DNA of 64,000 bases, taken from positions 320,001 to 384,000 of the forward strand of contig JBBRLI010000001.1 of NCBI GenBank assembly GCA_038231455.1, written 5' to 3'. The translations under genes and the position numbers were made by a program. The notes under the pieces are model-generated. The model saw only the letters and a list, made by a program, of their open reading frames with translations, had not been told where the DNA came from and searched no databases. Positions 1-64,000 of the stretch are shown here, in pieces. The stretch is from Vulcanimicrobiales bacterium (GTDB taxonomy: Bacteria; Vulcanimicrobiota; Vulcanimicrobiia; Vulcanimicrobiales; Vulcanimicrobiaceae). The first letter of the stretch is position 1. Each line of letters begins with the position of its first letter.

Positions 1-253
1 TGTCGCTCCGCCGGTGCTCGCCATAGCGTAGCGCGTACCGGAGCGGGATAAGATCGATGAAGTGGTCCGCGTGCATATGGGTGATCACGACCGCACCGAT
101 GTGGTCGTACTCCATATGCAGGCGCAGGTTGCCGAGCGCCCCGGTCCCCAAATCCAAGACGATCGACTGTTCGTCGTCTTGGATCAGGTACGAGCTGCAC
201 GCACGATTCGGCCGGGGGACCGATGGACTCGACCCCAGGACCGTCAGTTGCAG
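1..253 (-). CDS. MBL-fold metallo-hydrolase (RNase Z/BN-like), 3' end outside the window; start uncertain (CTG at 253 or ATA at 268)
   Basis: Hand translation: LQLTVLGSSPSVPRPNRACSSYLIQ...VLDLGTG...VVITHMHADHFIDL, containing the HxHxDH motif. Not in the ORF track. Confidence 0.85.
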   Translation of the reverse strand, partial: MQLTVLGSSPSVPRPNRACSSYLIQDDEQSIVLDLGTGALGNLRLHMEYDHIGAVVITHMHADHFIDLIPLRYALRYGEHRRSD

Positions 254-264
254 TGTCGCGGCGT

Positions 265-717
265 TTATAGCGATGCTAGGACCTCATCCGCGTGACCCTC
301 TACGGAGACTTTGGGCCACACCTTGGAAATAGTACCGTCGGGCCCCACAAGAAACGTGGCCCGTTGAACGCCCATACTCTTTTTCCCGTACATATTCTTC
401 TCGACGATGACCCCGAATGCGTCACAAATGTGTGAAGCGGCGTCGGCAAGGAGTGTGAACGGCAAGTCGTACTTTGCTTTGAACTTTGCTTGGGCTGCCT
501 CGGAATCACGGGAAACCCCAATGATGACAGCGTTTTTCTTCGCGAATTTGGCGCTGGCGTCCGCAAACTGCGACGCTTCGTTCGTTCAACCGGGGGTATC
601 GGCTTTTGGATAAAACCAAAAGACGAGCGGTTTGCCAACGAGATCGTGTAGGCGGACCGGGGTGCCGGTTTCATCGTTTACGGTGAGATCGGGGAGCTTT
701 GCACCAACATCGAGCAT
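265..717 (-). CDS. bcp: Peroxiredoxin Q/BCP, probable selenoprotein (in-frame TGA at 586-588, codon 44)
   Basis: Hand translation MLDVGAKLPD...FWFYPKADTPG*TNEASQF...LPFTLLAD...RATFLVGPDG. The TGA sits at the peroxidatic Cys of the YPKxxTPGC motif, and the frame continues into the track ORF 265..465. Confidence 0.9.
557..576 (-). promoter_or_regulatory. Putative bacterial SECIS hairpin
   Basis: mRNA reads UGA-ACGAACGAA-GCGUCGCA-GUU-UGCGGACGC: an 8-bp stem with a one-G bulge and an apical loop starting with GU, 17 nt after the UGA. Confidence 0.65.
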
Positions 718-737
718 CTATCGGGCCTTTCGGATCG

Positions 738-2447
738 CTATGAAGGGACGGGTTCTGCCGCGCGAACTTCGACCGCGGGCTTCGTGCGAAACTGGGAGAG
801 CGGGACAAGAAAGAGTAACCGGTCGTGCGGCAACATTTCATCAAACGCGTTGATATGGACGAACGCGGCACCACGCCACACCGCAAGCGGGATGCAATGG
901 TCGGCCGGGGGCGGCGCCGGGACGTCGCCCTGCAGTCGTTCGCCCACGGTGTAGTCGTCATCTCCAAACGAGATCCGTCCGCGCGTCCCCGGAAATCGGG
1001 ACAGACCGGCGAACGCCGGCGCGGCGAGGGCGCTGGTTGAGAACGTCGTGGTAAAGCCGAACTGACGCGCGATCGAACGCGCAAATGCATCGTCTTGAAC
1101 GCGCATGACGACTTGCAGATCGGGATTGCGCGCGCGCGCGCCGAGGCCCACTTCGAGATTCGAGGTGTCGCTATCGGTGAGCGCGATGAGGGCCGCGGCG
1201 TGCCGAAGATTGCAAAACGAGAGCGTCGTGTCGTTGGTCGCATCGCCCGTGAGCAGATCGAAATAGCGATTGCGCGAGAATTCGATCGTCGACTGATCGG
1301 GGTTGGGATCGATGACGACGACGGGCTTCTTTTGCGTGAGTAGATACTCGATCACGCGCGTCCCGACGTTACCTGAGCCGCACACGATGATATGGCCCTT
1401 GCGGTTGATGCGGCGCAGACCTTGCATCGCGACCCATTGCGCGCGCGTGAGCGCCGAGGTCAGTAAGGCGACGAACACGCCCGAGAGCGTGACGCCAAAG
1501 AACATGGTACCGACTGCGACCATCTTCGCCCACGGCCCCGCATCGAGCGGTGTGATGTCGCCGTAACCGACCGTCGTGATCGTCGTTGCCACGAAGTAGA
1601 GGGCCGTGATCGCGTCTTTCTTGAGCGCGAACGAAAAGAAAATCGTCGCAGCGATAAAGGTCAACACCGACACGAGCACCACGCGCGCAACGATCGGATC
1701 GATTCGCCGCAGCGAATCCCGACGTCGGGAGAGCCAGCGTGTGAGGCGCGACTTGATCGTGCGCCGCTCGCCCATTTCTGTCGGCTTTTGGCGTGACTCC
1801 GCAAGATGGATAAACTTCGAGAAGAGCACGATGTCGTCGTCCGGATCGATCTTCGCTTTGAGATCGTACACCGCGCGGCCATTGAGTCCGACCACGCGAC
1901 CGCTCAGATTTTTCTGCGCGTCGGCGACCGAACACGGGACGTGGATTCCAAACTCCGTTGCGCGTCGCTGCGAGAATCCGCACAGGTCGCCCTCGATCTC
2001 GGGAAACTGCAGGCCCGAAAAACACTGCGGATCGATCGCGGAACCCGTGAACGTGGCGGCCGCATGCGAGGCCAGCGACACCGTCGAGCAGTTCGGCAAA
2101 TTCTGTTCGATCTTGCGCCCGAGGGTCCGATTGAACTGGCGCAGCACGACGCGGATCTCCGGATTGAGGTCGCGGGCTTTCAGGGCGACTTGCAAGTTGA
2201 GCTTGTCGTCATCCGAGAGCGACATGATCGATGTGCCGTGCATGACGCCCGCGGCGCGCAGGGCGTCGTAGTCGTTGGGAGGGAACGCGATGTACGTCAC
2301 GTTCATCCGCTCGCACTTTGCCGCAATCTCCGCATCGTGTGCCCATAGCAAAGCTACACGATGTCCTTGCGTCCCCGTAATCTCTTCACAGACACGGATT
2401 GCAAGCGCATCGCCACCCACGACGATAATGAGAGGGACCCCGCTCAT
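738..2447 (-). CDS. Potassium channel family protein with two TrkA-N/RCK domains
   Basis: Pore motif TTITTVGYGD between two TM helices; Rossmann motifs IIVVGGD and IIVCGSGNVG. Confidence 0.85.
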   Translation of the reverse strand: MSGVPLIIVVGGDALAIRVCEEITGTQGHRVALLWAHDAEIAAKCERMNVTYIAFPPNDYDALRAAGVMHGTSIMSLSDDDKLNLQVALKARDLNPEIRVVLRQFNRTLGRKIEQNLPNCSTVSLASHAAATFTGSAIDPQCFSGLQFPEIEGDLCGFSQRRATEFGIHVPCSVADAQKNLSGRVVGLNGRAVYDLKAKIDPDDDIVLFSKFIHLAESRQKPTEMGERRTIKSRLTRWLSRRRDSLRRIDPIVARVVLVSVLTFIAATIFFSFALKKDAITALYFVATTITTVGYGDITPLDAGPWAKMVAVGTMFFGVTLSGVFVALLTSALTRAQWVAMQGLRRINRKGHIIVCGSGNVGTRVIEYLLTQKKPVVVIDPNPDQSTIEFSRNRYFDLLTGDATNDTTLSFCNLRHAAALIALTDSDTSNLEVGLGARARNPDLQVVMRVQDDAFARSIARQFGFTTTFSTSALAAPAFAGLSRFPGTRGRISFGDDDYTVGERLQGDVPAPPPADHCIPLAVWRGAAFVHINAFDEMLPHDRLLFLVPLSQFRTKPAVEVRAAEPVPS

Positions 2448-3006
2448 GCCCCACCCTTCAACGCAAGACGCTCATCCGCTTGCGTATCGGCTGATCGAAC
2501 TTCTCCACGACACGCGGGGCGAGATCATTGAAGTGGGGACGGGCCGCGGCCGCAATACCCGCGCGCTCGTCGCAGCGGGCTTTCCGGTCGTCGAGATCGG
2601 CGAAGACGTCGCCTACACCCAGCTGCCCGGGCGCGGATTCATCGGAGCCCTCGCCACGCACGCCTATTTGCATGGAACGCTCGCGAAACTCCGCATCGGC
2701 TTCGCGGAACTCGCTCGCGTGCTGGCGCCGGGCGCCCCAATCGCCGTCACCCTCGGCTCGATCAACGACGCGCGCTTTGGCCTCGGAGAACCGTACGACG
2801 AGGTGACCTTTGCGCCGGGCGACGGCCCCGAAATCGGGATTCCCCATGCGTTCCTCGACCGGGACGGCGTAACCGACGTGCTGCGTCCCTTTGGGATCGA
2901 ATCGTGCGCGGAGGTTGCCGTCGACGCGCTCGTGGGGCGTTGGGCACACGAGGATGATGCGGTCACCGGAAAAGTTCATTGGTTCGTCGTGGCGCGAAAA
3001 CGGTAA
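2446..3006 (+). CDS. Class I SAM-dependent methyltransferase (start uncertain)
   Basis: Motif I IIEVGTGRGRN; ELARVLAPGA post-II motif; C-terminal HWFVVARK. Confidence 0.7.
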   Translation: MPHPSTQDAHPLAYRLIELLHDTRGEIIEVGTGRGRNTRALVAAGFPVVEIGEDVAYTQLPGRGFIGALATHAYLHGTLAKLRIGFAELARVLAPGAPIAVTLGSINDARFGLGEPYDEVTFAPGDGPEIGIPHAFLDRDGVTDVLRPFGIESCAEVAVDALVGRWAHEDDAVTGKVHWFVVARKR

Positions 3007-3097
3007 CCGCCTGTGGATTTCTCGCTCCATGAAACGTCTCGATCGGAATAAATCTGCGGGAAGTGGAAACGAATCTCCCCAAATTCATGTTTTCGTA

Positions 3098-3106
3098 TGG
3101 TACAGT
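3098..3106 (+). promoter_or_regulatory. Putative extended -10 promoter element (TGgTACAGT)
   Basis: Matches TGnTAnnnT in an AT-richer intergenic stretch just upstream of a structured leader. Confidence 0.35.
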
Positions 3107-3107
3107 G

Positions 3108-3313
3108 GAGTGGGCGAGGTGAAGAATCGCGCCCATTCTGCCGATATTCTATTTAGAAGTTACTCGTAGGAACGACGCAAGCGTTCCGTACCGACCCGGC
3201 TGGGGCTGCATCGCGGCTCCCGGGACACACAGATTTGAGGTGATCGTTTTCCGTGGATGGCAGTGGCAGTACGAACCTGACTTTTAGCATTCTCCGAAAG
3301 GAAACGACACCTC
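3108..3313 (+). ncRNA. Structured 5' leader / candidate cis-regulatory RNA, family not recognised
   Basis: Stems at 3108-3116/3130-3138, 3169-3187 (GCAA tetraloop) and 3195-3224, plus 3237-3252 (gaggtgatcgttttcc) pairing with 3300-3313 (ggaaacgacacctc), which overlaps the SD. Confidence 0.45.
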
Positions 3314-3481
3314 ATGATTGTGCTCCGTCTCGCGCTTCACGTTAGCGCGAATCTCGCCGGCTCGCTCGGCCGACTCATCGCCGGACGCCCGCGTCCGCTA
3401 GTCCCCGAAACCTACGAAAATCATCCCTACTATCACGCCCCGGAGCCACGGCCCGAGACGTGGGTCTTCTACTGCCGCTAA
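3314..3481 (+). CDS. Small hypothetical protein (55 aa)
   Basis: MIVLRLALHVSANLAGSLGRLIAGRPRPLVPETYENHPYYHAPEPRPETWVFYCR*. AAAGGA SD upstream; the stop is 4 nt from the convergent rhodanese stop. Below the ORF-track size cutoff. Confidence 0.55.
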   Translation: MIVLRLALHVSANLAGSLGRLIAGRPRPLVPETYENHPYYHAPEPRPETWVFYCR

Positions 3482-3485
3482 AGCG

Positions 3486-3803
3486 CTAGTAGAGCGGAAC
3501 GGACGGATCGATCTCGCGACTCCACGCGTCGATCCCACCCGCGACGTTGACGGCTCGTTCGTAGCCGCTTTGAACTAAGAACTGTGTAACGCGCGCGCTG
3601 CGTACGCCGCCGTGGCAGAGAACGGCGATCGCGCGATCGTGTGGTAGCTCGCCGATCCGCTCGGCCACCTCTCCCATCGGAATCGGCGTCGCAAACGGCA
3701 GTGCCGCCGTCTGCAATTCGTACGGCTCGCGCACGTCCAGCACCAAGAGCTGCTCGCCCGCATCGACGCGTCGCTTGAGCTCGCTCACCGAGATTTCGAT
3801 CAT
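3486..3803 (-). CDS. Rhodanese-domain sulfurtransferase
   Basis: VLDVREPYE, active-site [19 protein letters not shown]...DPSVPLY, resembling the MoeZ C-terminal domain. Overlaps the thiG stop. Confidence 0.9.
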
Positions 3804-4582
3804 TCTTTGGAACCGATCAGGCCGCCAAGCGGGCTCGAAGCGTTCGCGTAAAGGCGTTTTGGCATGCGCCCGGCTTTGAACGCCAGGCGTCCGGCCTCGA
3901 CCGCGCGCCGCATCGCGCCCGCCATCATGACCGGGTCCTTTGCTGCGGCGATACCGGTATTCATCAAGAGCGCATCGACGCCGAGTTCCATCGCGATTGC
4001 GGCATCGGAGGCGGTGCCGACGCCGGCATCGACGATCACCGGGACGTTCGCCTGCTCTTTGATGATTGCGATCGAATACGGATTGCAGACACCAAGGCCG
4101 CTGCCGATCGGCGCCGCAAGCGGCATGACCGCAGCACAGCCGATGGCTTCGAGCCGTTTACACGCGATCGGGTCGTCGACGATGTATGGCAAGACGGTAA
4201 AGCCGTCGCGCACGAGTTCTTCGCAGGCCGCGATCGTCTCTACCGTATCGGGATAGAGCGTGTGCGGATCGCCGATGACCTCGACCTTGATGAGATCGGT
4301 GCCCAGCGCTTCGCGCGCGAGTTTTGCCGTGAGTACCGCTTCCTTTGCCGTAAAACACCCCGCCGTGTTCGGCAAGAGCGCGTATTTCGTGCGGTCGAGA
4401 TAGTCGATCATCGTCTTGCCGCTGGGATCGTCGAGGTGAATCCGACGAATTGCCACGGTGACCAGTTGTGCGCCGCTGGCTTCGTGCGCGCGCTGCATGA
4501 CCTCCATCGACGGAAACTTGCCCGTGCCGACGATGAGTCGCGAGGAAAACGTATATTTGCCGATGACCAGCGTGTCGTCCAT
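3800..4582 (-). CDS. thiG: Thiazole synthase ThiG
   Basis: [43 protein letters not shown]. Start set at MDDTLVIG. Confidence 0.97.
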
Positions 4583-4589
4583 CGTGTCC

Positions 4590-4793
4590 TTAGCCGCCCG
4601 CGGCGGCGACGATAATTTCCACGGCGTCACCGTCGTGGAGCGGAAAAGCGTCGATCTGGGCGCGCGGGACGACGTCGTCGTTGACGGCAACGGCGATACC
4701 CTCACGGCGCACACCAAGCTGGGCGACGAGCGCGCCAACCGTGTCGACATCGGGATACCGCACGGGTTTTCCGTTGAGCGTGAGCGATTTCAT
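4590..4793 (-). CDS. thiS: Sulfur carrier protein ThiS
   Basis: MKSLTLNGK...[12 protein letters not shown]...[14 protein letters not shown] with C-terminal GG; lies between thiO and thiG. Confidence 0.95.
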
Positions 4794-4798
4794 GACGC

Positions 4799-5959
4799 TC
4801 AAACGTTCGCGAGGGCGGCGGCGCTCTCCGGCGCGCGCCCCGGCGAGAACGCCTCGAGCGAGACGCGGGAACTCCCCGTGAGGATAACGTCGGCTATCGC
4901 GCGCGCGGTGATCGGCGTGAGGAGAATTCCGTTGCGATAGTGCCCAGCGGCAACGATGTATCCATCTAGGTCCGTAGCGCCAAGATATGGCCGCCCGTCG
5001 TGCGAGCCGGGGCGCAGGCCCGCCCACGTCTCGGCGACCGCAAAATCGCCGAGCACCGGTGCAACGGCGAGCGCAGCATCGAGCAATCGCGCGATACCGC
5101 CCGCGGTCACGCGCACGTCGAAGCCGCGATCGCAGACGGTCGCGCCGACGAGCATCCTGCCGTCGCTGCGCGGGACCAGATACACCTCGTGCGTCCATAC
5201 GAGCGCGCGCGAGAGAAAATGCGGCACGGCAATCGCGAGCATCTCGCCGGCAATCGGCTTCACCGCTACGCGCGCGTGTGATGGGACGCCGTCCAGCTGC
5301 GCGGCCCACGCGCCCGCCGCATTGACGACGATGCCGGCGGCGGTAAAGCCGCGCGAGGTCTGCACGCCGCGCACGCGCCGCGCGTCCGCATCGAGTCGCA
5401 CGTCGCTAACATCTTGGACGATCCGCACGCCGAGTCGATCGCACGCCGCGACGAGCGCGCGGCCGAGGAGACGATTATCGACCTGCGCTTCGTTCGCAAT
5501 CGCGAGTGCACCGACGCAATCGGTTGCAAGCATGGGTTCGCGTGCCAGGAGTTCCGCACGATCGAGCATGTGCGCATCGCCGCCGCGCGTACGAACACTC
5601 TCGAGGCGACCACGCAATCCCGCAAACGTCGCCGCATCGCGCGCGACGTGGAGCGTGCCTTCCATGCGGAGTTGCGCATCGATCCCCGTTCGCTCGCGTA
5701 AATCTTCGACGAATGCGGGGTACGCTTCAAGCGAAGCGGTGCAGAGCGCGAGCATCGCATTGTCCGCGACTTCCTCGGAAAACGGCGCGAGCATACCCGC
5801 ACCGGCCCACGAAGCACCGCGACCCGGCTCGCGCGCATCGAACACCGTGACCGATACGCCCCGCTTCGCGAGCTCGTACGCGATGCCAAGGCCGATCAGT
5901 CCGGCGCCGATGACGGCGGCATCGCGGCTAGAGTCCAGTATAAACCGGACCTTCACCAC
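4799..5959 (-). CDS. thiO: Glycine oxidase ThiO (start approximate)
   Basis: VIGAGLIG, ASWAGAGML, YLVPR, WAGLRP, GHYRNGILLTP; thi operon context. Confidence 0.93.
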   Translation of the reverse strand: MVKVRFILDSSRDAAVIGAGLIGLGIAYELAKRGVSVTVFDAREPGRGASWAGAGMLAPFSEEVADNAMLALCTASLEAYPAFVEDLRERTGIDAQLRMEGTLHVARDAATFAGLRGRLESVRTRGGDAHMLDRAELLAREPMLATDCVGALAIANEAQVDNRLLGRALVAACDRLGVRIVQDVSDVRLDADARRVRGVQTSRGFTAAGIVVNAAGAWAAQLDGVPSHARVAVKPIAGEMLAIAVPHFLSRALVWTHEVYLVPRSDGRMLVGATVCDRGFDVRVTAGGIARLLDAALAVAPVLGDFAVAETWAGLRPGSHDGRPYLGATDLDGYIVAAGHYRNGILLTPITARAIADVILTGSSRVSLEAFSPGRAPESAAALANV

Positions 5960-7586
5960 CCTGCGGCGGAACCCACGTGATGATCTGGTACGGATCGATG
6001 ATGTCGCAGGTCTTACAGTGCACGCAGTTCGAGAAGTTGATCGTCAGCGCGCCCTCGACGTGACCGTTCGTCTTGGTGAAATGCGGTTCGTACACTTTGG
6101 CCGGGCAGAAATACTGACACGGATTGCCGTACTCGACCGTACACTTCTGCGCGCAGATGTTCGTATCGGAGACATGCAAATGCGCGGGCTGATCTTCGTC
6201 GTGCATCGTGCCCGAATTGAAAACGTCGGTGAGCTTATCGAACGTGAGCACGTTATCGATTGCCACGCGCCGGTCGCCGGCGGTCGGTGCGACCTCGGTG
6301 ATCTTGCGCATCTTGGCGTAACCTTCGTGCCCCGGCAAGCGATCTTTGATGCCGAATCCACGCCCGCCGGTGACGATCCCGAGGCTTGCATTGATGATAC
6401 CCGCCCACATGCCGCCATCGAAACCTTGATGGAAGTTGCGTGCTTCGTGCATTTCGCCATACGCCCACGATGCTTCGAATTTTTTGTCGAAGGCAGCGAG
6501 CGCCGCGGCATCCGAGCGATCTTGCGCGAGCGCTTCGAACGCCGTCTCCGCCGCGAGCATCCCCGATTTGATCGCTAGATGAATGCCTTTGAGGCGCGCA
6601 CCATTGAGGAAGCCGCCCGAATCGCCGACGAGCATCAAGCCATCCGCGTACCGCTTGGGCATCGCAAAGAGCCCGCCTTCGGGGATCGCTTTTGCGCCGT
6701 AACGGATGAGCGTTGCGCCCTCGAGCATTGACTTGATCGCCGGATGCGTTTTGTATTGTTGAAAGAGATCGTGCGGATCGGTCGTCGGATCCGCATAATC
6801 CAGGCCGATCACAAGACCCACGTCGAGCACGTCATCTTGCATGCCATAGATAAAGCCACCGCCGAAGACGTTCGTCGGCAGCGGGAAGTTCAGCGTATGA
6901 ATCACGCTACCCGCGGCAATCGTTCCCGGTTTGCACTTCCAAAGTTCTTTGATGCCGACTGCGTAGACCTGTGGGTCTGCGTCGCGGTCGAGGCCGAGTT
7001 TCGCGATCGCGGTCTTGGTAAGCGTTCCGCGCGGGCCTTCACCGAGGATGACGATCTTCGCCAAGAGATCGGGACCGGGTTCGTAATTTGCTTTGTGATT
7101 GCCGTTATGATCGATGCCTTTGTCGCCGACGCGCACACCGATGACGCGATCGCCGTCCCACAGCAACTCCTGTCCCGGGAACGACGCGAAGACATCCGCA
7201 CCGGCGGCTTCGGCCTGATCGCCGAGCCACTTCGTCATTTTCTGAAGGCTCGCAACGTACTTGCCGTGATTGTTCATGTTCGGCGGCGTGATCGGCGCTT
7301 GTATTTTTCCGCCGGTGGTGAGAAACCAAAGCACGTCGGTGCCGACCGGTGCTTCCACCGGTGCGGTCGCTTTCCAATCGGGCAATAATTCGTCGAGCGA
7401 TCGGGGATCGATTACCGCGCCCGAGATGCCGTGATTGCCGATCTCGCCGCCTTTTTCGATCACCATTACCGAGAGTTCCGTGCCGGCTGCAACAGCGAGC
7501 TGGCGCAGGCGAATGGCGCCTGCTAAGCTCGCGGGGCCGCCTCCAACGAAGAGGACATCGACTTCAAGTTGATCGCGTTCTGCCAT
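5928..7586 (-). CDS. Electron transfer flavoprotein-quinone oxidoreductase (ETF-QO/FixC-FixX fusion type)
   Basis: VLFVGGGPA, GIKELW, YGAKAIPEGG, KGIHLAIKSG; C-terminal 4Fe-4S region CQYFCPA...NCVHCKTCDI...WVPPQGGEGP. Confidence 0.93.
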   Translation of the reverse strand: MAERDQLEVDVLFVGGGPASLAGAIRLRQLAVAAGTELSVMVIEKGGEIGNHGISGAVIDPRSLDELLPDWKATAPVEAPVGTDVLWFLTTGGKIQAPITPPNMNNHGKYVASLQKMTKWLGDQAEAAGADVFASFPGQELLWDGDRVIGVRVGDKGIDHNGNHKANYEPGPDLLAKIVILGEGPRGTLTKTAIAKLGLDRDADPQVYAVGIKELWKCKPGTIAAGSVIHTLNFPLPTNVFGGGFIYGMQDDVLDVGLVIGLDYADPTTDPHDLFQQYKTHPAIKSMLEGATLIRYGAKAIPEGGLFAMPKRYADGLMLVGDSGGFLNGARLKGIHLAIKSGMLAAETAFEALAQDRSDAAALAAFDKKFEASWAYGEMHEARNFHQGFDGGMWAGIINASLGIVTGGRGFGIKDRLPGHEGYAKMRKITEVAPTAGDRRVAIDNVLTFDKLTDVFNSGTMHDEDQPAHLHVSDTNICAQKCTVEYGNPCQYFCPAKVYEPHFTKTNGHVEGALTINFSNCVHCKTCDIIDPYQIITWVPPQGGEGPVYTGL

Positions 7587-7639
7587 GATAACGCTGATTT
7601 CGCGAACGCTCGATGGGTTCCATCGTCGCTCGCGGCGCT

Positions 7640-8440
7640 TCAGCCTTTTGTCGCAGCTATCGCAGCAGTAACGGCGATGCGATGGCAAGCGAGCCGTTCG
7701 TCCCACGTTCGCGTGCGCGGCGACTCGAAGGTAAGCGCATGGGGCGCTGCGCGGCGCGACATCGCAAGCGTAAACGGCAGACCCGTGAAGAACGTGGCTT
7801 CTTTTTTCGCATCGACCGCGATCCAGCCGGGCGTGACATCCTGCGCGCTTGCCGCTTCGGGCGGCGTTCCCAAATCGTAGCCGGGGTGAATGGTCTGAAG
7901 TGGATATCCGGCGCGCTCGATCGCTGCGGTAACGACGTCTCGGTAGAGCGGGATCCCATCCACGATTGTCTCATATCCATAGAAACCGGTCGCTTCGTGA
8001 TCTTCGTGCAAATCGAGCGAGAGTGCGAAGTGACGGTCGCGATTGGCGGTTAGAATCGCGCGCGCCTCGGGCGTCGAACCGCCGCGAGAAAACGTGCGAT
8101 TGATATCGACGCCCTCCACGCTCTCGCGCGTCCCACGTTCGTAGCCGGTCGGGTTCGAACACGGCCAGATGCGATAGCCGAAGCGGCGGTCGAGCAAGCG
8201 GTCGCGCACGAGGGAGAAAAGAGCCCATGGAGCTGCAGGCTCGTCTCCGTGCACGCCGGCGGCAAGTGTGATGGTGCTTACATTTGTCGGATGGATCTCG
8301 ATGCACAGCAAGGTGCGTGGAGCTCCGACGCAGGCGATTTCCCTCATGAAAAGACCGTGCGACGCACGCAGAGACGACCAAGCGGTCCGTAGATCGGCAT
8401 AGCTTCGAGCGGACGGTTGCGTTTTAGGAGAGGGGGTCAT
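7640..8440 (-). CDS. M14 family metallocarboxypeptidase / succinylglutamate desuccinylase-like
   Basis: [13 protein letters not shown]...TRE...DINR, LDLHED, TFESP motifs. Confidence 0.8.
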
Positions 8441-8497
8441 GGTTGCTTGCCTAATCGCATCATGTCTGGTCTCTTACTAACAAACCCGAGGGCCTTC

Positions 8498-10399
8498 ATG
8501 CTTCGACGGCTTGCCTTTACCCGTACATTCCGCTCCGTCTCATTGACGGGGCTTGCAATAGCTTTGGCACTTGGCGCCTCCGGCGCTCGCGCGGGCAGCG
8601 GCGATAAGGAACTCAGTCGCGTCAAAGGCTCGGTTGGCTTTCAATCGGGCGCCGATGGCGCGTTCAAAGCGATCTTCGGTCGCCAAAATCTCGGCGATGA
8701 TGCCTACGCGGTAACGAAGGCGCGGTCGCTCGCCGTCCTCAAACTCGTCGACTCATCGGAAATCGATATCGGCGAGAACACGATCGTGCAAGTCGGCGAG
8801 TTTCAGCAAGCCGCTTCGGGCAAACAAAACGAAATCAATCTGAAAAACGGCGCGCTGCATTTCAAGATTCGGCGCCCCGCAGGCGGTCAGTCAAACTACA
8901 CGTTCCAGACACCCACCTCGCAGATTGCCGTGCGCGGTACCGAAGGCTTCCTCATTTCCGGCCCGACCGGGACACAGGTCGTCTGCACGGTCTGCACGAT
9001 CGGCGACGTCTCGGTAACGACCGGAACGCAAACCGTCACCCTTGTCTCCGGTCAGACACTGATCGTCAACGGCGCGGCGAACTCGATCGGAACGGCCACG
9101 CAGACGATCGTCAGCAACGCACAGGTCAACAATCCGGCGGTCTCGCAGTTCGGCTCGACCGGCACCGGGACCGTCGGCGGAAACACCGTCTCGAACGCGA
9201 TCGGCGACACGACAGGCTCGACCTCCGGCTCGACGCTCGGCGCCACCACCGGCACGACGGGCGGCCTTACCACGGGCCAAATCGTGACCACGACCGGCGC
9301 GGTCGGCGGCACGACAGCGGTCGTCGCAGCGACAAACCAATCGACCCCGGCACCAACACCGTCGCCGACCCCGGTACCAACATCAACACCGACGCCGGTT
9401 CCAACGGCAAGTCCGACGCCGACGCCAACGCCAACTCCCACCGCCACTCCGGTGCCCACGCCGTCGCCCGTCGGCGTATCGCCGTCGCCGACGCCAAGCG
9501 CGACACCGATCCCTACGGCTACGCCGGCCCCAACCGCAACGCCGACGGCGACACCGGTGCCGACGCCCAGCCCAACGCCAACGCCAACACCGGTACCAAC
9601 CCTTGGCGCGCTGACAATCACCGACGCGCGTACGACGACGGTCGCGAACAGTTTCCCGTCGGCCGTGAACCCCTTAGCGAACATCACGCTCGTCAACTAC
9701 TACAATGGCGCGAACGGCGCGTTCAACGTGAGTTCCCTGACGTTCTCGGGTCCGGCCAACGTCACGGCGCCGACGTTTAACATCACGGCGAACACGCCGA
9801 ATCTTGTCGGTGCTGTCGGCGGCACGTTTAGCACCGGCGGCTTGTACACGTTCAGCGCGACACCGCCGGGCGGAAGCCCCGTGAGCATCAACCTGCCCGT
9901 GTACGGGACGATCGTCAATACATCATCGAATGCAAACGTCACGAGCGTCTCCAACGCCAGTCCCGGATCGCCGTTCAGTCAGGCGTTCACGTTCGCGCAG
10001 CCGGGTCCGTCCGGCGCGACGATCTCCGCGACGCTCGTCTGTCAGACCGGTACCGTCAACACGGGGACGCCATACTACGCGCTGAGTCCCTCCTCGTCGG
10101 TTCCCGCCACGGGCGGTACCTTCACCGTGACGATCACCGGCGCTCCGGACTACGGTGGCGCAGCACCGCCGGGCGGCCCTGCGTGTACGCTCAACGCGAT
10201 CGGAAGCGGATCGCCCTCACCGACGCTCTCGTTCACGTTCAATATCTCAACGACGTCGTTCACGGTCTCCGGACACAAACGCAAATCGCAAACCGGACCG
10301 ACAACCGGCCCAAGCACAACGCCGGTCCCCGTTCCGAGCCCCCATGCGACGCCGCCGAGCGGCCCGCGCGTTCGTCCGCCGGGACAACATCCGCTCTAG
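8498..10399 (+). CDS. Secreted FecR-domain protein with Pro/Thr-rich linker and beta-rich C-terminal domains
   Basis: Signal peptide ending ALGASGARA; FecR motifs [13 protein letters not shown] and [13 protein letters not shown]. Confidence 0.75.
9343..9600 (+). repeat. Low-complexity (PT/PS)n coding repeat
   Basis: Encodes [18 protein letters not shown]... with degenerate codons. Confidence 0.8.
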
Positions 10400-10413
10400 C
10401 TTCGCGCTAGCGT

Positions 10414-10451
10414 AAAAAGAAGACCGCGGTGCAAACCGCGGTCTTCTTTTT
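10414..10451. terminator. Bidirectional intrinsic terminator
   Basis: aaaaagaagaccgcggt-gcaa-accgcggtcttcttttt, a perfect inverted repeat with A/T tails between convergent genes. Confidence 0.9.
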
Positions 10452-11730
10452 ACGGCAGGCGACCGGCGATCGAGGCGTCGAGGATTTCGATCGGATGCGC
10501 CGCGCGTAACGTCGCGCCGCGGTCACGTAAGATCGACTGAATCTGAAGCGTGCAGCCCGGATTGGCGCTCGCAAGCATCTGCGGCTTGACGCTCGTGACA
10601 TTATCGACTTTGCGGTCGCCGATCTCACGTGCCGCTTCGGGCTCGAAGAGGTTGTACGTGCCGGCGCTGCCGCAGCACTGATCGCCGTCTGGGATCTCGA
10701 GCAGTTGCAATTCGGGGATGCCCCGCAAAAGCTGGCGAGGCTGGCTGCGAATACGCTGCGCGTGGGCGAGGTGGCAGGCATCGTGATACGCGACGCGCAG
10801 CGGAATCGGATGACGCTTCGCACGCGGTTCCAGCGCTGCCAGATACTCATTGATGTCGCGAACTTTGCGTGCAAACGCCGCGGCGCGATCGGCCCACAGC
10901 GGATCGCTTGCGAGGATATCGCCGTATTCTTTGAGCGACGAGCCGCAGCCGGCGGCATTGATGACGATCGTATCGACGTCGTGCGATTCGAAGCGCGCGA
11001 TGAGCGCGCGAGCGAATTTCTTTGCTTCGTCTTGACGGCCCGAATGCAAGGAGAGCGCGCCGCAACAGCCCTGCTGCTCGGGCACGATTACCTCGCAGCC
11101 TTCGGCCGCGAGCACGCGAATTGTTGCGTCGTTGACGTTCGGGAAAAACGTTCGCTGCACGCAACCGGCAACTAACGCGACGCGCGCGCGTTTCTCGCCG
11201 AGCGCCGGCGTAAACGCCGGCAACGTCTTGCGTAAATCGGAGAATTCGATATCGGGTGAAAGCGATTCGAGTTGACGCAGGCGCGGTGGAAGCAACTTTG
11301 CCAATCCCGACTTCCGAACGAGACCCTGCGCGCCGCTCTTCGCATAGGCGATCAGCGGATAGGCCAGCTTGTTCAGACGGTCCGGATACGGAAAGAGGGC
11401 GAAGATTAATTCGCGGAACGCACGATCGAGTGGCGCGCGCGGTTTTTCTTCAACCTTCGCGCGCGTCGCCTCGATCAGCAAGTCGTACCGCACGCCCGAC
11501 GGGCACGCCGTGACGCAGCCCATACAGCCTAAGCACGCATCGAAGTGGCCACGGACGACATCGTCCATCACGATGACGCCGTCGGCGACGCCTTTCATCA
11601 AGTCGATGCGGCCGCGCGGCGAATCGCTCTCGTGCGACCACGAGTTGTACGTCGGACAGGCCGGCAGACAGAATCCGCAGTGTACGCAATCGTCGATGAG
11701 CTCGCGCGTCGTGCGCGTTTCGATATCCAA
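10450..11730 (-). CDS. glcF: Glycolate oxidase iron-sulfur subunit GlcF
   Basis: CVHCGFCLPACP, SPRGRI, CLGCMGCVTACPSGV; two CCG domains (GCCGAL, QCCGSAG). Confidence 0.93.
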   Translation of the reverse strand: MDIETRTTRELIDDCVHCGFCLPACPTYNSWSHESDSPRGRIDLMKGVADGVIVMDDVVRGHFDACLGCMGCVTACPSGVRYDLLIEATRAKVEEKPRAPLDRAFRELIFALFPYPDRLNKLAYPLIAYAKSGAQGLVRKSGLAKLLPPRLRQLESLSPDIEFSDLRKTLPAFTPALGEKRARVALVAGCVQRTFFPNVNDATIRVLAAEGCEVIVPEQQGCCGALSLHSGRQDEAKKFARALIARFESHDVDTIVINAAGCGSSLKEYGDILASDPLWADRAAAFARKVRDINEYLAALEPRAKRHPIPLRVAYHDACHLAHAQRIRSQPRQLLRGIPELQLLEIPDGDQCCGSAGTYNLFEPEAAREIGDRKVDNVTSVKPQMLASANPGCTLQIQSILRDRGATLRAAHPIEILDASIAGRLP

Positions 11731-12897
11731 CTAGAGTCCTCCGACGAACCGGCCGGGATTGAATGTCCCCTGCGGATCGAACCGTTCTTTAAGTGCACGC
11801 ATGAGCGCAAAGGCCGGCGGCGGCGTTCCCCACGCTTCGACTTCGAGCTCGGGTGGCTGCGCATGGATGACGAGCGAACCGCCCGCGGCCTCGATCGCTG
11901 CACGCGCTTCGAGAATCGCCGTGCGGCTCGCGGCCGTCGTCCCATCCGCGGCAACGAACACGGCTGCGATCGTTGGTAAAGCGACGGCACGAAATCGGTC
12001 GAGCGCGGGCAAGAGTGGGCGCACGATTCCGTTCATGACCTTCGGGTATGCCGAGGACAGATGCGTGATCTGCAAGCGAATTGCACCGGATCGCGCGCGG
12101 ACGTGCGCGGCGTCGGCGAGGCCGATTGCGGTCGCATCGAGTTCGTCGATAGCAACACCGTACGTCCGCGCGATCGCGAAGGCAGCATCGACTTGCTCGG
12201 CGACGCCGCGCTCGAAGCCCTCGAAGCGTACGAGCAGCAACGGATTGATTTCATCCAAGACTTCGATCGACGTCGGTTCGAGCGCGTGCCCGATCAACTC
12301 GACCACGATCTCTTGAATACGACGATGATCGCTGCACTTGAAGCCGACCGCGCGCTCGATTTGGGGCAATGGATGCAGGCGAAACGTCGCCTCAGCGATC
12401 GCGCCGAGCGTCCCAAGCGACCCCACCATTAACTTGGGCAGATCGAAGCCCGCGACGTTCTTGACGACTTTGCCGCCGCCGCGCGCGCGCGTGCCGTCGG
12501 CACGCACGATGCCGACGCCGACGATGAGGTCTTTGATCGTGCCGTACTTGTGACGCCGCCGGCCCCAACTGTTGACGGCGATGAGGCCGCCGATGCTTGC
12601 CGATTCGGGATGCGCGGCATCGAGTGCGAGAAACTGCCCGTTCTTGCGAACTTCGGCTTGCAGCGCGGCATGCGTGATGCCCGCCTCCACCGTGATCGTC
12701 TGATCGCTCGGCGCGTATTCGATGATGCGCCCAATCGCGGTCGTTTGAATCTCCTGGAGCGGGCGCGCGGCGGAATTACCGAGGCCCATCTCCGTTGCAC
12801 CGCCGACAAGCGCGCAGGCATCACCGGCGGCGCCGATCGCGGCGACCGTGTGCGCGAGTTCGTCGATCGATTTCGGTCGATGAGGCGACGCGATCAT
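11731..12897 (-). CDS. glcE: Glycolate oxidase FAD-binding subunit GlcE
   Basis: GGKVVKNVAGFDLPKLMVGSLGTLG; LKERFDPQGTFNPGR. Confidence 0.9.
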   Translation of the reverse strand: MIASPHRPKSIDELAHTVAAIGAAGDACALVGGATEMGLGNSAARPLQEIQTTAIGRIIEYAPSDQTITVEAGITHAALQAEVRKNGQFLALDAAHPESASIGGLIAVNSWGRRRHKYGTIKDLIVGVGIVRADGTRARGGGKVVKNVAGFDLPKLMVGSLGTLGAIAEATFRLHPLPQIERAVGFKCSDHRRIQEIVVELIGHALEPTSIEVLDEINPLLLVRFEGFERGVAEQVDAAFAIARTYGVAIDELDATAIGLADAAHVRARSGAIRLQITHLSSAYPKVMNGIVRPLLPALDRFRAVALPTIAAVFVAADGTTAASRTAILEARAAIEAAGGSLVIHAQPPELEVEAWGTPPPAFALMRALKERFDPQGTFNPGRFVGGL

Positions 12898-14339
12898 CCG
12901 CGCCCGGCCGTTCCCGCAAGCTCGGCAGAACTCGGCGCGTAGACGCCCGGGCGATCGCCGCAGAGGCGCGGTGTCGGAAACACTTTACCGGGATTGAACG
13001 AGCGCGTCGGATCGAACGCACAGCGCACGTAGTGCTGTGTCTCCAAGTCGTCGTCGGTAAAAAGATCGCCCATGTAGACGGCCTTGTCGTGACCGACACC
13101 GTGTTCGCCCGTGATCGAGCCGCCGTGCCGCACGCAAATCTTGAGAATTTCGCCGCCGACGTGTTCGGCTTTGGCTTCTTCTCCGGGAATGCGTCCATCG
13201 TAGAGCACGAGCGGATGCAAGTTGCCATCACCCGCATGAAAGACGTTCGCGACACGAAGACCCGCTTCGGTTCCGAGTCGCGCGATCTCGCGCAAGACGG
13301 TCGAAATCGCCGAACGCGGAATGACGCCGTCCTGGACGTAATAGTTCGGCGAGATGCGGCCCATCGCCGCGAACGCGCCTTTCCGGCCTTTCCACATCAG
13401 CGCGCGCTCGGCTTCATCGCGCGGCGTGCGAATCTCAATCGCCCCGGCCGTCTTCACAAGATCGATGACGATGTCGGCGGTGTGTTCTACTTCGGCGGTA
13501 ATGCCGTCGACGTCGATGAGGAGCGCTGCACCGGCATCGAGTGGCCAATCGACGTGTGTCGATGCGACGATCGCTTCGATTGCGAGCTGGTCCATCATTT
13601 CGATGGCCGCCGGAACGATGCCCACGGCGATAATTGCGGAAACGGCTGCGCCCGCTTCATCGGTCGATGGGAACGTTGCAAAAATCGTGCGCGTCGCTTG
13701 CGGTCGGCGCAGCAGACGTACCGTCACCTCGGTAACGATTCCGAGCAAACCTTCGCTGCCGACGACGACGCCCGTGAGGTCGTAGCCGAGCGGATCGACC
13801 GTTCCGCCGATCTCGACAATGGCCCCATCGGCCAGCACCATCGTTATGCCAAGAACGTGGTTCACGGTAAACCCATATTTGAGGCAATGTGCCCCGCCGG
13901 AATTCTCTGCAACATTGCCGCCGATGGAACAGACGCTTTGCGAGCTTGGGTCCGGTGCGTAGTAGTAACCGTCGGCGGCGAGGCGTTTCGAAATATCGAG
14001 GTTGATCACACCCGGTCCCACGCGCATTCTCTGGTTCGGTAAATCGATCTCCAGGATGTCTTTCATGCGCGAAAGACCGATAACAAGACACCCCTCGACG
14101 GGCAGCGCTCCGCCGGAGAGACCCGTGCCCGCGCCTCGCGGGACGATTGGGACGCCAGCGGCGCGAGCCACTTTCACGCAAGCACTGACTTCTTCTGTAG
14201 TAAGCGGCAAGACAACGACGCGCGGGCGGACGCGAAATCCGGCGAGGCCGTCGCATTCGTAGGTGCGCAGTTCGCCCGGATCAGTTATTGCGTGCTTGGA
14301 ACCGACGATTGCCGTCAGCCGGGTAGCAAAGTCGTCCAT
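12894..14339 (-). CDS. glcD: Glycolate oxidase subunit GlcD
   Basis: YECDG, PRGAGTGLSGG, PDPSSQ, ENSGGAHCLKYG, HAGDGNLHP, GEHGVG. Start set at MDDFATRL. Confidence 0.93.
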   Translation of the reverse strand: MDDFATRLTAIVGSKHAITDPGELRTYECDGLAGFRVRPRVVVLPLTTEEVSACVKVARAAGVPIVPRGAGTGLSGGALPVEGCLVIGLSRMKDILEIDLPNQRMRVGPGVINLDISKRLAADGYYYAPDPSSQSVCSIGGNVAENSGGAHCLKYGFTVNHVLGITMVLADGAIVEIGGTVDPLGYDLTGVVVGSEGLLGIVTEVTVRLLRRPQATRTIFATFPSTDEAGAAVSAIIAVGIVPAAIEMMDQLAIEAIVASTHVDWPLDAGAALLIDVDGITAEVEHTADIVIDLVKTAGAIEIRTPRDEAERALMWKGRKGAFAAMGRISPNYYVQDGVIPRSAISTVLREIARLGTEAGLRVANVFHAGDGNLHPLVLYDGRIPGEEAKAEHVGGEILKICVRHGGSITGEHGVGHDKAVYMGDLFTDDDLETQHYVRCAFDPTRSFNPGKVFPTPRLCGDRPGVYAPSSAELAGTAGRG

Positions 14340-14414
14340 TCTGAGAATATTCTGCCAAACTAACGCCCTGCCTTGAAACGACTTTTCACGAAGAGACAAC
14401 TCGGGTGAGAGATG

Positions 14415-16100
14415 TTAGTCGTTCGCGTCGTCGAGCAACCAAACGGGGGCCACCGTCGATCGCGTCGCCGGGAGCACGGGGTATCCGCCGTGCCGTTCGA
14501 CGGCACCGAGTAGCGCTCGGCGTGCGGCTTCGAGCCCCGGACGGTTGCCGGTCGGATGGAGCGCGTAAATCGTGCGCAGTGCTTCGTGTTGACGCACACC
14601 CGGTGCAAGCGAACGGTTTGCGCGGTCGTTGAACACCGTGTAGGCAACTTCGATCCCCCGCACCCGCACCGCATCGCTCGCGGCCGTTAAGCGCAACCAA
14701 AGTTCGTAGTCCGCAGCCACAAACAGGTCGGTGTTGAACCCGGCCAGGCGACGCAAAACGTCGGCGCGAACGAGCACGCGCGTTGCACCCGGAACTGTGT
14801 TTCCGATAAGGAGTGCGCTGCGTTCGAGCGCCGGGGCATCCACGATCGTGTAGCCCGTTACCCGGAGTTCCTTCGGCGATTCAACATACGTCATTGCCGT
14901 GCCGCAGACGGCAAGATCGCAGCCGCTGCGAACGAGCGCATCGACCAGCGATTCAATATGACGCGGCGCGAGTGCATCATCGTCATCGAGCACGCCTACG
15001 AAGACTGCGGTCGTCGATGCGAGCGCTTCGTTCGCTGCCGTTCGGTATGCACTGAGCGGACGCTCGATCAGCGTCGCGCGCGGAAAACAGGCGACGAGCG
15101 ACGCAACGCTCGCGCCGCCGTCGTTGATCACGATGGCGCGCGTGCCGGCGTGCGTCTGCGCTTCGACGCTCGCAAGAGCGCGAGCTAAAAGTTCCGGCCG
15201 ATCGCGCGTCCGCACGATGAGCGCCGCTTCGGCTGCTTCAGCCCCCGCGGGCCGCATCGCAATCGTCACCTGCGCTTGCACGGCCGGCGACCGCTGGTGC
15301 GGCGCGCGCGTTCCCAAGGACGTACGCACGGCGCGAGCGAGCGTTCGGGTATCCGTACGATCGAACGTCAGAGCTCCTGCAAGCCATTCGTGCGCTCCGC
15401 TCGCGCGATCCACGACGAGTGGGGCGCCGCATGAGGCGATGCGCCAGGCTTCAAGCGGCGTCAAGGACTCCGTCAGCACCACGACGCGCGCGTCGACGAG
15501 TCGCGCTTCTTCGCCCGGACCCGCGACGATGACGCGCCGTGCAAACGCGCGCAACGCGAACGTAAACCACGCACGCAGCGCGGCGATCCCGGTACGATCC
15601 CAGATGACGATCGCATCACCCAACGATTGCGATACCGTCGGGCGCGAGGGTGGCGTCAGCAGAACGGTTTCCGCGGCTCGCACGTTCGCAAGACCTTCGA
15701 TCGTTCCGGCAGCGGTTCGCGAGGGCGCGATCACGCAATCGGCGAGCAACAGCGCTTCGCGCAATTGCGCGAGATCGCGCGGATCGTACGGCCCAATTTC
15801 GCTAACCTGCCGTCCCGAGACGAGCAGCGAGCCTTGCGCGTATGCGAGCAACGCTGCGGCACGAGATTCGGTTTCCCGATGTTGGGCGAAGATCGCCGCG
15901 GCAAGCCGTTCGACGAGCGCGACTCGGGGAGCGTCGATCAATGGCGCGATCGTAAGGCGTCCCGCACGCATGCGCGTCGCGATCATCGCCGGCAGCGCGC
16001 GCTCGATCGCATGAAGTTCGAAGACAACCAGAGGATCCGCAATCTGCGGGAGACGCGCCTCATACCACGCGGCCCGCTCGCCGAACGTCGCGCGAATCAC
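14415..16100 (-). CDS. Glycosyltransferase family 2 with uncharacterised N-terminal region
   Basis: IVRTRDRP, VINDGG, VLDDDD, ADYELWLRL in the C-terminal GT-A domain. Confidence 0.8.
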   Translation of the reverse strand: MIRATFGERAAWYEARLPQIADPLVVFELHAIERALPAMIATRMRAGRLTIAPLIDAPRVALVERLAAAIFAQHRETESRAAALLAYAQGSLLVSGRQVSEIGPYDPRDLAQLREALLLADCVIAPSRTAAGTIEGLANVRAAETVLLTPPSRPTVSQSLGDAIVIWDRTGIAALRAWFTFALRAFARRVIVAGPGEEARLVDARVVVLTESLTPLEAWRIASCGAPLVVDRASGAHEWLAGALTFDRTDTRTLARAVRTSLGTRAPHQRSPAVQAQVTIAMRPAGAEAAEAALIVRTRDRPELLARALASVEAQTHAGTRAIVINDGGASVASLVACFPRATLIERPLSAYRTAANEALASTTAVFVGVLDDDDALAPRHIESLVDALVRSGCDLAVCGTAMTYVESPKELRVTGYTIVDAPALERSALLIGNTVPGATRVLVRADVLRRLAGFNTDLFVAADYELWLRLTAASDAVRVRGIEVAYTVFNDRANRSLAPGVRQHEALRTIYALHPTGNRPGLEAARRALLGAVERHGGYPVLPATRSTVAPVWLLDDAND

Positions 16101-17731
16101 TAAAAACGCAACGGCGGCGGTGTAAATCCGGCGCGCCCGCCCATGCGATCCATCGTCGCGATGAGTTCACGTCGAGCAGCTGCGAGGATAGGCCGATCGC
16201 GCAAGTCGTCCAGTGAGACGAAACGCCGCATTGCATGGAGCATCGCTTCACCGCCGTACTGCATCATATTGCTAGCGTCGTCACGGATCGCGTATGCCGC
16301 GGTTACCGCGCGTACGTGCACGAAATCATGGGCTCGCGCAAGCCGGATCCAAAGCTCCCAATCTTCTGCATGACGGAATTCTTCGTCAAACCCGCCAGAT
16401 TCTGTGAGGACGCTTCGATCGAGTAGCGCCGACATCGGCCCGATGCCATCGCTAATGTGGATGGTGTCGCGGTCGACGTCGCCGTCGAGATAAACGGCGT
16501 AGCCGTAGGCCCGGTATGAACCATCGGTCTCGCGATCAAAGTACTCGCTGAGCGTGTCGGCGTGGGCGACCACGCCTCCAGAATGAACGAGCGCATCGAC
16601 GAGTCGCGCGACGTGGTCGGGGAAGAGCCGGTCGTCATCGTCGAGCCAGCCAAACCAGCGGCCTCGTGCCGCTCGTAGACCGACGTTAAGTGAAGGGATC
16701 GCACCTTGCCGAGTCACGTTTCCCACGATGCGAGCATTCGGATAGCGCTCCACGATGTCATCGACGGGGTCGCTGCCGTCATTCACGACGACAATCTCGA
16801 GCGATCGATACGTTTGCGCAGCGACACTTGCGATCGCGCGTTCGAACATGGCGCGACGGTTGTACGTGCGGATGACGATCGTGACGAGATCGCCGTCAGT
16901 CGGCAACCCGAAGGCATCGCATCGCGCGCGCACCGGAATCGTGTGCACGCGCGGCCTTTGAGCGCCAAGCGCCAACTGGACCGCACCCAGCAGCGAGAGC
17001 CGATCCCACGGAGCATAGCGCGCGACACCCGAACAGTACTCATCGATCCCGCTCGTAAACGGTGCGACAAGCGCCGCATCGAGTGCAGCGATGCTGATGG
17101 CAACGGCGGGATCATCGAGTCCGGGAACGACGATGACGCGCGCGCGTCCGAGGCCGCGTGCGGCTGGTTCGGAAGCGAACCGCATTCCCGAGCACAGCGA
17201 CGTGTCGCCGAGGACGAGGATCGGTGCATGGATTTCCTGGAGGGCAAAGACGCAGAATGCGACGAGCGCTGGGAGCTCTTCCGGCGCGTACACGACGATG
17301 GCGTCGCAGCGATCGGCAATTTCGATTGACGGTATTTCTGTCCGCTCGACGGCGATCGAAGCACGTTCGTATGGAAGATCCAGGAGCGGCGCAACGCGCT
17401 CCCACTGCGTCCAAGACGCGACTTCGATCGCATCGGCACAGCGCGCCGCATCGCGCAGCGTCTTCACGAAGCGCGGGTCGATCGCACCATAGTCTTTCAT
17501 CGGGCGACCGTCGATAACGAGCGATTCGTTCGCGAGCGCATCGAACGCCGCACGTCGTTCGTCGTAGTCCGTAGTCGAGCGCAAAATATGCGGGACCGTC
17601 GCGATGGTGAAAACGGCGCGAGAATCACAGCCGCGCAGGACGAGCGTTACGTGCTCGGCTCGTTCGCGAGCGACGACGATCGCACGTAAGGCATCGAGCG
17701 AGCGTTCAGGCGAGGCGAGAACCCGGATCAT
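16100..17731 (-). CDS. Glycosyltransferase family 2 with uncharacterised N-terminal region
   Basis: IVIRTYNR, VVNDGS, WLDDDD, EDWELWIRL; paralog of the adjacent gene. Confidence 0.85.
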   Translation of the reverse strand: MIRVLASPERSLDALRAIVVARERAEHVTLVLRGCDSRAVFTIATVPHILRSTTDYDERRAAFDALANESLVIDGRPMKDYGAIDPRFVKTLRDAARCADAIEVASWTQWERVAPLLDLPYERASIAVERTEIPSIEIADRCDAIVVYAPEELPALVAFCVFALQEIHAPILVLGDTSLCSGMRFASEPAARGLGRARVIVVPGLDDPAVAISIAALDAALVAPFTSGIDEYCSGVARYAPWDRLSLLGAVQLALGAQRPRVHTIPVRARCDAFGLPTDGDLVTIVIRTYNRRAMFERAIASVAAQTYRSLEIVVVNDGSDPVDDIVERYPNARIVGNVTRQGAIPSLNVGLRAARGRWFGWLDDDDRLFPDHVARLVDALVHSGGVVAHADTLSEYFDRETDGSYRAYGYAVYLDGDVDRDTIHISDGIGPMSALLDRSVLTESGGFDEEFRHAEDWELWIRLARAHDFVHVRAVTAAYAIRDDASNMMQYGGEAMLHAMRRFVSLDDLRDRPILAAARRELIATMDRMGGRAGFTPPPLRF

Positions 17732-17767
17732 CGTGCCGCGCGTTCGGCGATCGGCACGCGATTGCCC

Positions 17768-19636
17768 TTATGGGCTGACGGCGAGCGAAGTCGTTCCGGG
17801 TACGTTGAACATCAGGCTCGATCCGGCGAACCCCGATGTAATACTGGCGATCGGATAGGAAGAGACGTTTCCGTCGGACTGCGCGACGAAGAGATAGGCG
17901 TTGTTCGGCGAGACGACCATCGCCGTCACCGTCGCGCTCGTCGAACTTTGGAATGTATACCCCGTCGGCAATGCGCCTGCGTTGTTAAAATACGAGATTG
18001 TCGACGTCGGAGAACCGGTCGCGACAAAGACGCTTTTGCCGTCCGGCGATGCGGCCATTGCATTAAACGGTGTACCGGAGAGGATCACGTTTCCCGAGGC
18101 CCCCGGATTCGAATATGCGTACAGATATCCGTTCCCGTTCTGAACCATTTGGAAGATATTGCCGCGCGCTTCAACCAGCGCCAGCGGCGAACCGACATAC
18201 GAATTGTTGTTCGCCCCATTGGTCGGCGGCACGATCGTGAACGCATTGAGGTAACCAAGCGTGGCATCCGAGGTGATAAGCGTCGTCGCCGGGTTGTCGA
18301 CGGCGATCTTCATCGGACCAACATTACTGTTCGGCCCGGGCGAAATCATGGCCGGAGTCGGGCCGCCCGCCCCAAGCGTGAGCGAGTAGAAATTGCCCGC
18401 GGGCATTGGCGAACTGGGCGTTGAGAGAGCGTAGCCCGTGCACGAACCCGGATTGATGACGATTCCCGTTGTGTTCCCGTATGCAACTGAGGCCGTCGCA
18501 ACGCTGAGCGGCCCGGTAGGGGCCGTAAGATTCACGACGCTCACGGTATGGGCGCCGCCGCCCGTGTCGTTGACGCCGACGATCGCCTGCGCGAGATATC
18601 CCCCGCATGATCGGGAGACCCCGGCGAGCGTTGTTGGCGTGTAGCTCCCAATGGCGATTCTGCCGATCTCCGTCGCCGTCCCCGCAAGCGATAGCAAGCC
18701 ATCAAACGCGTGGACGTTATTATCGGACGCACCGGCCAGAAGATAAAAATCCGGCTGGATCAAGAGCTGAACTGGCAAAGCAATATATTGGTTCGAAAAC
18801 CCGCCTTGGACCGTCGCGGTCAGCGTTACATTCGCACTCGAGTTCGCCGGATAGGACAGCGCGACTGTCGTCGATTGCGGAACCGGTGCGCCGCCCGCGG
18901 GCACAACGAGCGGCAGCGTCGATGTGACGATCGCTGAATTTGCAACCGGCCCCGTAATCGCATTGCCCTCAACATCGAGGAGCGTAACCAGGACAGCGTT
19001 GCTTTGCGCGGTCCCCTGATTCTCGAGAAACGGCGTCGTCATTGGCGAAAATGTCGCGCTCGAAGCGATCGGCACAGTGGTAATCGTTACGTGATTTACG
19101 GCATTATTGTAAACGGGAATCGGCGTGGCTGAGGTGTAGGTCGCGAGCAAATATCCATTGGGGTTCGAAGGGCCGGCATACGTGACGCCGTTGTATTCGT
19201 TGATGATGAATGTATCGCCCGAACTAACGGGGACGTTGATCGTGATCGGATACGGTGTGGGTGCACTGGTCGACCCGGTTGCCGGAAAGCTAAACACCGT
19301 CTCCGTCGGAGCAGGCGAAGGTGTCGAACTCCCCGCGAAGACGGTCACGCCGATTTTGAGAACGCCCGAGCCGAGATAGCCAAGCTGATAATTTGCCTTG
19401 CGCGAACCGGAAATGCGGTGTAAGGACGGACTTCGTTTGGGCGGATTAACAAGAATGGTAACCGGGACGGTGGGTCCGGTTTTCAGGCCGGATTGCGTGG
19501 CCGCTGGAGCAGTAGGAACCGTGCGGGCGACGGAACCGCCGCCCGAGCAACCGGCAACGACCGCGAGCGTTCCAAGCGGAATACCGAGCGAAGTTAACGC
19601 TAAATTGCGACGCCCACGAGAATCTCCCGATGCCAT
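17768..19636 (-). CDS. Putative surface lipoprotein, Ser/Thr-rich, possible C-terminal beta-propeller
   Basis: Lipobox-like VVAGC-SGGG; propeller-like repeats AASPDGKSVFVA and VVSPNNAYLFVA. Confidence 0.6.
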   Translation of the reverse strand: MASGDSRGRRNLALTSLGIPLGTLAVVAGCSGGGSVARTVPTAPAATQSGLKTGPTVPVTILVNPPKRSPSLHRISGSRKANYQLGYLGSGVLKIGVTVFAGSSTPSPAPTETVFSFPATGSTSAPTPYPITINVPVSSGDTFIINEYNGVTYAGPSNPNGYLLATYTSATPIPVYNNAVNHVTITTVPIASSATFSPMTTPFLENQGTAQSNAVLVTLLDVEGNAITGPVANSAIVTSTLPLVVPAGGAPVPQSTTVALSYPANSSANVTLTATVQGGFSNQYIALPVQLLIQPDFYLLAGASDNNVHAFDGLLSLAGTATEIGRIAIGSYTPTTLAGVSRSCGGYLAQAIVGVNDTGGGAHTVSVVNLTAPTGPLSVATASVAYGNTTGIVINPGSCTGYALSTPSSPMPAGNFYSLTLGAGGPTPAMISPGPNSNVGPMKIAVDNPATTLITSDATLGYLNAFTIVPPTNGANNNSYVGSPLALVEARGNIFQMVQNGNGYLYAYSNPGASGNVILSGTPFNAMAASPDGKSVFVATGSPTSTISYFNNAGALPTGYTFQSSTSATVTAMVVSPNNAYLFVAQSDGNVSSYPIASITSGFAGSSLMFNVPGTTSLAVSP

Positions 19637-19727
19637 TTCAAGACCTTACGCGTCGCACCAACGAACCCTGCGCTCGCCTATTTCAATCCTGTTACAGAGC
19701 GCTCAAGAAGGCGTTTTGTGCGCGGGA

Positions 19728-20957
19728 TCACGCTGTCCAGGAAAGCATCGACTCCCATTCGGTTTTCGGAAAACGCGTTTTGGTTTTGATCGCCTCAAGA
19801 TACTTGCGTTTTCCAGCGCGGTTGCCTTTGCCGAGCAAGAGGCCGCCAACGAGCCGGTCTTCGCGGAAAAACAATGCACGATAGTGCTTGAGCTCGTGAT
19901 CGAAATTCCTCACCATCTCCAGATCGTTCCGGTATTCCGGTGAGAGGCCGAACTGCGTAATCGTCTGATCGGTGAAGAGCTTTGATGAGTACTCGGGGAT
20001 ATCGTGATAGCGCTCGTCCCCGCCGGCCATGTTGATCGCGGCGACTTTCCCGTGCGCGCCCGCGTTGTTCCAGGTGCCCATTCGGTAATGCATCTCGGCG
20101 ATCGGATCGTAGAACTCTGCCGCATCGCCGGCCGCGAAAATGCCTTTGATCGACGTCTCCAGGCGATCGTCGCACTGAATCCCGGTCTTGACGCCGATGC
20201 CGGTTCCCGCGACGAGTTCCGTATTAATCGTAAGACCAAGACCGATGCCGACAAGATCGGTGTCGAGCGTGAGTCCGCTCTTGGTGATGACTTTAGTGAC
20301 CGCACCGTTAGAACGCACGAACTCCGCAATCTCTTCGTTGTAATGTAAGTGTGCGCCATCTTTACGCGCCGCTTCGTTGACATACTCGCCCGATATTTCA
20401 TCGAGCATGCGGCGCAGAAAGCGCGGACCGCGCTGGATCCAGTGCGTCTCGACACCGCGTGCGACGAAGGCTTCGGCAAGTTCGTAGGCGATGAACGATC
20501 CGCCGATCGACACGGCGGATTTTGCCGTTTCAAGCTGCTGCGAGATCGCCTTGGTATCGTCCATATACTGAAAGTTGTAAACGTTATGCGCGCCCTCGGC
20601 TCCGGGTGCATCCGATGCGTTCGGACGGCCGCCGGTCGCCACGAGCAACGCGTCGTACGGATACGAGACTCCGTTTGCGATCACGATTTTTTCTTCGGGG
20701 ACGATCTTCTCCACGCGCGTGCGCAGGTGAAGGTCGATCTGGTGTTTGTCGTGCCAGGCCTGATCGCGGATGATGACCTTCTGCTCGGTCACCTGTTTAC
20801 GGAGCATCGGGGGAAGCGCGATGCGGTTGTAGAGCGGGTAGGCTTCATCCGTGAAGAGCGCAATCGAACACGAAGCATCAAGCTTGCGCAGACCTTCCGC
20901 GCAGGTGGTTCCCGCGAAACCGTTCCCGATGATGACGTAGCGCCGCTGATCGTGCAA
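19728..20957 (-). CDS. NAD(P)/FAD-dependent oxidoreductase (ferredoxin/rubredoxin reductase-like)
   Basis: VIIGNGFAG, YDALLVATGG, IGGSFIAYE, IFAAGD. TTG start. Confidence 0.85.
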   Translation of the reverse strand: MHDQRRYVIIGNGFAGTTCAEGLRKLDASCSIALFTDEAYPLYNRIALPPMLRKQVTEQKVIIRDQAWHDKHQIDLHLRTRVEKIVPEEKIVIANGVSYPYDALLVATGGRPNASDAPGAEGAHNVYNFQYMDDTKAISQQLETAKSAVSIGGSFIAYELAEAFVARGVETHWIQRGPRFLRRMLDEISGEYVNEAARKDGAHLHYNEEIAEFVRSNGAVTKVITKSGLTLDTDLVGIGLGLTINTELVAGTGIGVKTGIQCDDRLETSIKGIFAAGDAAEFYDPIAEMHYRMGTWNNAGAHGKVAAINMAGGDERYHDIPEYSSKLFTDQTITQFGLSPEYRNDLEMVRNFDHELKHYRALFFREDRLVGGLLLGKGNRAGKRKYLEAIKTKTRFPKTEWESMLSWTA

Positions 20958-21054
20958 AAGAGCCCCCGCGATGAAGTGGATGTAAAACGTTAGACTTGAT
21001 GATAGCGGCTTCCGCCGCCCGGTGGTACGATAGAAGCGTCATGGAGGATGAACC

Positions 21055-21393
21055 GTGCGTCAGCGTCTCGTTCGGCTAGCGGCCTCGTTCATTGGCGGTT
21101 CGAGCGATTACACGCTCGCGCGGCTGGAATTCGGCATAAAATTCCCCGCCCACCTCATGCCGCCTACGCTCACTCGTCTGCCCGATGCCTCCGAGGAGGC
21201 CCTACGCGCCCGGTGGGATACCATCGAGAGCGAGGTCGAGGGCATCCTTGCCTTCGTGAAACGGACCGACGAGGAACCCGGTACTACGGTGCGATCGGAT
21301 TCCGCGTATCTCTGGCTCAAACGAACCGCCCGTGAACTCGATCAGTATGCTCGGGCCCTGCGCTGGGTCCTTACGGTTTCCGAACGCGGCTGA
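21055..21393 (+). CDS. Hypothetical protein
   Basis: GGAGG SD 7 nt before the GTG; extended -10-like tggtacgat upstream; fills the gap between genes. Confidence 0.65.
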   Translation: MRQRLVRLAASFIGGSSDYTLARLEFGIKFPAHLMPPTLTRLPDASEEALRARWDTIESEVEGILAFVKRTDEEPGTTVRSDSAYLWLKRTARELDQYARALRWVLTVSERG

Positions 21394-21413
21394 GCCGCAA
21401 GAAAGGCCCCTTA

Positions 21414-21791
21414 ATGAACCCCAACGACATCATCGAAAAGGCCCTCTCGCAAGCCCGCGAGATGCAGAAAACGGTGGCTGCCGCTGTCGATCAGGCGAGC
21501 ACCAACATGAAACCGATGCTCGAAGAATCGCTCAAGAACGGCAAAGAATTGCAAGAATCGCTCGGCAAATACGCAGCCGAAGCCGGTGAAGTCGCCCAGA
21601 AACAAACCGAGAGCGCGATGGGTCATCTGCAAGAGTTCATGCGCATCGGCGGCGAGGCGATGAAATCGTCCGGCGAAATCGCGCAGAAGCAGGCGCAAGC
21701 GCTGCTCGAACAGTCGAAGAAAACGATTGAATCGGCGACCGCCGCTATGGGGAAGAAACCCGAAGATCTGCACGAGGATCAGCCGCACTAA
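21414..21791 (+). CDS. Hypothetical amphipathic coiled-coil protein
   Basis: GAAAGG SD; A/E/K/Q-rich helical sequence; strong coding-like codon usage. Confidence 0.8.
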   Translation: MNPNDIIEKALSQAREMQKTVAAAVDQASTNMKPMLEESLKNGKELQESLGKYAAEAGEVAQKQTESAMGHLQEFMRIGGEAMKSSGEIAQKQAQALLEQSKKTIESATAAMGKKPEDLHEDQPH

Positions 21792-24700
21792 GCGCTATCG
21801 CCTCGCTGCGCATTGGCGCGCAGTAGCGGACGGTGGCAAGCGTGGTTGCCCAATCGGCTAGGAGCGCAGCGACGCGTTCCGAGCCCGTCGCACGATGGTG
21901 ACGTTCCAAGAGCCCGCGGAGAAGACTCGCCGCGGGTTCTTCTTCTTCGATCGGGCGGAAGCGCAGGTCAGTTGGCCCTAAGCGCTCCTGCCACGCACCC
22001 TCGGAAATCACGAAAAGCTCGCCGCCCGTCATCCCGCTTGCGATGTTGCGTCCGAGCGAACCGACGATCGCGACGGTGCCCGCCGTCATGTACTCGCATG
22101 CGTGATCGCCCGCGCCTTCGACGACGATCGAGGCGCCGCTGTTGCGCACCGCAAGGCGCTCGCCCGCAGCACCGGAGATGTAGCCGAACCCGCCACGCGC
22201 GCCGTAGAAGCACGCGTTGCCGATTGCCGGTTCGCCCGGTGCGCCGGGGCCGCGCACGACGATCGTGCCGCCCTCCATGCTCTTTCCAACGTAGTCGTTG
22301 GCATCACCGTCGAGTTCAAGCGTGAGGCCGCCGGTGAGGAACGCGCCGAAGCTCTGTCCGGCGGTACCGACGTAGCGGCGCGTTTGATCCCCGACCGATT
22401 CGCCCGCATTGCGCTGCGTGACGACGTCGTGGGCGAGACGCGCGCCGACTGCGCGGTCGGCGGGACCGATCGGCACCAGACGCGCGTTCACCGGAAAATC
22501 ATCGAGGTGCGGTTCGCGTTCGTCCGCGGTATCGACGAGCGTGCTGCGCTCGGGCAGGCGCAAAATTTCACTCAGGTCCACATTGCGATACCGCTCGTCG
22601 AGATCCGTGCGCGCGCGAACCAAGTCGCTTCGGCCGTGAACTTCATCGAGCGAGCGCGCGCCGAGCGCGGCAAGACGACGGCGTACGTCGCGCGCGACGA
22701 ACTCTAAGAAGGCAATTGCTTCTTCCGTCGTGCCTTTGAATTTTGCACGCAGCGCGGGATCTTGCGATGCAATGCCAACGGGGCACGTGTTCTTGTGGCA
22801 CTGACGTGCATAGATGCAGCCCAGCGCCACGAGGAGCGCACTGCCGAAGCCGTATTCATCGGCGCCGAGCATCGCAGCGAGCACGACGTCGCGGCCGGTT
22901 TTAAAACCGCCGTCAGCGCGCAGCTTCACGCGCGACCGCAAGCCGTTCGCTACGAGCGTATGGTGCGTTTCAACCAGACCCAGTTCCCACGGTAAGCCGA
23001 CACTTTTGATCGAGGCAAGCGGTGATGCGCCGGTGCCGCCATCGTGTCCGCTGATATGGATGACGTCGGCGCGGGCTTTGGCGACGCCGCTTGCGACGTG
23101 ACCGATGCCGGACTGACTCACCAGTTTTACCGCGATGCGCGCTTGCGGTCCGACGCGGCGCAAATCGTAGATCAGTTCGGCAAGGTCTTCGATCGAGTAA
23201 ATGTCGTGATGCGGCGGCGGCGAGATGAGCGGCTGACCGACGGCGGCGCCGCGCAGTTCGGCGATTTCTTCGGAGACTTTGAAGCCCGGAATTTGTCCGC
23301 CTTCGCCGGGCTTCGAGCCCTGCGCCATTTTGATCTCGATCTCATCGGCGCTCGCAAGATACGTCGCCCCGACCCCAAAGCGCGCTGAGGCGACTTGCTT
23401 GATTCGACTGCGCCCGCTCTCGGGCGTGCGGGCGTAGCGGTCGCGCTGCTCGCCGCCTTCGCCGGAATTGCTCTTTGCGCCAATGCGATTGGTCGCAAGC
23501 GCGATGACTTTATGCACTTCGGGTGCAAGCGCGCCAAGCGACATCGCGGCCGTGACGAATTTTGCCACGATCGCTGAGACCGGTTCGACGTCTTCGAGCG
23601 GAATCGGATCGCGCAGCGGCACGGCTTGGATCAAATCGCGCAGCGTGATCGGACCGCGTGCTTCCATTGCATCGGAGAGCTGCTCGAAGGCCTCGTAGTC
23701 GCCGTTCATTGCACTCGCACGCAGTTGCTTGATAACTTGCGGATCGAAGGTGTGGCGCACGCCTTCCCGGCGGAAGCGGAAGAGGCCGCGATCGGCGATC
23801 GGCTCGCCCGACTTTGCGGCGGAAAACCACGCGCGCAGATCGGCTTCGATGTCGTTGAAGCCGAGCGCGGGAACGTGCGCCTTCATCCCCGGGAAACAGC
23901 GCTCGACAACTTCGCGCGCAAGACCCAGTGATTCGAACGTTTGCGCACCGATATACGAGCGCAGCGTGCAGATGCCAAGCTTGGCGAGAATCTTGATCAG
24001 GCCCGTGCGCACGGTGCCGAGATACGCTTGCGCCGTGCCGTTCGATTCGGCAAGACGCAGCGCTAGCCACGGGGTGACGACGTTCGCTCCAGCTGCGATC
24101 ACGGTCGCGAGTGCGTGCGCATCGCGAGCGAAGCCGTCGGTTGCAGCGATCGAGGCTTGCATGCGCAGCCCGGCGCTCGTGAGCCGTTGGTGCACCGCGC
24201 CTGCGGCAAGCACCGCGGGGACCGATGCATCGAAGCCGCGATCGTCGAGCACGATGAACGTGCTGCCCGCCTTGACGGCATTTTCGGCTTCATCGCAGAT
24301 CGCGTGCAATTTTGCGGCGAGCGTCGCGCCGCCAAGTCCCAGATTGATCGAATGCTGCAGCATGCGATGATCGAAGCGCAACGAATCAAACGACACCTCA
24401 TCGAGGATCGCGCTCTCGAGCATGACGACGGTATCGGGCGCCGGAACATCGCCATTCGTTTCGCCCGAACCGACGAACGCGCGCATGTCGAAGACGAGGC
24501 CTTCGCGGAGCGGATCGATCGGCGGATTGGTGACTTGCGCGAAGCGCTGGCGCAGATAGGCGGCTATCGGCATGCGCCGATCGAGGAACGGTAGGGCCGC
24601 ATCATCGCCCATCGAGAGGACGGGCTCGCCATTACCGGCGGCAAGCACACCGATCACGTCTTTGACTTCGTCTTTGCTGAAACCAAAACGCGCAAGGTTT

Positions 24701-25992
24701 GCATCGAGGTCGCCTGATTGCGGCGCAGTCGCCGGTACGGGCATCTCGAACGCCCACGTCTTCACGACGGGACGGAAATCCGCGCGCTCGCGGCGCTCTT
24801 TGCGGAAAGCCTCGGGTTCGACGAGCTCACCGGAGGCAAAGCGGACGACGATGCGTTCGCCCGGGCCAAGACGTCCGCGTTTGACAATGCGATCCGAGCC
24901 GAAGTCGACGACGCCGGCCTCCGATGCGACGAGCACTTTGCCGTTTTCGGTGCGGCACCAGCGAAGCGGACGGAATCCGCTTCGGTCGAGTGCGGCACCG
25001 AGAATATCGCCTTCGGCGAAGATCATTGCGGCCGGACCGTCCCACGGTTCGACGGTGGGGATGTGGGCATCGTAATACGCTTTGAGCCGTTCGTCACGTG
25101 CATCGATTGCGGGCGCAAGCATGAGATCGACGGCGTCGTCGATCCGGTAGCCAGCACCGATCATCGCATCGACGGCGGTATCGAAATCGAGCGAATCCGA
25201 TGCGCCGCGGTGACCGACGATGCCGCGCGCGCGCATCCAGGCGCGGTTGCCGGTAATCGTATTGATCTCGCCGTTGTGCGCGACGTAATTAAACGGTTGT
25301 ACCAAACGCCACGACGGCGAAGTATTCGTCGAGAATCGCTGGTGGAAAACGGCGAATCGCGAGGTGAAGAGCGGATCGCGCAGGTCGGTCCAAAAGGCGC
25401 CGAGTTCGTTGGAACTCAGTAAGCCTTTATACACCACCGTCGTCGGTGAAGCGGAGACCAGCGTTCCGGTATCGCCGTTTTCGCGCAAAAGGCGCGTGAT
25501 GATGCGGCGCACCGAGCGCATGCGCTCGCGGACATTGCCCGGGCCCATGTCGATGAGGAGTTGTTGGGCCTGCGGAACGGTGCGGCGCGCGTGCTCGCCG
25601 AGGACCGCGGGTTCGAAGCCGGGCGTGCGCCAACGCAGCGGTGAGACGCCGGTGACGCGCACGGCCGCCTCGATCTGCGAACGCAAGTATCCCGCGTCTT
25701 CATCGTCGCGGGGCAAAAAGAGCGCGATTGCGGCAAGGTGCCGTTCGGGGACGCGAATGTTCGAGGCGGCAAGCTCGCGGATGAGCAAGTTGCGCGGCGT
25801 CTCGACGAGAATTCCCGCGCCGTCGCCCGTCCGGCCATCCGCGGCGCGCGCGCCACGGTGAACCATCGCGCCGACGGCATCGAGCGCAAGGCGCACCACG
25901 TCGTGAGACGCTTTGTTGGCCAGGTCGGCAAGAAAGCCGATCCCGCAGGCATCGTGTTCGCGTTCGCTCATCGGCCTATTACGGTAGGCCAT
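21745..25992 (-). CDS. gltB: Glutamate synthase large subunit
   Basis: HDACGIG N-terminal nucleophile, HQRFSTNT, AHNGEINT, EPWDGPA, IKMAQGSKPGEGGQ, 3Fe-4S CIYARQCHKNTC, GXGXG domain. Confidence 0.97.
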   Translation of the reverse strand: MAYRNRPMSEREHDACGIGFLADLANKASHDVVRLALDAVGAMVHRGARAADGRTGDGAGILVETPRNLLIRELAASNIRVPERHLAAIALFLPRDDEDAGYLRSQIEAAVRVTGVSPLRWRTPGFEPAVLGEHARRTVPQAQQLLIDMGPGNVRERMRSVRRIITRLLRENGDTGTLVSASPTTVVYKGLLSSNELGAFWTDLRDPLFTSRFAVFHQRFSTNTSPSWRLVQPFNYVAHNGEINTITGNRAWMRARGIVGHRGASDSLDFDTAVDAMIGAGYRIDDAVDLMLAPAIDARDERLKAYYDAHIPTVEPWDGPAAMIFAEGDILGAALDRSGFRPLRWCRTENGKVLVASEAGVVDFGSDRIVKRGRLGPGERIVVRFASGELVEPEAFRKERRERADFRPVVKTWAFEMPVPATAPQSGDLDANLARFGFSKDEVKDVIGVLAAGNGEPVLSMGDDAALPFLDRRMPIAAYLRQRFAQVTNPPIDPLREGLVFDMRAFVGSGETNGDVPAPDTVVMLESAILDEVSFDSLRFDHRMLQHSINLGLGGATLAAKLHAICDEAENAVKAGSTFIVLDDRGFDASVPAVLAAGAVHQRLTSAGLRMQASIAATDGFARDAHALATVIAAGANVVTPWLALRLAESNGTAQAYLGTVRTGLIKILAKLGICTLRSYIGAQTFESLGLAREVVERCFPGMKAHVPALGFNDIEADLRAWFSAAKSGEPIADRGLFRFRREGVRHTFDPQVIKQLRASAMNGDYEAFEQLSDAMEARGPITLRDLIQAVPLRDPIPLEDVEPVSAIVAKFVTAAMSLGALAPEVHKVIALATNRIGAKSNSGEGGEQRDRYARTPESGRSRIKQVASARFGVGATYLASADEIEIKMAQGSKPGEGGQIPGFKVSEEIAELRGAAVGQPLISPPPHHDIYSIEDLAELIYDLRRVGPQARIAVKLVSQSGIGHVASGVAKARADVIHISGHDGGTGASPLASIKSVGLPWELGLVETHHTLVANGLRSRVKLRADGGFKTGRDVVLAAMLGADEYGFGSALLVALGCIYARQCHKNTCPVGIASQDPALRAKFKGTTEEAIAFLEFVARDVRRRLAALGARSLDEVHGRSDLVRARTDLDERYRNVDLSEILRLPERSTLVDTADEREPHLDDFPVNARLVPIGPADRAVGARLAHDVVTQRNAGESVGDQTRRYVGTAGQSFGAFLTGGLTLELDGDANDYVGKSMEGGTIVVRGPGAPGEPAIGNACFYGARGGFGYISGAAGERLAVRNSGASIVVEGAGDHACEYMTAGTVAIVGSLGRNIASGMTGGELFVISEGAWQERLGPTDLRFRPIEEEEPAASLLRGLLERHHRATGSERVAALLADWATTLATVRYCAPMRSEAIALSAADPRADLRVSSP

Positions 25993-26035
25993 AAGAGACC
26001 CCCAGTCATTAGCCAATTGGCGAACAGGCCAGCTC

Positions 26036-27190
26036 TTAACCCCGCAGACCAAGTGCGACCATCATCGCATACCCCGTCTCGAGGCTCCGTTCGTCGAGGT
26101 CGAATTTCGCATTGTGGTGCGGGATACCGGTCGTCGGCCCCCCGCGCGATCCAACGATGAAGTACGCACCGGGCCGCTGCTCCATCATGAAGGACATGTC
26201 TTCGGCCCACATCACGATATCGTGCTCGATGACGTTTTCCGGCCCGATCGTGGTGCGACCAACCTCGCGCACGAGGTCGTTCATGACTTTCTCGTTGACG
26301 GTTGGCGGGTACGACCAGTGATAGTGCAAGTCGTACTCGACGCGCATCGCATCGGCGAGGCCTTTGATGATGCGCTCCATGCGCACGGGCATGCTCTTAC
26401 GCACCTCGGCATCGAACGAACGGACCGTTCCTTTTAAGTGCGCTTCGTCGGGAATGACGTTGAACGTCGTGCCCGAGGTAAACTGACCGACCGTGAACAC
26501 GGCGGGGTCCTTAGGCGCAACCTCGCGACTGACGATCGTTTGCAGCATGGTGATGAAATACGCGCCGGCGGCGATCGGATCGACCGAATTCTGCGGCATC
26601 GCGCCGTGCCCGCCTTTGCCGCGAATCGTGAGATCGAATTCATCGGCCGAGGCAAAGAACGCGCCGTCGCGCACACCGATCTTGCCCACGTCGAGTCCGC
26701 TGTAGAGATGAAGCGCAAACGTACGATCGACGTGCGGATTTTCAAGCGCCCCGTCTTCGATCATCAGCCGATTGCCGGCGTAGCCTTCTTCTCCCGGCTG
26801 AAAACAAAACACGAGCGTCCCGGGCACATCGTCTTTGCGCGCAGCGAGCGTTTTTGCAGCGGCGAGCAAGATCGAGACGTGACCATCATGCCCGCATGCG
26901 TGCATCGCCCCGAGCTTTTGCGACTTGTACGGCGCGTCGCCCGTCTCGGTAATCGGCAGCGCATCCATGTCGGCGCGCAGCAACGTTACAGGCCCCGGCT
27001 TTCCGCCAACAAGCGTCGCGAGAATTCCGGTCTTACCGATCTTCGTGCGTATGTTGTCGAACGGCAACTTTCGCAACTCCGCCTCGATATAGGCCGCCGT
27101 TTCAAACTCGACGAGCGAGAGCTCTGGTCGCTCGTGAAGATGGCGCCGAACACGAATGAGATCGTCAAGGATCGTCTGTTCGAGAATCAT
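26036..27190 (-). CDS. M20D family amidohydrolase
   Basis: RRHLHERPEL, LRADMDALP, MHACGHDGH, FQPGEEG, AEDMS. Confidence 0.92.
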   Translation of the reverse strand: MILEQTILDDLIRVRRHLHERPELSLVEFETAAYIEAELRKLPFDNIRTKIGKTGILATLVGGKPGPVTLLRADMDALPITETGDAPYKSQKLGAMHACGHDGHVSILLAAAKTLAARKDDVPGTLVFCFQPGEEGYAGNRLMIEDGALENPHVDRTFALHLYSGLDVGKIGVRDGAFFASADEFDLTIRGKGGHGAMPQNSVDPIAAGAYFITMLQTIVSREVAPKDPAVFTVGQFTSGTTFNVIPDEAHLKGTVRSFDAEVRKSMPVRMERIIKGLADAMRVEYDLHYHWSYPPTVNEKVMNDLVREVGRTTIGPENVIEHDIVMWAEDMSFMMEQRPGAYFIVGSRGGPTTGIPHHNAKFDLDERSLETGYAMMVALGLRG

Positions 27191-27341
27191 CGCCCCGATA
27201 TTCGCTCGCTACTACCGAAATTCCCGACCGAGACGGTTGCCCGGCCCCCTTCCCCCCGACACGTCAACCGAGCTCTCCTTAGAGGAGACGGCATCCCGCG
27301 AAGGCGATTTGAGCGGGCTGTGATTTCGGAGGATTCTACGT

Positions 27342-28367
27342 ATGGCTAAGGCGATGACGCAGGCGGGCAAGCTCGACCGACGCGGTCTCACCGACGAACA
27401 ACTCGTCGCCATGCTGCGCAACATGCTGCTGCAGCGTCAACTCGACAATCGCGGCTTTCAGCTCAACCGTCAAGGGAAGATCCCCTTTGCGCTGGGCAGC
27501 GAAGGCCACGAAGCGGCGCAAGCGGGTGCCGCCATGGCGTTCGTGCGCGGCAAAGATGTGCTGGCCCCGTACTACCGCGATCTGGGCCTGGTGCTCGGAT
27601 GCGGCTTCACGCCCCTCGAGATGCTCAACTCAATGTTCGCGCGCGCCGCGGACCGCTCGGGCGGCCGTCAGTTCCCCAACCACTACACTAATAAGGAGAT
27701 GGGGCTGCTCTCGATCAGCTCCATCATCGCCGCACACTGCCCGCACGCCGTCGGCGTTGCCTACGCGTTCAAGTATCGCAAGGAAGCCGGCCGCGCCGTC
27801 CTTTGCTGCACGGGAGAAGGCGCAACGAGTGAAGGCGAGTGGCATGAGTCGCTCAATTTTGCCGCCGTTCATAAACTGCCGGTGGTGTTCTTCGTTGAGA
27901 ACAACAACTACGCGATATCGACTCCCTCGACCATGCAAATGGGCGTGGAGCATGTGAGCGATAAAGCCTCCGGCTACGGCATGCCCGGCGTGCTCGTCGA
28001 TGGGTTCGATCCGATCGCGACCTATGCCGCGATAAAAGAAGCGATGGACCGCGCGCGTAACGGCGGCGGCCCGACGCTCGTCGAAGCGATGGTCTTCCGG
28101 TATCTTTCGCACTCAACCGACGATGATGACCGCACTTATCGCGACCGGACCGCGATCGAAGAAGCGCGCAAGAACGATCCCGTCCCGATGTTTGAAAAAC
28201 GCTTGCTCGATGCGGGCGTCGTTGATGAGGCCAAGATCAAGGCGCTCAAAGCCGACGTCTTGCGCGAAACCAACGAAGCAACCGACACCGCTGAGGCGTT
28301 CCCGCTTCCGGTCGCCGCCGATCTCTACAAAAATGTGTACGAAGGAGCCTTTGAGCCGTGGCAGTGA
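27342..28367 (+). CDS. bkdAA: Branched-chain 2-oxoacid dehydrogenase E1 alpha
   Basis: GKIPF, PYYRDL, SGGRQFPNH, TPP motif GEGATSEG...ENN, HSTDDD. Resembles Bacillus BkdAA; a PDH assignment is not fully excluded. Confidence 0.85.
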   Translation: MAKAMTQAGKLDRRGLTDEQLVAMLRNMLLQRQLDNRGFQLNRQGKIPFALGSEGHEAAQAGAAMAFVRGKDVLAPYYRDLGLVLGCGFTPLEMLNSMFARAADRSGGRQFPNHYTNKEMGLLSISSIIAAHCPHAVGVAYAFKYRKEAGRAVLCCTGEGATSEGEWHESLNFAAVHKLPVVFFVENNNYAISTPSTMQMGVEHVSDKASGYGMPGVLVDGFDPIATYAAIKEAMDRARNGGGPTLVEAMVFRYLSHSTDDDDRTYRDRTAIEEARKNDPVPMFEKRLLDAGVVDEAKIKALKADVLRETNEATDTAEAFPLPVAADLYKNVYEGAFEPWQ

Positions 28368-29341
28368 TGAACAATGTCGATGCCGTGCGTGAAACGCTGC
28401 ACGACGCGCTGATCAACGACGACCGCACGCTCATCATGGGCGAAGACGTCGGGGCGCGCGGCAACGTCTTTCTCATCACGAAAGGCTTTCTCGAAGAGTT
28501 CGGTCCCGAGCGCATCATCGATACGCCGCTCGCCGAGGCCTCGATCGTCGGCGTCGCCATCGGTATGGCGATGGAAGGCTTGCGTCCGATCGCCGAGATT
28601 CAATTTGCCGACTTTATCTATCCGGCGTTCAATCAGATCGTCGGCGAAGCGGCGAAAACGCGCTATCGTTCCAACGGCGACTACACGTGTCCGCTCGTCA
28701 TCCGCACGCCGTACGGCGGCGGCGTTCGCGGCGCGCTCTCGCACTCGGTTTCGATTGAAGCGCTCTTCTATCACGTACCGGGTTTGAAGATTCTTGCGCC
28801 TTCGACGCCCGCTGACATCAAAGGGCTCCTGACCGCGGCGATCGAGGATCCCGATCCGGTGCTCTTCCTCGAACATAAGAAAACGTATCGCTCGGTCAAA
28901 GGCGAGGTGCCCGAGGGGCACTACACGATCCCGATCGGCAAAGCGGACATCAAGAAGGCCGGCACGCACGCGACGGTCGTCTCCTACGGTTACAACGTCC
29001 ATCAAGCACTCGATGCCGCCCAGCGTCTCGAAAAGGACGGCTACTCGATCGAAGTGATCGACTTGCGTTCGATTCGGCCGATGGATCGCACGACAATTCT
29101 TGCAAGCGTCGGCAAAACGCGCAAACTCCTGATCATTCACGAAGACAATAAGTTTGGTGGGGTCGGTGCGGAGATTTCCGCAATGGTCGCCGAGGAAGCG
29201 TTCTTCGATTTGGACGCGCCGATCCGCCGGCTGTGCGGGCCCGACGTTCCGGCGATGGGCTACGCTCTTCCGCTCGAAGAAGAATTCATGATCTCGACCG
29301 ATCGCATGATGCGTGCGATGCGCGAACTCGCGGAGTTTTAG
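28358..29341 (+). CDS. bkdAB: 2-oxoacid dehydrogenase E1 beta
   Basis: GEDVG, DTPLAEASI, AEIQFADFI, LFLEHK, DLDAPIRR. Confidence 0.88.
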   Translation: MAVMNNVDAVRETLHDALINDDRTLIMGEDVGARGNVFLITKGFLEEFGPERIIDTPLAEASIVGVAIGMAMEGLRPIAEIQFADFIYPAFNQIVGEAAKTRYRSNGDYTCPLVIRTPYGGGVRGALSHSVSIEALFYHVPGLKILAPSTPADIKGLLTAAIEDPDPVLFLEHKKTYRSVKGEVPEGHYTIPIGKADIKKAGTHATVVSYGYNVHQALDAAQRLEKDGYSIEVIDLRSIRPMDRTTILASVGKTRKLLIIHEDNKFGGVGAEISAMVAEEAFFDLDAPIRRLCGPDVPAMGYALPLEEEFMISTDRMMRAMRELAEF

Positions 29342-30760
29342 ATGGCAACCACAATTACGATGCCGCAGCTCGGTGAGACCGTCACCGAGGGGACCGTCGC
29401 GCAGTGGCTCAAGAAAATCGGCGATAGCGTCGAGAAGTATGAACCTTTCGTCGAAGTCTCGACCGATAAAGTCAACGCCGAAGTCCCCTCGCCCGTGAGC
29501 GGGACGATTCGCGAATTCATCGTCAAAGAAGGCGAGACGGTTCCCACCGGCGCGCCGATCGCGATCATCGATGAAATCGGCGCGGCGTCCGTGACACCGC
29601 CCGCGCACACACCATCGCCGTCGGAACAAGTTGCCGATCACGCTCGAGCCGTGCCGTCGAGTTATGGCGCCGGCGGAACGATGGAAGCCGTGCGTCAGGG
29701 CGCAGCTGAGCCCGTCCCCGGCGCAAACATCGGTGCCCCCGCCTCAAGCAACGGTGCGGCAAGTAACGGTGCACACGCGAATGCAAACGGCGCCGCGGTC
29801 ACCATTCCGCGCGGCGTTTCACCCGCCGTGCGTCGACTCGCGCGCGAACACAACATCGATGTGACACGCGTGCACGGGACCGGCTCCAATGGCCGCGTGA
29901 CCGCAAACGACATCGTCACCGCCTCGACCGCAGGTCCAAGCGCCGCTGCTGCCGTTGCCATCTCAGCCGATAACGCAGAATACGTCGCGCGTGCGGCCGC
30001 ACCGCAAGCGCCAGCATCTCCGCGTCCCGCACCCAGCGGCAAAACCAGCTACGCAAATCCAATCCCGGGCGAAACGATCCCGCTCACCCAAGCGCGCAAG
30101 ATCATCGCTCAGCGTATGGTCGAATCGAAGCATACCGCTCCGCACGCCTGGACGATGATCGAATGCGACGTCACGAGTGTGTGGAAGTGGCGTGCGAAAG
30201 AAAAAGACGCATTCGAACGCGACTACGGCGTGAAGCTCACGCTCTTGCCATTCTTCATCCGCGCCGTCGTCGAGTCGCTCGGGAAGTTTCCACTCATGAA
30301 CGCGCGCTTCACGGACGAGGGTATTCTCGTCAACAAAGACGTGAACGTCGGCATCGCAATCGGTCTTGAGACGAACCTGATCGTGCCGGTCATTCGCCAC
30401 GCCGATTCGCTCTCGATCAAAGGCATTGCACTTGCCGCAGGCGCCTTGATCGACAAAGCGCGTCGCGGCAAGCTCGCCGCCGATGACTTGAGTGCCGGCA
30501 CGTTCACCGTGAACAACACCGGCGCCAACGGTTCGCTTATGTCGGCACCGATTATCAACGGCGGACAAGCGGGCATCATCACGATGGAGACGATCGTCAA
30601 GCGCCCGGTCGTTACGGCGGATGATTCGTTTGCGATTCGGTCGATGATGAATATCTGTCTTTCGCTCGACCACCGGGTGGTGGACGGTTTCGTCGCGAGC
30701 GGTTTCCTCAACGACATTCGTAAGCGGCTCGAATCGATGGGCCCGGGACAAGCCCTCTAG
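29342..30760 (+). CDS. bkdB: Dihydrolipoamide acyltransferase E2
   Basis: Lipoyl domain STDKVNAE, E3-binding SPAVRRLARE, catalytic DHRVVDG. Confidence 0.9.
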   Translation: MATTITMPQLGETVTEGTVAQWLKKIGDSVEKYEPFVEVSTDKVNAEVPSPVSGTIREFIVKEGETVPTGAPIAIIDEIGAASVTPPAHTPSPSEQVADHARAVPSSYGAGGTMEAVRQGAAEPVPGANIGAPASSNGAASNGAHANANGAAVTIPRGVSPAVRRLAREHNIDVTRVHGTGSNGRVTANDIVTASTAGPSAAAAVAISADNAEYVARAAAPQAPASPRPAPSGKTSYANPIPGETIPLTQARKIIAQRMVESKHTAPHAWTMIECDVTSVWKWRAKEKDAFERDYGVKLTLLPFFIRAVVESLGKFPLMNARFTDEGILVNKDVNVGIAIGLETNLIVPVIRHADSLSIKGIALAAGALIDKARRGKLAADDLSAGTFTVNNTGANGSLMSAPIINGGQAGIITMETIVKRPVVTADDSFAIRSMMNICLSLDHRVVDGFVASGFLNDIRKRLESMGPGQAL

Positions 30761-30793
30761 GCCTCACACGCGGGCGCAGCGAAGCGCCTTTGT

Positions 30794-32398
30794 GTGAACG
30801 TCCCTTTGCGCTCGCTCGGCTCGCGCGCGTCCGCCTGCGGAATCGCGCTCTGCGTGCTTGGTCTGGCGCTTGGCCGTTGGTCCTCGGCGGCAATTCCCGC
30901 GTCGAGCGCCGAGCCGCGCGACCTCATTCCAACGAGCTCGACGCTTGCGCGCGTTCACGCCCTCTACGCGCGCGCACACGCCCGCGAGCGCTCGGCCAAG
31001 CTCGAAGTCATTGAGGACTGGCGCCTCACGCAAGACGGCACGGCGGGCGTCTTTCGCGTGCACCGACTCGGCCACGACTACCGCGAAACAACGATCCTCG
31101 GACCGTTCTCCTACGAGAACGGCCTGCGTGGAACCGTGCGTTGGCAGACAAATCGCAACGGAATCACCTTTAACTACGCGGGTTTTCACGAACGCGACGC
31201 GATTAGCGAGCGTATATTCGAGGGCCCGCTGCGCAACGACCGCGATGAAAAACTCGTCGGCGAGTCGGTGCAAGAAAGCGCCTACGTTATCGAAGTCAAT
31301 CCGCCCGGTGGCCGCCACGAGTGGATGTACGTCGACAAAAAGACGGGGCTGCTCACGCGCCGCGACCGGCTCGAAAAACATCGTCGCTACGTTACCACAT
31401 TCGATGACTATAAATACTACGACGGCGTGGCGGAGCCATCGAAAGTCAAGACGGTCGATTCGTACGGCAACGAGCGCGAACAAGTCCTGACATCGCGTAC
31501 CTACGACTGGACGCCGGACGTGCGCGACGTTGAAATGCCGGCGAAGCGGAAAGACTTTGTAGAATTCCCCGCGGTGGCCGGCGCGATTCGCTTGCCCGCG
31601 CGTCTGGTCAACGGTCTCTTCGTCGTTCGGGTCGGCATCAATGGGCGACCGTACGACTTCCTGATCGACTCGGGCGCCGCCGGGATCGTCATCGATACAA
31701 GCCTCGCCGAACAGCTCAATCTCGAGCGCTACGGAAATCGAGTCGGCGCGACGATCGGAACGTATGCCGAGTCGACCACCATTCTGAACTCGCTCACCGT
31801 CGGCCAACTGAAAATGCAGCGCGTTGTCACGCGCGTTGTGCCCGTTCCTTTTCGCATCGACGATCGCACGAGGATCGCGGGTTTACTCGGTTTCGATTTT
31901 TTCGCTGATTGTGTGTTGCATCTGGACTACGATCGCGGAATCGCCGAAGCGATCGACATGCCGAATTTCAAGGCTCCTGACAATACGACGGCGATCCCCG
32001 TTGCGCTCGATGACAAAACGCCGACCGTCAAAGCACACGTGGGCAGCGCGCTCGCGCGTCTGATGGTCGATACCGGGTCGAATCGGACGCTCGTCTTCGC
32101 GAATTTCGCCGACCGCGCCGATCTTGCGAGCGAGCGAATCGCCGCAACGACGCGGTTTCGCGGGGTCGGGGGCACGGGCAACGGCGAGATGACGCGCCTG
32201 CATAACTTCGAATTTGCGAACGTCGCGTTCACCGATACGCCCGTCGAAATTTCGACCGACGACTTTGCAAGTGAAGACCTCGATGGCGTTTTCGGCGCCG
32301 ATCTGCTCAAAAATTACGACGTCTACTTCAACTACCCGGCATCGCTCGTGCACGTACGCCGCGCGCGACGCCTTCCAATCGTGGCGCTGATGAAATGA
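30794..32398 (+). CDS. Secreted aspartyl protease with two retropepsin-like domains
   Basis: FLIDSGA...GLLGFDF and LMVDTGS...GVFGADLL; N-terminal signal. Confidence 0.8.
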   Translation: MNVPLRSLGSRASACGIALCVLGLALGRWSSAAIPASSAEPRDLIPTSSTLARVHALYARAHARERSAKLEVIEDWRLTQDGTAGVFRVHRLGHDYRETTILGPFSYENGLRGTVRWQTNRNGITFNYAGFHERDAISERIFEGPLRNDRDEKLVGESVQESAYVIEVNPPGGRHEWMYVDKKTGLLTRRDRLEKHRRYVTTFDDYKYYDGVAEPSKVKTVDSYGNEREQVLTSRTYDWTPDVRDVEMPAKRKDFVEFPAVAGAIRLPARLVNGLFVVRVGINGRPYDFLIDSGAAGIVIDTSLAEQLNLERYGNRVGATIGTYAESTTILNSLTVGQLKMQRVVTRVVPVPFRIDDRTRIAGLLGFDFFADCVLHLDYDRGIAEAIDMPNFKAPDNTTAIPVALDDKTPTVKAHVGSALARLMVDTGSNRTLVFANFADRADLASERIAATTRFRGVGGTGNGEMTRLHNFEFANVAFTDTPVEISTDDFASEDLDGVFGADLLKNYDVYFNYPASLVHVRRARRLPIVALMK

Positions 32399-32411
32399 GC
32401 CTGCTTGCGCG

Positions 32412-33275
32412 TTAGCGCAAGTCTAAAATCGTTGCGATATTGGCTTTCTTGCTGACTTTCGGAACGATCTTTCCGGTGGCCGAGGTGGCAAGTGACGTCA
32501 GGCCCGGGCCGTGACCGGCGACGAGCGAATTGCCGTGCGCGACGATGCCGATGCTGATCGCGCCCGTCCGGTAGATCCGGCCGAAGCTATGGTCGGCATC
32601 TTCGATCGCGACGATGTCTCCGAAACGCAGGTCGTTTAAACCGTACTTCTCGACGGTCACCGGATCGAACGATTGGATGTCGTAGTCGCCGCGCATGACC
32701 GTATTGCGGCCCAGGCCCGAGCCCATGATCGAAGCCGGGACGATCTTTGCAACGTTGCAGTGGAGCGTGCCGTCCTCGAATGTCGCGTCCCACTTTTCCA
32801 GAAACTCGGGGTCGAGATTGAAGAGCTTGATGTCGCCTGCATCTTCGATCTCAAGTCCGATACCGAAGGCGCGAATCGAGAGCTTGTCGCCAAGTTGCAG
32901 TTTCTCGAGTACCTTGGATTTGAAATCGACCATCACGTGCTCGATGCCGCCGTGTTTGCCGGTGACCGTGCCGGTCTCGCCTTTGGCCTCGCCGCTCATG
33001 ACCGTCACGGGATTTCCGATGCATGCAAGGACGTTGTAGCCGACGTTGACCTTATCATCGGGGTGGCGTGAAGAGACCGCCGGTTCGATGTGATCGCCGA
33101 CCCAACCGAACGCGGAATCGCCCACCCGTACGTTGAGGCAAATGCCGCCCACGCTCGGGATCACGAGCGGTCGGCCGTCGTGGGTGATCTCGTAGATTCC
33201 CGAGGGGATCGAGGGTGGCGCGACCTCGCCCGAGAGGGTCATCGCAACGAGTTTGTCCCGGTTGGTGTTCATCAT
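32412..33275 (-). CDS. DUF4438 family protein
   Basis: MNTNRDKLV, PSVGGI, GDHIEPAVS, ACIGN, VTGKHGG, IMGSGLG, GDYDI, GHGPG; family recognised from memory. Confidence 0.75.
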   Translation of the reverse strand: MMNTNRDKLVAMTLSGEVAPPSIPSGIYEITHDGRPLVIPSVGGICLNVRVGDSAFGWVGDHIEPAVSSRHPDDKVNVGYNVLACIGNPVTVMSGEAKGETGTVTGKHGGIEHVMVDFKSKVLEKLQLGDKLSIRAFGIGLEIEDAGDIKLFNLDPEFLEKWDATFEDGTLHCNVAKIVPASIMGSGLGRNTVMRGDYDIQSFDPVTVEKYGLNDLRFGDIVAIEDADHSFGRIYRTGAISIGIVAHGNSLVAGHGPGLTSLATSATGKIVPKVSKKANIATILDLR

Positions 33276-33332
33276 CGAGGCCCGCCGTTCGCGTCGCGGG
33301 CCTCCAGTCCCCCGCGCGGGAAGAGGTAGTTC

Positions 33333-33734
33333 GTGCTCATTCGCAAGCAGTTCAAATTTGAAGCCGCACACGTGCTGCCGTACCATCCCGGCAAGTGCGC
33401 GCGGCTGCATGGGCATTCGTATCGCCTCGACGTCTCAGTCGACGGTCCGCTCCAAGATGTCGGTCCGGCCCGCGGCATGATCGAGGACTTCGATACGCTA
33501 AAAACCGTCGTGACGGAGACCGTGATCGAGCCGCTCGACCACCGCTCGCTCAATGAGATCATCGACAATCCGACGGCCGAGCGTATCGTACTGTGGATTT
33601 GGCAACGTCTTGCGCCCCGGCTTAGCGGCCTCGTCGAGCTGACGCTGTGGGAAACCCAGACGGCGTGCGCGGTCCTTAAGCGCGGCGATGCACTCACCAC
33701 CGCGCAAGTGAATCTCGATGCTGCAGCTCGCTGA
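33333..33734 (+). CDS. queD: 6-carboxy-5,6,7,8-tetrahydropterin synthase QueD
   Basis: FEAAH...CARLHGHSY, LDHRSLNE, NPTAE, LWET. Confidence 0.93.
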   Translation: MLIRKQFKFEAAHVLPYHPGKCARLHGHSYRLDVSVDGPLQDVGPARGMIEDFDTLKTVVTETVIEPLDHRSLNEIIDNPTAERIVLWIWQRLAPRLSGLVELTLWETQTACAVLKRGDALTTAQVNLDAAAR

Positions 33735-34293
33735 GATTTTCTACAGCGTGCAAGGTGAAGGCACGTTCGTCGGAACGCCGGCGGTTTTCGTGCGGCTCGC
33801 GGGCTGCAATCTTGCGTGTTCGTTTTGCGACACCGACTATGCGGTGAAGTTTTTCGACGATGTCGCGGGCGTGGTTGCACGCGTGCGCTCCCTCGGCGGC
33901 GACTGCCCGATGATCGTGATCACCGGCGGCGAACCGCTCGCACAGCGCGAGACGCTCGCACTGATCGATGCGCTGCGAGCCGATGGACGCCGCGTGCACA
34001 TCGAGTCCAACGGCACGATCCCCGTCGAGTTGCCGAGCGACGTGTGGCTCTGCGTGTCGCCCAAAGAGCGGCTTCATCCGCAGATGGCTGCGCGCGCCAA
34101 CGAAGCAAAGTTGATCGTCGATGGCCGCGTGCCGGAGGAATGGGCCGCGCAGTTCGGGCCCGGTACCGCACTCTTCTTACAACCCGAGGGCAATAAGCCG
34201 CCAAACGTCGCACTTGCGATGGCGAGTGCACAGGCGCAGCCGACGCGTTACCGCATCTCGCTGCAGACGCATAAGTTCATCGGGATTCGCTAA
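33718..34293 (+). CDS. queE: 7-carboxy-7-deazaguanine synthase QueE (radical SAM)
   Basis: EIFYSVQGEG, FVRLAGCNLACSFCDT, ITGGEP, CVSPK, SLQTHK. Confidence 0.95.
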   Translation: MLQLAEIFYSVQGEGTFVGTPAVFVRLAGCNLACSFCDTDYAVKFFDDVAGVVARVRSLGGDCPMIVITGGEPLAQRETLALIDALRADGRRVHIESNGTIPVELPSDVWLCVSPKERLHPQMAARANEAKLIVDGRVPEEWAAQFGPGTALFLQPEGNKPPNVALAMASAQAQPTRYRISLQTHKFIGIR

Positions 34294-34914
34294 ATGGTCT
34301 TGATCGTGTGCGCGCTGCGCGAAGAACTCACCTCATTCGAAGATCGGCCATACGTCACCGTGATGCAAAGCGGCATCGGTCCGGTCGAATCGGCGATTGC
34401 AACGGCACGCGCACTTGCCGCAACGCGGTTTACCCTCGTTATCAATGCCGGGATCGCGGGCGGATTCCGCGATCATGTGGCCGTTGGTGATTCCGTCGCT
34501 GTCGTCGAAGAATATTACGTTGAGATCGGACGTGAGGACGGGATTGCGCTCGATCTCCCCAATGGCGCGCTGCTCGATAACAAAGCGATCAGCGATCCGC
34601 GACTGCTCTCGCCCTTTAAAGAGGGCCTACTCGGCTCGCACCTCGGCAACGGCGTTACCTCGGCGACCGTTACCACAAGCGATGCGCGCGCAGCGTTGCT
34701 TACGAAAAAATTCGACCCGATGGTCGAATCGATGGAAGGCTTCGCCGTCTTACGAGCGGCTCGCCGAGCGGGCGTTCCTGCGATCGAGCTGCGCGGCATT
34801 TCGAACCTCGTCGGCGATCGAGCGTCAAATGGATGGGATTTCTACGCGGGAAGTACGGCTGCCGTGCGCGCGGTGGATGCCTTTCTCGATAATCTCGACT
34901 TAGGATTTGCATAA
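34294..34914 (+). CDS. mqnB: Futalosine hydrolase MqnB
   Basis: GIGPVESA, INAGIAGGF, ESMEGFAV, ELRGISNLVG; adjacent to mqnD. Confidence 0.9.
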   Translation: MVLIVCALREELTSFEDRPYVTVMQSGIGPVESAIATARALAATRFTLVINAGIAGGFRDHVAVGDSVAVVEEYYVEIGREDGIALDLPNGALLDNKAISDPRLLSPFKEGLLGSHLGNGVTSATVTTSDARAALLTKKFDPMVESMEGFAVLRAARRAGVPAIELRGISNLVGDRASNGWDFYAGSTAAVRAVDAFLDNLDLGFA

Positions 34915-35763
34915 GTGACCTACGATCTGGCGTACTCGCCGTGTCCGAACGACACGTATATTTTCGCCGCGCTTACCAACGGACTGTTGCCCGGTGCACC
35001 GCACGTTGAGGTGATACTCGATGATGTCGAAGCGCTGAACGTGGCCGCGAAAGAACGCCGCCACGCACTCACCAAAGTGAGTTACGGAGCGATTCCGTAT
35101 CTGCTGGGTGGCTATCGTATTTTGCGCGCAGGCGGGGCGCTGGGACGCGGTTGCGGGCCGCTGCTGATTGCGAAGCCCACGCAAAGCGGCGACGCGCCGG
35201 CGCTCGATTCGTTCTCAGCCGATGCGGTGTTCGCAATCCCAGGTCGCATGACGACGGCGTATCTCTTACTGCGCCTGGCGCTCGGGCGCGAACCGAAGAT
35301 CGTGGAGATGCGCTTCGACACGATTGTCGATGCCCTCAAAACGGGTGCGGTCGACGCCGGCTTGATCATCCACGAATCACGATTCACCTACCAGCGAACG
35401 GGCCTTGTCTCGGTGGTCGACCTCGGCGACTGGTGGGAGCAAACGACGGGTCACGCAATTCCGCTTGGAGCGATTCTGGCGCGCCGCGATCTCGACGATG
35501 CCGAGGCAAAGCACGTCAACGATGCCATCCGCGAGAGCCTGGCACTTGCTCGCCGCGATGAATCCAAGATCATCGACTACGTGCGCGAACATGCCTTCGA
35601 GATGGAAGACGATGTGATGCGCAAGCACATCGGCCTCTACGTTAACGAGTATAGCGACGATCTGGGCGACGTCGGCGTGGCAGCAATCGACGATCTCTTT
35701 GCACGCGCTCACGCCGCCGGGTATATCCCGGAAAACAAACCGGAGTTCGTCCCCGCAAGCTAA
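34915..35763 (+). CDS. mqnD: 1,4-dihydroxy-6-naphthoate synthase MqnD
   Basis: YSPCPNDT, GALGRGCGP, GLIIHESRFTY, DLGDWWE, HIGLYVN. Confidence 0.95.
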   Translation: MTYDLAYSPCPNDTYIFAALTNGLLPGAPHVEVILDDVEALNVAAKERRHALTKVSYGAIPYLLGGYRILRAGGALGRGCGPLLIAKPTQSGDAPALDSFSADAVFAIPGRMTTAYLLLRLALGREPKIVEMRFDTIVDALKTGAVDAGLIIHESRFTYQRTGLVSVVDLGDWWEQTTGHAIPLGAILARRDLDDAEAKHVNDAIRESLALARRDESKIIDYVREHAFEMEDDVMRKHIGLYVNEYSDDLGDVGVAAIDDLFARAHAAGYIPENKPEFVPAS

Positions 35764-35805
35764 ATACGGGAACCTTCGCGACTCTCGCGCGCTCTGGCTA
35801 CTGTC

Positions 35806-37029
35806 ATGATCGCCACTCGCGCCGAAGCCCTCGAACGACTTGCCGCTTTCGTCCCGCACGCGGGGCGGACGTACGCCGCCACCCGCAACGAAGATCGCGG
35901 TCCGGATGACCGCAGCAACGTGTCCGTCCTTTCACCGTACGTGCGCGCGCGCCTCATAACCGAAGACGAGATCCTGCGCGCCGTTCTCGCGCGACACTCG
36001 CTCTCGGGGGCGGAAAAATTCGTGCAAGAAGTGCTGTGGCGAACTTATTGGAAAGGCTGGCTCGAATCGCGGCCGCTGGTGTGGACGCACTACCGCCGCG
36101 ATCTCGACGCGCACTACGCGCGCCTGGAGCGCGAACCCGATCGCGCACGCATGCACGCCGAGGCGATCGAAGGCCGCACGGGGATCCCGGCGTTCGATAC
36201 CTGGACGCGCGAACTCATCGAACGCGGCTATTTGCATAACCACGCCCGCATGTGGTACGCAAGTATCTGGATGTTCACGCTGCAACTACCGTGGGAACTT
36301 GGTGCGGACTTTTTCATGCAGCATTTACTCGATGGCGACCCAGCCTCGAATACGCTCTCCTGGCGCTGGGTCGCAGGACTGCAAACGCGCGGAAAGACGT
36401 ATCTTGCAACTGCCGGGAACATCACTCGCTACACCAGCGGCCGCCTCACGGTCGGCACGCGCCTCGCAAAAGACGCACACGCAATCGACGGCCCCGCCTA
36501 TTCGCCCGGCAAGTTGCCGAATCTGATTGCCTCGCCCAGATCGAGCGAGCGCGCGCTGCTCGTCTTGCACGATGACGACGCGGGCGTCGATACGCTGGAT
36601 TTTGCGGGGGTCGACATCGTCGGATCGATCGGATTCTGCGCCGCCTCGGAGCGCTCGCCCAAATCGGTCTCGCATGACGTCGCAACGTTCGCTTCTGCGG
36701 CGGTTGTCGATGCGCTCGGGCGTGCGCCGCATGCGAACGCAGCATACGTCCTTGCATCCGCTGACCTCGATGCGGCCGCGAGTGCCATTCTTGCTGCAGC
36801 GAGCGAAAGCGGCGCTACGCAAATCGTGTTGCCGTACATGCCCATCGGTCCGGTACGTGACGCGTTTACCGCGATGAAGCCGAAATTCGATGCGGCAGCC
36901 CTTGGAGTAATCGAAATTGGTCGCAGGTTCGATGCGGCGGTCTGGCCGTACGCAACGCGCGGTTTCTTCAACCTCAAAGACAAGATTCCAAGCGTCCTTG
37001 AAACGCTTGGGATCCGGCAACAACGTTAA
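35806..37029 (+). CDS. DNA photolyase, inverted domain order (NewPHL-like)
   Basis: FAD domain at the N-terminus: SVLSPY, KFVQEVLWR, GYLHNHARMW, LLDGDPASNTLSWRWVAG; Rossmann-like C-terminus ending WPYATRGFF. Confidence 0.8.
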   Translation: MIATRAEALERLAAFVPHAGRTYAATRNEDRGPDDRSNVSVLSPYVRARLITEDEILRAVLARHSLSGAEKFVQEVLWRTYWKGWLESRPLVWTHYRRDLDAHYARLEREPDRARMHAEAIEGRTGIPAFDTWTRELIERGYLHNHARMWYASIWMFTLQLPWELGADFFMQHLLDGDPASNTLSWRWVAGLQTRGKTYLATAGNITRYTSGRLTVGTRLAKDAHAIDGPAYSPGKLPNLIASPRSSERALLVLHDDDAGVDTLDFAGVDIVGSIGFCAASERSPKSVSHDVATFASAAVVDALGRAPHANAAYVLASADLDAAASAILAAASESGATQIVLPYMPIGPVRDAFTAMKPKFDAAALGVIEIGRRFDAAVWPYATRGFFNLKDKIPSVLETLGIRQQR

Positions 37030-37038
37030 ACGGTTCCG

Positions 37039-40000
37039 CTACGATTTCGGTTTCGCGCGTTCGAACTCGATCGTCTTTTGATAGAACCCCACCGCGGGGG
37101 CAAAGTTGAAGCTCGGGATATCGGCACCCGAAAGGCCGCGCGAGCGAAGCTCCCCGCTCGAGACGAATGGCATATCGAGACAATCTTCAAGCTTCGAAGA
37201 AAAACCCCGATCGTCGGCACGCAATTCGAGCCACGTTTCGGATTTTGCTATGTGCGCGGAAATAGCAAAGCCATCGGGTGTCGATGGATGACGCCCTTCA
37301 TAAAACGCATCCACGTAGCGCCGAAGCGCAGTCGCCGCTTCCTGAACGACCTGGCGAGAACGTGGCGGACACGCCGTCTCTACAACCGTGAATCGGTCAT
37401 CGCCTTTGCGGCTTGAAAATCCGGGCTTCCAACTTCGCGTATACTTGGTATCGTCGTTGAGCGGCTCGGGTGCAAAATAAAGTCCCACTTGCTCCGCGTA
37501 GTAGAGTCGAAAGCCTGCGCTCCGATCCTCACGCTCGCGCCACCCCGGGGAGTAGATGCCAAGTTTCCGAGCCTTGTCGATCGTATCATCGTGAAGACGA
37601 CTGCAGTCTGAAGAACGGGCCGAACGAACGCGCTCGCCGGAACGGAAACGACAGTTCGAATGCCGGCGATGGTCCCGAGCTGACCGCTCGAATCGTAAGG
37701 GCTTCATACTGCAGTGGGGCGATTTCGCGCGGATCCTGCCCTTTCGTAACTGCGGAAAGCGCGGACTTAACATACGCGTCAACAGCCTCCTCATACGACT
37801 TTGCCACCGTGAGTTTTTCCGGGCTGCACTCCGGCGTGTCCGTCCGCGGAGCAAGCCACCCGTTTGCCGGACGCGATTCGAATTCGAGCGGTTGGTACGA
37901 AAAGCCGCCGCTAAAAAACCCGGCTGAGAGATTGTCCGCACGATCGATATTCTGCCGACCGAGAGCCAGACGCATCGTGACTCCATAGGTGCGCGGCAAG
38001 AAGGGTTGTGCCAGCGTCGGGAACGAGGCAAATCCGGTAAATGGATCGCCATGGACGTTTCCGATGTTTTGGACGGACGCAACGATATCTGCAGCATTTA
38101 CGCGTACGCGCACGCCCGCGTCCAGGTCGAGGATCGGCCGCGAGCCATACGGGTTATTGGCGCCAAGGCCGCGCGCGTTGACCAAGAGCGTCGTTGCGCG
38201 ACTCACGGCTGTCTTGGCTTGCAGGGAATACTGTACCATCGGTCTTCCCGGCAACTGATCGCCGGGTATAAGATTCGAACCGGGAGCGAATAGCACGCTC
38301 GAACCGAATGCACGCGCACGAGCGAGTGAATAAGAAACGCTGAGGTTGGCATGCGGCGTAAGGTCGAACCGGGCATTGACGTTCAGTCCGTCGCTTAACT
38401 GACTGCCGACGTTCGCACTCGTTGTAAAGTATGCGTTCTGCCCGCTCAACAGGAACGAGTTGCCGCATTCAAGCGAGGCAATTTGCCCCGCCCGCGCGTA
38501 AAAACCAGGCGATAGCGGGAGTGACGAGAGAGCGCTCCCGGGGAGCGCTGCCGAAACGTTGGCGTTTGTCGCGTTATTTCGAAAAGCGTCGACGCTGAGG
38601 GAATAGCCGTCTCCGACGTGATTGAAGCTCGTTCGAAGATTGGACGCCGACCCCGTCGCGCTAGCAAACGAGGGGCCACCGATGAGCGCACGGTCGCCAT
38701 TGCAGTCGGGCTGGACGGTCTCCGCCAGGGAGGTGCCGTTGAACGACACGGTTTTTGAGGGCAACGTCCCGTTAGCGTACATCGCGCGAATCGAATCGCG
38801 CTTGGTGAGCTGGTAGTTCGTCTCACCTCCGAGAATCGGCTGCGTCGATCCATAGCCGCTGTTAACGCCTCCCTGGAGAGAGATGTTGAAACGCCGACGA
38901 GAAAGTACCGGCACCGCAAGGTTCACCGATGACAGCGATGTTGCCGGTAGCGGAATCGGCCCTCGCTGTGCGGCTGCGCCGAGAATCGTGGTCGCATCAT
39001 GGGTGGACTGAATGGTAAGCGTCGCACTATGCTGCTGCGTAATCGGGAAGGCAAGCGAAGCGGTAAAACCGATGCGATCGGCGACCGTGCTACCGGCAGC
39101 CCCGCCAATCGATACGCCTTCGATGGTCTGAGCGCCGTTATCAAAGCCGTTTGTCGACCGCGACGCGAAAACGTGCACTTCGGCGTTCGCACGGTCGAGT
39201 GTAAGTTGATCGCGATACTGCGCGAATTCGACGATATTCGTCGAACCGCTCCCGGGACCATAGCCACAGGGAAGCGGACCGCTTCGAAACGTGCAGACGA
39301 GCGGATCACGTTTTTCGATGCGCCCGTAGTCGAGCAGCCCAACGTGATTTGCATCGAAGCCATAACGAATCGTTGCGAAGTCCGTTGTATTTTGACTCGT
39401 CGTTGCATGTGTATAAAAATCGCCGCTCGTATCGAGGAACGCACGCCCGTCGATTTGACTCGCGGCATCACTTACGGAATGCGTCACGGCAACTCCCAGG
39501 CGACCGGCTGTCCCGCGCAGTTGGACGCTCGACGCGACGCTGCCGAACGAGGCCCCCCGCTCTTTAGCAATGCCGCCCCAGTCGATTGTCGGGTCGTACG
39601 ACTGAAAATTGAGCGTGCCACCGGGCGCACCAACCGCTCCGGCATTGACGCCGGCTGACGAAAATGCGTCGCTATTGAAAAGTCCCAACTGGGTTGCCGT
39701 ACCGCTAGCGAAGATCGGCGAGCCGTTGATCGTCGCTGCCGTTTGTCCGGCGCCTTGATTGTTTATCGTCAAGGCGCCGAACCCGTCGTTTCCAATGCTC
39801 GGCACCGAGCTGAGTGCTGATCCCACATTGCTAGCAATCTGCGCAGCGCTGTCTTGATCGTTGACGGCGCGTGCGCCACTCGGGGGAGGCGAAGACTTGG
39901 CGCGTACGCTTCCGATACGACGCAGCCCCGTGCGCGTGCCGACGACGGTCACGGCCTGCGTTTCGCCGGCGCGCACGGTCAAAACGTACTCACGCGTGAA

Positions 40001-40288
40001 TTTGAAATCTGCTGCCGAGACGTGGATCCCGTAGACACCCGGCGCGACGCCGGCGAAGTCGATACTGCCGTCCTTGTTTGCTATCCCGTCATACACGCGG
40101 TCGTCACTAACGATTTTGACCAGCGCGCGCGGCACGGATTGCTTTGCAACGTCCTCGACGACGAGAACGTGAACGTTCCCACTCGCAAGGGCCATCGGGG
40201 CATCTGCGGCGTCGGCCCGCACGACTGAACTTAGCGCGAGGAGAACCGCGAGCGACCAGACCAGACATGCCGAGAAAACCGTGCGCAT
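37039..40288 (-). pseudogene. TonB-dependent-receptor-like outer membrane protein with C-terminal extension; apparent +1 frameshift near 37609
   Basis: Signal peptide, carboxypeptidase-regulatory-like domain (GVAPGVYGIHVSA), plug-like and beta-barrel-like strands ending PRTYGVTMRLALG. The tail continues in another frame (DCSRLHDD...KPKS). Real mutation versus sequence error is unresolved. Confidence 0.6.
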
Positions 40289-40402
40289 TACCCACCCGTA
40301 AGAACGTCTTGCAGCCATTTCTCTTAGAGATGCCGCGGAGCATGTCCGCTGTTGGTAACAGAGGCAAGCGGGAATGTCGCCCGCGCGAATGAAGCGCGCG
40401 AC

Positions 40403-41620
40403 ATGCGCTGTTTTGTCCTCGCACTGTTCCTTGCCTTAACGTGTCTCTCACCGGCAATCGCGATGCCGCTCCCGCCCGCCAAGGTCACGCTCGGTGATGA
40501 TGTCTTTCTTAAAGAGACCTGGCACGACCTGAAAGGGCGCTGCATTGGGATCGTTACCAATCAAAGCGGCGTAACGGGGCAGCAAGAGTCGATCGTTGAT
40601 GCGGTCCGGCGCAATCCCAATATCTGCGTGAAGGCGCTCTATTCGCCGGAGCACGGCTTGCGCGGCGATCAACCTGCGGGGGCTTACGTCGCTTCGTATA
40701 CCGATCCGCGCTCCGGATTACCCGTGTATAGTCTTTACGGGAAGACGCGGCATCCGAGCGCCGCGATGCTCGCCGGTGTGGACGTGCTCGTTTTCGATAT
40801 TCAGGACGTCGGTAATCGCGCGTATACGTACATCTCGACGATGGCGTACATCATGCAGTCGGCCAAAGAATTCGGCAAAGAAGTCTGGATCCTCGACCGG
40901 CCCAATCCCATCGGCGGCGAGCTCGTCGAAGGTCCGGTCCTCGATCCCAAATTCTCGTCGTTTATCGGTTTGTATCCGATTGCGATGCGTCACGGCATGA
41001 CCGTCGGTGAACTTGCAAAGTTGTTCAACGACCGCTTCGCGATCGGCGCGAACCTCCGCGTGATTGCGATGCGTGGCTGGAATCGCGGCATGACCTGGAG
41101 CGATACCGGCCTTTCATGGGTGCAGACCTCGCCGTACATCCCCGAGTGGGAAACGACGCTCGTCTATCCCGCAACGGGGTTAATCGACAACGCGGGCATC
41201 AACAACGGCACCGGTTTCACCAAGCCGTTCAAGCTCGCGGGCGCGTACGGCTTCGACGGCTATAAATATGCCGACTATCTCAACGCGCGCGCGATTCCCG
41301 GCGTGCATTTCCGGCCGGCATCGTGGTCGCCGATCTCGGGCTTTTGGGCCGGCAAGACGCTCTCCGGCGTCGAGCTAGTCGTCTTCGATCCGCACGCCTT
41401 CGAGAGCGTACGCACGGCCGTCGAATTGCTCGTCGCCGCACGCGCGCTCTCCCCGGGAATCATTCAAGTGAAGGAAACGCGCCCGCTCGACATCGATTGG
41501 GGCACCGATTCGCTGCGACTCGGTCTGCTACGCGGCGAGAGTGTTGAACAGATCGAAGCTGCATGGGAACCCGGCATCGCGGCATTCCGCGCGCTCCGCG
41601 CGAAGTATCTCTTGTACTAA
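40403..41620 (+). CDS. namZ: Exo-beta-N-acetylmuramidase NamZ (DUF1343)
   Basis: IVTNQSG, SPEHGLRG, YSLYG, FDIQDVGNRAYTY, LDRPNPIGG, RHGMTVGELA. Confidence 0.88.
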   Translation: MRCFVLALFLALTCLSPAIAMPLPPAKVTLGDDVFLKETWHDLKGRCIGIVTNQSGVTGQQESIVDAVRRNPNICVKALYSPEHGLRGDQPAGAYVASYTDPRSGLPVYSLYGKTRHPSAAMLAGVDVLVFDIQDVGNRAYTYISTMAYIMQSAKEFGKEVWILDRPNPIGGELVEGPVLDPKFSSFIGLYPIAMRHGMTVGELAKLFNDRFAIGANLRVIAMRGWNRGMTWSDTGLSWVQTSPYIPEWETTLVYPATGLIDNAGINNGTGFTKPFKLAGAYGFDGYKYADYLNARAIPGVHFRPASWSPISGFWAGKTLSGVELVVFDPHAFESVRTAVELLVAARALSPGIIQVKETRPLDIDWGTDSLRLGLLRGESVEQIEAAWEPGIAAFRALRAKYLLY

Positions 41621-41663
41621 GCTTTCCTGCGGGCACGGCGGCCGGTGCGTCGAATTGCTCGAC

Positions 41664-42749
41664 ATGCAACGTGTAGCACCCTACGCTCTCGCATACATCT
41701 ACGGGATCGCCGTCGTACTCGGCGTGATGTTTCGCGGCCCATTCGTTTGGCTGCCCGTTGTCCTGACGTTCGTTGTGATGCCGTTGCTCGATGCAATTGC
41801 CGGCGTTTCGCTGTGGAATCCCGATCCGGCCGACGAAACGCTCCTCGCGAACCAGCGCGCCTACCGGTATATCACCTGGGCGTGGGTCCCCTTCGAGGCG
41901 GCGGCGATCGGTTGGGCGCTCTGGGTGTGCCTCCAACCCGGCACGACGTGGCCCGAGCGCATTGGGCTGGCGATCGGCGTCGGATTGATGAATGGCGTCG
42001 TTGGGATCACCTATGCGCACGAATTGATCCACCAGTCGAACCGCTTCGAGCGGTTTCTCGGCGGCGTCTTGCTCGCGCTTGCGACGTACTCACACTTTCG
42101 GGTCGAGCACGTCTTCGGCCATCATCGGCACGTCGCAACGCCGGCGGATCCGGCGACGGCGCGTACGGGCGAAACGTTCTACGCGTTCTTCGCGCGCTCG
42201 GTGCCGGGCCAAGTCTTCTCGGCGTGGCAGATCGAAAGCGAACGCCTGCGACGACAAGGATCGATCATCGCGACACCACGCAACCGGATGCTGCAATATG
42301 GCTTACTCATGGTCGCCCTCTATGGCGCGATTTTTTCCACGACAAACGGGCTTGGTATCGCATTCTTCGCCGTGCAGAGTCTCGTCGCGTTCGGGAGTTT
42401 AGAGATCGTCAACTACATCGAACATTACGGCCTCATCCGCGCGCGTAAATCTGACGGCCGGTACGAAACCGTGCGACCCGCGCACTCTTGGAATACCGGA
42501 TTTCGCATGTCGAATTGGTTGCTGATTAATCTGGCCCGGCACTCGGACCATCACGCCCTCGCAAGTCGCCGATTCCAGATTCTGCGAACCTACGACAAAG
42601 CGGACGCGCCGGTGCTTCCGTTCGGCTACGCGACGATGTATCTTCTCGCGCTGACGCCGCCGCTCTGGTTTCGCGTGATGCAACCGCGACTACACGCATG
42701 GAAGGCGACGTCGGTCGGCACGACGCTCGCGCGCGCCGAATTGGCCTAA
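41664..42749 (+). CDS. alkB: Alkane 1-monooxygenase (AlkB family)
   Basis: His boxes HELIH, EHVFGHHRHV, NYIEHYGL, LARHSDHH; ATPADPATAR; TM helices. Confidence 0.92.
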   Translation: MQRVAPYALAYIYGIAVVLGVMFRGPFVWLPVVLTFVVMPLLDAIAGVSLWNPDPADETLLANQRAYRYITWAWVPFEAAAIGWALWVCLQPGTTWPERIGLAIGVGLMNGVVGITYAHELIHQSNRFERFLGGVLLALATYSHFRVEHVFGHHRHVATPADPATARTGETFYAFFARSVPGQVFSAWQIESERLRRQGSIIATPRNRMLQYGLLMVALYGAIFSTTNGLGIAFFAVQSLVAFGSLEIVNYIEHYGLIRARKSDGRYETVRPAHSWNTGFRMSNWLLINLARHSDHHALASRRFQILRTYDKADAPVLPFGYATMYLLALTPPLWFRVMQPRLHAWKATSVGTTLARAELA

Positions 42750-43255
42750 GACTCGCTTCGGTCGCGGAGTTCGCGCAGCTGTGCGAGATGCACGAAGCGC
42801 TGAATCTCTTCCCCGATGCGCGGGTCGAGTCCGAGAAACTGAATGCCCTGCATGAACTTGCGGCGGCGGACGTTCAAGAACGTGATCACGACCTTGCCTT
42901 TGATCGTCATTTCTTTGAACGTGGGCGGCGGCACCATGATTTTCTTCTTCCGCGGCCCCAAAGGCGTCGATTCTTCGATTTCTTTTTCGATCCGCAGCGA
43001 GCTGATGCGCTCGTTTGGGAGTGTGAAGCGGAACACGACTTCGGAGCCGTTCGGCAAATCTTCATCGCCGATCAACCGCAAACCGCCGGCGCTCAAATCG
43101 TCACCCTGCGCGCTGCGCGTCCCCGAACGACCGTTCAGCGTATACATCATCGTGAATTCGACCGACGCGCGAAAGCTGCCGCGCTTCTGACCACCCGGCG
43201 GCGGCGGCGGCGTTCTCTTACCAGCGGATTTTCGTGCACCACCGAAATTAAACAT
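42746..43255 (-). CDS. PilZ-domain c-di-GMP-binding protein
   Basis: QKRGSFR (RxxxR) and DLSAGG (DxSxxG) motifs; GIQFLGL. Confidence 0.85.
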   Translation of the reverse strand: MFNFGGARKSAGKRTPPPPPGGQKRGSFRASVEFTMMYTLNGRSGTRSAQGDDLSAGGLRLIGDEDLPNGSEVVFRFTLPNERISSLRIEKEIEESTPLGPRKKKIMVPPPTFKEMTIKGKVVITFLNVRRRKFMQGIQFLGLDPRIGEEIQRFVHLAQLRELRDRSES

Positions 43256-43307
43256 ACGTCCGCTTGCATTTCCAGGAAGATACGCGGCGCCCTTCGTAGG
43301 TGGCGGG

Positions 43308-44711
43308 ATGCCCGAACTCGCGGCACGCCTTCTCGCGGCGCTCGGCCCGGAGGCCGTCCGTTCGGCCCCCGAGGATCTCGCGGCCTATGCCTACGATGCG
43401 TACAGCGAGGACGGGATGCCGCTCGCTGCCGTGATCCCGCGCGATGCGCGTGAAACGGCGATCGCCGTGCGTATCGCGCGCGAATGCGGCGAACCGGTCG
43501 TACCGCGCGGTGCCGGGACCGGGCTCTGCGGCGGCGCGATCCCCGCACGCGGCGGTCTTGTGATTTCGTTTGCGCGGATGAACCGGATTTTGGAGCTCGA
43601 CGTTCGCAACCGTCGCGCGCGCGTGCAGCCCGGTCTCATCAATCTTGACCTCTCGCGTGCGATCGCGCGACACGGCATCTTTTATGCGCCCGATCCCTCA
43701 AGTCAAAAGATTTCGACGATCGGCGGAAACGTCGGCACGAACGCCGGCGGTCCACATTGCCTCTCCTACGGCACGACGACGAACCACGTACTCGCGATCG
43801 AATACGTCGACGATGCGGGTGAGGTTCACACCACCTCCATCGACGATGTCGGTTACGATCTCACCGGCGCGCTTGTCGGCAGTGAGGGCACGCTCGGCGT
43901 CATCACCGCGGTCGACGTGCGGTTGATGAAACTGCCCGAAGCCGTGCGCGTGTGCGTGGCCGCATTCCCCGATGTCGAGAGCGCATCCGAGGCCGTCTCC
44001 GCAATCATCGGCGCGGGCATCGTCCCCACGGCCCTCGAGATCATGGATAAACTGATCGTTAGCGCCGTCGAAGCGCACTACCATGCGGGCTATCCGACTG
44101 ACAGCGGCGCCGTGCTGCTCGTTGAAGTCGCCGGAGCCGTCGATGACATGGACGCAAACGAAGCGGCAATTGCGAAAATCGCCAAGTCCCACGGTGCGGT
44201 GTCTTGGCGTGCGGCCCGCGATGCAGCCGAGCGCGACGCGCTCTGGGCCTCGCGCAAAGGCGCCGCGGGCGCGATGGGACGGATCGCGCCGAACTACTAC
44301 ATTCAAGACGCTTGTGTCCCGCGAACAAAATTGCCACAAGTCATGAATGCGATCGACGCGATCTCTGCCGAATATCAGATTCCCGTCGGCAACGTGTTCC
44401 ATGCAGGCGATGGCAACTTGCATCCACTGCTGATCTTCGACCGGCGCGACAAACGCCAAGTCGGCGCGGTCGTCGAAGCTGGGACCGCGATCTTGAAAAC
44501 GTGCGTTGAAATGGGTGGCACGATTTCGGGCGAGCACGGGATCGGCTACGAGAAGCGCGAGACGCTCTCGATGGTCTTCTCGACCGATGACCTCGCGACG
44601 ATGGGACGCGTGCGCGATGTGTTCGATCCGGCACGTCTTTTTAATCCCGATAAGATCTTCCCGAGCGGCGCCGTGTGCGGCGAAGTCGCGCAACCGCCGA
44701 GCGCGGCGTGA
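43308..44711 (+). CDS. glcD: FAD-linked oxidase, second GlcD paralog
   Basis: PRGAGTGLCGG, PDPSSQ, NAGGPHCLSYG, HAGDGNLHP, GEHGIG. Confidence 0.85.
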   Translation: MPELAARLLAALGPEAVRSAPEDLAAYAYDAYSEDGMPLAAVIPRDARETAIAVRIARECGEPVVPRGAGTGLCGGAIPARGGLVISFARMNRILELDVRNRRARVQPGLINLDLSRAIARHGIFYAPDPSSQKISTIGGNVGTNAGGPHCLSYGTTTNHVLAIEYVDDAGEVHTTSIDDVGYDLTGALVGSEGTLGVITAVDVRLMKLPEAVRVCVAAFPDVESASEAVSAIIGAGIVPTALEIMDKLIVSAVEAHYHAGYPTDSGAVLLVEVAGAVDDMDANEAAIAKIAKSHGAVSWRAARDAAERDALWASRKGAAGAMGRIAPNYYIQDACVPRTKLPQVMNAIDAISAEYQIPVGNVFHAGDGNLHPLLIFDRRDKRQVGAVVEAGTAILKTCVEMGGTISGEHGIGYEKRETLSMVFSTDDLATMGRVRDVFDPARLFNPDKIFPSGAVCGEVAQPPSAA

Positions 44712-46006
44712 TCGACACGCCGCCGCTGCGTTTCGAGGATTTAGCGCTCGATCGTCAACGCGTTGATGAATTCGGACTCGGCGGCCGCACGCCCGCGATC
44801 GCTGTTGCCCCGCACGATACGCGTGCGCTCATTGCGCTGCAACAGCGTGCTAATGAAGCCGGCCTTGGTGTTGTCGTGTTCGGCGGCGCTACGTTGCAGT
44901 CGATCGGCAATGCACCCACGCGGTACGACCTTGCCATCTCGCTTGCCCGTCTCACGCGCGTGCTCGACTACGAACCGCGCGATCTCACGATTGCCGTCGA
45001 AGCCGGAATCACGCTTGCGACGCTTGCCGGGCGCCTTGCCGAGCACGGGCAGTTCGTGCCGCTTGACGCGCCGCGTGCGGCGACGGCGACCGTCGGCGGA
45101 ACACTTGCTGCAGGGTGGCGCGGTCCGCGTCGGACGACCTACGGCACCGCGCGCGATTTCGTGATCGGCACCGAAGCAATTCTCGCCGACGGAACGCACG
45201 CGCACGCCGGAGGGATGGTCGTCAAAAACGTCACGGGTTACGATGTCGGCAAACTCTACCTTGGCTCGCTCGGAACGCTCGGCACCCTTGTGCGTGTGAA
45301 CTTCAAATGTTTACCTCTGCCGCCGGTCCGGCGCATCGCAATCGCTCCGCTCGCTGACGAACATCGCGACCGCGCGCTCGCGCACTTGGCCTCACTTGCA
45401 ATCGAGCCCACCTGTGCGCTGCTGATGCGCGGGTTCGATGCCGCAACCCCCGACGTCAAGAGCGATGATCCGCGACTCGTCGTGCTCTTCGAAGGCAGCG
45501 ATGCCGTCGTCGAACGAGCTACGCGCGATTTACGTTCGGCACTCGGCGCCGCCGGCGTCGCCTCGACGACGATCGTCGACCGCAATCCCGAGCACGCCTT
45601 TGCGCGCGTTCTCGATGCGTACACCGATACGCTGGTCGGACGTTCGATTACGTTTCGTTCCACCGGTTTGCCTTCGACCGTCCTCGAGCGTTTCGAGCGC
45701 GTCGATCGCTTAGCGCGCGACTTCGTGCTGCGGCTCGACGCAATCGTCGATCTTCGCTCGGGCGATCTCACGCTACGCTTTCTTGCGCCAAAAAAGAACG
45801 CGTTCACCCAAATCGCCGCGACGCTCGCAAGCGATCTGCGCACCATCCTCGATCCATGCACGATCCTTGCGGGCGATCCAGCGGCGCGCAGCGGTATCGA
45901 TGCGTGGGGCACCGAGCCCGCGTCTATTGGAACGATGCGCTCGCTCAAAACGCGATTCGACGAGCGCGCGACGCTCGCACCGGGGCGGTTCGTCGGTGGC
46001 ATCTAG
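44708..46006 (+). CDS. glcE: FAD-binding oxidoreductase, second GlcE paralog
   Basis: GGMVVKNVTGYDVGKLYLGSLGTLG; LKTRFD...LAPGRFVGG; GTGA overlap with the upstream stop. Confidence 0.8.
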   Translation: MIDTPPLRFEDLALDRQRVDEFGLGGRTPAIAVAPHDTRALIALQQRANEAGLGVVVFGGATLQSIGNAPTRYDLAISLARLTRVLDYEPRDLTIAVEAGITLATLAGRLAEHGQFVPLDAPRAATATVGGTLAAGWRGPRRTTYGTARDFVIGTEAILADGTHAHAGGMVVKNVTGYDVGKLYLGSLGTLGTLVRVNFKCLPLPPVRRIAIAPLADEHRDRALAHLASLAIEPTCALLMRGFDAATPDVKSDDPRLVVLFEGSDAVVERATRDLRSALGAAGVASTTIVDRNPEHAFARVLDAYTDTLVGRSITFRSTGLPSTVLERFERVDRLARDFVLRLDAIVDLRSGDLTLRFLAPKKNAFTQIAATLASDLRTILDPCTILAGDPAARSGIDAWGTEPASIGTMRSLKTRFDERATLAPGRFVGGI

Positions 46007-47087
46007 CGCAGCGATCATCCGGCGCGATTTGATGCGCACCGTTGGGAACGTCTTACGCACGCCAACGCGCTTTCGCAGGCTCCTGCGTTTAGGGCCCGCC
46101 GGACTGCTGCGCATGGCGCGTTTCCTCGGAAAAATCGTGCCGCACGCATCGCGCGAACTAGCGACAATCCGTTCGCGCGCAGCGTTGATCCCCGATCCCG
46201 CGCTGCGCGAGCAGGCTCTGGCTTCGATCGATTACAAGGCGTATCACGTGCAGGGCGGCTGCATCCTTGCGACGTTCTTACCGACATTTGCGGCGCGCCG
46301 CTACGTCGCGATCATCGCGCCGCTCGAGACGATTTACGACTATCTCGATAATTTGTGCGACCGGCTACCGGGTGTCGAAGAGCGCGCCTACGGCACGTTG
46401 CACGAAGCCCTGCTCGACGCGCTCGACGATCGTCGCCCGCTCACGAATTACTATCGCGAAGGCCCGCTCCGCGACGACGGTGGTTATCTTGCGTGGCTCG
46501 TCGATTCGGTGCGGCGCGGAATCGCAGCGTTGCCACATCACGATTCCGTGCGCGCGCAACTGGTCGACGTGGCGCAATTCTACGCGGAACTCCAAACGTA
46601 CAAACATGCTATGGCCGAACGCCGGGAGGACGTGTGCCGCGACTGGTACGAACGCAATCGCGAGCGTTTCCCGGGCATGTACTGGTGGGAATTTGCGGCG
46701 GCGTGCGGCAGTTCGCTCCCGGTCTTTGCGCTCTTGTTCTTGGCCTCGCACGAAACGGTCGATCCGCGCGAAGTGGCGCGGACGCTCGATGCCTATTTCC
46801 CGAACGTCTCCGCAGTGCACATTCTGCTCGACTATTTCATCGATCAGGCCGAAGATCAAGAACATCGCGAACTGAACTTCGTCGCGTGTTACGCAACCAG
46901 TGCCGAGGCAGTCGAGCGCGTGCGTCGGCTCGTCGCAACGACCGCCACGAGCCTGCGGACACTCGCCGACGCCGACTGGCACGAATTCTTGCTTCAGGCG
47001 ATGTGCCTGTTCTATCTCACGCACCCCAAGGTGTTCGAACAGCGACTCGAAGGCGAGAGTGCCGAACTCCTCGCGGCACTTGGCTAG
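45996..47087 (+). CDS. ytpB: Tetraprenyl-beta-curcumene synthase family (DUF2600/YtpB) terpene cyclase; start 45996 or 46032
   Basis: KAYHVQGG, TIYDYLDNLCDR, DGGYL, WWEFAAACGS, HILLDYFIDQAED...LNF. Confidence 0.85.
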   Translation: MASSAAIIRRDLMRTVGNVLRTPTRFRRLLRLGPAGLLRMARFLGKIVPHASRELATIRSRAALIPDPALREQALASIDYKAYHVQGGCILATFLPTFAARRYVAIIAPLETIYDYLDNLCDRLPGVEERAYGTLHEALLDALDDRRPLTNYYREGPLRDDGGYLAWLVDSVRRGIAALPHHDSVRAQLVDVAQFYAELQTYKHAMAERREDVCRDWYERNRERFPGMYWWEFAAACGSSLPVFALLFLASHETVDPREVARTLDAYFPNVSAVHILLDYFIDQAEDQEHRELNFVACYATSAEAVERVRRLVATTATSLRTLADADWHEFLLQAMCLFYLTHPKVFEQRLEGESAELLAALG

Positions 47088-47347
47088 ATGCGGCTGGGGC
47101 CGTCCTTCACGAACGCAAGATAGTCCATCACGCCGAAAGCAAGAAAGATCACGTTCGCGATTACCGTCGCAACGCCGACGGTTTCGTGCCACCACGTGCC
47201 GGTCGAAGTTGCAAATAGCAGCGCGCAACCGAAGAGCGCGATCAAGACGATGCGCGTCGAGAGTCGGAGCATCGCGTTTTTTCCGGCAAGCAAGTAACCG
47301 AACGCAAAACAAAAGAGAAAAACGTAGAGGTTGTTCAGGGAACCCAT
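47084..47347 (-). CDS. Small membrane protein (3 predicted TM segments)
   Basis: Three hydrophobic stretches; fills the gap; 4-nt stop overlap with ytpB. Confidence 0.65.
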   Translation of the reverse strand: MGSLNNLYVFLFCFAFGYLLAGKNAMLRLSTRIVLIALFGCALLFATSTGTWWHETVGVATVIANVIFLAFGVMDYLAFVKDGPSRI

Positions 47348-47424
47348 ATGCAGCATATCGACAAATCAGCGGCAAACTTTCGCCGCTTGCTCATTCCATT
47401 TGCCAAGTGATGGTTAAACAGCAA

Positions 47425-48210
47425 CTAGAAAGCGAACGATAGCCCGGCGTTGCTTAGAACACCCTGGTAGTAGCCGCGCGCTTTCTCGGTGAACTCGCCC
47501 GGCTTGAGGCCCATCGCTTCGAGCACGTCGGGAATCTCCGCGATCGCCTTGCTCGCGTGGCCCCACATCTCGCCGAAAATATCTTCGGCATGCGCGGCAT
47601 CGATCTCATCGCGCTCCACCATTCGCATGAGCCGCCGTTCGCCGAAGCGCACGTGGTGCCGTTCGTCCTCGAGGACGAAGTCCATAAATTTGGCGATCTC
47701 ATCGGAGTTGGCGCGCATATCCATGCAGCCGTACTCGAGCAAGCAGATGGCCAGTCCCTCGACGACGAGATTGTTGCCGATAAGCGCGCCCAAGAAATCA
47801 CCGCGTTCGATCGCGCGTTCGATCGTCGTACGGAATTTATTGAAGTTGGGTGAAACGTAGCGCGCGAGTTTGTCGTCGCCGAGACCGAATTGTGCGAGTT
47901 TGGTGCGGAAGTGTGAGAGATGCGCACGTTCTTCGTCGGCCTGCACGAGCAGATACTTGCGCGCCGCCTCGTCGGGTGCGATTTTCGCAAGTTCCGTCGA
48001 ACAGTAGAGCGAGATTTCTTCGCCCGACACAAAATGCGCGAAGCAGCGCTGGAAGAGTTCGGCTGAGGCCGGCATGATCTTCACCGGCGCGAGCGCCCGC
48101 ACGAGGTCGATCCCGGTGAGGTCATCGAGCGCAAAGATGAACTTCAACATCGCCGGCTTCCGAAAGGCCGGGTCGATGATCATTTTCGCGAGCCGGTTCT
48201 TTAAGGCCAT
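47425..48210 (-). CDS. Ferritin-like diiron protein, resembling aldehyde-deformylating oxygenase
   Basis: Ligand pattern SGEE...EERAH...VEGLA...EDERHH. Start set at MALKNRL. Confidence 0.75.
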   Translation of the reverse strand: MALKNRLAKMIIDPAFRKPAMLKFIFALDDLTGIDLVRALAPVKIMPASAELFQRCFAHFVSGEEISLYCSTELAKIAPDEAARKYLLVQADEERAHLSHFRTKLAQFGLGDDKLARYVSPNFNKFRTTIERAIERGDFLGALIGNNLVVEGLAICLLEYGCMDMRANSDEIAKFMDFVLEDERHHVRFGERRLMRMVERDEIDAAHAEDIFGEMWGHASKAIAEIPDVLEAMGLKPGEFTEKARGYYQGVLSNAGLSFAF

Positions 48211-48280
48211 AGTCGTCCCATCTGCGCGCGTACGCTCCTTGGAGTATCCCCCCGGCGCGCCCGGCGCACGGTGAGGGCCG

Positions 48281-49429
48281 TCACCACGTGCGAGCGATCC
48301 CGACCAGGAACGACGCGACGCTCTCCTTGCGAAAGAATCCCTCACTCGAGAGATGCTGGGCGAGGGCCGGACGCGTCGCCGCGCGCTGCGACAGCGGATC
48401 GACAACATAGCGGAAGACCGCCCGCATGCGGCGTGAGGCCCGGGCATTGGCATCGAAGGCCCCGAGGGTGCGGCGATAGCTGCGAGCGGCCGCCGACACG
48501 TCGCCGTGGGCATCGATGAGGGCGCGGGCCGCGGCGCTGCCTCAGGTCATCGACTGCGCAATCCCCTCGGCGGAGAACGGGTCGGCGACACCCGCCGCAT
48601 CGCCGGCGGCAAAGATCGCTCCGCTCGTGCGGCGGCTGCGGCCGGTCGGGATCACGCCGCCCGAAATGCGCTCGACGGTTGGGTGTGGTCCGAGTGACTC
48701 CTGCGCAAAAGGGCTCTCGCGTAACCAGCGCTCGAGGACGCCGCGCAAATCGGGGTCGCGCCGCGAGAAATCGCTGTCGACGAGAATCCCGACGTTCGCG
48801 TAGCGCGCATCGAGCGGAAAGATCCACGCATAGCCCGGGACGACCGCGCGGTCGAAGTGCAAGCCAAACGACGGTTCCAAATCGCGGTCGGCGCGAACGT
48901 AGCCTCGCAAGGCCACCAGGCGCGAACGGTGCTTACCGAATCCGGCCGCGGCGGCAAGTCCACCCGTCGCGCCCTCGGCAAGAACCACCGCATCGGCATC
49001 GGTGATGGCGTCGGTCGCAGACCCCAGCCGTCGCGCCGTGATGCGCGCACCGTCCTCCAGCAGCCCGATCGCGCGAACGGTCGTGCTGGGTTCGAACTGC
49101 GCGCCCGCCGCGATCGCGGCTTGAACGAGGCGATTATCGAAGTCGCGCCGCTCGACGATCGCACCCCACGGCAATTCGGCGGGCCAACCGCCGCGAAAGA
49201 CCACCCGCGAGGGCGCACTCATCGTCCCGAAGGCTAGAGGAACGCGGTCGGTGAGATCGACCCCAAGGCCCGCCGCGACCCGAACGCCATCGGGCGAGAT
49301 CCCATCGCCGCAGGTTTTTGCTCGCGGCCACGTGCTGCGCTCGATGAGACGCACCTCGGCACCCGCCCGCGCGAGTTCGATTGCAGCACTGCTTCCGGCG
49401 GGCCCGGCTCCCACGACGACGACACGCAT
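48281..49429 (-). CDS. Geranylgeranyl reductase family protein with in-frame TGA at 48542-48544 (pseudogene, read-through or error)
   Basis: VVVVGAGPAG, RAKTCGDG, GYAWIFP, ANVG, AGDAAG...DPFSAEGIAQSMT*GSAAARAL...; the frame continues about 86 codons to the 48281 stop. Confidence 0.8.
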
Positions 49430-49475
49430 GTGACCGACGTTTCGAGGTGGCGCGCATTTTCCCGCGAAGGCGTTT

Positions 49476-51491
49476 TTGGTGAAGCACGTACGGACGGCGC
49501 TGGTGTTTGCTTTGTGTACGACGACGGCGGCCGCCGCGACGACACCGGTTACAACTTTGCGCGGGTTTTCTGCGTACGCCAGCAACCGCGAGCGGGCGCT
49601 GGAGCGCTCGTTCCTCGATATCCCGAGCGCCTCGGGTGCAAACGAGGAGGCGCAGCGTATCAACAAAGAGCCGCACTACGCGGGGACGCCGGGCGACTAC
49701 GCGCTCGCGGTCTACATGCGCGATCAACTGCGGTCCTTCGGTTTCGAATCGTCGCTCGAATCGTTTACCGCACGCGTCGATACGCCGGTTAGCCTCGTGC
49801 TGCAAGTGCAGAACTCGAGTTTGCGGCAGCAAAAATTACTGATCAAATCACACGCCGGTCCGCCGACGACCGATTTCGATCTGCGCGAGCCGGCCGATGT
49901 CGCCGATCCCGACACCGCGCGCGATTCGCCCACCCTGCCGTTCAATGCGGGCAGCGGCGACGGCGACGTCGTGGCGCAAGCCGTCTACGTGAATCGCGGC
50001 GTTGACGAGGACTATCAAACGCTGCACCGCGCGGGTGTGAGCGTCGACGGCGCGATTGCGATCGTTCGTTACGGCGCGCAGTTCCGCGGGAATCTCGCAC
50101 TACGCGCGCAGCAACACGGTGCGGCCGGCGTGATCTTCTACTCCGATCCCAAGGACGACGGCGCAACACGCGGTGCGGTGTATCCGAGTGGACCGTGGCG
50201 CCCGATTAACGCCGTTCAACGCGGTTCGGTCGGTACCGGCATCACGATTCCGGTCTTGCCGATCAGCCCGGCAAACGCGCAGACGCTCATCAGTGCGCTC
50301 GGCGGAAAGCCCGGTCCCGAGGGCTGGGGCGGAACGCTTCCCCTCACGTATCCGCTCGGGCTGACGACGAACTACGTCCACTTAGTCGTGAAAATGCAGC
50401 GCAAGACCACGACGCTCTGGAACACCGTCGCGCGATTACGCGGCGGGCAGTTTCCAAGTGAGAGCGTGGTCCTCGGCGCGCATCGCGATGCTTGGGTCTA
50501 CGGCGTCACCGACAACGGCTCGGGCATTATTACGATGCTCGAAATCGCACGCGGCCTCGGTTATCTTGCGCAGAGCGGCTGGCGTCCGGCGCGCACGATC
50601 GTCATCGCGGGCTGGGACGGCGAAGAAATCGGCCTGCTCGGCTCGCGCGCCTACGTCGCCGCGCATCACGACGAACTCATGCGCGGATGTATCGCATACA
50701 TCAACGCCGATGAAAACGTTGCTGGTGGAGCCTTCAATGCAAGTGCAACCGCCGCGATCGGCGCGGACATCATCGATGCGTCGCGCTCGATCGACGATCC
50801 AAACGCTCAGGCGCGCACGATTTACGACCGCTGGCTCGAAGCCGAGCGCCGCGTCCATCGCGATGCACGTATCACGACACCCGGCATCGATCCGCCCGGC
50901 GGCGGAAGCGACCACGAGTCATTTCTTGGCGGTCTTGGCACGCCGGTTGCGAACGTCGGCTTCGGCGGCCCCGTCGGCGTCTACCATTCCGCCTACGACG
51001 ATTATCAGTTCGCATCGACGTTTGCCGATCCCGGATTCGCCCTGCATCGCACGGCCGCTCAAATCGACGGCGTGCTCGCCATGCGTCTTGCGAATGCCGC
51101 TGCTGCACCGTATACACTCGCACCGTATGTCGGCGCGATGCGTACCGCATACACCGAATTTCAAGCCCGCTCCGAGCGCGATGCGATGGGCGTCGACCTT
51201 GCGCCGCTCCGCACCGCGATCGACCGCTTCGCGTCGCTTGCAATCAATGCCGATGCGGCGATGGCGCGCATCTCGACAAGCGGCGCAGGCGTCCCGCCGG
51301 ATTTGACTACGCGCGAACTGCGCGCTATCCAAAACCTCAACGGCATCGTCTACGGCGTCAACGGTTACGATGCGACCGCGTTTCCAACCCTGAGTGCCGC
51401 TTTTGCAACGCGGCAAAAACCGCAGATCGCCGCCGCGGTTCTTCAAACCGTTAGCGCGCTCGCGCGCGCAACGAACACGCTCTCGTTCTAA
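49476..51491 (+). CDS. M28 peptidase (glutamate carboxypeptidase II / TfR-like, PA domain)
   Basis: EPHYAGT, IVRYG, VQRGSV, GAHRDAW, DNGSG, WDGEEIGLLGS, GSDH, YHSAYD. Confidence 0.9.
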   Translation: MVKHVRTALVFALCTTTAAAATTPVTTLRGFSAYASNRERALERSFLDIPSASGANEEAQRINKEPHYAGTPGDYALAVYMRDQLRSFGFESSLESFTARVDTPVSLVLQVQNSSLRQQKLLIKSHAGPPTTDFDLREPADVADPDTARDSPTLPFNAGSGDGDVVAQAVYVNRGVDEDYQTLHRAGVSVDGAIAIVRYGAQFRGNLALRAQQHGAAGVIFYSDPKDDGATRGAVYPSGPWRPINAVQRGSVGTGITIPVLPISPANAQTLISALGGKPGPEGWGGTLPLTYPLGLTTNYVHLVVKMQRKTTTLWNTVARLRGGQFPSESVVLGAHRDAWVYGVTDNGSGIITMLEIARGLGYLAQSGWRPARTIVIAGWDGEEIGLLGSRAYVAAHHDELMRGCIAYINADENVAGGAFNASATAAIGADIIDASRSIDDPNAQARTIYDRWLEAERRVHRDARITTPGIDPPGGGSDHESFLGGLGTPVANVGFGGPVGVYHSAYDDYQFASTFADPGFALHRTAAQIDGVLAMRLANAAAAPYTLAPYVGAMRTAYTEFQARSERDAMGVDLAPLRTAIDRFASLAINADAAMARISTSGAGVPPDLTTRELRAIQNLNGIVYGVNGYDATAFPTLSAAFATRQKPQIAAAVLQTVSALARATNTLSF

Positions 51492-51505
51492 CATCTAGGA
51501 GGCCA

Positions 51506-51844
51506 ATGAAACGTTTCATCGCAGCACTCGCCATCGTCGCGCTAATGGGCGCACCCGCACTCGCGAAGAAATCCTCGATGTCGGGCATGATGCCCACTTG
51601 CAAGTCGAGCGACCCCGTGGTTTGGGTAAACACGAAAACCAAAGTCATGCACATGAAGGGCGACCCCCACTACGGCACAACGAAAGCCGGCATGTACGCC
51701 TGCGAATCGGATGCCATGGCCAGAGGCGCGCACATGAGCGGTCAGAAAATGTCGGGCGGCGCGATGGGCGACGACTCGATGATGGCCAAGAAACACCACA
51801 AGAAGAAGGACGCGATGTCCTCGCCGGCTCCCGCCGCAACCTAA
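51506..51844 (+). CDS. Secreted Met-rich small protein
   Basis: AGGAGG SD; signal peptide; core C..DPVVWVNT..V.HMKG..YG.TKAG.YACE. Confidence 0.85.
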   Translation: MKRFIAALAIVALMGAPALAKKSSMSGMMPTCKSSDPVVWVNTKTKVMHMKGDPHYGTTKAGMYACESDAMARGAHMSGQKMSGGAMGDDSMMAKKHHKKKDAMSSPAPAAT

Positions 51845-51869
51845 TTTCTTCAAGAACCCGTTCAACCAA

Positions 51870-51904
51870 GAGAGCCGTCGCCAGTTAGCGACGGCTCTCT
51901 TTTG
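51870..51904 (+). terminator. Intrinsic terminator
   Basis: gagagccgtcgc-cagtta-gcgacggctctc followed by ttttt. Confidence 0.85.
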
Positions 51905-51941
51905 GTATCGGTATAACCCAAACACCGTTAGGAGCACCGCT

Positions 51942-52475
51942 TTGCGTTCCGTTCTTATTGGCGGCCTCGCCGCACTTGCACTCGCGTGCACGCCTGCCCT
52001 CGCATCTCAAGCCGCCATGAGCGACATGAACTCGATGCGTATGCCCAAGTGTTCCACGATGAACCCCGTCGTCTGGGTGAACACCGATTCAAAAGTGTAT
52101 TACATGAAAGGCGAACGCTACTACGGCAAGACCAAAGCCGGCACGTACGTCTGCAAATCATCGGCGATGGCGATGCACGCACGCCATGCCAAAACCGGGA
52201 TGATGAAATCCGGCTCCATGATGAACTCCGGGTCGATGAATTCCGACATGATGAAGTCGGGTTCGATGAAGTCGGGTTCCACGAAGTCGGGTTCCATGAA
52301 TTCCGGATCCATGGGTTCCGCTTCGCCTGCACCCATGACCACGGGTGGTGGCATGATGATGCCGCCTCGCCCCTATCCGACGAACGCCAGCCCACCGAAT
52401 GCCGGGGGTTCGGCACCGCCGACGTTGCCGAATAATCCGGGATCAAAACCCGCACCGCAGCCCTCACCAACATAA
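51942..52475 (+). CDS. Secreted Met-rich small protein, paralog of 51506..51844
   Basis: AGGAG SD, TTG start, signal peptide; core C...NPVVWVNT...YG.TKAG.YVC; MKSGS repeats; Pro-rich tail. Confidence 0.82.
   Translation: MRSVLIGGLAALALACTPALASQAAMSDMNSMRMPKCSTMNPVVWVNTDSKVYYMKGERYYGKTKAGTYVCKSSAMAMHARHAKTGMMKSGSMMNSGSMNSDMMKSGSMKSGSTKSGSMNSGSMGSASPAPMTTGGGMMMPPRPYPTNASPPNAGGSAPPTLPNNPGSKPAPQPSPT
52199..52320 (+). repeat. Degenerate 15-18 nt tandem repeat encoding M(K/N)SGS
   Basis: atgaagtcgggttcg / atgaagtcgggttcc / acgaagtcgggttcc / atgaattccggatcc. Confidence 0.8.
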
Positions 52476-52479
52476 TCGC

Positions 52480-52512
52480 AAACGGACCGCCTCACACGAG
52501 ACGGTCCGTTTT
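52480..52512 (+). terminator. Intrinsic terminator
   Basis: aaacggaccg(c)ctc-acac-gag(a)cggtccgttt followed by t, immediately after the stop. Confidence 0.75.
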
Positions 52513-52559
52513 CCTTGTGGGAAGGGCACGTTCCATCGGCGTACGTCGTCGATTAGCGT

Positions 52560-53405
52560 ATGCGTATTACGATTCTCGGAGCCTCCGGCTTCATCGGCCA
52601 CCATCTCAAAGCTGCACTCGAACGCCGTGGAGACACCGTTACCTCGGCGTCGCTGCGCAACGTCGACGCGGCGGTGCAAGCGTGCTCGAACGCCGACGTT
52701 GTCGTCAATCTCGCAGGTGCGTCGGTTGCCGGGAAGCGCTGGACACCGGAATACAAAGAAGAAATCCGCCGGTCGCGCACGGAGTTGCCGCGCCAGCTGA
52801 TCGACGGACTTTCAAAATCACCGAAGAAGCCGCAAGCCTACGTCTCGGCTTCCGCCGTCGGTTATTACGGTACGAGCGAAACCGCGACGTTTACCGAGAA
52901 GAGCGCACCCGGTAACGATTTTTTGGCCACGACGTGCATCGCATGGGAAACCGAAGCGCAGCGCGCGCGTGAATTTGGAATGCGCGTCGCCCTCGTTCGC
53001 ACGGGAATCGTGCTCGGGCTTGAGGGCGGGGCTCTCGCACAACTGCTGCCGATCTTCAAACTCGGCGGCGGCGGCAATGTCGCAAGCGGCGAGCAGTGGT
53101 ACTCATGGATTCACATCGACGATCAGGTCGGCGTCTATCTCGATGCGATCGATCGTTACGACGGCGTCCTCAACGCGACTGCACCGACCCCGGTGCGCAA
53201 CAAAGACTTCACGCGCGCGCTCGCTACAGCGCTCCATCGTCCGGCGTTCTTGCCGGTGCCGGCGTTTGCGCTGCAGTTGCTTTTCGGCGAAGGCGCGGAT
53301 GTGGTCACCAAAGGTCAACGCGTGCTACCGGAGGCGACGCTCGCAAGCGGCTACGTCTTCAAATACCCGGAGATCGACGGCGCTTTGCGCGCCATCGTCG
53401 GCTAA
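52560..53405 (+). CDS. TIGR01777 family NAD-dependent epimerase (YfcH-like)
   Basis: GASGFIG, VVNLAGA, SASAVGYYG, RTGIVLG, SWIHIDD. Confidence 0.92.
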   Translation: MRITILGASGFIGHHLKAALERRGDTVTSASLRNVDAAVQACSNADVVVNLAGASVAGKRWTPEYKEEIRRSRTELPRQLIDGLSKSPKKPQAYVSASAVGYYGTSETATFTEKSAPGNDFLATTCIAWETEAQRAREFGMRVALVRTGIVLGLEGGALAQLLPIFKLGGGGNVASGEQWYSWIHIDDQVGVYLDAIDRYDGVLNATAPTPVRNKDFTRALATALHRPAFLPVPAFALQLLFGEGADVVTKGQRVLPEATLASGYVFKYPEIDGALRAIVG

Positions 53406-53944
53406 TTACGGTACGCGCGCGGCCGACGTTAAACGGCGAGCGGATGACGCTCGTCCCGCTGCGCGCACACGACGCACCGCTCGTCTTCGAGGATTTGCGC
53501 GATCCGGCGCTCTACCGCTATATCGTGCAGCCACCGCCCGCAACACTCGCGGATACGACCAGCTTGTTCACGCGCTGGGCGGACGGTAGTACCGACCCCG
53601 ATGCGATCTGGCTCAACTGGATCGGCCACGACCCGCGCGTGACCGGCCCCGTCGGACTCTATCAAGCAACGATATTCCCGGCGCAACATCTTGCACTGAT
53701 CGGATACATCATCTTTCGCCGTTTCCAAGGCCGCGGTTACGCACGCGAGGGCGTCCGCGCGATGATCCAGCATATGGCAGACCGCGATGACATCGGAACG
53801 GTGCGCGCAGAGATCAGCGAAGCCAACACCGCATCGATCGCGGTCGTCACGGCCTTGCACTTCAAATTGCGCGACCGGAACGAAGGCGAAGGCCGCGACG
53901 GCGAACGCGTTTGCGATGACCTCGTGTACGAATTACGGGTGTAA
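53405..53944 (+). CDS. GNAT N-acetyltransferase (RimJ/RimL type); start ATT 53405 or ATG 53444
   Basis: PTLNGERMTLVPL, IGY...FQGRGYARE, NTASI...LHF. Confidence 0.8.
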   Translation: MTVRARPTLNGERMTLVPLRAHDAPLVFEDLRDPALYRYIVQPPPATLADTTSLFTRWADGSTDPDAIWLNWIGHDPRVTGPVGLYQATIFPAQHLALIGYIIFRRFQGRGYAREGVRAMIQHMADRDDIGTVRAEISEANTASIAVVTALHFKLRDRNEGEGRDGERVCDDLVYELRV

Positions 53945-53958
53945 GATACCGGCGGAGG

Positions 53959-55329
53959 CTATTCGCTATCGGGCGCTGTGTAAGGCGCCGGATTGCGTAA
54001 GAAATCGCGAGCGCTGCGGTTGGATGAAATCGTCCGGAACGTCGTCGGCGCCTGATTCAAATTGAAGCAGTCCATGAGGTCATCCGAACGTGCGTCCGTG
54101 GTGCCCAGCGTCCCGAGACCAAACGTTGATTCGGTGAAGTGGAGGATGCTGCCGAATTCGTGCAGCTGGTGCGAGATGTAGCCGGGCTTCGCGTACGGCG
54201 AAACGACGAGCAGCGGGACGCGGAAGCCGAGTTCGTAGGCGTTGTAGATGTGTGGCGGTGCGACGTGATCGTACCATCCGCCCCAGTCGTCCCACGTGAT
54301 GAAGATGGCGGTATCTTTCCAGTACGCACTCGCACCGATACCATTCACGATCGAAGCCACCCACGCCGGGCCCGTTCCCTGATTGCCGTTGGCATGATCG
54401 GAGTTCGCGCCGCTCGGAATTACCCACGAGACTTGCGGCAGTTGGTTGTTCGCAATATCGGAGAGCACGCCCGTTTCTGGAATGATGACTTTGCTCCAAC
54501 TTGCCCCGTTGCGAATGTGTGCGATCGAGTTTGGACCCGTCCAGATTGACCCTTCACTTGGCGCGTAATATTTCCAGCTGATGCCTTTGGCATCGAGCAA
54601 ATCCATAAGTGTCGGGCGCTCGAAGCACGGATAGGTTTTCTGCGTTTCGATTCCACTGAGGATATCGATTTCGGGAACGGTCGCGCCCGCGGGAGCCGCA
54701 CATCCGGCGAAACCCTTGAAGCCAAGTCCCGGGTCGGCAACGTTTTCCGATGCGTATAAATTGCTGCCCGGCGCGACGCTCGATGTTCCGGAAATGATGT
54801 ACTGGTGCGCCGGATAACTCGGGCCTTCATTCGTTTGGAACATGCGGTCGCCACTCGCATACTGTTGCGCCATGGTCCAATACGGTTGCACTTGCGCTTG
54901 CGGCACGTAGCGGAAGCCCGGGTTGGCTCCGCAGCCGCCGGAGGCGCATGCCAAATGGACGAGATCGTTGCCGTCCATCTTCCCGCCGTCGTACTGCACG
55001 ACATAGTCGTTGTGACCGTGGCCGAGATCGTAGTTGTTTTTGAGGTCGACGGGAGTCAGCGGAATCGTTTGTCCAACCGAATTGGTACCCGACGAGACGG
55101 TGTCCATGCCGGGATACCCTTGGAAGATATTATCAGGTGTCCGATTCTCTTGAAAGATAATGACGATATGTTTGATCGTCGATTGCGACGGCGGTGCCGT
55201 CGGCGTCGGCCCGGGCCCGGGAAGCGTGGCACTGGGGCCTGGCACGGGAGCAACACCACCGCCGCCCCCACCTCCGCATGCGGTAAGCGCGAATGTCGTA
55301 AGAAGAGCGGTTAAAGCATTACGTCGCAT
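53959..55329 (-). CDS. Phosphoesterase/phospholipase C family lipoprotein
   Basis: Lipobox [47 protein letters not shown]. Confidence 0.9.
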
Positions 55330-55389
55330 GATGGCCAATTAACGCAGGTTCGTCACCGTGCGTGATTGGTGAGGCATTAAACCGACCGA

Positions 55390-56340
55390 CTACGCCGGAA
55401 CCGCCGTCGTTTCGTGTGCGGCCTCGAGCGTTTCGAGATACTTTTCCGCTTCGAGCGACGCTTTGCAACCCATACCGGCAGCCGTGATGGCTTGCTTGTA
55501 ACGGATGTCTTGCACGTCTCCACCGACGAAGACGCCGGGGATATTCGTCGTTACACCATCGGCTGATTTAATGTAACCCGCATCGTCGAGGTCGAGCTGG
55601 CCTTGGAAGATGCCGGTATTTGGATCGTGGCCGATTGCGATGAACATCGCGTCGGCATCGAGTTCCGAGCGTTCGCTAGTCACAAGGTTACGCAGGATGA
55701 GCGCGTGTGTTTTTTCTTCGCCAAGCACTTCTTCGACGGCGGTATTCCAGATAAACGAAATTTTTGGATGCGCGAGCGCCCGGTCGGCCATGATTTTACT
55801 TGCGCGCAGGCTCTCGCGACGATGGATGACCGTTACCTTCGATCCGAAGCGCGTGAGAAAGAGCGCTTCTTCCATCGCCGAATCGCCGCCGCCGACCACG
55901 ACGATGTGGCGTTCGCGGAAGAATGCACCATCGCACGTGGCGCACGTCGAAACACCGCGTCCGCGCAAGCGCGCTTCGCCCGGAATATCGAGCCAGCGTG
56001 CACTCGCGCCCGTCGCGACGATCACCGAATCGGCGGTGTACTCGACGTCGCCGGCCCACACGCGCAGCGGGCGCTGCGTCAGGTCGACTCTGGTGACGTC
56101 TTCGTTGTGGATTTGCGATCCGAAGCGCTCGGCTTGCTTGCGGAAGTTTTCCATGAGGTCAGGCCCCATGATGCCCTCGGGGAAGCCCGGGAAATTTTCT
56201 ACCTCGGTCGTGAGCATCAACTGGCCGCCGTACATGTATCCCGCAAAGACGATGGGCGCGAGGCTCGCGCGGGCCGCGTAAATCGCGGCGGTGAGACCGG
56301 CGGGGCCGGAGCCGATGATGATGACCTTGGAATGTTGCAT
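55390..56340 (-). CDS. trxB: Thioredoxin reductase
   Basis: IGSGPAG, GGQL, VENFPGF, CATCDG, VGGGDSAMEEA, QAITAAG. Confidence 0.97.
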   Translation of the reverse strand: MQHSKVIIIGSGPAGLTAAIYAARASLAPIVFAGYMYGGQLMLTTEVENFPGFPEGIMGPDLMENFRKQAERFGSQIHNEDVTRVDLTQRPLRVWAGDVEYTADSVIVATGASARWLDIPGEARLRGRGVSTCATCDGAFFRERHIVVVGGGDSAMEEALFLTRFGSKVTVIHRRESLRASKIMADRALAHPKISFIWNTAVEEVLGEEKTHALILRNLVTSERSELDADAMFIAIGHDPNTGIFQGQLDLDDAGYIKSADGVTTNIPGVFVGGDVQDIRYKQAITAAGMGCKASLEAEKYLETLEAAHETTAVPA

Positions 56341-56418
56341 GTCGACTTCTTAAACCCGGGGACTGCCCGTTCCGGTTCCGGCAAAGGGTCGTTTCTGGAG
56401 CCGGTCAATGACTAGCCT

Positions 56419-57237
56419 ATGCTCGAAGACGAATTCGGAGACGTGCTACGTAAGGCGCAGCGCGGCCGCGGCCTGGATGCGGCCGCCCTCGAGAGGATCA
56501 CCGGGATCGACGCCGCGCACATTCGTGCCTGGTCGGGTGGTGAAGGGCACGCAAGCGACGATGAGGCGCGAGCCTTGGCAAAGCCGCTCGGCCTCGATCC
56601 GGGGAAATTCGCCGACGCCGCACTGACGCGCTGGCATCCGCACGTCGATTTTCCGCACGATGTTCGCCACCATCCGCAAGACCCGCACCCCTCCAACGGC
56701 TATCTCTTTTTCCTCGGGGACGGCCGTACGGCGGCGCTCGTCGATCCCGCGGGGTATCCCGCGAATCTTCTCGGCGCGATCGCGCGCGGGCCTTACACGT
56801 TGCGCTACATTCTCATCACGCACCAGCATGCCGATCACTGCGATGCGACCGCCGACGTCGCGCGTGCGTTTCCGGACGCGCAGATCGTCATGCACAAGGC
56901 CGACGTGCATGCAATCGGGGCGCTCGCATCCCGCGCGCTACCGGTCCTCGACGGCGACGAACTCCCCTTTGGTGATGAGGCGGCGATTCGGATGATCCAT
57001 ACGCCGGGGCACACCGACGGTTCATCCTCGTATCTCTTTCGCTCCACGGTCTTCACGGGCGATACGCTCTTTGCCGGCAGCGTTGGCGGCATCTTCGCGA
57101 AGACAGCGACGTATGCGGATCTGCTCGAGAGTGTGAAGTTCAAACTCTTCACCTTGCCCGAGGAGACGGTCGTCATGCCGGGTCACGGGCCGCCCTCGAC
57201 CCTCGCCGAGGAGCGCGCCCACAACCCGTTCTTCTAG
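56419..57237 (+). CDS. XRE-type HTH fused to an MBL-fold hydrolase (glyoxalase II-like)
   Basis: N-terminal helical LRKAQRGRGL...LAKPLGLD; THQHADH, TPGHT, FTGDTLF, PGHG. Confidence 0.85.
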   Translation: MLEDEFGDVLRKAQRGRGLDAAALERITGIDAAHIRAWSGGEGHASDDEARALAKPLGLDPGKFADAALTRWHPHVDFPHDVRHHPQDPHPSNGYLFFLGDGRTAALVDPAGYPANLLGAIARGPYTLRYILITHQHADHCDATADVARAFPDAQIVMHKADVHAIGALASRALPVLDGDELPFGDEAAIRMIHTPGHTDGSSSYLFRSTVFTGDTLFAGSVGGIFAKTATYADLLESVKFKLFTLPEETVVMPGHGPPSTLAEERAHNPFF

Positions 57238-57241
57238 TCGA

Positions 57242-58858
57242 TTAACGCAGAGCGACGATCATCGCGGTGCGAGCGCGCGTCGAACCGGAACTCGCGTCGA
57301 TCGTCACCGTCGGGTTGACCGCCGGACGCGGGCCATCGGGGACAACTTGGAACTCGATCACTTTCACTCCGCTTGCCGGAACGTTGAAAACAACGCGGTT
57401 CGGGGCGCACACCCGATCGGTGCAGAACGAGGCGACCCAATTCTTCGGCAGACCGCTCGCGCGCAACGTCATCGTTTTGCCGACCGGGCCGGTGGCAACG
57501 AGACGGTATTTGAGGGTGCTTGGAATGCTACCCGGCAGATCGGCGCCCGTCCACGGTGCAAGCGAAACGCTCGCGGCGGTGGACCGCTCGCCAAGATCCA
57601 GTGCCACCGTTGCTTCTTGCGCTTCTTCCGTGTAGAGAGCGCGCGCCGCAGGACTAGCGAGATGCTGGGCGCGATCGGCGGTCTGAGCGAATTCCGTGCG
57701 CGCTTTGGCGACGTCGTGATTACTCGCGGCGACACGACCGTAATACAGGTGCACCCACGTGACGAGCCGGTCGCGCGAGGGCGTGAGAGGCGCGCCCTCG
57801 GTGATGGCAATCGCGCGATCGAACGCGGCGTACGCTTTGCCGAAGTCGCCGGCTTTCCCGTAGGCACGACCGAGCGCGACCTCGGCTTCGGCGTCAGGCG
57901 TTTGCGCGGCAATGATCGTGTCGAGCGCGACGACGCGATCGTAGTGACCGAGCTGACCGTACGCGTAGGACGCGCCACCGAGTGACGCGCGATCGGTCGG
58001 GGCGATCGCAAGCGCGCGTTCATACGCCGCAGCAGCCGCGGACCAATCGCCGCCTTCGGCCGAAGCGTCGCCCTGGAGGCGCGCGAGCAACGTCATGTCC
58101 GCCGGGGTTTTGGCAATTGGCAGAAGCGTCGTCACGGTGCGATTGCGCAGCGCGGCTTCTGCCGCGCGCGTTTTCGGCAAATCGGTATCTTTGGCCGGAT
58201 CGACTTCGTCCTCGTCGAGCAACACTTCGGCGTCGTCGATCGCTTTTGCCGCGCGATACACCGTCGCTGCGGCAAGGCCGCCATCGCCATCGAACCGATA
58301 CTGCGTCGGTTCGAGGAGCGCGTCGATCTTGCGCTGTTGCTCGGAGATGACCGAGGCGCTCTTGCCCACCATCGCCGCCGCGATATAGGCGTGCAATTGT
58401 GGCGTCGGAAGGACGTTGTTCGCATGCCGCGCGCGGATGATCCCTTGCGGATCGATCACGAGCGTTGTCGGGTAATTGCGGATGTCGTACGCCTTCGAAA
58501 AGCTCAGATCCGTATCGACCGCTTCGGGATACGGAATGCCTTTCGCGGCGACGAACGCGCGCACCAGCGGCGCCTTCTCCGTCGTGTCGATACCGAGAAA
58601 GACGACGTTCTTGCCACGCATGGCAAGCGACTCGCGATTGAGGTCGGGCTGTTCGACGCGACACGGCGGACACCACGAACCCCAGACGTTAAGCACGAGC
58701 GTCTTGCCGCGATACTGCGCGAGCGAGACGGCTTTGCCGTCGATCGTTTTGAGCGCGAAATCCGGGGCCGGATTGCCGACTTCGGCGGGAGCAGCAAGCG
58801 CCGGCAGGCTCGTGACGATCGCGGCAGCTGTGAGGCCGAGCAGAAAACGTGGAATCAT
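57242..58858 (-). CDS. Secreted TlpA-like thioredoxin with TPR repeats and a C-terminal beta domain
   Basis: Signal peptide; APDFAL...WGSWCPPC; TPR helices; C-terminal FCTDRVC. Confidence 0.8.
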   Translation of the reverse strand: MIPRFLLGLTAAAIVTSLPALAAPAEVGNPAPDFALKTIDGKAVSLAQYRGKTLVLNVWGSWCPPCRVEQPDLNRESLAMRGKNVVFLGIDTTEKAPLVRAFVAAKGIPYPEAVDTDLSFSKAYDIRNYPTTLVIDPQGIIRARHANNVLPTPQLHAYIAAAMVGKSASVISEQQRKIDALLEPTQYRFDGDGGLAAATVYRAAKAIDDAEVLLDEDEVDPAKDTDLPKTRAAEAALRNRTVTTLLPIAKTPADMTLLARLQGDASAEGGDWSAAAAAYERALAIAPTDRASLGGASYAYGQLGHYDRVVALDTIIAAQTPDAEAEVALGRAYGKAGDFGKAYAAFDRAIAITEGAPLTPSRDRLVTWVHLYYGRVAASNHDVAKARTEFAQTADRAQHLASPAARALYTEEAQEATVALDLGERSTAASVSLAPWTGADLPGSIPSTLKYRLVATGPVGKTMTLRASGLPKNWVASFCTDRVCAPNRVVFNVPASGVKVIEFQVVPDGPRPAVNPTVTIDASSGSTRARTAMIVALR

Positions 58859-58898
58859 AGCTCTCTCTCCAAGGCGCGACCGATTCGCTCGGTTGCGA

Positions 58899-59675
58899 TT
58901 AGGTGCGTAGTTTGACGCCCCGTGCCGTCATGATAAGCGCGATTGTCACGCTGATGACCGTAAGGCCGCTTACCACCGAGAGCGACGTCGCAAGTGGCAC
59001 GTCGCCGTGCCCCGTGAAACTGTACCGGAATGCATCGATCATATGGAACATCGGATTGAAGAGCGAGATTGCACGCACGAGCGGCGGCAGAAACTGCACC
59101 GAGGTGAACACACCGCCGACGAAGACCAGCGGCGTGATGAGAAACGTCGTGAGCACCGCGATGTGGTCGAACTTTTCCGCCAAGAGTCCGAAGATGATGC
59201 CGAGCGCCGAGAACAGCACGGCGACGAGGGTAATCGTGAGCAGATACAGACCCCAATCGAGCGGGATCGTGTGCACGAGCAGCGCGCCAAGGACGGTGAT
59301 GAGCGCGGCGATGAAGAGCGCGCGCAAAACGCCGGCGATGATGTAACCGAGTACCATCTCCACAGCCGACAGCGGCGCGATGAGCAATTCTTGAATGTGA
59401 TTCATGAACCGACCCTGGAAGATCGAACTCGAACTCTCGCTGTACGTCCCATCGATGACCTGCAGCATGATGAGCCCGGGAATCAAGAAGGTCGCGTATG
59501 AGACGCCTTGCACGTTTTGAATCCGACTGCCGAGCGCAAGGCCGAACACGAAGACATACAGGAGCGTCGTGATGACCGGCGGCCAAATCACCTGATTGAT
59601 GATCGCAAACGTGCGCACGAGTTCGCGCTTGATCAACGTCTGAAGGCCGATTGGATTTCCGAAGAGCGCGTTCAT
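58899..59675 (-). CDS. ABC-2 type transporter permease (YadH-like)
   Basis: FLIPGLIM, IQELLIAP, PLVFVGGVF, NPMFHMIDAFRY. Confidence 0.9.
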   Translation of the reverse strand: MNALFGNPIGLQTLIKRELVRTFAIINQVIWPPVITTLLYVFVFGLALGSRIQNVQGVSYATFLIPGLIMLQVIDGTYSESSSSIFQGRFMNHIQELLIAPLSAVEMVLGYIIAGVLRALFIAALITVLGALLVHTIPLDWGLYLLTITLVAVLFSALGIIFGLLAEKFDHIAVLTTFLITPLVFVGGVFTSVQFLPPLVRAISLFNPMFHMIDAFRYSFTGHGDVPLATSLSVVSGLTVISVTIALIMTARGVKLRT

Positions 59676-60586
59676 CGGCGCGTCAATTCCAAGAATACGT
59701 CTTGCAAGTTCGCGCGGCGGAAGCCGACGTCCACGATCGTAAAACCGGCGCGTTCGAACTCGCCGAGCGCCGTGGCAATCGCGGCGGGCGCGATGCCTTC
59801 GAGTTCGACGACCGCGCTGCCGGGTTCGAAGCGCGCACCGCGCGCCTGAAGCGATGCGGGAAGCGCGCGCACGGGAGCATCCAGCGTGACGGCAAGGACG
59901 TCGCCTTGCGTCTGCTTTTCAACGAGCGCCGCGGTCTCTTCGAGCGCGACGAGCCGACCGGCCTCGATGATGCCGATACGATTGCAAAGCGTCTCTGCTT
60001 CTTCGAGATAGTGCGTCGTCAGAACGATCGTCATGCCGCCGCGGTTGAGCTCGCGCAAGAAATCCCACAATTCCAAACGCAATTCGACATCGACGCCGGC
60101 GGTCGGCTCATCGAGAATGAGGAGCCGTGGCTGATGGATGAGCGCACGCGCGAGCGTAAGGCGGCGCTTCATTCCACCCGAGAGTTTCGTGTAGACCTCT
60201 TTTGCTTTGGATGTAAGGTTGAAGCGTTCGAGCAAATCGTCGGCGCGCTTACGGACGGCCGGACCGCTCTGGCCGTAGTAGCCGGCTTGGAAGATGAGGA
60301 TGTCGCGAATTGAGAGATAACGATCGAAGTTGTATTCTTGCGGCGCCAGGCCAACCGTCGTGCGTGCGGCGCGCCAGTCGGAGACCACATCGTGTCCGAA
60401 GAGTTCGATCGATCCGCCGCTGATTTTTGCAAGCCCGACGATCGCGTTGATCGTCGTCGTCTTCCCCGCGCCATTGGGACCGAGGAGTCCGAAAAACGCG
60501 CCTTCTTCCACTTGCAGCGAGAGGCCGTCGACGGCAGAAAAATCGCCGTAGCGCTTGACGAGTCCGGTGATTGCAATCGCATCCAT
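59672..60586 (-). CDS. ABC transporter ATP-binding protein (YadG-like)
   Basis: GPNGAGKTT, LSGGMKRR, ILDEPTAGVD, TTHYLEEAE. Confidence 0.93.
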   Translation of the reverse strand: MDAIAITGLVKRYGDFSAVDGLSLQVEEGAFFGLLGPNGAGKTTTINAIVGLAKISGGSIELFGHDVVSDWRAARTTVGLAPQEYNFDRYLSIRDILIFQAGYYGQSGPAVRKRADDLLERFNLTSKAKEVYTKLSGGMKRRLTLARALIHQPRLLILDEPTAGVDVELRLELWDFLRELNRGGMTIVLTTHYLEEAETLCNRIGIIEAGRLVALEETAALVEKQTQGDVLAVTLDAPVRALPASLQARGARFEPGSAVVELEGIAPAAIATALGEFERAGFTIVDVGFRRANLQDVFLELTRR

Positions 60587-61314
60587 TACGGAATCATCCC
60601 TTCGAGTACGCTATAGCGGTGGCGGCGCAGCACGCCGATGCGCTTCTCAAGAAAGGGCATCTCGCTCTTTTCATAGTCGCGAACGGTGCGTTCGATATCG
60701 AAGGCAACGCGACGGGATTTCGCCTCCCAACCGCCAGGGCGGTCGGTGAGGATCACGTAATGCGCGCGCGGATCGCCGTCCTTTGGCAATCCGGCCGATG
60801 CAACGTTCACGAGTAATTTCCCGCGCCACGTGCGGATGTACGGGAGATGCAAATGCCCGAATGCGATCGCCGCCGCGTGCACGTCGCCAAAAAGTCGTTC
60901 GAGTTGATCCTCGGGCGCATCGGGCCACACGTGTTCTTCATCGTTTTTGGGATTGGCGTGCGTGACCACGAGCGCGTTATCGTGATGTCCGAACGTGAGT
61001 GCGGTCGGGAGTGCCGCAAGCCACCCAAGCCATTCGGGGCCGAGTTGTTCGCGTTGCCAAAGGATGCTCTCGCGCTCTTCGCGGGCGAACGCTTCGATCG
61101 GCTCGACCGCGATGTAACGATCCGTGTTACCACGTAGCGATTTTGCGCCGATATCGCGCAGCCGTTTGAGCACTTTGCGCGGCTTTGGCCCATCCATGCA
61201 GAGATCGCCCGCAGCGACGATGACATCCGCGCCGCCTTGCGTGGCGAGATCCGCAAGACAGGCGTCGAGTCCGCGGATGTTACCGTGGACATCGGAGACT
61301 ACTGCGACGCGCAT
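60586..61314 (-). CDS. Metallophosphoesterase (YfcE-like)
   Basis: SDVHGN, GDL, RGNTD, THA, GHLH. Confidence 0.9.
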   Translation of the reverse strand: MRVAVVSDVHGNIRGLDACLADLATQGGADVIVAAGDLCMDGPKPRKVLKRLRDIGAKSLRGNTDRYIAVEPIEAFAREERESILWQREQLGPEWLGWLAALPTALTFGHHDNALVVTHANPKNDEEHVWPDAPEDQLERLFGDVHAAAIAFGHLHLPYIRTWRGKLLVNVASAGLPKDGDPRAHYVILTDRPGGWEAKSRRVAFDIERTVRDYEKSEMPFLEKRIGVLRRHRYSVLEGMIP

Positions 61315-61320
61315 TCGTCC

Positions 61321-62196
61321 TCAGGTGCGCTTGAACGGAAGCACGAGTGAGAACGGGCCGGCGCCCGCCTTCCCGAACTCCCACAAGTCGATCGCCTCGA
61401 CGGCGATCTTCGCAGCCTTCATGGCTTTCATCGCTTCGCGAAAACGCAAGTTCGCAAGCACGCGGCGTTCGCCCACCGCAAGCACGCCCGCGGCAAACTG
61501 TTCGCCGCGCGGCACCGGCACGATCCTCAGATTTCCGGCCGGGACGACGTCGACGTGATCCGGCGCCGCAAGAGCGATCGATCCGCCGACGATCGAGAAC
61601 ACATTGCGCAGGCGTGCGACGTCGTGCGTGAGCGCAAGCTCGATCGTGCGATACCCCGCCGTGGCACAGAGCGATTCGAATTGCTTGCGGCCCAGTTCGT
61701 TCGAGCGCGAACCAAAGACGCTGCCGGTACGGATGACGCCGACATACGCGATACCCTCGCCGATTGCGACGTCGGTGCCATCGAGCAATCCCGGCGATTC
61801 GATACGGCCGACGATCGGAATGCCGAGCGCACCCAGGGCCGTTTCGACCGCCGCGACTTCCGCGCGGCGTTCCGGCTTACTCGGTCGCATGAGGATCGCG
61901 CCGTTCGGCACGATAACGGCGCAGTCAGCGATGAACGCTTCGCCGGGCGCCTCACTCGAAGGATCGAGTTCGACGACCTGGGTGCCGCGATCGCGCATCG
62001 TGCGCACCAGGATCGCGTGGGCCTCGAGGGCCCGCTCGGCGATGGGACTGGACTCACCGTGAATCGGCGGTAAGAGCGCGACCGATGCACTCGGACGGAC
62101 GACCAGGGCCCCGGTGAGCGTGCCGGCATCGGTACGGAGATAGGGGGCGTCGTAGGTCTTGGTCGTCACGTCGATTTCTTCGCGCTGCACGGGCAC
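61321..62196 (-). CDS. Amidinotransferase/DDAH-fold protein lacking catalytic residues
   Basis: FIADCAV, RRAEV, LLDGTDV, RSNE.G, EFGKAGAGPFSL; pentein-fold motifs. Confidence 0.72.
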   Translation of the reverse strand: MPVQREEIDVTTKTYDAPYLRTDAGTLTGALVVRPSASVALLPPIHGESSPIAERALEAHAILVRTMRDRGTQVVELDPSSEAPGEAFIADCAVIVPNGAILMRPSKPERRAEVAAVETALGALGIPIVGRIESPGLLDGTDVAIGEGIAYVGVIRTGSVFGSRSNELGRKQFESLCATAGYRTIELALTHDVARLRNVFSIVGGSIALAAPDHVDVVPAGNLRIVPVPRGEQFAAGVLAVGERRVLANLRFREAMKAMKAAKIAVEAIDLWEFGKAGAGPFSLVLPFKRT

Positions 62197-62205
62197 TCTC
62201 CAGCT

Positions 62206-64000
62206 TTAGAACAGCGCGAGCGCTTGCGAGTAAAGTCGCTGCTGGGACCGCGTATAGGCCTCGGGTAAACGGACCGCGCGCTGCGCGGCGAGCGCATCGG
62301 CCTGACGCGAGAGATCGACGAGCCGCGCGGCCCGCGCGCTGTCGGCATCAGGTCCGGACTGGTCGGTGCGCTCGAGCAGCGCGGCGATACGCTCGCCCTC
62401 TGCGCTAGCGGTCTGCGTCGGAACCGGGATCATCGTAAATGCGGCGAGCACGGGCGTCGTCGTGAAGCAGTCGGCCATGTCACTTGCGAGGAGATCGCCG
62501 AGTGAGAGCGCGGGCAGGCCCAGCAATTCTTCGGTCGTTTTGAGGATACTCACCGTCGATGTGTGACGCATACTGAGGTAATGGTGGCGCGCATACGGCG
62601 AGATCACGATGGCGTACGTGCGGTACTCATCGATATGATCGCGCGAACTCTGCGCATCATCGGGCGCAACGAAAATCGCGGTATCGCGCCACGTCGGCGC
62701 GTGCGTGAGATGTTCGACGATCATACCCAGTGCCCGATCGCCGTCGGCCACTTCTTCCGGAAGCGGCGGGATGTTCGCGCCGACCCCGCCGTGATCGGCG
62801 GGCAGCCAGATATAGATGTACTTCGGAATCGCATTGGTCTTTGCAAGCGCATCGAAATCGCGGATGAATTCGCGCGCCCGGCGTTCGTCGCGCACACGCA
62901 AATTCCAACCGGGATAATCTTCGTCGACATGTCCCGCGAGCACCAGCGGCGCGGGAACGTTGAGTGCGAACAGACCGCCCAAACCCGACGTTGGTGCGAG
63001 CGTATCGGCGATTCCGGCAAAGTTCGGATCGTCGGCCTTCACGTTCTTGCTTGCGCCCTCATCGAAGCCTGAAACGCGTATGAAATCGCCGTAGTCGCGA
63101 AAGCTGATTCCGTGCCGTGCGAGATTGTTGAAGATGTAGCCGGCACGCGGATAGTCTTCTGGATCTTCGTTTTTATTAGCGAGCGGACGACGGCCGGTTT
63201 TCGAGAGCTGGGTTCGCTCGGTGTACGCGCTCGAAATACCGGCGGCGAAAAACTGATGCCCGGCGTCCGATTCTTCCGCATCGGCAAACGTGTTGCCGGA
63301 AAGGGCGTACGTGCGCGCGAGCTCGTGAAGATTCGGTGTCACGCTCGCACCGAACGAAACGTATTTCGGGTCGCCCGGGCCGTACGGTTTTCCCTGTGCA
63401 TCCGTGAGATCGCCGAGCATCGCATCGTAGGTCTTGTTCTCTTGCAGGATGACCACGATGTGTTTGATCGCGGCACTCGGGCCGACGGTGAGGGTCTGCG
63501 GCACGACGATATTCGTTTTTGCGGGTGCGATCGAGCGCGCGAAACGGAGCGTGTTCCGCGTCGTCTCCGTAAGTTTGATCGCTTGCAAGTCGAGCCGCTG
63601 CAGCGTCGACCAGACGGCGTTGGCGTCGGCGCCCGTTGCCGGATCGCCGACGAAACCGGCGTCGTGCCCGAAGCCTTTTGCCGAGACGGTGTAGAGCGTC
63701 CGGTCGTTGTCGCCAAGGACGAGCGCCGTCGGATACCACCCAGTTGGAATCAACCCCAGACGATGCAAATGGACCGGATCGCGCGCGTCGATGACGGCGA
63801 CAGCGTTGAGTCCGGCAAGCGCGACGTAAAGCCGCGATCCGTCGCGACTGAGTGCAAGTGCCAGCGGCTGCGTCCCATACGGTGCCCGATCGAAGAGACG
63901 CAGTTCGGTGCCGCCGACGACTTTGCCGTCGGCAAGTGACACCGCGGCGATGCGGTCGACGTTCGTCATGGCAACGAAGGCAAACCGTCCGTTCGGCGTC
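62206..64000 (-). CDS. YVTN beta-propeller plus phosphoesterase (alkaline-phosphatase family) protein, 5' end outside the window
   Basis: LSRDGSRLYVA, GLIPTGWYP, IKHIVVILQENKTYD, DDAQ..DH; the frame is open to the window edge. Confidence 0.85.
   Translation of the reverse strand, partial: TPNGRFAFVAMTNVDRIAAVSLADGKVVGGTELRLFDRAPYGTQPLALALSRDGSRLYVALAGLNAVAVIDARDPVHLHRLGLIPTGWYPTALVLGDNDRTLYTVSAKGFGHDAGFVGDPATGADANAVWSTLQRLDLQAIKLTETTRNTLRFARSIAPAKTNIVVPQTLTVGPSAAIKHIVVILQENKTYDAMLGDLTDAQGKPYGPGDPKYVSFGASVTPNLHELARTYALSGNTFADAEESDAGHQFFAAGISSAYTERTQLSKTGRRPLANKNEDPEDYPRAGYIFNNLARHGISFRDYGDFIRVSGFDEGASKNVKADDPNFAGIADTLAPTSGLGGLFALNVPAPLVLAGHVDEDYPGWNLRVRDERRAREFIRDFDALAKTNAIPKYIYIWLPADHGGVGANIPPLPEEVADGDRALGMIVEHLTHAPTWRDTAIFVAPDDAQSSRDHIDEYRTYAIVISPYARHHYLSMRHTSTVSILKTTEELLGLPALSLGDLLASDMADCFTTTPVLAAFTMIPVPTQTASAEGERIAALLERTDQSGPDADSARAARLVDLSRQADALAAQRAVRLPEAYTRSQQRLYSQALALF

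Follow-up and report, generated by a model that had tools for sequence, protein, structure and literature searches.

A selenocysteine-containing peroxiredoxin, PrxU, was reportedly described from Eubacterium acidaminophilum by Sohling in 2001. Reviews cite PrxU of this organism as an experimentally verified example (PMC9312934, PMC13188914), and the same sources include Sec-Prx (COG1225 (Bcp)/PF00578, motif TxxU) among the verified prokaryotic selenoprotein families (PMC9312934 Table 1; PMC13188914). For the Sargasso Sea set, 43 Sec-Prx sequences are given in PMC1088965, and PMC1794560 counts 12 Sec-Prx genes with 5 Cys-to-Sec events, so that repeated switching itself is already known. As a family, Sec peroxiredoxins of the Bcp type have long been in the literature, and the enzyme type is known.

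The DNA analyzed here is a stretch of 64,000 nucleotides from a Vulcanimicrobiales bacterium (contig JBBRLI010000001.1; hereafter the window), and on its minus strand, at 265..717, it very probably carries an intact gene whose product is a BCP/PrxQ peroxiredoxin with selenocysteine. The predicted protein resembles the Sec-Prx of COG1225/TxxU in its fold family, its PxxxTxxU motif, a UGA with a candidate SECIS directly downstream, and the existence of widespread Cys homologues; it differs from them in its host lineage, in having no resolving Cys, and in a coupling between Trp at -10 and Sec. With PrxU it shares the Sec at the peroxidatic position, but it scores 42.4 bits on the NF040737 peroxi_PrxU model (cut-off 270, model length 233), which places it in a different subfamily. 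The best solved relative is the 1-Cys BCP/PrxQ 5enu_A (E 1.1e-39, residues 3-149; matches to solved BCPs reach residues 3-150), which likewise lacks Cys both at +5 and in alpha3 and carries the same LCxxF Cys, whereas its catalytic residue is Cys and its -10 residue Tyr in place of the predicted Sec and the Trp of the window protein. Literature searches, covering main texts and a minority of subscription journals, returned no report of selenocysteine for Vulcanimicrobiota/Eremiobacterota and, within the same coverage, nothing relevant on selenocysteine in BCP or on Trp/Sec covariation. Annotation of the gene restores a missed antioxidant enzyme, an incremental gain since the enzyme type is known.

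An earlier note on this DNA had proposed a complete 150-residue frame from ATG 717 to TAA 265, with a single internal stop, TGA 588-586, replacing the catalytic Cys in FYPKADTPG*, and translation bears out both points. With the TGA read as Sec, the frame gives 150 residues, and the TGA (586..588, minus strand) is codon 44, at the peroxidatic position of PxxxTxxU; the motif here is P37-x3-T41-x2-TGA44, in the local context WFYPKADTPG*TNEAS. The table 11 ORF list contains just a 66-residue C-terminal piece of the frame. A PF00578 (AhpC-TSA) match of 122.6 bits (cut-off 26) extends over residues 4-132 and spans the UGA. In the NCBIfam profile search, the top models were PrxQ (151.4 bits) and PRK09437 (126.5 bits), with all others at 50 bits or below, and the protein is nearest to PrxQ/BCP among the Prx subfamilies; since both scores lie under the equivalog cut-offs of NF053650 (260) and NF006960 (140), it falls outside these two named equivalogs. 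Arg119 (361..363, minus strand), identical in the five PDB alignments listed, is the conserved residue that we take to be the active-site Arg of peroxiredoxins. The gene is flanked upstream by a potassium channel/TrkA-domain protein (738..2447, minus strand), separated from the BCP start by 20 bases, and downstream by a metallo-β-lactamase (MBL)-fold hydrolase (2..250, minus strand) that runs past the window edge. A promoter scan over window 1-3000 found none.

RNAfold predicts a SECIS-candidate hairpin at +10..+29 after the TGA (557..576, minus strand; -9.6 kcal/mol), in which a lower stem of 5 bp is followed, past a single 3' bulge at 562, by an upper stem of 3 bp that carries a GUU loop at 568-566. 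The hairpin with a loop G at +18 that had been claimed from the sequence is thus present in the fold, but its stability alone is no better than chance. Among 200 dinucleotide shuffles, 114 fold as well as the window hairpin (z +0.34; +0.34 to +1.16 over four windows), and under a synonymous null 10% of 5000 recodings match it with G+18 in the loop (p 0.10). Hairpin stability as stand-alone proof of Sec was rejected on these results. Conservation of the hairpin had also been put forward as a check, and across homologues the hairpin does track the TGA: G is found at +18 in 47/47 TGA genes vs 52/82 Cys genes, the stem that pairs +10..+16 with +29..+23 is perfect over its 7 bp in 28/47 vs 0/82, and a loop G combined with a fold energy of -9 kcal/mol or lower is seen in 34/47 vs 5/82, the mean fold energies being -10.95 and -5.85 kcal/mol, respectively. 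The gene's own synonymous null is beaten at p<=0.05 by 17/47 TGA genes vs 10/82 Cys genes, and G+18 lies outside the best-fold loop in 10 of the 47 family TGA genes. Ala at +10 is enriched in the TGA genes (34/47 vs 8/82 Cys genes) because the stem forces it.

A selABCD system had been predicted for this organism, and the genome, which is 93.7% complete, contains the full set of selA, selB, selC, and selD. selA was identified with E 5.6e-132; selB scores above its cut-off and adjoins selA on contig C28, selD, on contig C7, itself contains an in-frame TGA, and contig C33 encodes a UCA-anticodon tRNA-Sec (71.6 bits vs 47). The codon directly 5' of the TGA in the window gene is GGT, for Gly43 (589..591, minus strand). 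GGT precedes the catalytic codon in 43/45 family TGA genes vs 15/71 Cys genes matched by pattern; this context is weaker in the metagenomic set (56/120, among the matches listed). A T precedes all seven candidate Sec codons of the genome (four GGT, two GTT, one CAT) and 65 of the 477 ordinary TGA stops that close its long ORFs. In this lineage, Sec insertion may follow a 5' context rule that calls for a T before the UGA.

BCP matches were found in 138 of 151 family genomes and selA in 131 of 151, both tallies including unpublished genomes, and selenocysteine use is, as judged from the distribution of selA, the rule in the family. The best-matching labeled relatives are Ca. Velthaea, Ca. Eremiobacteraeota, Vulcanimicrobiota, Ca. 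Baltobacteraceae, and Ca. Aquilonibacter, pointing to a host that probably belongs to Vulcanimicrobiota (Eremiobacterota). We analyzed 129 of the 150 listed matches after dropping 12 from unpublished genomes and 9 that were duplicates, fragments, or weak. Alternation between Cys and TGA among orthologs, raised in the earlier note together with the opposite case of a TGA unique to this strain, is clearly seen: the catalytic codon is TGA in 47 genes, TGC in 62, and TGT in 20, related genomes being non-independent samples in these counts, and TGA is the sole stop type inside the family matches, among the matches listed. The TGA genes span 46 genomes; 43 genomes have the TGA form only, 76 the Cys form only, and 3 have both. 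A metagenomic search with the TGA motif added at least 120 loci, 119 of them distinct. selA-positive genomes hold 46 of the 47 TGA genes, the exception being a genome that is 62% complete (G093), and where a genome gave no selA match, Cys is encoded in 15 of 16 BCP genes. The Cys form is not merely due to loss of the Sec machinery, because 67 of the 82 Cys genes sit in selA-positive genomes. Among the 28 larger family loci, to which the neighbor comparison applies, the potassium-channel homologue lies beside BCP in 21 (10/10 TGA, 11/18 Cys) and the MBL-fold homologue in 25 (7/10 TGA, 18/18 Cys); the same genes flank both forms, so in the main the TGA and Cys forms represent alleles of one locus.

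It is next to impossible that the TGA stands for a Cys codon turned into a stop, in a pseudogene or through an assembly error. A single base converts TGC or TGT to TGA, the hairpin by itself is not significant, and two Cys-bearing BCP-like paralogues in the genome could cover a loss, but recurrence at the same codon in the 47 family genes and in at least 119 distinct metagenomic genes effectively refutes a pseudogene. The frame, moreover, stays open for about 106 codons past the TGA, and the gene of a sister genome (G056), at 94% identity, retains it. Against an assembly error, a contig assembled independently from run X1 (depth 12.3) matches positions 100-1200 of the window without a difference, though X1 is possibly the source of this DNA. 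UGA-reading tRNAs for Cys or Trp exist, and the codon might be decoded as one of these residues through a changed code or a special tRNA; we give this reading hardly any credence. No support for it was found in the genome, where TGA closes 477 ORFs of at least 400 codons and is for that reason an ordinary stop elsewhere, and where ARAGORN detects a single UCA-anticodon tRNA, called SeC, with a full-length match to Rfam tRNA-Sec.

Two further alternatives accept the selenoprotein origin and concern how well, or how, the enzyme would work. The gene could descend from a true selenoprotein with a hairpin, altered at +22..+24, that works poorly and allows little full-length enzyme, which we consider very unlikely. 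At these positions the window hairpin departs from the 7-bp family form and, in the register of the family, retains five of the seven pairs. Among the differences listed, positions 562-564 distinguish the window from G056 and from contigs of runs X2-X4; the G056 hairpin takes the 7-bp form, at -11.9 kcal/mol compared with -9.6 kcal/mol for the window form. The change nevertheless closes the GUU triloop with three base pairs and leaves a bulge on the 3' side, and the identical dot-bracket occurs in 21 of the 118 metagenomic Sec genes listed, where it is one of the three commonest folds (21, 21, and 20 cases). Bacterial SECIS limits given in PMC13188914 are a loop of 3-9 nt with G and then G/U at its first two positions, a distance of 16-37 nt from the UGA, an MFE of -7.5 kcal/mol or lower, and an upper stem of 4-16 bp. 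With its GUU loop, a distance of 17 nt from the UGA, and an energy of -9.6 kcal/mol, the window hairpin stays inside the published ranges for these three features; its upper stem is of borderline length, counting 8 bp across one bulge or, if the bulge ends the stem, 3 bp. The other alternative, that Sec is inserted and Cys98 resolves it through an atypical Se-S intramolecular bond, is unlikely. As the earlier note had stated, residue 98 (424..426, minus strand) is the only Cys of the protein, and position +5, the site of the alpha2-type PrxQ resolving Cys, is occupied by Ser49 (571..573, minus strand, in the 5' arm of the hairpin). Retention of Cys98 in 33/47 Sec genes and 76/82 Cys genes would favor a resolving role, but 12 of the 45 full-length Sec genes have neither Cys98 nor any other Cys after the Sec, and none of these has a Cys before it. 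Cys98 also aligns with the LCxAF Cys of solved BCP chains, including BCPs with a separate alpha3 Cys, and is probably not resolving; the PrxQ resolving positions reviewed in PMC4749874 are alpha2 and alpha3, and the same source puts PrxQ proteins that lack a resolving Cys at about one-third. A resolving Cys sought at +5 and +30..+42 is absent from 129/129 family genes, the window protein having Ser at +5 and Lys at +36. The 1-Sec peroxiredoxin that had been proposed therefore holds as the predicted enzyme type, since a resolving Cys is absent and Cys98 is missing from the 12 Sec genes. Among the matches listed, 54/119 metagenomic Sec-BCPs still carry the resolving Cys of position +5, so that UxxxxC and 1-Sec types both appear to exist.

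For the 1-Sec peroxiredoxin, established Sec biology predicts that SelB and Sec-tRNA would bind the hairpin and that UGA 44 would be decoded as Sec; without selenium, translation would leave a 43-residue fragment. By analogy with peroxiredoxin chemistry, the selenolate, held by Pro37, Thr41, and Arg119, would reduce H2O2 or organic hydroperoxides and be converted to a selenenic acid, which would in turn be reduced by an outside thiol, most likely that of thioredoxin together with thioredoxin reductase. Thioredoxin is our best guess for the reductant because trxA lies directly before selA-selB (G000:C28:19696-19992), trxB is present, and gshB, gshF, and bshC were not found in the 93.7% complete genome, in which mshC scored under its cut-off. 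A thioredoxin reductase is also encoded within the window (55435-56328, minus strand), and two glutaredoxin-domain proteins in the genome are alternative reductants.

The residue at -10 from the catalytic position, Trp34 in the window protein (616..618, minus strand), separates the two forms of the family: Trp goes with Sec, being present in 46/47 Sec genes, and Tyr or Phe goes with Cys, in 82/82 Cys genes. In a reduced set of 72 sequences, this column has the strongest association of any (Cramer V 0.97), followed by SECIS-coded positions at 0.72 and 0.60. Outside the family, Trp(-10) occurs in 46/119 distinct metagenomic TGA genes among the matches listed, in 0/76 Cys sequences from named genomes, in 0/149 diverse Cys representatives, and in 1/120 close Cys proteins, though the query for this last set itself carries Trp. 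Across these collections, Trp(-10) is almost absent from sequences without predicted Sec; since 73 of the 119 listed metagenomic Sec genes are without it, Trp does not appear to be required for Sec. At -8, Phe is found in 32/119 of the listed metagenomic Sec-BCPs vs Tyr in 148/149 Cys representatives, the metagenomic search pattern having permitted just Tyr or Phe at this position.

For a quick tree on 138 columns, the catalytic position, -10, and +1..+11 were masked and two short genes dropped; the tree places 12 Sec/Cys changes in the family, of which 3 are forced by well-supported branches, the 138 columns giving little resolution. A single Sec clade was rejected (p-AU 0.00042; 72 rows, quick tree, LG+G4), and the nearest non-congeneric relative of the window gene is a Cys/Tyr gene at 74%. 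In an independent-pairs test, the 3 pairs on well-supported branches show Trp following Sec in 2.7 (sign test p 0.25, short of significance), the perfect stem in 1.4, and G+18 in 0.9. The Trp/Sec coupling is solid as a correlation among these sequences and unproven as co-evolution. There was no sign of a recent one-donor transfer of the Trp-to-SECIS block, the synonymous codons at -9, -7, and -3 being mixed within the Sec genes; the Trp/Sec pattern could also result from a short block that recombined long ago. An AlphaFold2 single-sequence model reached a pLDDT of 53 and was not used.

We tentatively propose, as a possibility that we would not yet favor, that one locus underwent several Sec/Cys switches, each of them accompanied by a Trp/Tyr change at -10 and by a U-ending codon before the UGA, and that Trp is a second-shell residue fitting the active site to selenium. 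If this were true, the family would offer a natural set of matched Sec and Cys enzymes for what proteins change in order to use selenium. Co-evolution at -10 would provide one testable residue for the question of why exchanging Cys and Sec seldom is neutral, and hidden Sec-BCP genes could be flagged by a Trp at this position.

The genome contains at least six more candidate Sec genes, comprising selD, a second peroxiredoxin, two PrdB/GrdB-like genes, one SelL-related gene, and one DUF442-like gene; these six were chosen by motif or homology from a de novo scan that returned 370 candidates, mostly noise, and the list is incomplete. Two of them form an adjacent pair on the minus strand, a PrdB/GrdB-like gene (UxxC) at G000:C7:114851-115213 followed by the second peroxiredoxin (TxxU) at about 115390-116050. 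The second PrdB-like gene (UxxC) and the SelL-related redoxin, at G000:C6:32896 (+) and C6:64418 (+), each have one in-frame TGA at a Cys-type position. The DUF442/BLH-phosphatase-like gene (G000:C1:81018-81422, minus strand) has its TGA at the Cys of an HCxxGxR motif; its product scores 28 bits on PF04273 and under the cut-off on TIGR01244. PF04273, TIGR01244, and DUF442 are absent from the main text of a 2026 selenoprotein review, and a literature search limited to main texts was empty for them; judged from its sequence, the gene possibly represents a selenoprotein family so far unlisted. Its hairpin is strong (-19 kcal/mol, GGUC loop), 6 of 12 family matches carry one TGA (the unpublished genome G051 left out), and the position of the TGA was confirmed in 3 TGA loci and 2 Cys loci.
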